NCBI GenBank assembly: GCA_040905465.1
Contig: JBBDRK010000036.1
Location: 1 to 24,471, forward strand
Length of the DNA stretch: 24,471 nt
Source of the DNA: Trueperaceae bacterium
GTDB lineage: Bacteria; Deinococcota; Deinococci; Deinococcales; Trueperaceae
Direction of reading: 5' to 3'
Position numbers and translations under genes: made by a program. Below, in pieces: positions 1 to 24,471 of the stretch; the stretch's first letter is position 1; each line of letters starts with the position of its first letter. The notes beneath the pieces are model-generated. The model had not been told where the DNA came from and did no database searches. It worked only from the letters and a program-made list of their open reading frames with translations.

Positions 1-56
1 GCGCACCAGCCCGTAGCTACCGAGCTTCAGGAGCACCCCCGCCAGCACCACGCTGA

Positions 57-401
57 AAAGGCACTCCGCTCGTAGTCAACTTCTGGGCCTCCTGGTGCAT
101 ACCCGCCTGCTGGAACGAGGCGCCGCGGCTGGAGGCGGCCTGGCAGAAGTACCAGGGGCAGGTACTGATGATAGGCGTGAACTTCCAGGACGAACTCGAA
201 GACGCCGAGGAGTTCCTGGATCGCTTCGGCAAGAGCTACCCGAGCGTCAGGGACAATCGTGGATCAGTCGGAATCGAGTGGGGGGTGTTCGGCGTACCCG
301 AGACCTACTTCATTCGGGCAGACGGAACCCTGAGCTACAGGCACAACGGCGAGATCAGCGCCGAATCTCTGGAAACGCAGATAAGGGCCATCCTCGAATA
401 A
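57..401 (+). CDS. TlpA/DsbE(CcmG)-family thiol-disulfide oxidoreductase, 5' end missing or frameshifted
   Basis: Extending ORF 168..401 upstream in frame gives KGTPLVVNFWASWCIPACWNEAPRLEAAWQKY...GVFGVPETYFI, a TlpA signature with the cis-Pro loop. An in-frame TGA lies at 54-56 and there is no start codon before the active site, so the 5' part is disrupted or mis-sequenced. Confidence 0.8.
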   Translation, partial: KGTPLVVNFWASWCIPACWNEAPRLEAAWQKYQGQVLMIGVNFQDELEDAEEFLDRFGKSYPSVRDNRGSVGIEWGVFGVPETYFIRADGTLSYRHNGEISAESLETQIRAILE

Positions 402-583
402 AGGTGCCTCATAGTATTGGCCGACACTCTATCCTCGTCATTGCCCTCATGATGCTCCTTGCCGCCTCATAACTATTCCTCTCCAGTGTTCAATTTCGCG
501 TCGACCGGTTGGGTTGTCGACAGACCTGCGGCGGCACCGTTACCTCTACCAGCCAGCCGCTCCCAGAGCTTCATGACCCGTCG

Positions 584-1102
584 TCAACTGTCGTCTGCCT
601 CCGTCACTTCACCCGTCACGCCGTCCACCAGAACTGTTCCCTGGGCATTACCTTGCCGATATTCGACTTTGACATTGCCGTCGTCAACCGTTACTCCGAC
701 GATCTCGACCGGCGTGACCTCGTCTCCCGACCGGCCGACGACGAAGGCTCTGGCGAGGGCTTCTATCGTCCGCGCGTCAAAAGCGCCGGGAGGCCGATCG
801 CCAACCATCATTCCGGGCGTCCCCATGCCGCCCATGCCATTCATTCCCATGCCCTCATGATCATGAGGGCCTTCCTCTGCGTGCATCCGCTCCATCAGGC
901 TCATGCAGTGCATCATCATCTGCATCATGCCTTGGTGCCCGCCCATTGCGCCCTGCATCGAACCCTGCCCCATCGGCATCCCATTCATGCCGGCCGGGGC
1001 TTCCGGCTCCGGATCGTCCATCGGGCCATCCTGAGCCAAGGCAGAACTAACTGCCAAGACGGTAAGCGCGATAGTCAGTGCTTTTCCGACTCCAAGATTC
1101 AT
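584..1102 (-). CDS. Secreted Met/His/Gly-rich protein with a C-terminal PepSY-like domain (putative metal-binding protein)
   Basis: It has a signal peptide ending SSALA-Q, a central MNGMPMGQGSMQGAMGGHQGMMQMMMHCMSLMERMH...HDHEGMGMNGMGGMG tract, and a C-terminal VKVEY...VLVDGVTGEV PepSY-like end. A GAAGGG SD-like sequence lies upstream. Confidence 0.7.
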   Translation of the reverse strand: MNLGVGKALTIALTVLAVSSALAQDGPMDDPEPEAPAGMNGMPMGQGSMQGAMGGHQGMMQMMMHCMSLMERMHAEEGPHDHEGMGMNGMGGMGTPGMMVGDRPPGAFDARTIEALARAFVVGRSGDEVTPVEIVGVTVDDGNVKVEYRQGNAQGTVLVDGVTGEVTEADDS

Positions 1103-1161
1103 GGCGATTCCCTTCAGGTACTGTCATGCTCGGAATAGACTCCGGGCGTGCCTATCGAGTG

Positions 1162-1194
1162 AGCTTAGGCAAACAATGTTTAGCCAGGATAAAG
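1162..1194 (-). promoter_or_regulatory. Direct-repeat response-regulator box plus -10 element (site A), upstream of the Met-rich protein
   Basis: The minus strand reads CTTTAT cctgg CTAAAC attgtttgcc TAAGCT, the same geometry as sites B-D. It overlaps the kinase stop codon. Confidence 0.65.
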
Positions 1195-2352
1195 ACGCAC
1201 CGGGTCGTTGACAGGAATTTGCGTGGTACTGCCCGCTACGAGCGGCAGCGTGAACCAGAAGACGCTCCCTACACCTACGTCGCTGGACGCCCCTATCTGG
1301 CCCCCCTGCCGCTCTACGTAATGCTTTGCGATGGTAAGACCGATGCCGCTCCCTTGCTTGGCTACGTGGGTACGAGCCTTATCGGCACGATAGAAGCGAG
1401 TGAACAGATGCGGGAGGTCATGCTCGCGGACTCCCTCTCCAGTGTCCCGAACCTCGAACCTCACGGAGTCGTGCTCTTCCTCGGCCGACACCGTCACTTC
1501 ACCCCCGGACGGGGTGTGCATGAGGGCATTATCCAGCAGGTTCGCAAGCACTTGGGCCGTACGCTGCGGGTCGGCCACAATGACAGACCTCATCTGAGGG
1601 TCCACAACCTTGAGTGCAACCCCGTTCTCTGAGTAAGCCGGTAGAAAGGTTGCATCCGCCTGTTCGAGCAACTCCGAGACGAGCAGCTTGCGAGGCTCGA
1701 GCTCCTCCTGGCCCGTCTCCACTCTCGACAGAAGCGAGAGATCGGCAATCAGCCTCTCGAGCCTGCCGAGTTGCCGTTCGCAAGCCTCGAGGGTGTCTCC
1801 GTTCGCCTCGAACAGGCCGTCCCGCAGGCCAGCAACGTACCCCTTCAGGCTAGTGAGCGGGGTCTTGAGCTCGTGCGCGACGTTGGAGAGGAGTTCGACC
1901 CGCCGCGCCTCGGTCTGCTCCAACGACTCCGCCATCTCGTTGAACGCCGCCGCCAGGTCGCCGATCTCGCCGGGCGCCTGCACATCGAGCCTCTCACGAT
2001 ACTGCCCGGCGGAGATGCGCCGGCTCGCCCGCTGCATCTTCCGCAAGGGAGCGACGATCCGCTGGGTCACAAAGAAACCTACAGAACCCGCCACCAGAGC
2101 AGACACCGCCAGCCCCCATAGCATCGTGCTCTGCGAGGCTTGCCGGTAGGCGGCATCGATGTCCGCCGACATCGCTTCCATCATCGGGCTCATATGGCGC
2201 ATCTGCTGGATCATCCCGCCCAGGTGCCGGTCGAGGAAGAACGTCGCGAAAGCCTCGCCCACCCAGTAGAGGGTGGTGCAGACCACGAGGATCACCAGCA
2301 GGTAGGAGGCCAGCAAGCGCCAATACAAGCCCGGGTTACCGGTAGTCCTCAT
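1180..2352 (-). CDS. Sensor histidine kinase (HAMP-HisKA-HATPase; BaeS/CopS-like) with a Met/His-rich extracytoplasmic loop
   Basis: It has two TM helices, a HAMP domain (GEIGDLAAAFNEMAE), an H-box (VAHELKTPL), an N-box (NLLDNAL), and G-boxes DTGEG, FTRFYR and GSGIGLTI. Its start overlaps the regulator's stop by 4 nt. Confidence 0.95.
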   Translation of the reverse strand: MRTTGNPGLYWRLLASYLLVILVVCTTLYWVGEAFATFFLDRHLGGMIQQMRHMSPMMEAMSADIDAAYRQASQSTMLWGLAVSALVAGSVGFFVTQRIVAPLRKMQRASRRISAGQYRERLDVQAPGEIGDLAAAFNEMAESLEQTEARRVELLSNVAHELKTPLTSLKGYVAGLRDGLFEANGDTLEACERQLGRLERLIADLSLLSRVETGQEELEPRKLLVSELLEQADATFLPAYSENGVALKVVDPQMRSVIVADPQRTAQVLANLLDNALMHTPSGGEVTVSAEEEHDSVRFEVRDTGEGVREHDLPHLFTRFYRADKARTHVAKQGSGIGLTIAKHYVERQGGQIGASSDVGVGSVFWFTLPLVAGSTTQIPVNDPVRLYPG

Positions 2353-3035
2353 AAGGTCTCCTCACTGAACCTGTACCCGACGCCGCGCACCGTCTCGATC
2401 AGCGACCGCCCGTTGCCGCCTTCCAGCTTTTGCCTCAACTTGAAGATGTGCACGTCCACGACCCTGTCCACTCCCACGAAGTCTCGCCCCCACACGCGGT
2501 CCAGAAGTTCGTTTCGGCGAAACACCCGCCCCGGATGCAAAGCCAGGATTCGCAAAAGCTCGAATTCCAGGGGGGTCAGAGGGATATTCTGGCCTGCCAC
2601 CACTGCCTTCTGTTTCTGCAGGTCGAGGCACAGGTCGCCGGCCTGCACCGTTTCGTCGTCTTGCTCTATGCCGCTGCGGCGTAACACAGCCTGAACCCGA
2701 GCCACCAGTTCCGGCGGATGGAACGGCTTGGGAACGTAGTCGTCGACGCCCGAGCGGAAGCCTTCAATGCGGTCCTCGTGTTCTCCACGAGCGCTCAGCA
2801 TGATCACTGGAGTCGCCAGGGAACCACGTAGCCGGCCCAACAGCTCGATGCCATCCAGGCCGGGCAGCATCCAATCGAGGACGATGAGCCCCGGGGGGTC
2901 GACGAGTGCCTTCTGGAGACCGTCGAGTCCGTCATGCGCAAGATCGACCGAATATCCTTCGTGTTCCAGATAAGCCCTTACCACTCGCGCAATGTCCACG
3001 TCATCCTCGATGACCAAGATGCGTTGCCTCGTCAC
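2349..3035 (-). CDS. OmpR/PhoB-family DNA-binding response regulator
   Basis: The receiver domain shows ILVIEDD, LDWMLPGLDG and DDYVPKPF. The winged-helix domain shows LTPLEFELL, VDVHIFKLRQKL and ETVRGVGYRF. Confidence 0.96.
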   Translation of the reverse strand: MTRQRILVIEDDVDIARVVRAYLEHEGYSVDLAHDGLDGLQKALVDPPGLIVLDWMLPGLDGIELLGRLRGSLATPVIMLSARGEHEDRIEGFRSGVDDYVPKPFHPPELVARVQAVLRRSGIEQDDETVQAGDLCLDLQKQKAVVAGQNIPLTPLEFELLRILALHPGRVFRRNELLDRVWGRDFVGVDRVVDVHIFKLRQKLEGGNGRSLIETVRGVGYRFSEETL

Positions 3036-3047
3036 GACCCCATCCTA
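3033..3047 (-). promoter_or_regulatory. Leaderless-type -10 element directly upstream of the response regulator start
   Basis: The minus strand reads TAGGAT ggggtc GTG, a TAnnnT hexamer 6 nt before the start codon with no clear SD. Confidence 0.5.
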
Positions 3048-3096
3048 GGTGAAGACCAGATGACTTGTGCGCCCAAGGCAACACTCACTCCGCCAA

Positions 3097-3129
3097 CTAA
3101 TAGCAGGCTCGTATGAAGCTCCGGTAAAG
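3097..3129 (-). promoter_or_regulatory. Direct-repeat response-regulator box (site B), upstream of the two-component genes (autoregulation)
   Basis: The minus strand reads CTTTAC cggag CTTCAT acgagcctgc TATTAG. The -10 is imperfect (G at position 6). Confidence 0.55.
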
Positions 3130-3220
3130 GTCGTTGCGAGCAGTCGGGGGAGTGATCACCGTAGGCAACGGAAGTTTTCCGAGGTGCCTCAGCTACACGC
3201 TCCGCCTGCTCCGGGCCAGC

Positions 3221-3253
3221 CTTTACGCTCGCTTAACGGAGCGGCTTTACGCT
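3221..3253 (+). promoter_or_regulatory. Direct-repeat response-regulator box plus -10 element (site C), upstream of SCO
   Basis: The plus strand reads CTTTAC gctcg CTTAAC ggagcggctt TACGCT. Confidence 0.7.
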
Positions 3254-3329
3254 GTCGGGCGGCCTGGCCGATTTCTTACGGTCTAATTAGGGGCAACGGG
3301 TCGGACGTCTTTCGAGAGCGGTGGTAGCA

Positions 3330-4001
3330 ATGATCATGAAAACGGGATGGCTTCGGGCGCTCTTGGCGATCGGCGTACTTGCGCTGATCGCGATAGCGGC
3401 GGTGACGGCATATACCGTGGCGGGCCGCGACAGGCTCAAGCTCAACGGCACCGCCATAGATAATCCCCCAGGGGTCCAAGACGTTACGCTTTTGGGCACC
3501 GACGGTGAGACCGTCCAGCTCGGCAGGTGGGAGGGCGATCTCCTCCTGGTCTTCTTCGGATACGCCCACTGTCCCGATGTATGCCCGCTCACCATGGCCC
3601 GCCTGGCCCGCACCTACGAGGAGCTCGGAGAACCCGAGGATCTGCAGGTCCTCATGGTCACAGTCGACCCCGACAGGGACACCCCGGAGCAGCTCGAGAA
3701 GTACGTCCAGCGCTTCCACCCCGACTTCGTCGGGCTCACGGGCACACCCGCGATGATTGCCGACGCATCCGCCCGCTTCTATGTCGCTTCCATAGGGGCG
3801 GACACGAATCCCGGCGGAAGCGTATCCCACTCGAGTCACGTGACGCTCGTAGACCGTGAAGGGCGAATGCGGCTCATCTACAACCAGGACAAGATCGGCG
3901 ACCTGCTCAAAGAAGACCTCGGCACCCTGTTGGCACAGCAGCAAGGCACCCGGCAGCAATATCTTCCCGGTACGCCTTATGCTCGTGTTCACATGCCGTG
4001 A
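3330..4001 (+). CDS. SCO1/SenC/PrrC-family copper chaperone
   Basis: It has an N-terminal TM helix, FFGYAHCPDVCP (CxxxC), VTVDPDRDTPE and VSHSS with the conserved His. The start is uncertain (GTG 3321, ATG 3330 or ATG 3336). Confidence 0.93.
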   Translation: MIMKTGWLRALLAIGVLALIAIAAVTAYTVAGRDRLKLNGTAIDNPPGVQDVTLLGTDGETVQLGRWEGDLLLVFFGYAHCPDVCPLTMARLARTYEELGEPEDLQVLMVTVDPDRDTPEQLEKYVQRFHPDFVGLTGTPAMIADASARFYVASIGADTNPGGSVSHSSHVTLVDREGRMRLIYNQDKIGDLLKEDLGTLLAQQQGTRQQYLPGTPYARVHMP

Positions 4002-4546
4002 CTAAACCTGGTAGGCGCGGCAGCGAGAAAGCCGCGATCGTCTCTCTGCTCTTGGTCTTGCCCTTCCTCCAGTCGGCACTCGCCCACGGACCTCGAATCG
4101 AAGTGTCGAAGTTATGGGTCGTGACGACGGAGGAGGGAAAGTTTCTGGAGATGAGCCTCGATCCACCGGAAGAAGGCGCCGAACAGTTTGCGTTGATCGC
4201 CGTGTCGACCCCCTTTGGGCCTGCCGAGCTGGAGCAAAGGACGGTCGATTCTTATCAGCCGGTAGAGCGTATCCCGGCCGTACATGGGGCAGAACTGAGC
4301 GCCGAAACCCCATTCCGAGTTCGCCTGGCGACACCACTAGCCGTCAACGGATTACTCCCGGTGACCCTCCTGTTCAATGGAGGAGTGCTGCTGAGGGAAG
4401 AGATAATGACCGAGCCGACGACGAGCAGTAGTGTTGGACCGTGGGCGAGGGGAGCGGCCATAGCTGGCCTGCTGGCCATCATGCTTATAGCTGGGGCCTG
4501 GCGAGTACGGCGTGGCAAAGGCCGCCGCTTGAACGTCTTCCACTAA
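3998..4546 (+). CDS. Exported, C-terminally membrane-anchored protein resembling PCuAC but lacking the Cu ligands
   Basis: It has a signal peptide ending SALA-HG and a PCuAC-like strand pattern (IEVSKLWV, LIAVSTP..AEL, PVERIP, PLAVNGLLPVTLLF). A C-terminal TM helix is followed by a basic tail. It overlaps SCO via GTGA. Confidence 0.6.
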   Translation: MTKPGRRGSEKAAIVSLLLVLPFLQSALAHGPRIEVSKLWVVTTEEGKFLEMSLDPPEEGAEQFALIAVSTPFGPAELEQRTVDSYQPVERIPAVHGAELSAETPFRVRLATPLAVNGLLPVTLLFNGGVLLREEIMTEPTTSSSVGPWARGAAIAGLLAIMLIAGAWRVRRGKGRRLNVFH

Positions 4547-4794
4547 AGCAGGTCCCTCTTCAATCGCTCGAACTCCTCCCTGCCTATCTCGCCTCTTGCG
4601 TAGCGTGCCCGAGCAGCCTCGAGCGCCTCGTCGGAGCGGGTCTGGACCGCTCCGCCGGCTCCGCGGGGCCCGGTCGACTGACCGAACCGGTACGCCAGGT
4701 AGCCCACGATCACGAACAGGAGGATGACGAGCAGAAGTCCCAATCCCATCATCCCCAGGCCTCCCGCGCATCCCATCACTCCGTCGCCCATCAC
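4543..4794 (-). CDS. SHOCT-domain small membrane protein
   Basis: It has a Met/Gly-rich N-terminus, one TM helix, and the SHOCT motif ALEAARARYARGEIGREEFERLKRDL. Confidence 0.88.
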   Translation of the reverse strand: MMGDGVMGCAGGLGMMGLGLLLVILLFVIVGYLAYRFGQSTGPRGAGGAVQTRSDEALEAARARYARGEIGREEFERLKRDLL

Positions 4795-4839
4795 TCGATC
4801 ACGACCTTCTTTCCCGGCTGGGCCGACCGGACCAGACCC

Positions 4840-4867
4840 ATGCTAGTGCCGATTTGCCCGGCATCAA
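4840..4867 (-). promoter_or_regulatory. Possible sigma70-type promoter for the SHOCT gene
   Basis: The minus strand reads TTGATG-N16-TAGCAT, about 45 nt upstream of the start. Confidence 0.3.
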
Positions 4868-4973
4868 CAAGTGCCCGCTCACGATGCACCGATGCCCGAC
4901 GCGCCGGACATCCAGTACCGAAACGCCGGCGGCAGAACGGCGCGTTTCCATTGACCGCTCCCGCTCCGGACCG

Positions 4974-5852
4974 TCACTCCTGCCAACTCCCGCCACCGTC
5001 ATCGCTGCGATAGACCTGACCGTTCTGGGCCACAGCTACCAGCGTCCGCTCGTCGTTGGCGGCACTGGCCACCAGTGCCATGGGAGCGTTCGGACCTAGC
5101 GCTTCCCAGCTCGCCCCCCGATCGGCCGAGCGGTACACGCCGCCTACGCCGGTCAGGTAGAGGTTTCCGCTCTCCGGGTGCACGTAGATCCCCGACATGC
5201 TCGGCTCGGCAACTCCACCGATCCTCCGCCAGGTTTCGCCCCCGTCGTCGGAGCGGATCGGCCCCTGGCTCATCGATAGCGCGTAGACGACGGGCGGTTC
5301 GCCCGGGCCGGCGGCCAGCGTCATGGCGTCCGCGGTCGCGGACGTCTTGAACTCCCAAAACTTCCCTTCGTCTCGTGAAAGATGGAGGCCCCGACCGGCG
5401 ACGTTGGCGTAGAGGTCGCCACTGTCCGGCGCGACCGAGAACCCATGGATATCCGTACTCGGAAGGTTGCCGAACCCGGGCTCCTGCCACGTCTTGCCGC
5501 CGTCGGTGCTCTTCAGGAACAGGCCATGCCCGGCCTGATAGATAGTGTCCGGATCCGCAGTACCTGCGGCGATAGCCATCGCGTCACCGGTGCCGCTTGG
5601 TGCTGTCCAGGTCATGCCGCCATCGCTGCTCACCTGGATTCCGCCGTGCTGCCCGTAGATGATCCCGCCGTCGACCGCGATGTGCAGCGAATGGAGGTCG
5701 CCGCCCAGGCGGCCGAGCTCGCCGTCTCCGCGACCGAGCCCCCACCAGGCGGAAAGGCCGGCGACGCTCACGAGGATGAGACCCATGAAAAGGCGCGGCC
5801 CGGTGGGCCGTGAACCGGCGCGCGGCTGGTGGCGTTTCCGGATGGCACTCAT
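4974..5852 (-). CDS. Membrane-anchored BNR/Asp-box beta-propeller protein (F510_1955-like)
   Basis: It has an N-terminal TM helix and six Asp-box repeats (SSDGGMTW, STDGGKTW, SRDEGKFW, SDDGGETW, SADRGASW, SDDGGGSW). His/Met motifs DLHSLH, QHGG, DAM, AGHG, DIHGF and DAM recur. Confidence 0.85.
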   Translation of the reverse strand: MSAIRKRHQPRAGSRPTGPRLFMGLILVSVAGLSAWWGLGRGDGELGRLGGDLHSLHIAVDGGIIYGQHGGIQVSSDGGMTWTAPSGTGDAMAIAAGTADPDTIYQAGHGLFLKSTDGGKTWQEPGFGNLPSTDIHGFSVAPDSGDLYANVAGRGLHLSRDEGKFWEFKTSATADAMTLAAGPGEPPVVYALSMSQGPIRSDDGGETWRRIGGVAEPSMSGIYVHPESGNLYLTGVGGVYRSADRGASWEALGPNAPMALVASAANDERTLVAVAQNGQVYRSDDGGGSWQE

Positions 5853-6063
5853 CCGTGTGTCTCGGTCAGCGGAAAAGGGCCCTGCAACAGCTCTCCATCG
5901 TCGGCATCTTTCATCTGGTCTCCCATGGCCGGTCGTGTTCAGCCGGCGTCGTCGTTTCTTCTAATCGCGTCCTCTTCCGGAGCCGCGGCTGGTGCGGCAC
6001 GCACATTCGGCCTGGTAGCGCTGAGGCGCGCCGGGTCAGCTCGGTGCCGGAGACACGCCGGAC

Positions 6064-6096
6064 ATGCTAGAGCGACCGTGTAAAGCCCATATTAAG
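6064..6096 (-). promoter_or_regulatory. Direct-repeat response-regulator box plus -10 element (site D), upstream of the propeller-SHOCT genes
   Basis: The minus strand reads CTTAAT atggg CTTTAC acggtcgctc TAGCAT. Confidence 0.7.
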
Positions 6097-6120
6097 GGCG
6101 GCCGATCCGCCCTTCGGCGG

Positions 6121-7065
6121 CTACTGCAGCCTGATCCTGGGATTCAGATAGGCGTAGAGCAGGTCGGCCGCCAGGTTGGCCAGTGCGAAGCCGAGCACCG
6201 CCACCAGCGTGATCGCCTGCAGCAGCGGCAGATCGCGCCGGTCGATCGCGAAGGTCAGGAGACTGCCCAGGCCCGGATAGTTGAACACGTTCTCGACCAC
6301 GATCAGGCCGCTGATGAGCCAACCGAAGCTGATGGCAACCACCGTGATCGTGGGCAGCAGGGCATTGCCCAGCACATGCCGGTAGGTCACCTGACGCCGC
6401 GGTATCCCCTTGAGGGCGGCCGTCCTGACGTACGGCTTCTGCAACTCCTCGAGCACGCTGGCGCGAGTTAGCCGGGCGATATAGGCCAGCAGCACCAGGG
6501 TCGCGGTAATGGCGGGCAGCACCAGCATCGGCAGGGCTTCGATGAACCCTGCGTCCGGGCGGATCGAGGAATTGGCCGGCAGGATGTGGAGCTCGAACGC
6601 CAGCAGCTGGATGAGCACCAGCCCGGTGACGAACTCGGGCAACCCGACAACCGACAAGGAGGCGATGCTGATCAGGTTGTCCAGAGGCCGATTCTCGTTG
6701 AGCGCGGCGACGACACCGAGCACCACCGCGCTGGGCACCGCTATCGCCAAGGTGAGGCCCGCCAGCATCAGCGAGTTGCCGAGGCGCTCGAGCACCAGTG
6801 GACGGATTGCCTGCCCGGTGCTGAACGATGTCCCCCACTCCCCCACCAGGAAGTTTCCCAGCCAGCTCAGGTACTGTATCGGCAACGGCCGATCGAGGCC
6901 CAGTTGGCGCCGCAGACCCGCCAGCGCGGCCTCACTCGCCTCCCTGCCGAGGACGATGCGGGCTACGTCTCCAGGCAGCAGTTGAGTGATTACGAATATC
7001 GTGAGCGAGGTCAGCAGCAGGGTGAGGAGCAGGAAGCCGGAGCGCCTGAGGAGATAGCTAGTCAT
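6121..7065 (-). CDS. Peptide/nickel ABC transporter permease (DppB/OppB type)
   Basis: The real start is likely MTSYLLRR at 7065. It shows LGLDRPLPIQY, the EAA-loop YVRTAALKGI...HVLGNAL, VENVFNYPGLG and DLLYAYLNPRIR. Confidence 0.93.
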   Translation of the reverse strand: MTSYLLRRSGFLLLTLLLTSLTIFVITQLLPGDVARIVLGREASEAALAGLRRQLGLDRPLPIQYLSWLGNFLVGEWGTSFSTGQAIRPLVLERLGNSLMLAGLTLAIAVPSAVVLGVVAALNENRPLDNLISIASLSVVGLPEFVTGLVLIQLLAFELHILPANSSIRPDAGFIEALPMLVLPAITATLVLLAYIARLTRASVLEELQKPYVRTAALKGIPRRQVTYRHVLGNALLPTITVVAISFGWLISGLIVVENVFNYPGLGSLLTFAIDRRDLPLLQAITLVAVLGFALANLAADLLYAYLNPRIRLQ

Positions 7066-9160
7066 TCGCCTCCGGTCCCTCCCAAGGCGCCGCCGGCAGC
7101 GTGGCCGGCGACTGCGTAGCTTCGAGCTCGTCCAATGGAATGTGGCAGTAGATTCGCTTGCCCTCGCTGGTCTCCCGCCAGGGTGGCTCCTCGGAGACGC
7201 AGATGTCTCCCAGGAACCGGGGGCAGCGAGTGTGGAAGGGGCAGCCGCCGGGCCGGTCGACCGGGCTGGGCAGCTCACCGTCGAGGCGGATCCTGTCCTG
7301 CTTCGCCTGCGGGTCGAGCAGAGGCAGGGCCGACAGGAGAGCCTCGGTGTACGGATGGAAGGGCGGTTGCAACACGACGCTTGCCGGCGCGGTCTCCATC
7401 AGCTGGCCAAGGTAAACCACGGCGATGTCGTCGGCGAGGTAGGACACCACGGCCAAGTCGTGGGAGATGAACAGGTAGGCGGTCGCCCGCTCCTGCTGCA
7501 GTTGGCCCAGCAGGTTCAGGACGGCCGCTTGAACCGAGACGTCGAGCCCGGAAACCGACTCGTCGAACAGCAGCAGGTCGGGCGAGGCGGCGAACGCTCG
7601 GGCTATCGCGATACGTTGCTTCTCGCCACCGGAGAGCTCGTGCGGATAACGCTCCGCATAATCGGGGCTCAGCCGCACCGCCTGGAGCAGTTGGGCGAGG
7701 CGGGCATCGATCTCGGCCGGCGACACTCCCGCCAGGCGGGCCAACGGCCGGCGCAGGCTCCGGCCCACGGTCAGGTACGGGTTCAGCGCCTCGTCGGCGT
7801 TCTGGAACACCATCTGGAGTCGCCGCAGCACAGGCCGGTCCCGCGCGGAGAGTTGTCGCGCGAGGGGAACGTCGAGGAGGGTGACTTCGCCGGCCGAGGG
7901 CGGCGTCAGGCCGATTACACAGCGGGCTACCGTCGACTTGCCGCTTCCGCTCTCACCGACCAACCCCAGGGTGCGGAGGCGCCCGATGGCCAGGTCGACC
8001 CCCGCCACCGCGTGCACCTGGCGGCGTGACCGGCCAGCGAGCAGGTCGCCCAGGCTGCGCCGAAGGGGGTAGCGCTTCTCGAGGCCGGTAACGGTGAGGA
8101 CGTGCTCGTCGCGCGCAGACGCAGGCTGCTGCTCGGCCGGCGCCGCGGCAGTCCCCTGTTGCCGGGGGTTCAACCGGCCGTCGGCGATCTCTCGCCAACG
8201 GTGGCATCGAACGCGGCGCGAACCGCCGACTTCTTCCAGCGGAGGCCGCTGCTCGCGGGTGAGCTCGGTCGCCACCGGGCAACGCGGGGCGAACACGCAC
8301 CCGTCCGGCAACGAGTTCGCCTGGGGGATCTGACCGACGATCGGCCGCAACAGGTCATCCCTTCGGTTCTGGCCCAGCCGCGGCACGCTGTCGAGTAGGC
8401 CCCTGGTGTACGGGTGCAACGGCCGCTGGTAGATGTCGGAAACCGGCGCGTCCTCGACCAGTTCGCCGGCATAGAGCACCGCAACTCGGTCGCACAGCCT
8501 GGCGATCACGCCGAGGCTGTGCGAGACGTAGAGCACAGCGGTATCTCGCGCACGAACGAGGTCTCTCACCAGGTCGAGGATCGTCGCTTCGGTCGTGACG
8601 TCGAGGTTCGTCGTCGGCTCGTCAAGGATCAGCAACTCGGGGCTGCCTGCGAGCGCCGCGGCTATCATCACCCGCTGCTGCATCCCGCCGGAGAGCTGGT
8701 GGGGAAAGCTGCGAGCAACGCGCAGCCCGTCGGCCAGGCCGACGCTCGCCAGCAGCTCGAGCACCCGCTCTTCGCTGCGCGCGTCCCGCCGGTCGAACCC
8801 TTCCGCGATCTGCTGGCCGATTCTCAGGCGCGGGTTCAGCGACGCCAGGGGATCCTGCGGCACCAGCTTCACCGCCTCGCGCCAGGTCCGTCGGAGTTCG
8901 GGGTCGCTCATCGCCAGCAGGTTCACGCCGCCGAGCTCTATGCTGCCGCCGGTTATCCGGCCATCGGCTCCCAGGTAACGCATTGCCGCCAGCGCCAGGG
9001 TCGACTTGCCGCTCCCGCTCTCGCCGACAAGACCGTAGAACTGCCCCGTTTCTATGGTGAGGTCGATGTCGCGCAAGACGGTGCGCTGTCCGCTGCCGTT
9101 TCCGTAGGAGACGCTCAAGCCGGCGATCTTCAGGGCGGGCGCGGCCGTCACCTCAACCAC
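7058..9160 (-). CDS. Peptide/nickel ABC transporter ATP-binding protein with two fused NBDs (DppD-DppF fusion)
   Basis: It has two GLVGESGSGKST Walker A motifs, LSGGMQQR and LSGGEKQR signatures, and two HPYT plus Cys-rich oligopeptide-transporter C-terminal modules. Confidence 0.95.
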   Translation of the reverse strand: MVEVTAAPALKIAGLSVSYGNGSGQRTVLRDIDLTIETGQFYGLVGESGSGKSTLALAAMRYLGADGRITGGSIELGGVNLLAMSDPELRRTWREAVKLVPQDPLASLNPRLRIGQQIAEGFDRRDARSEERVLELLASVGLADGLRVARSFPHQLSGGMQQRVMIAAALAGSPELLILDEPTTNLDVTTEATILDLVRDLVRARDTAVLYVSHSLGVIARLCDRVAVLYAGELVEDAPVSDIYQRPLHPYTRGLLDSVPRLGQNRRDDLLRPIVGQIPQANSLPDGCVFAPRCPVATELTREQRPPLEEVGGSRRVRCHRWREIADGRLNPRQQGTAAAPAEQQPASARDEHVLTVTGLEKRYPLRRSLGDLLAGRSRRQVHAVAGVDLAIGRLRTLGLVGESGSGKSTVARCVIGLTPPSAGEVTLLDVPLARQLSARDRPVLRRLQMVFQNADEALNPYLTVGRSLRRPLARLAGVSPAEIDARLAQLLQAVRLSPDYAERYPHELSGGEKQRIAIARAFAASPDLLLFDESVSGLDVSVQAAVLNLLGQLQQERATAYLFISHDLAVVSYLADDIAVVYLGQLMETAPASVVLQPPFHPYTEALLSALPLLDPQAKQDRIRLDGELPSPVDRPGGCPFHTRCPRFLGDICVSEEPPWRETSEGKRIYCHIPLDELEATQSPATLPAAPWEGPEAND

Positions 9161-10028
9161 CCTCCTGCAACACCGTCTTGAGCCCGTCCGCCATCAGGTT
9201 CACCGACACCACCAGCAGCGAGATCACGGCCGCCGGAAAGTACAGCGCCCAGGGCGTCAGGCCGACGAACGTGCGTGCTTCGCTAATCATCAGGCCCCAA
9301 TCGGGATTGGGAGGCTGGACGCCGGCACCGAGAAAGCCGAGCGAGGCCACCAGGAAGATCGCGTAGGAGAAGCGCAGGGCCGACTCCACTGCCAGGGCGG
9401 GAAGCACCGCCGGCAGGATCTCCCGGAAGAGGATATACCCCAGGCTCTCGCCCTGCATCCTGGCGGCCGCAACGTACTCTCTGGTCTTTACCGCAACCAC
9501 CACGCTGCGCACGACCCGGGCGACGATCGGCACGTAGGCGACGGCGATGACGATCAGGACGTTGGTTCGCGAGGGGCCGAAGGTGCCCAGCAACAACAGT
9601 GCGAACAGAAGGGCCGGCATCGCCAGTACGCTGTCGAACAGACGGAAGGCGATCTCCTCGACCAGTCCGCCCAGATAGGTGGCGAACAGGCCCACGACGG
9701 TGCCTACGAAGACCGCCAGCAAGGTCCCGAAGCCGGCCAGCATGAAAATGTCCCTGGTGCCCAGGACGACCCGGCTGAAGACGTCCCGACCCAAGTGGTC
9801 GCTGCCGAACGGGCGCTCCAGCGAGGGCGGGCGCCGCGCCTCGCTGAAGTCCTGCTCGTTCGCACCGTAAGGCGCCAGCAGCGGCCCTGCCAGCGCGACC
9901 AGCAGGAAGAGCAGGACCACGCTGGTACCGAAGGCGGCGCTTCTTCGTGAATAGAGGGTACGGAGAAAGCGCAACCTGCGGACGCCCCGCCCACGAGCGC
10001 CCCGGACCGAGGCGAGTGGCGCCGTCAT
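9153..10028 (-). CDS. Peptide/nickel ABC transporter permease (DppC/OppC type)
   Basis: It shows PFGSDHLGRDVFSR, EYVAAARMQGE and SLGFLGAGVQPPNPDWG. Confidence 0.94.
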   Translation of the reverse strand: MTAPLASVRGARGRGVRRLRFLRTLYSRRSAAFGTSVVLLFLLVALAGPLLAPYGANEQDFSEARRPPSLERPFGSDHLGRDVFSRVVLGTRDIFMLAGFGTLLAVFVGTVVGLFATYLGGLVEEIAFRLFDSVLAMPALLFALLLLGTFGPSRTNVLIVIAVAYVPIVARVVRSVVVAVKTREYVAAARMQGESLGYILFREILPAVLPALAVESALRFSYAIFLVASLGFLGAGVQPPNPDWGLMISEARTFVGLTPWALYFPAAVISLLVVSVNLMADGLKTVLQEGG

Positions 10029-10035
10029 GTGAAGC

Positions 10036-11598
10036 TCAGCGCGCCGTTATGGCTGCCAGATCGCTCCGCCCCGGGAAGGCCTTCAGTTGGAAGTTCGCGA
10101 AATCCTCTCCGATGGCCGCGAACTGCGGGAAGAAGTAAGGGATCATTATCGGACCGCGTTCAACCAGGATCCGCTGGATCTCCTGGTAAGCATCGACCCG
10201 CTCCTCCTCGTCGAGAGTGGAGCCGGCCAGGTGGATCAGGCGGTCGACCTCTTCGTCGCACCAGTGCGCCTCGTTCCATTCAGCATCGCAGGCCAGCATC
10301 ACCTCGAGGTAGAACTGCGGGACCGGTCGCGAACCCCAGCCGGTGATGCCGAGGTCGACCTCGAGCCAGCCGCCGTCGCCGTAGTAGACGCTCTCCGGCT
10401 GCACCACCACGTTCACGTCGACGCCCGCCCGTGACCACTGGTCCTTGAGCACCACCGCCAGTGTCGGCCGGTCGCCGGTGTCGGGAGTGTGCAGCTCGAG
10501 TTGGAGTCCGTCCCCGTAGCCTGCTTCGGCGAGCAGCTCGCGCGCTCGCTCGACATCCGGTTGCGGAAGTTCCAGGTCGGCGTCGTGATAACGCTCGTAG
10601 AGCGGGCCGATCGGGCTGTGCTTGCCAGGCGCGGCCAGGCCGAGCGTGACCGCTTCGATGATCGCCTCGGTGTTGGTGGCCAGCTTGAGAGCCTGCTGTA
10701 CGCGCGGATCGTTACCCGGCGGGCGGTCGGCGCGGAGGCGGATCAGGTCGAAGGCGTTTGTCGCCACCGAATGCGCCTCGATTCCCGGTTGGCCCTGCAG
10801 GGTCTGGAAGAGGGGCGTCGGCATGCGCAGCACCAGGTCGACCTGCCCGCCGCGAATGGCGTCGACCGCCGCGACCTGGTCCCGGAAGAAGATCAGCACC
10901 AACTGCTCGACCCCCGGCTTGCCGCTCATGAAATACTCGGGGTTGGCGGAGAGCGTCATGCGGGTACCGGTGCGGTAGTCCTCGACGCGAAATGGCCCGG
11001 TTCCGTTGAAATTGGCGCCGGCGTCTGTGGTGCCGGCCGAAAGTATCAGGGCATGATTGTCGCTGAGGTCGTACAGGAAGAATGGGTTCGGCTCGCTTAG
11101 GGTGAAGGTGACTTCGAACTCGCCCGACGCCTCGACAGCGCTGATGTTGGCGTAGAGGTCACTGGTCGGGAGATCGAGGTCAGGGTCCCGCAGGCGATCG
11201 AAAGTCCAGACCACGTCCTCAGCGGTCAGCGGCGTCCCGTCGTGAAAGGCGGCGTTGTCGACCAACTCGAAGGTGTAGCTGATCCCGTCCTCGGAAACAG
11301 TCCAGCCGGTTGCCAGCCGCGGTTGCACGTTGTTGTCGGCATCGATGTCGACCAGATAGTCGTAGATCGAGTTGAGAACGGCGATCTCGGAGTCGGCCGA
11401 GGCAAATGCGGGGTCGAGCTGCGCCGGCGGCTCCAGCGCCACTCGCAATGTGCCCTGCTGCGCCCACGCAAGCGAGGCGACGCAAAGAGAAACGACAGCC
11501 AGAACGACTGTCGGCATGGCTGCGCGGTGCAGGAACGTCATGCGGGAGGGGAGCGCCGGCGGGGCTTCCTGGCTGGCACGTGCATACGGCGTAGGCAT
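10036..11598 (-). CDS. Peptide/nickel ABC transporter substrate-binding protein (family 5)
   Basis: AGGAGG lies 7 nt before the ATG at 11598, and the signal peptide ends AWA-QQ. It shows the family 5 motif PRLATGWTVSEDGISYTFEL..FHDGTPLTAEDV, plus GTGPF and DPRVQQAL. Confidence 0.93.
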   Translation of the reverse strand: MPTPYARASQEAPPALPSRMTFLHRAAMPTVVLAVVSLCVASLAWAQQGTLRVALEPPAQLDPAFASADSEIAVLNSIYDYLVDIDADNNVQPRLATGWTVSEDGISYTFELVDNAAFHDGTPLTAEDVVWTFDRLRDPDLDLPTSDLYANISAVEASGEFEVTFTLSEPNPFFLYDLSDNHALILSAGTTDAGANFNGTGPFRVEDYRTGTRMTLSANPEYFMSGKPGVEQLVLIFFRDQVAAVDAIRGGQVDLVLRMPTPLFQTLQGQPGIEAHSVATNAFDLIRLRADRPPGNDPRVQQALKLATNTEAIIEAVTLGLAAPGKHSPIGPLYERYHDADLELPQPDVERARELLAEAGYGDGLQLELHTPDTGDRPTLAVVLKDQWSRAGVDVNVVVQPESVYYGDGGWLEVDLGITGWGSRPVPQFYLEVMLACDAEWNEAHWCDEEVDRLIHLAGSTLDEEERVDAYQEIQRILVERGPIMIPYFFPQFAAIGEDFANFQLKAFPGRSDLAAITAR

Positions 11599-11672
11599 TC
11601 CACTACCTCCTTGGGCTTCGCCAATCGAACATAACAGCCGTGCTCGAGGGTAGCAGTAAAGCGGGCGACGGG

Positions 11673-12347
11673 TCACCGATGGGCATACCCCATCTCGCCG
11701 GCTCGTACCGGTCGATGCAGCCAGTTCTCCGCCGGTGGCAGCGGACAGTCCCAGCGAGAGTCGTAGGCGCAGGATGGGTTATAGGCGTAGTTGAAGTCGA
11801 TGATCAGGCGGCCAGCCTCGGCGCCGAGGTCCACTCCCTTGATCGTATCGAGCAGGTAGCGGCCGCCCCCATATGTCTCGGTCCCGTTGCTCGCGTCGCG
11901 AAAGGGCAGGAACAGGCCGCCGCCGTAGCCACCCAACCAGAAGAGCGAGAGTTCCGCCGGCTGCCCTTGCAGGCTGAAGCGTACCTTGGCGACTCGCTCG
12001 AGCATCACCGGTCCGTCGTCCTGGAGTCGAACCTCGAAGGCCTCTGCCGTCACGTCGGTATCTACCGGCAGGCAAAAGCGCAGGCCGGGGTCGTAGGGGA
12101 AGTAGGAGAGCCCGGCGAACTCGCCGCGCTGGGCTCGGTTCAGCGGCGATTGCGGGTGGCTGGCGAAGAGTTCGTTGCGGCGCTGCCGGAAGCGCTCGTG
12201 GCTGGCTGTCGCGCCGGTTCCACCCCGGCGGACCTCCCCATAGAGCTCGCCGACCTGTCGCCGGTAATCGAGAAGGTCGGTGAAATTACTGGATTCGGAT
12301 CGATCGTCCACTTTCAACTCCCGTAACATACCGGGTCGCCGGCTCAT
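11673..12347 (-). CDS. DUF1684 family protein
   Basis: It shows HPQSPL, LFLPFRDASNGTETYGGGRYL and IDFNYAYNPSCAYDSRWDCPLPPAEN. An alternative start lies 6 codons downstream. Confidence 0.9.
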   Translation of the reverse strand: MSRRPGMLRELKVDDRSESSNFTDLLDYRRQVGELYGEVRRGGTGATASHERFRQRRNELFASHPQSPLNRAQRGEFAGLSYFPYDPGLRFCLPVDTDVTAEAFEVRLQDDGPVMLERVAKVRFSLQGQPAELSLFWLGGYGGGLFLPFRDASNGTETYGGGRYLLDTIKGVDLGAEAGRLIIDFNYAYNPSCAYDSRWDCPLPPAENWLHRPVRAGEMGYAHR

Positions 12348-12682
12348 TCAAATGGGCGTCCGACCACGCCCAGACTCGAGCCGTATGAGGGCCTGCCCGC
12401 CATGGACTCTACCCATGCCCGCACATGCCGGAGGCCGGTAAGGCCGAACCTGTCGCCGAAGCGGCTGAATCCCTGCACCCACGCGAAAACCGCGATGTCG
12501 GCGGCGCTCAGTTCGGCTGCCAGCCAACCTCCGCCCTCGGCCAACGCCACCTCGAGGTCCAGCAGGAGACCGATCCCCTGCTCGGTGAGGCGATCGACCT
12601 CGACTACGTCGGGACATTGACGTTGAGGTTCACGTCGATAGCGGCCTGCGCCCACTGACCCGGAGATTCGTGATGTGACCAT
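12344..12682 (-). pseudogene. Glutathione S-transferase C-terminal domain fragment (no N-terminal domain)
   Basis: LEVALAEGGGWLAAELSAADIAVFAWV...LRHVRAWVESMAGRPSY matches the GST C-terminal N-capping box and terminal helix. The ORF is only 112 aa and has no GSH-binding domain. Confidence 0.55.
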
Positions 12683-12742
12683 GTTAGGGGCTGAGCGGCT
12701 CTACTTCGCCGTCGGTGTCAGCACACCTTCAGGCTGCCGGCA

Positions 12743-12769
12743 GGTGCGACCCGCTGGGTCGCACCCTAC
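12743..12769 (-). repeat. GTAG-type REP-like palindrome (single copy in the window)
   Basis: The minus strand reads GTAG GGTGCGACCC AGC GGGTCGCACC: a GTAG tetranucleotide followed by a perfect 10-bp stem with a 3-nt loop, in intergenic DNA. Confidence 0.6.
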
Positions 12770-12887
12770 TCAGAAAGTTTCCGCCTTTACCCCCGTGGTG
12801 TCGCTGACAACGGGCATGGGAGGTTGCTAGTGCCCAACATCATGCTGCCCGGGCGCACCGAGCGGCCGAAACTCTGCGTGTACCGGC

Positions 12888-14144
12888 TTAGTCAGCAACT
12901 TCGCCGGTCGGCTTCGCCTCCAACAGCCGTGTGCTGATGAGAGTCGGCCCTTCCTCCAGGGTCCGGTGCACCGGGCAGCGATTGGCAATTTCGAGAAGGC
13001 GGGCACGTTGTGCGTCGTCGAGCGCGCCGAGCAGCTCGAGTTCCCGCTCGAACCTGTCCATCTTGCCGCCGAGCGTGGTGCCTTGCGAGTCTTCGGCGCT
13101 GTCTTCGGCGTGCACCTTGCTGTGCTTGACCCGTACTTGGGCAGCCAGCAGCGGCCACCCCTTGCGGTCGGCGTACATGCGCAGGGTCATGGTGGTGCAG
13201 GCGCCAAGCGCCGACGCCAGCAGATCGTAAGGGGTGGGGCCGGTCTCGGTACCGCCTAACGACGCAGGCTCGTCGGCCACGAGTCCGAATCCGTCGGCCA
13301 GAATCTCGGTACGCAGACCACGTTCTGTTCTGGCCATCACCCGATTATCGAGCGGGTCGCTCTTCCAATCCGCCTGATACGGACGCTCTAGATAACGGCG
13401 GGCCCAGGAGGCGATCAGGCTTCCGGCCAGATCGGCGTCGCCCGGATCGGAGAGCAAGTGGTCGGCCCGGTCGAGCGACACGAAACTCTTCGGGTGCTTG
13501 GCGGCGTCGAACAAACGACGCGCATTATCTATGCCGACCACCTCGTCGCTCGGCGAGTGGAGAAGGAGCAGGGGGCGGCGCAGTTCGGCCACGCTCTCGG
13601 AAAGGCGGGAGCGCCGCAAGTCTTCGAGGAACTCTCGCCTGACCGTGAACGGCCGTCCACCGATATCGACCAGCGCCTCGCCCTGCGTCTCGATGGCTGT
13701 GCGCGAGTCGATGATCAACCGTTCGACATGTTGCTGATCGGCAGGGGCTCCGACGGTGGCGACTGCCCGTACCGATGGCAGGTGAGGTGCGGCCGCCAGC
13801 ACGGCGGCTCCTCCCAGCGAATGTCCCACCAGCAGCGCGGGTGCCTGGTAGTGCTCCTCCAGATGACTCGCCGCCGCAACCACATCCTCGACATTCGAGG
13901 AGAAGCTCGTTTGGGCGAACTCCCCCTCACTCTCCCCGAGACCGGTGAAATCGAGGCGCAGCACCGCGAAGCCCGCCTGGGCCAGGGCCGACGAGAGCCG
14001 GCGCAGGCCACGCAGATCCTTGGAGCAGGTGAAGCAGTGCGCCAGCATGGCATAGGCGTCCGGCGCTCCGTCGACCGGCAGGTCCAGACGTGCCGCGAGA
14101 CGCTGACCGCGACCATTGTCGAATTCGATCCTTCGTGATGGCAT
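12888..14144 (-). CDS. Bifunctional alpha/beta-hydrolase / OsmC-family protein
   Basis: The hydrolase domain shows AHCFTCSKD, the GHSLGG nucleophile elbow and SLDRADHLL. The OsmC domain shows ADEP..GG.ETGPTPYDLLASALGACT and IANRCPVHRTL. A GGAGG SD precedes the start. Confidence 0.95.
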   Translation of the reverse strand: MPSRRIEFDNGRGQRLAARLDLPVDGAPDAYAMLAHCFTCSKDLRGLRRLSSALAQAGFAVLRLDFTGLGESEGEFAQTSFSSNVEDVVAAASHLEEHYQAPALLVGHSLGGAAVLAAAPHLPSVRAVATVGAPADQQHVERLIIDSRTAIETQGEALVDIGGRPFTVRREFLEDLRRSRLSESVAELRRPLLLLHSPSDEVVGIDNARRLFDAAKHPKSFVSLDRADHLLSDPGDADLAGSLIASWARRYLERPYQADWKSDPLDNRVMARTERGLRTEILADGFGLVADEPASLGGTETGPTPYDLLASALGACTTMTLRMYADRKGWPLLAAQVRVKHSKVHAEDSAEDSQGTTLGGKMDRFERELELLGALDDAQRARLLEIANRCPVHRTLEEGPTLISTRLLEAKPTGEVAD

Positions 14145-14292
14145 CTATCCTCCGGACGGCCGCCCAGCGGGCGTTCCATCGAGTAGCGCACTTGGGCGCG
14201 CCGACCCGTATGTAGGCCGGGACATCGCCGACGCGACCTCACTGCCCGTTCCGTCGGCAGGCTATCCGGCCGGCGTTGTGAGATTCGGTAAA

Positions 14293-15081
14293 TCAGGGTA
14301 CAGGACGCGGCGGCGGCGAGTGCGTGAGCAGTTCACGTTCGGGTGCCGGCAGCCGCATCCTCAAGCCCGGCACGTACAATCCTGGCCGCCACAACGGGGC
14401 GGAACGGGGAAGCCACGGTTCATCCAGAGCCAGTGTGCCGGAGACCAGGGCTAGCTGCGCGCGCGGCACACTCTGAATCTTCGCACGAATGAACGAACCG
14501 TCGGGAAACTCGGCAGGCCAGCTCCACCAGGGAGCCGGCCAGTCTACGACTTTGGCGAGTAAACGCCCGGACGCGAGCAGGCTCGCGCGCGCTTCACTTC
14601 TGGCTCGAACGAAAGTCGCCGCCGAGATCACCTTCTCCCGGTCGGCGAAGAATGTCATGTCCACCGGTCGTTTCGGCATACCGTAGCGATGTCCAAGACG
14701 CTGCGTGAGCCCTCCACTCGCATAGATGACCGGAACGAACAACCTCCGCGCCCGTAACAGTGCGACCACGTTGAGCTCGTTGTAGCCGAACCCCGACGTT
14801 TCGTCCAGGCACTGCCGCTGCCCCGCCGGACCGTGGCAGAGCATGCGAACTCGGCTGAACCAGAGAATCAGCGGGGTGGAGCCCGCGATGTCGAGAAACT
14901 GAACGCTTTGGAACGACCGGCTCAACTCAACCGTTGGGACGAACGTCGCCGCAAAGAGCATGTCGGCCTCGAGATCGAACGGAGGCCTGTAGCGTTCGAA
15001 GATGTCCCGGCCAGGCACCGTCTTCTCCAGCACGCCGGATATGAATACTCTGGCTCGCCGCAACGGCCGCACCTCGCTCAC
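14293..15081 (-). CDS. Acetoacetate-decarboxylase-fold-like protein of unknown function
   Basis: It shows YNELNV and LGHRYGMPK, resembling the ADC-superfamily YxE and GxxxxGxPK motifs. It starts with GTG and has a TAGCAT hexamer upstream. Confidence 0.55.
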   Translation of the reverse strand: MSEVRPLRRARVFISGVLEKTVPGRDIFERYRPPFDLEADMLFAATFVPTVELSRSFQSVQFLDIAGSTPLILWFSRVRMLCHGPAGQRQCLDETSGFGYNELNVVALLRARRLFVPVIYASGGLTQRLGHRYGMPKRPVDMTFFADREKVISAATFVRARSEARASLLASGRLLAKVVDWPAPWWSWPAEFPDGSFIRAKIQSVPRAQLALVSGTLALDEPWLPRSAPLWRPGLYVPGLRMRLPAPERELLTHSPPPRPVP

Positions 15082-15305
15082 AGGAATCGCCGCCTCGATT
15101 CGATGCTAGGACGCTGGCTTGGCACGAAATGTCGTGGCAGGCGAAATCGAGGGCAATGGAGTGGCGACGCGTCAACAAGTTGACCGATCTGGTCGCCGAT
15201 CAGGACGCATCTTGTAGCAAGCGGTCCAGGTCAGCTCTGGCGGGAGCGTCGTCTCGAACGCTCCGGCCAGCGCAGGCCGTCAAGAAGATTGGATGTGACA
15301 TCCGC

Positions 15306-16547
15306 ATGCGTACGATATCGACGCTGTTGCTCGTTTGGCTACTTTCGGCCGTGACTGCCCAACCCGAGCAGGCGATCCGGGTGCTGGGGCTCGACCTCGA
15401 GAACGCCACCATCCCGACCGACCAGATCTTCAGCGGGGGGCCACCGCCACAGGGCATCCCGGCGATCGGCTTTGCCGGGCTGGAGGGCGTGGCCGGTTCG
15501 ACACCGGCGCCACAGTTCATTGCGCAGGAGGAGGCGGCCGACTGGCTCGCAGAGGTGGAACCGGTGATCGTCGTCACGCTCAACGGCGAGACCAAAGCGT
15601 ACCCGCTGCAGATCCTCACCTGGCACGAGATCGCCAACGACGAGATTGGAGGGGTACCGGTAGCGGTCACCTTTTGTCCTCTCTGTAACAGCGCTCTCGC
15701 CTTCGACCGCCGGGTGCCGGCAGCCCCGGGCGCGGGCGGCACGGAGGACGATGCGGAGCAGAACGACACCGGCACTGAGGACGCAGGAGCAGCCGTGGCG
15801 GAGCCGGCCGACCAGGACACCGAAACGGTGACGTTCGGAGTTTCCGGACTTCTGTACCTTTCCAATCTGTTGATGTTCGACGACAGCACCAACACCCTCT
15901 GGTCTCAGCTCATTGGCGAGGGAGTGGTGGGGACGTACGCGGGCCAGGAACTGACCCGCTACCCTGCTCAGATCATTTCCTTCGAAGAGTTCCGAGACGC
16001 TTTTCCGGACGCCCGGGTGATGTCGCGCCAGACCGGTTTCTCTCGTTCCTACGGTAGCAACCCCTACGCCGGCTACGACGACGCCGACTCGCCGCCGTTC
16101 CTGTTCCGTGGCGATGTCGACGGACGGCTCCCTCCCAAGGCACGCGTTGTGACCATCGATGCGGAGGAGCCGGCGGCTTACCCCTTCGAGCTGCTCGAGT
16201 CGGAAAGGGTGGTGCACGACGAGGTCGCGGGTTCGGAGATCGTCGTCTTCTGGGCCCCGGGGACGGCCTCGGCGTTGGACGCGCGTCAGATCTCCACCAG
16301 CACCGACATCGGGGCGGTGGCGGCGTTCGAACGCTCCATCGGCGACCGGGTCCTGACCTTCGACTGGGACGGCGAGGCGTTCGTCGACCAGGAGACCGGA
16401 ACCCGCTGGAACATCCTGGGGCACGGCCTCGAAGGTCCGCTGGCCGGCGAGGAGCTCGAGCCTGTGGTCCACGACAACACGTTGTGGTTCGCCTGGGCGG
16501 CATTCAGACCGGAAACGCGCATCTATCGGGGGTCCGAGCGACAATGA
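15306..16547 (+). CDS. Secreted DUF3179-domain protein (CxxC)
   Basis: The signal peptide MRTISTLLLVWLLSAVTA-Q starts at ATG 15306. It shows SGGPPPQGIPAI, KAYPLQILTWHEIAND, VTFCPLCNSA, FGVSGLLYLSNLLMFD..T.TLWSQ and LWFAWAAFRPET. Confidence 0.9.
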   Translation: MRTISTLLLVWLLSAVTAQPEQAIRVLGLDLENATIPTDQIFSGGPPPQGIPAIGFAGLEGVAGSTPAPQFIAQEEAADWLAEVEPVIVVTLNGETKAYPLQILTWHEIANDEIGGVPVAVTFCPLCNSALAFDRRVPAAPGAGGTEDDAEQNDTGTEDAGAAVAEPADQDTETVTFGVSGLLYLSNLLMFDDSTNTLWSQLIGEGVVGTYAGQELTRYPAQIISFEEFRDAFPDARVMSRQTGFSRSYGSNPYAGYDDADSPPFLFRGDVDGRLPPKARVVTIDAEEPAAYPFELLESERVVHDEVAGSEIVVFWAPGTASALDARQISTSTDIGAVAAFERSIGDRVLTFDWDGEAFVDQETGTRWNILGHGLEGPLAGEELEPVVHDNTLWFAWAAFRPETRIYRGSERQ

Positions 16548-16627
16548 TTCCGGCGCGGCCCCGGAGAAGATGGCGCACGGCGTCCCGGGGTCACGAGCTT
16601 CTCCTCCGAGTGCCGTGCTGACGCTAG

Positions 16628-18460
16628 TCAGCTACGGCTCGAGAAGCGGTCGAGGGCGCGGTCGAGGTTGAAGGCCGCGCTGATCAGCCCCAAGTGGGTG
16701 AACGCCTGCGGGTAGTTGCCGAGCGCCTCTCCGCAGCGCCCGGTCTGTTCGGCGAACAGTCCGAGATGGTTGCCGTACCCCAGCATCTGCTCGAAGGTTA
16801 GGCGAGCGCGCTCCAGTCTCTCACGGTCGACCCGGCCCGCTCGGGTAAGAGCCTCCACCAACCAGAACGTGCAGATGTTGAAGGTGCCCTCCTCGCCTGA
16901 GAGTCCATCGGCCGATTCGCTGAGGTTGTAGCGGTAGACGAGGCTGTTGCTGACCAGTCCGCCCGACTCGGGCGGCTGCGATATAGCGTCGATGGTTCCC
17001 AGCATCCGCCGGTCTACGGGTGAGATGAACAGTACCAGCGGCATCATGAGCACGGCGGCGTCCAGCGCTTCGCCCCCGAAGCTCTGCACGAACGACTTCC
17101 GCTTTTCGCTCCATCCGCGCGTCATTATCTCCTGGTAGATCTCGTCTCGTGTTCGCAACCAGCGAGCGCGATCGGCAGGCAGTGAACGCTTGTCGGCCAG
17201 CCGCAACCCGCGGTCGACGGCCACCCAGCACATCAGTTTCGAGTAGACGTAGTCCTGCCGTCCAGCCCGGCTCTCCCAGACCCCCTCGTCCTTGCGGCGC
17301 CAGTTGTCGCAGACCCAGTCGACGAACATGCGCACCGAACCCCACAGGTCGTAGCTGATGGGTGCCCCGTACTTGTCGTAGAGGTAGACCGCATCGATCA
17401 GTTCGCCGTAGATGTCGAGCTGGAGCTGTTTGTGGGCGCCGTTGCCGACCCGAACCGGTTTGGAGCCGCGGTATCCGTCCAGGTGGTCGAGAGTCTCCTC
17501 GCTGAGGTCGGTCCGGCCGTCGATCCCGTACATTATCTGAAGCGGCCCATCGCCCGCGCTGGACTCCTGGCAAACCCCCGCCAGGAACTCCATGAACTCC
17601 CGCGCCTCCTCGGTGAATCCGATCCGCAGGAACCCGTAGAGGGTGAAAGCGGCGTCACGGATCCAGGTATAGCGGTAGTCCCAGTTGCGCACCCCGTCCA
17701 CGCCTTCCGGCAGGCTGCAGGTGGGCGCCGCCACTATCGCTCCGGTGGGTTGGTAGGTGAGCAGTTTGAGGGCCAGGGCAGAACGGTGGACGTATTCCCG
17801 CCAGCGGCCGGCGTAGCTACAGCCATCCAACCAATCGCGCCAGTAATCCACGGTTTTACGAAACAGCGCCTCGGCCTCGGCTGGAGAAGGAGCCTCGTGG
17901 CACTCCTGATCCGGCCCGAGCTCCTCCAGCAGGAATGTTGCGGAGTGTCCCTGTTCGAGCGTGAGCTCCGCCTCGACTCCGCCCTCGCAACGCTTCACCG
18001 GAACCGGGCAGCTAAGTCCAAGTGAAAGCTGACGACTCCGAAAGCAGGCACCGCTCCCCTGCAACTGCACTTCGTGTTCGTCGCGCCCGTAATCGAACGC
18101 CGGCAGGCAGCGCATACTGAAACTCACCGTGCCGCTGGCGGCCTCGACGGTTCGCACGATTCGTCTGCGGTCGCCGCCGACAGGCATGTAATCGGTAACC
18201 TCACCGACTCCCTCGCGCGACATGAACCTGGTCACCAGAATGTTCGTGCCCGGCCAGTAGAACTGCTTGGTCGCATTGCCCTCGGCCAGAGATTGGAGCT
18301 CGAAGCGCCCGCCCTTGCGGTCATCGAGAATCGCCCCGAAGACGCTGCCGGAGTCGAAGCGCGGCAGACAGCACCAGTCGATGGTGCCGTTGGTGTCGAC
18401 CAGCGCCAAACTGTGCATGTCGCCGATCGCACCGTGATTCTCTATCGCCTGATAGGCCAT
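16628..18460 (-). CDS. Glycoside hydrolase family 15 (trehalase/glucoamylase-like)
   Basis: A GGAGG SD precedes the ATG at 18460. It shows [45 protein letters not shown] and [13 protein letters not shown]. Confidence 0.96.
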
Positions 18461-18561
18461 ATACCTCCCGTGACGGCTGGCTCGCAAGGTTCTGCCCGAC
18501 TAGCCGTTCCAGGTCCTGGCGGTCGTATGGGCCCGTGGCGGAATAGCCGTCTCCGGGCGCC

Positions 18562-19431
18562 TCAACTCCTGGCCGCCACGCCACTCAGCAAGCCGCCCAC
18601 GGTCAACCAGTAGTAGACGATATAGCTTCCCGCCAGCAGCAGCAGCGCGGCGCTTACCGGTGCGATGTAGGGCACCGCCCGGCGGATCCTGTTCACCAGG
18701 GCATTCTGGAACACGGCAATGCTCAGCGTCAGCAACGTGATCACCAATCCCATGCCGACACCGTAGAGGAGGAGTTGCAGAACGGTGGCGGGCAGCGTCG
18801 TGAGGGTGAGCGTGCTGCCGAGAACCGCCAGGAAAATAGGCAGGGTGCAACTGAGCGAGGCGAGGCCGTAGGCGAGGCCGAAAGTGAAGTACCGGCCCGG
18901 GCCTTCGCCAGCGACGCCGGCCAGCGGCGTAGACAGTCGCTCTCCAAAGCGGGCATACATGGTGCCACCGGCGGCGAGCCAGGCGCCCGCCAGGATCAGC
19001 AGCACGCCGGTTGCGAAGCCGAGCCAGGGAAAACTGCCGGCCAGCCAGCGAGCGCCGGCGGAGATGGTGAGTCCCACGGCCCCGAACAGCAGTATGAAGC
19101 CGGCGGTGACCGCGACGCTGACGAACAAGGCCCGACGCAATCGGCCCAGCTGAGACTCCTTTTTGTCACTGGTGCCGGACAGGAAGAGTGCCAGGAAAGC
19201 GGGCAGCATGGCGAAGCCGCACGGGTTTGCCGCCGACACCATGCCCGCGCCGAACGCGAAACCGAAGGGGAGAAGAGTTGCGACCCGGTCGAGAACGGCG
19301 CTCGATGATCCCGACAGCGACTCCACGCCCACCACCAGGGCGCCAGATCCGCGGCCGGTCAGCAATGCAGCGACCACCGCCGCTATCGCGGCCAAGCCGG
19401 CCAGCACTACGAAGACGGTAGCTCGTTGCAT
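18562..19431 (-). CDS. ccdA: CcdA/DsbD-beta-family transmembrane electron transporter
   Basis: It is a polytopic membrane protein with AGMVSAANPCGFAMLP and SLSCTLP, the two redox Cys. The start is ATG 19431 or GTG 19446. Confidence 0.9.
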   Translation of the reverse strand: MQRATVFVVLAGLAAIAAVVAALLTGRGSGALVVGVESLSGSSSAVLDRVATLLPFGFAFGAGMVSAANPCGFAMLPAFLALFLSGTSDKKESQLGRLRRALFVSVAVTAGFILLFGAVGLTISAGARWLAGSFPWLGFATGVLLILAGAWLAAGGTMYARFGERLSTPLAGVAGEGPGRYFTFGLAYGLASLSCTLPIFLAVLGSTLTLTTLPATVLQLLLYGVGMGLVITLLTLSIAVFQNALVNRIRRAVPYIAPVSAALLLLAGSYIVYYWLTVGGLLSGVAARS

Positions 19432-19450
19432 ACGCGAGAGTGCCACGGGG

Positions 19451-20020
19451 TTACTCGCCGTCGGCGAGGAGGGTCTGGATCTCCTTGCGCAATCGGTCTT
19501 CGGGAAGGTAACCAGTGTGCTTGCCGGCGATGGTGCCATTGCGGTCGAAGAAGATGGTGGTGGGCATGCCACGCACTTCGAAGTCGCGAACAGGGCTGTC
19601 ACTCAGGGCGTAATAGGTGGGATAGTCGATCTCGAACTCGGCCAGGAACTCCCTGGCCTGGGCGTGGGATCCGAGACCGATGAAGGGCCCGATATCCACC
19701 CCTACCAGGGTGAACTCCTCACCCAACTCGTCGTGGATTCGTTGGAACCCGGGCATCTCCTGCCGGCACGGCGGACAAAGTGCCGCCCAGAAGTTGAGTA
19801 CCACCGGCTCACCGTTTCCCAACAGTTCGCCGAAGGTCAACTCTTTGGCTGCCTGGCCCTCACCTGTGTAAGGCACCATCGAGAAGTCGGGCGGACCGCC
19901 CTGCGGGGAGGACTTGACGGCCACGAAAACAGTGACCAACGTGATCACGGCCAGCACCGCCACGACCGTGAGAGTTCCCTTCCGATTTCCGCGTTTTCTG
20001 CGCGACTTCGGCTTGCTCAT
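19451..20020 (-). CDS. TlpA/ResA-family membrane-anchored thiol-disulfide oxidoreductase
   Basis: A GGAGGAGG SD precedes the ATG at 20020. It has a basic N-terminus plus a TM helix, PVVLNFWAALCPPCRQEMP and VRGMPTTIFFD. Confidence 0.93.
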   Translation of the reverse strand: MSKPKSRRKRGNRKGTLTVVAVLAVITLVTVFVAVKSSPQGGPPDFSMVPYTGEGQAAKELTFGELLGNGEPVVLNFWAALCPPCRQEMPGFQRIHDELGEEFTLVGVDIGPFIGLGSHAQAREFLAEFEIDYPTYYALSDSPVRDFEVRGMPTTIFFDRNGTIAGKHTGYLPEDRLRKEIQTLLADGE

Positions 20021-20202
20021 CGCACCTCCTCCTCGAGTCCGGGCAAGCCTACGGCAGCACCGGCGAGCCGTCGGTCTAGCGGTTGACTTGCAGTCGAGGT
20101 CGACGAGAAGTACGTCGCGGGCGCGGTTCGAGGGATGAGAGGCAATGGTGGCGCCGGTTACGGGGCAATCCCGGCACCGGCAAATCGTGGCGAAAGCCGC
20201 GC

Positions 20203-20430
20203 TCAGGCGCGAGCTATCACGATGCGCCACTCCGAGGAACCGACCTCCACAACCTCCAACACCTCGTGGCCGGCGCTCTCGGCCCAGCGAGTGATGTTGT
20301 CGAGTGCCAGGGGATAGTCGATCAGTACTTCCAGACGGCTGCCGGAGGCGAGCGCCTCGAGCTTCTTGCGAGCCTCGAACAGCGGGTAGGGGCAGATCTC
20401 GCCGCGGACGTCCAGGGTCTCTTGGGTCAT
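20203..20430 (-). CDS. TusA/SirA/YeeD-family sulfur carrier protein
   Basis: It is 75 aa from ATG 20430, with LDVRGEICPYP (CPxP motif), LEVLID and DNITRWA. It lies directly downstream of a YeeE gene. Confidence 0.93.
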   Translation of the reverse strand: MTQETLDVRGEICPYPLFEARKKLEALASGSRLEVLIDYPLALDNITRWAESAGHEVLEVVEVGSSEWRIVIARA

Positions 20431-20444
20431 GTCGGTATCGTAGC

Positions 20445-21470
20445 TCAATCTCCCGTGATCGCCGGCTGCGACTGCCGCTGAAATTGCCGCGCCGGCCTCA
20501 CGAACAGCCACCAGGAGGTAGCCCAGGCACCGAAGATGATGCTTGCCGTGGTCACCACGCTGGCCACCGAGAGCACGGACAGTCCGGTGAGGCTATGACC
20601 GATGGTGCAGCCTCCGGCGAGCTGCGCACCCAGGCCCATCATGAGTCCGCCGATTGCCGACTGCAGCAACCGCTCGCCCTTGGGAACCCGCCAGCGCAGC
20701 TCCTTGTGACTCGCCGCCGAAACGAAGGCACCCAGGAACAGGCCGACGATAAGGAATGCGCCCCAGTCGAGCGCCAATCCGCCCAGGAAGATGCCCTCGA
20801 ACCACACCCGCAGCGGCCCGGTCATGGACAGGCCGAAGTCGCGCCCGCTTGCCGCCGAACTCAGCCAGGCAGCGATACCCACGAATCCCAGAGTGAGACC
20901 TGAACGCTGCCAGCTCCAGCCGCCGCTGCGATATTTGCTTCCTCCGCTCCTGAAAAGCCACCAGCCCGCAGCCACCACCAGCGGAACCACGACCAGCCAC
21001 GAGTTGACGCCCAGCAGGTTGGCGAGCGTCAGCGACTCCCCGTCGGCGCCGATGACTCCGTTCTGCAGGGCCCGTTGTAGCGGCGCCAGTGCGCCGCGGT
21101 CCATCACCAGCAGTCCCGCACCGAAGGCGAGCAGGGCCAGGAGTGAACCCGACATGCCCTCCCCTACCCGGTAACAGGTGCCGCTGGAGCAGCCTCCTGC
21201 CAGCACCATGCCGGCGCCGAAGACCAGGCCGCCGAGCAGGTTGGCCGCCCACCAGAATGGCGGCACGCTGATCGGCAACAGTCCCAGGCTGTTCAGCGCG
21301 GTCACGCCCACCAGTTGCACCAGGACCGCCAGCGCCCACGCTCGGAACATGGTGCTGTCGGCGGTGAGCAGGACATCACGGAAGCCGGTGTTGCTGCAGA
21401 ACCGGCCACGCTGAAGCGCATAACCGAAGGCCAAGCCCACGGCCAGGCCCGAAATGACCAAGATTGCCAT
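20445..21470 (-). CDS. YeeE/YedE-family sulfur-compound (thiosulfate-type) transporter
   Basis: It is polytopic with three conserved Cys motifs: LQRGRFC, GMVLAGGCSSG and LAGGCTIGH. A GAGGAG SD precedes the start. Confidence 0.94.
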   Translation of the reverse strand: MAILVISGLAVGLAFGYALQRGRFCSNTGFRDVLLTADSTMFRAWALAVLVQLVGVTALNSLGLLPISVPPFWWAANLLGGLVFGAGMVLAGGCSSGTCYRVGEGMSGSLLALLAFGAGLLVMDRGALAPLQRALQNGVIGADGESLTLANLLGVNSWLVVVPLVVAAGWWLFRSGGSKYRSGGWSWQRSGLTLGFVGIAAWLSSAASGRDFGLSMTGPLRVWFEGIFLGGLALDWGAFLIVGLFLGAFVSAASHKELRWRVPKGERLLQSAIGGLMMGLGAQLAGGCTIGHSLTGLSVLSVASVVTTASIIFGAWATSWWLFVRPARQFQRQSQPAITGD

Positions 21471-21479
21471 CTTTTCTCC

Positions 21480-22388
21480 TCAGCGCCAGCAGACGCTGCT
21501 CGTTCGAGTGCTGGTGGCGGCGGGAGTCGACGTCTCCGAGATGGCGAAGCCCTCCTCCACCAATGCCGGGTACGGGTCTCCCAGTACGTGTATGTGCTCG
21601 ACCCCGTAGGCGGCCAGGACCAACCAGGCCAGAGCGGCCTGACCGGGAGTCGCTCCGTATACGAGGGGGTGGGTATCACGGGTGATCCGAGCCGGACCCA
21701 GCGAGCGGGACAGGACCGAGTACCGAGGCGGATCTCCGCCGGCGAGCAGCTCACTCACCGGCACATTCACGGCGCCCTCCAGGTGCCCTCCGAGATAACC
21801 CTCCCGCGCGCGTACGTCGATAGGAGCCACCTCGTTGGCGGCGATGTGGGCGTGCGCCTCTGCCGGCTCTACAACGAGCCGGCGATCGAACTCGAGCTCA
21901 ACCGGGCTGGCCTCCTGCTCGGGCGCGTAAGTCGTGCTCAACTCACCGCCTCTTGCGCTCCACGCCTGTACTCCGCCGGCCAGGAAGCGGGCGTCGAAGC
22001 CGAAGGCGCGCAGGACCAGCACCACCAGGGCCGCCTCTTCCCCGTCGCCGTCGTCATAAACCATGACCATGGCGCCCGGCTCGAGCCTCAACGGCCGTAC
22101 CGCTCGCTCCAGCTCCTCGGAGTCGGCCAGTGAGCCGGCGCTCTCCTCGAACGAGAGCAGATCCCGAGACCACAGGTGCCGGGCGCCCGGCAGGTGGCCG
22201 CGGCCAAAGGCCAGCGGACCACGTGCGTCGACCAGCGCGGCGGAGTCCGGGATTTCGCGCGCGATCAGCGCGTTGGCGTTGGGAAGGGGCCGATTCAGCT
22301 GCCACAGCCCCAAGCCGGCCGCGCCCAGAAGCAACGCAGCAAGCGCTATCTCGATCCCGACGGCGACCAATCCACGCCCGCTTCTCAT
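21480..22388 (-). CDS. Membrane-anchored tandem-rhodanese protein lacking an active-site Cys, with a single Cys on the C-terminal tail
   Basis: It has an N-terminal TM helix. Domain 1 reads VDAR..GHLPGA..VYDDGDG..LAGGVQAW and domain 2 reads IDVR..GHLEGA..VYGATPGQA. The tail is ETSTPAATSTRTSSVCWR. Confidence 0.85.
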   Translation of the reverse strand: MRSGRGLVAVGIEIALAALLLGAAGLGLWQLNRPLPNANALIAREIPDSAALVDARGPLAFGRGHLPGARHLWSRDLLSFEESAGSLADSEELERAVRPLRLEPGAMVMVYDDGDGEEAALVVLVLRAFGFDARFLAGGVQAWSARGGELSTTYAPEQEASPVELEFDRRLVVEPAEAHAHIAANEVAPIDVRAREGYLGGHLEGAVNVPVSELLAGGDPPRYSVLSRSLGPARITRDTHPLVYGATPGQAALAWLVLAAYGVEHIHVLGDPYPALVEEGFAISETSTPAATSTRTSSVCWR

Positions 22389-22535
22389 CGAACCGCCTTC
22401 AAGATCTCTTCACCGTTCAACCTGTGAGTCGCTTCCCGGAGTGCCGGAGCCTTCCGGCAATTCCGTTTCCACATCGTGGCCCGCTTCCAATCGCCTGCTC
22501 GTAGTTGCTCGAGCCCTGTCGCTCACTGCTTCGAC

Positions 22536-23729
22536 TCAAACCGGCCCGCAGCACCGGTCTGGGCAGCCCGCCGGGAAGGTGCGGCCCCCGGCCATCGCCA
22601 CACCCAACCGATGACCAGCGGCCTCGCGCTCGGGCAGCGCCGTGTTCAAGTTCACTACGCCCATCGGTCTGGCGCCGACCGGCAAGAGCTCGACGAGTTC
22701 GAACCCCGGCACGCTGACCACCGCTACCGCGTCGCGACCCGGCAAAGGCACGAAGAAGTGTTCGCCCTGACTGCCGAAGACGAAGCTACCGGTAAGCGGG
22801 TTGCTGCCCTCGGGGAACGAGACGTTGCCGACTACCTGATAACTGCTGGTGTCGACGATCGAGAGCTCAGAGGAGTCACGGCAGATAACCAGTCCGAAAC
22901 GGCCGTCGAGCGTGAACTCGCTCGTTATGGCACCGACACCCAGCCCATCGTCGGGGGTCAGCCTGGCAACTTCCAGGGGATTTGCCGGGTCCGAGAGGTC
23001 GAAGATCGACTCGCTTCCGGTCGTCGATCCGCCCTCGACCTTGGCGTTCTCTACGAAGAGGACGTTTCCGGTTGGCGAGACGGTCGCCATATACGGTTCG
23101 ACGGCAGCGCCGTTCAGCGACTCGACCGGGACGACCGTCGCCCGCTCGAACGGATCCAGCCTGACGGCCGTTATGGTATCGCCGCCGCGATCGGGGGCGT
23201 AAGCGAAGGCGCCGTCGGCCGTCACCGTCATGTCACAGGGGCTTGCTCCACCATAGGTGTCGAACTCAGCCGCGACCTCACCGAAGTCGTCGGCGGTCGG
23301 ATCGGCGGACACCTTCAGGAAGCGGTCGGCAAAGCGCGCCGCCACGATGAGGTGATTGCCGTCCGGCGCAAGTTCGGTGTAGTTCTGGCCCGAGCCGGTA
23401 GGAAGTTCGAGCACGCTCTCGCCTGTGGAGAGACGCCAAGCGTGCACGGCCTCGTTCGGTCCGCCCGCCCAGATGAGATCACGCTCAAAGTCCCAACGAG
23501 TGGCCGGAAACGAGTAGCTTCCAGCCAGCGGAACCGTCGCCAGCACGGTGAGGTTGTCCGGGTCGATGAGGCTGACGCTGGGAGCCACTCCGGCCGAACC
23601 GTCCCCGGCATTCGACACCACCAGCAGGTCACGCGCTTCACCCTGCGCGAGAGCGAACCCACGCCACTGGCCAAGTGCGACGGCCAGGCCGCTGGCGGCG
23701 GTGAGCTTGAGGAAAGTACGTCGTTTCAT
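22536..23729 (-). CDS. Tat-exported YncE/YVTN-like beta-propeller with a Cys-rich C-terminal tail
   Basis: It has a Tat motif (KRRTFLK) and an ALA cleavage site. Propeller blades include VSLID, LAPDG, VTADG, VSPTG, FTLDG and LPVGARPMGV. It ends GCPDRCCGPV. Confidence 0.82.
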   Translation of the reverse strand: MKRRTFLKLTAASGLAVALGQWRGFALAQGEARDLLVVSNAGDGSAGVAPSVSLIDPDNLTVLATVPLAGSYSFPATRWDFERDLIWAGGPNEAVHAWRLSTGESVLELPTGSGQNYTELAPDGNHLIVAARFADRFLKVSADPTADDFGEVAAEFDTYGGASPCDMTVTADGAFAYAPDRGGDTITAVRLDPFERATVVPVESLNGAAVEPYMATVSPTGNVLFVENAKVEGGSTTGSESIFDLSDPANPLEVARLTPDDGLGVGAITSEFTLDGRFGLVICRDSSELSIVDTSSYQVVGNVSFPEGSNPLTGSFVFGSQGEHFFVPLPGRDAVAVVSVPGFELVELLPVGARPMGVVNLNTALPEREAAGHRLGVAMAGGRTFPAGCPDRCCGPV

Positions 23730-24471
23730 GATTCGGCCTCCAATTCAACAGGGGTGTCTTCGCGGTTACCCCACTCGCCCCAGGAGCCGAGGTAGAGCCT
23801 CGTTCCCGGGTGTCCCAGCATCTCCAGTACGGCAGCGGTATGTGCCGCCCTGACGCCGCTCTGACAGTACACGATCACCTCCGGCTTCTCCAGAACGGGT
23901 GCGAGCAAGTCCCTCAGCTCCGTCTCCGGTCGCAAGCGCAGTTCAGGAGTCAGCGCCAAAGTCCAGGGGAAGAGCAAAGCACCCGGAACGTGTCCGCCTC
24001 TCCGGGCCGCTATCAACTCGCCGCGGTACTCCTCCGGCTCACGAGTATCGACTATGGCGACGTCGGCGTCGTCCAGCCGGCTCAACAACTCCTCCGCGGA
24101 AACGAGACGATCCCGATCGGGCTCTCCTGAACCCAGGTAGCCTGCAGGCGCCACCTCCGGCCTCGCCAGGCCAGACGATTTAGCCTCCGCCTCGATCCCG
24201 CCGCTCGCGCCCTCGCTCGGGGATCGTTCGGGCCCGCCGACGAGAGCTTCGCCGTCCGCCAGCCAAGCCTCGACACCTCCGTCCAGGAGACGCGCGCTCC
24301 GCAATCCGTAGCTCCGCAGGGTCCACCACAGGTGAGCCGCGTCGGCTCCGCCACGAGCGCCGTAGAGCACGATGTCTCTACCCTCGTATCTATCGGCGTC
24401 CCAGTCGGCCTCCCAATCGGCGTCTGCGAGCCAGTTAGCGCTGCGCCGAAGCTCCGCCCGGCGAACCAGAC
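23726..24471 (-). CDS. Tandem-domain rhodanese/sulfurtransferase (5' partial)
   Basis: The frame is open to the window edge. It shows LWWTLRSYG..RLLDGGVEAW, IVDTREPEEY.G, GGHVPGA, the catalytic loop VYCQSGVRA and LYLGSWGEW. Its stop overlaps the propeller start (ATGA). Confidence 0.92.
   Translation of the reverse strand, partial: LVRRAELRRSANWLADADWEADWDADRYEGRDIVLYGARGGADAAHLWWTLRSYGLRSARLLDGGVEAWLADGEALVGGPERSPSEGASGGIEAEAKSSGLARPEVAPAGYLGSGEPDRDRLVSAEELLSRLDDADVAIVDTREPEEYRGELIAARRGGHVPGALLFPWTLALTPELRLRPETELRDLLAPVLEKPEVIVYCQSGVRAAHTAAVLEMLGHPGTRLYLGSWGEWGNREDTPVELEAES

Follow-up and report, generated by a model that had tools for sequence, protein, structure and literature searches.

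The YeeE/YeeD (TsuA/TsuB) systems are among the closest described counterparts of the locus considered here. In E. coli, YeeE works with YeeD in complementation, and the available passages of the report name no outside partner (PMC11073785); nor do the available parts of two accounts name an outside accessory for TsuAB (PMC7449682, PMC11073785). In S. thermophila YeeE, free thiosulfate is hydrogen-bonded and the cysteines lie about 7 Å apart (PMC7449682, PMC11582611). For the SoxT channels of the same family, SoxY has been proposed to hand over the sulfur (PMC11237559, PMC11582611), and for Hyphomicrobium SoxT the passage of sulfur from the SoxY Cys, via the channel cysteines, to a cytoplasmic rhodanese or TusA has been called "conceivable" (PMC11582611). 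In clusters of the phsABC-pmpA/B-sulfurtransferase type, the gene for a rhodanese-like protein adjoins that of a YeeE-family channel, as at the present locus, or is fused to it, and what the sulfurtransferase genes beside PmpA/B do is called unclear (PMC9324843). Indeed, the cargo of the YeeE/SoxT channels and its delivery from outside are stated to be open, with free thiosulfate, polysulfide, or protein-bound sulfane as candidates (PMC11582611, PMC9324843). The operon described here resembles TsuAB in that its YeeE has the same three channel cysteines and vestibule Arg and is followed by a TusA-family gene; unlike TsuAB, it has three further conserved genes ahead of YeeE. As a five-gene operon with one single-Cys candidate donor, it makes the delivery question directly testable.

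The candidate donor has the rhodanese fold, as does Sud, a soluble single-domain protein with a canonical active-site Cys that is thought to serve a membrane sulfur protein; the candidate differs from Sud in being tandem and in having no active-site Cys. Sud of Wolinella succinogenes is a periplasmic polysulfide-sulfur transferase (PMC4288042). The tandem sulfurtransferases RhdA of A. vinelandii (1e0c), the T. thermophilus protein 1uar, and SseA (1urh) and YnjE (2wlr) of E. coli have the same two-domain fold as the candidate (Z 25-27) and share with it the N-domain Asp and GHxPGA-type motifs. However, the candidate has no domain-2 Cys, and has an extra N-terminal membrane helix and a Cys-Trp tail. 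A review sorts rhodanese domains into four classes (PMC10135228); as these are laid out in its available passages, a protein with two inactive domains falls outside all four (PMC10135228). In the literature searched, which was mainly open-access, no rhodanese that lacks the catalytic Cys and bears a terminal Cys arm is described.

The gene for this protein, hereafter the query, occupies positions 21480..22388 (-) of the window, by which we mean the whole stretch of 24,471 nucleotides of Trueperaceae DNA that was analysed. Its 302-residue product is a tandem rhodanese-fold protein: Pfam PF00581 matches it with 84.2 bits (cut-off 22.2) in two stretches, and the structure model aligns with 1e0c over 244 residues (Z 27.1, rmsd 2.3). 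In the alignments to PDB 1e0c and 1uar, Asp112 (22053..22055 (-)), which is invariant in the close-homolog alignment, coincides with the Asp that is normal at the inactive N-domain position, and Gly245 (21654..21656 (-)) coincides with the catalytic Cys of domain 2. Thus, the Cys of the Cx4R/T motif in domain 2 of active tandem sulfurtransferases (TST/MST, SseA) is missing from the query, and both rhodanese domains are predicted to be inactive by the usual criterion. An earlier note, made from the sequence alone, had read domain 1 as a normal N-domain with Asp, domain 2 as carrying Gly (GGA) where the neighbouring paralog has Cys, and Cys300 as the only Cys among the 302 residues; all of this stands, the paralog reading VYCQSGVRA and the translated open reading frame containing the single Cys.

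Selenocysteine, at residue 245 or at the stop, was considered and rejected. The Gly245 codon is GGA in the query, and again in a short contig of low depth that comes from another sample of the same study (X2 record 11), and GGG or GGC in four relatives; the stop after CWR is TGA in the query and TAG in one relative. Since the relatives use other Gly codons and one ends in TAG, neither position hides a selenocysteine, and the stop codon after CWR is genuine. Other assignments were also negative. The query scores 34.9 bits with NCBIfam SseA, below the cut-off of 250, and does not match NF040901 (ExtH selenite/tellurite rhodanese, cut-off 200), for which the distant family member P0198 reaches 56.8 bits, also below cut-off, the best E value among the 11 distant members being 1.5e-18. 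PF13501 (SoxY) does not match the query, PF00581 being the sole Pfam match, and a search of the ESM Atlas returned generic rhodanese clusters only. By these comparisons the query belongs to the rhodanese superfamily, does not have the feature by which active sulfurtransferases are defined, and is not a SoxY.

Most structural matches to the query stop at residues 285-290, and therefore the tail is an addition to the rhodanese fold. The last 20 residues are 50% Ser/Thr, and the earlier note was right to call the tail Ser/Thr-rich, but "low-complexity linker" does not describe it fully. Residues 291-301 are the best-conserved segment of the protein, with a mean column agreement of 0.88, where the two domains reach 0.70-0.72 and residues 283-290 reach 0.51, and the block 291-300 has an AlphaFold pLDDT of 68 and 74 in two runs. 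Consequently, the tail is better described as a short variable spacer followed by a conserved motif, residues 291-302 (A-T-S-T-R-T-S-S-V-C-W-R; 21483..21518 (-)), than as merely a floppy linker. Within the motif, Cys300 (21489..21491 (-)) is present in every one of the 43 family members that were aligned, down to 22% identity, and none of these 43 has a selenocysteine (Sec) variant of the tail. Against four relatives, the tail has a dN of 0.04-0.12, a rough value from 12 codons, and the gene as a whole has 0.24-0.44, at a dS of about 0.8 or more; by these values the motif is under purifying selection.

A tail of this kind recalls SoxY, whose arm carries the motif GGCGG. The query differs in its unrelated fold, its S-S-V-C-W arm, its predicted membrane anchor, and the lack of any SoxY match in the source genome (G000). 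What the two would share is an arm at the C-terminus that lies outside the cytoplasm and bears one conserved Cys, described for SoxY of SoxYZ (PMC11237559, PMC11582611) and predicted for the query. For the SoxY comparison drawn in the earlier note, the query offers its invariant C-terminal Cys, in a different motif, as a candidate sulfur-binding site; it fails on fold, on GGCGG, and on gene content, so that the likeness is an analogy only.

Loss of the catalytic Cys and possession of the tail go together among the homologs. A first search gave 38 proteins, 32 of them close (44-92% identity) and 6 weak; every close homolog for which the source gives a taxon is from Trueperaceae. It had been suggested that loss of the domain-2 Cys might co-vary with a conserved terminal Cys, and that close homologs with the catalytic Cys and without the tail Cys would instead speak for simple decay. 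The opposite of the latter was found: all 31 close homologs with a complete C-terminus (the 32nd is truncated and was left out) have lost the catalytic Cys, with Gly in 30 and Ala in 1 at position 245, and have the S-x-C-W tail. Sensitive and profile searches added three more Trueperaceae-type proteins (P0040-P0042, of which P0042 is partial) and 11 distant proteins of 22-32% identity, which end in S/T-T-C-W or S-L-C-W and have Ser or Gly at the domain-2 catalytic position. In a profile-profile comparison, the close and distant groups match from end to end, in the anchor and the tail as well, with E 1.7e-49. On these results the family is real, under selection, and apparently undescribed.

A wider set (184 proteins of 230-360 residues, kept from 310 fetched) has a tail Cys in 1 of 109 proteins with the catalytic Cys and in 51 of 73 without it, the site not being covered in 2 of the 184; the rows are related and were picked by likeness to the query, so the comparison is not a test of independence, and among the 51, P0179 is unrelated and six are cluster-mates of others. 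Both cysteines are missing from 22 of the 73, so the catalytic Cys can be lost in a protein that has no such tail. No YeeE is found among the called neighbours of four tail-less, Cys-less relatives. Lipoprotein-like tandem rhodaneses at L105, L106, L110, and L113, whose catalytic position is Gly or Ser and which lack the tail Cys, lie remote from sulfur genes. With the tail left out of the alignment, FastTree places the two tailed groups apart with weak support; IQ-TREE, on 50 of the 176 rows, brings every Cys-less group to one side, with support of only 66, and makes the Trueperaceae group sister to the tail-less lipoproteins at 94. In wider searches, the S-x-C-W ending occurs in 0 of 80 metagenome loci among the matches listed; the phylum of G364, covered by 401 genomes, yielded 7 matches, of which the six viewed at the domain-2 loop are ordinary Cys enzymes; and a plasmid search gave no match of at least 60% identity, the 15 listed being at 31-36%.

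The tandem family is rare, the query gene being present in 5 of 364 genomes of its phylum. In all 5 intact Trueperaceae genomes that have it (G000 and four others, a small and related sample from three genera), the gene order is active rhodanese, Tat beta-propeller, query gene, YeeE, TusA. The YeeE of this type is found in 6 of 128 family genomes, the five operon carriers and a relic in G289. The gene following the query (20445..21470 (-)) encodes a full-length sulfur transporter of the YeeE/TsuA family (PF04143, 251 bits) in which Cys25, Cys94, Cys288, and Arg210 correspond to C22, C91, C293, and R215 of S. thermophila YeeE. Next comes a sulfur carrier of the TusA/YeeD family with a CPYP motif (20203..20430 (-)); both proteins score under the NCBIfam TsuA/TsuB cut-offs.

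Upstream of the query gene lies the beta-propeller gene (22536..23729 (-)), whose product has a Tat signal, an invariant Cys165, and a C-terminal CPxxCCG, and is a candidate outside sulfur donor or redox partner. Cys165 and CPxxCCG are invariant in its 93 homologs, and matches occur in 20 of 128 family genomes, a tally that includes the unpublished G324. Among 14 further propeller loci that were fetched, 12 intact loci and one broken copy have no rhodanese and no YeeE nearby. In one genus, the propeller gene adjoins URO-D-like, creatininase-like, and UxaA/SAF-like genes, to which L192 adds a flavoprotein and a ferredoxin. The outermost gene (23726..24471 (-), running past the end of the window) encodes the active-type tandem rhodanese paralog with VYCQSGVRA. 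The G000 assembly gives no uninterrupted reading of this paralog, and its N-terminus was read separately; neither there nor in four relatives is an export signal present. Since it has no signal peptide, the paralog is predicted to be cytoplasmic and is likelier an inside acceptor than an outside donor. At L097, an active tandem rhodanese carries a TusA-like domain fused to its C-terminus.

Which side of the membrane the query faces is suggested by its N-terminus, and topology prediction, proposed in the earlier note, gives an anchor oriented N-in/C-out. A short basic N-terminus precedes a hydrophobic helix (about residues 6-31; 22296..22373 (-)) with a largely conserved Glu13, and both structure models show an anchor helix at residues 5-31. 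The orientation is predicted from the models, hydropathy, flanking charge, and the Tat-type motifs of distant homologs. The charge bias around the helix is small (+2 vs +1), and the N-terminus of the query, MRSGRG, has no twin Arg. The pair RR is kept in 10 of 34 Trueperaceae-type sequences, several of the others being truncated at the start; a twin Arg precedes the hydrophobic stretch in 12 of 12 distant sequences, and the full Tat-type motif [ST]RRx[FL][LI] is present in 7 of the 12. Because the distant homologs mostly have twin-arginine N-termini, the rhodanese domain likely faces outward. Export would have been by Tat ancestrally, the source genome having a TatC gene, and is perhaps by Sec in the present protein.

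The explanation that we find probable, though by no means secure, is that the query acts as an arm tethered in the membrane and facing outward, on which Cys300 would bring sulfane sulfur to YeeE, the acceptors inside being TusA and the paralog. The tail Cys would take up sulfane sulfur outside the cytoplasmic membrane, either directly from polysulfide or thiosulfate or from the Cys-rich Tat beta-propeller, becoming a persulfide or S-thiosulfonate, and would present it to the outer vestibule of YeeE. The tip of the tail would come to lie near YeeE Cys288, docked there by its Trp and its small Ser/Thr residues, and the rhodanese body would be a spacer or binding scaffold. On the cytoplasmic side, TusA and the signal-less active rhodanese would receive the sulfur. 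This explanation is supported by the fixed gene order with YeeE-TusA, by the loss of the catalytic Cys, and by the invariant tail Cys and motif. Counted against it are the missing twin Arg and small charge bias of the query, the 12 intact propeller loci without rhodanese and YeeE, and the sufficiency of YeeE and YeeD in E. coli, as far as the available account goes (PMC11073785). The binding of free thiosulfate and the 7 Å spacing reported for S. thermophila YeeE argue against direct Cys-to-Cys transfer (PMC7449682, PMC11582611). A membrane-tethered protein serving YeeE is also what the earlier note had proposed, and this part of the proposal gains from the predicted anchor, from a gene that always precedes YeeE-TusA, and from YeeE fusions elsewhere. 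Its other part, in which the paralog loads the tail, finds no support, given the lack of a signal peptide in five genomes and the predicted location on the opposite side of the membrane; if the topology is as predicted, the active paralog cannot be the outside donor.

The tail might instead fold back onto its own protein, Cys300 entering the pocket left empty by the change of Cys to Gly or Ser, as a mobile, relocated catalytic Cys that shuttles between the anion-binding loop of the query and YeeE. With a deeper alignment, the pLDDT of the tail block is 74/73 rather than 68/43, which is more than a free tail would be expected to show; seven distant members keep a loop of the form Ser-x-x-G, which resembles the active Cys-x-x-G; and about 15 residues could span the distance to the cleft. 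A precedent is CstB, in which a mobile Cys loop serves a rhodanese site (PMC12934615). However, loop 246-249 is poorly conserved in the Trueperaceae group (0.41-0.66), and the Arg of the Cx4R/T motif (PMC10135228) is lost from it. We regard this arrangement as unlikely, if worth keeping in view.

The genes beyond TusA bear on a redox or assembly role, in which Cys300, by forming a mixed disulfide, would protect, gate, or reset either YeeE Cys288 or the CPxxCC tail of the propeller, an adjacent thioredoxin pair would reduce it, and no sulfur would be carried. Following the operon in the window are a membrane-anchored TlpA/ResA-like thioredoxin with a CPPC motif (19451..20020 (-)) and a membrane protein with two Cys-Pro motifs (18562..19431 (-)), which has no Pfam, NCBIfam, or PDB match and which we take to be CcdA-like. 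Each is adjacent in 2 of 5 operon genomes, the TlpA-like gene following the operon in G000 and G288; the two genes (18562-20020) adjoin the operon in this genus only. A single exposed Cys in an oxidising compartment would suit such a role, the Glu that is conserved in the anchor hints at a partner within the membrane, and inactive rhodanese domains are regarded as mediators of protein interaction (PMC10135228). Nevertheless, the thioredoxin pair is missing from 3 of 5 operon loci, and all other conserved members of the operon except the propeller belong to families of sulfur transfer or transport, which leaves this role rather unlikely.

An improbable arrangement is the inverse of the favoured one: the domain would be cytoplasmic, and the tail would collect sulfur at the inner mouth of YeeE and hand it on to TusA and the active paralog. 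The tail would then share a compartment with TusA and the signal-less paralog, and a relic in the single-contig genome G289 (L199:6396-7494) can be read in its favour. There, one open frame joins the query-type anchor to YeeE residues about 18-101 and most of TusA, so that the anchor stands in frame at the place of the first YeeE helix, which is read as running from outside to inside. But the join sits in a relic with several deletions, that of the propeller being out of frame, and the basic N-termini throughout and the Tat-type motifs of the distant homologs point the other way. The relic may represent decay, a minimal half-YeeE-TusA fusion, or an assembly artefact.

The gene content of the source genome (95% complete) bears on where the sulfur might go. 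It has cysK, selD, and tatC, and no match to SoxY (PF13501), PAPS reductase, nitrite/sulfite reductase, or Sbp/CysP. Because genes of sulfate reduction and SoxY were not found there, the sink for sulfur delivered by the tail Cys from outside would most plausibly be the synthesis of cysteine and thio-cofactors, and uptake of reduced sulfur for biosynthesis fits this gene set. Lack of sulfite reductase was tried as a mark of the operon carriers and dropped, as it is the norm of the family (105 of 128 genomes). No polysulfide reductase was found; the single NrfD match presumably belongs to alternative complex III. The presence of selD raises the thought of an operon for selenium or thiophilic metal(loid)s, in which the tail Cys would bind selenite, selenide, or metal. 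In the source genome, selD adjoins a rhodanese-domain gene, and the relatives of YeeE include selenium-linked families, to which the NCBIfam matches are weak. But selD occurs in 64 of 128 family genomes and was not matched in the complete, operon-bearing chromosome G290 (98%), so a link between selD and the operon was discarded. In addition, among the NCBIfam models the YeeE scores best with those for thiosulfate TsuA (253 and 202 bits), ahead of those for selenium (102 and 39 bits), every one of these scores lying under cut-off, and the 43 aligned members include no Sec tail. A selenium or metal function is therefore very improbable. The probability that the query is simply a redundant rhodanese in decay, with an incidental tail Cys, is close to nil: an active paralog lies two genes upstream, and the operon is patchy (5 of 364 genomes) and decayed in G289, but whole-gene dN is well below dS, and the low dN of the tail, lowest of all, the 31 of 31 close homologs, and the presence of Cys300 in each of the 43 rows, even at 22% identity, rule it out.

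The favoured explanation, delivery of sulfur to YeeE by an outward-facing tail Cys, finds a parallel in another phylum. A search with the operon YeeE of 201 genomes of the phylum of G367 gave 8 matching genomes, and 4 of the 8 YeeE-like loci (L227, L229, L231, and L232) end in a single rhodanese-like domain that lacks the catalytic Cys and has a terminal Cys. This domain is separate in L227, where it was identified by eye, and in L229; it is fused to a YeeE half in L232 (a weak Pfam match) and probably also in L231 (no Pfam match; read by eye). Active tandem rhodaneses with signal-like N-termini are present at L227, L228, L229, and L232 (4 of the 8). Among 301 genomes of the phylum of G365 (the same set as for G364), a single close YeeE was found, beside TusA and DsrE, with no dead rhodanese. 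The single-domain type has one domain, a basic tail ending in GC or GGC, and a split YeeE, often accompanied by a reductase or by an active rhodanese that is exported; the query has two domains, an S-V-C-W-R tail, and a full-length YeeE, and its operon also encodes TusA, the Tat propeller, and an active rhodanese that lacks a signal. Thus, the two would be alike in apparent working only, and the fusions to YeeE halves, of a different architecture from the query, lend support by analogy to action on the channel. The split YeeE locus of L231 comes after a molybdopterin reductase operon.

If the favoured explanation is true, the rhodanese fold has been reused, with the reactive thiol moved to a tail, apparently convergently. 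A broader proposal, which we offer tentatively and which may well prove too wide, is that YeeE-family channels are served from outside by a class of donor subunit not described so far, a dead rhodanese whose arm is tipped with Cys, built at least twice: as a single domain with a basic GC tail and a split YeeE, and as a tandem protein with S-x-C-W and a full-length YeeE. Such donors would fill the role of SoxY without Sox, and the Tat propeller with its CPxxCCG would be a new periplasmic loading enzyme.

Elsewhere in the window, a GH15 trehalase-like gene is intact at 16628-18487 (-) and apparently interrupted in a relative of the same genus, at L001:11155-13385. Positions 584-4794 hold what we take to be genes for a Met/His-rich small exported protein, a two-component pair, a SCO-like protein with CxxxC, and a small membrane protein, a set that suggests copper handling.
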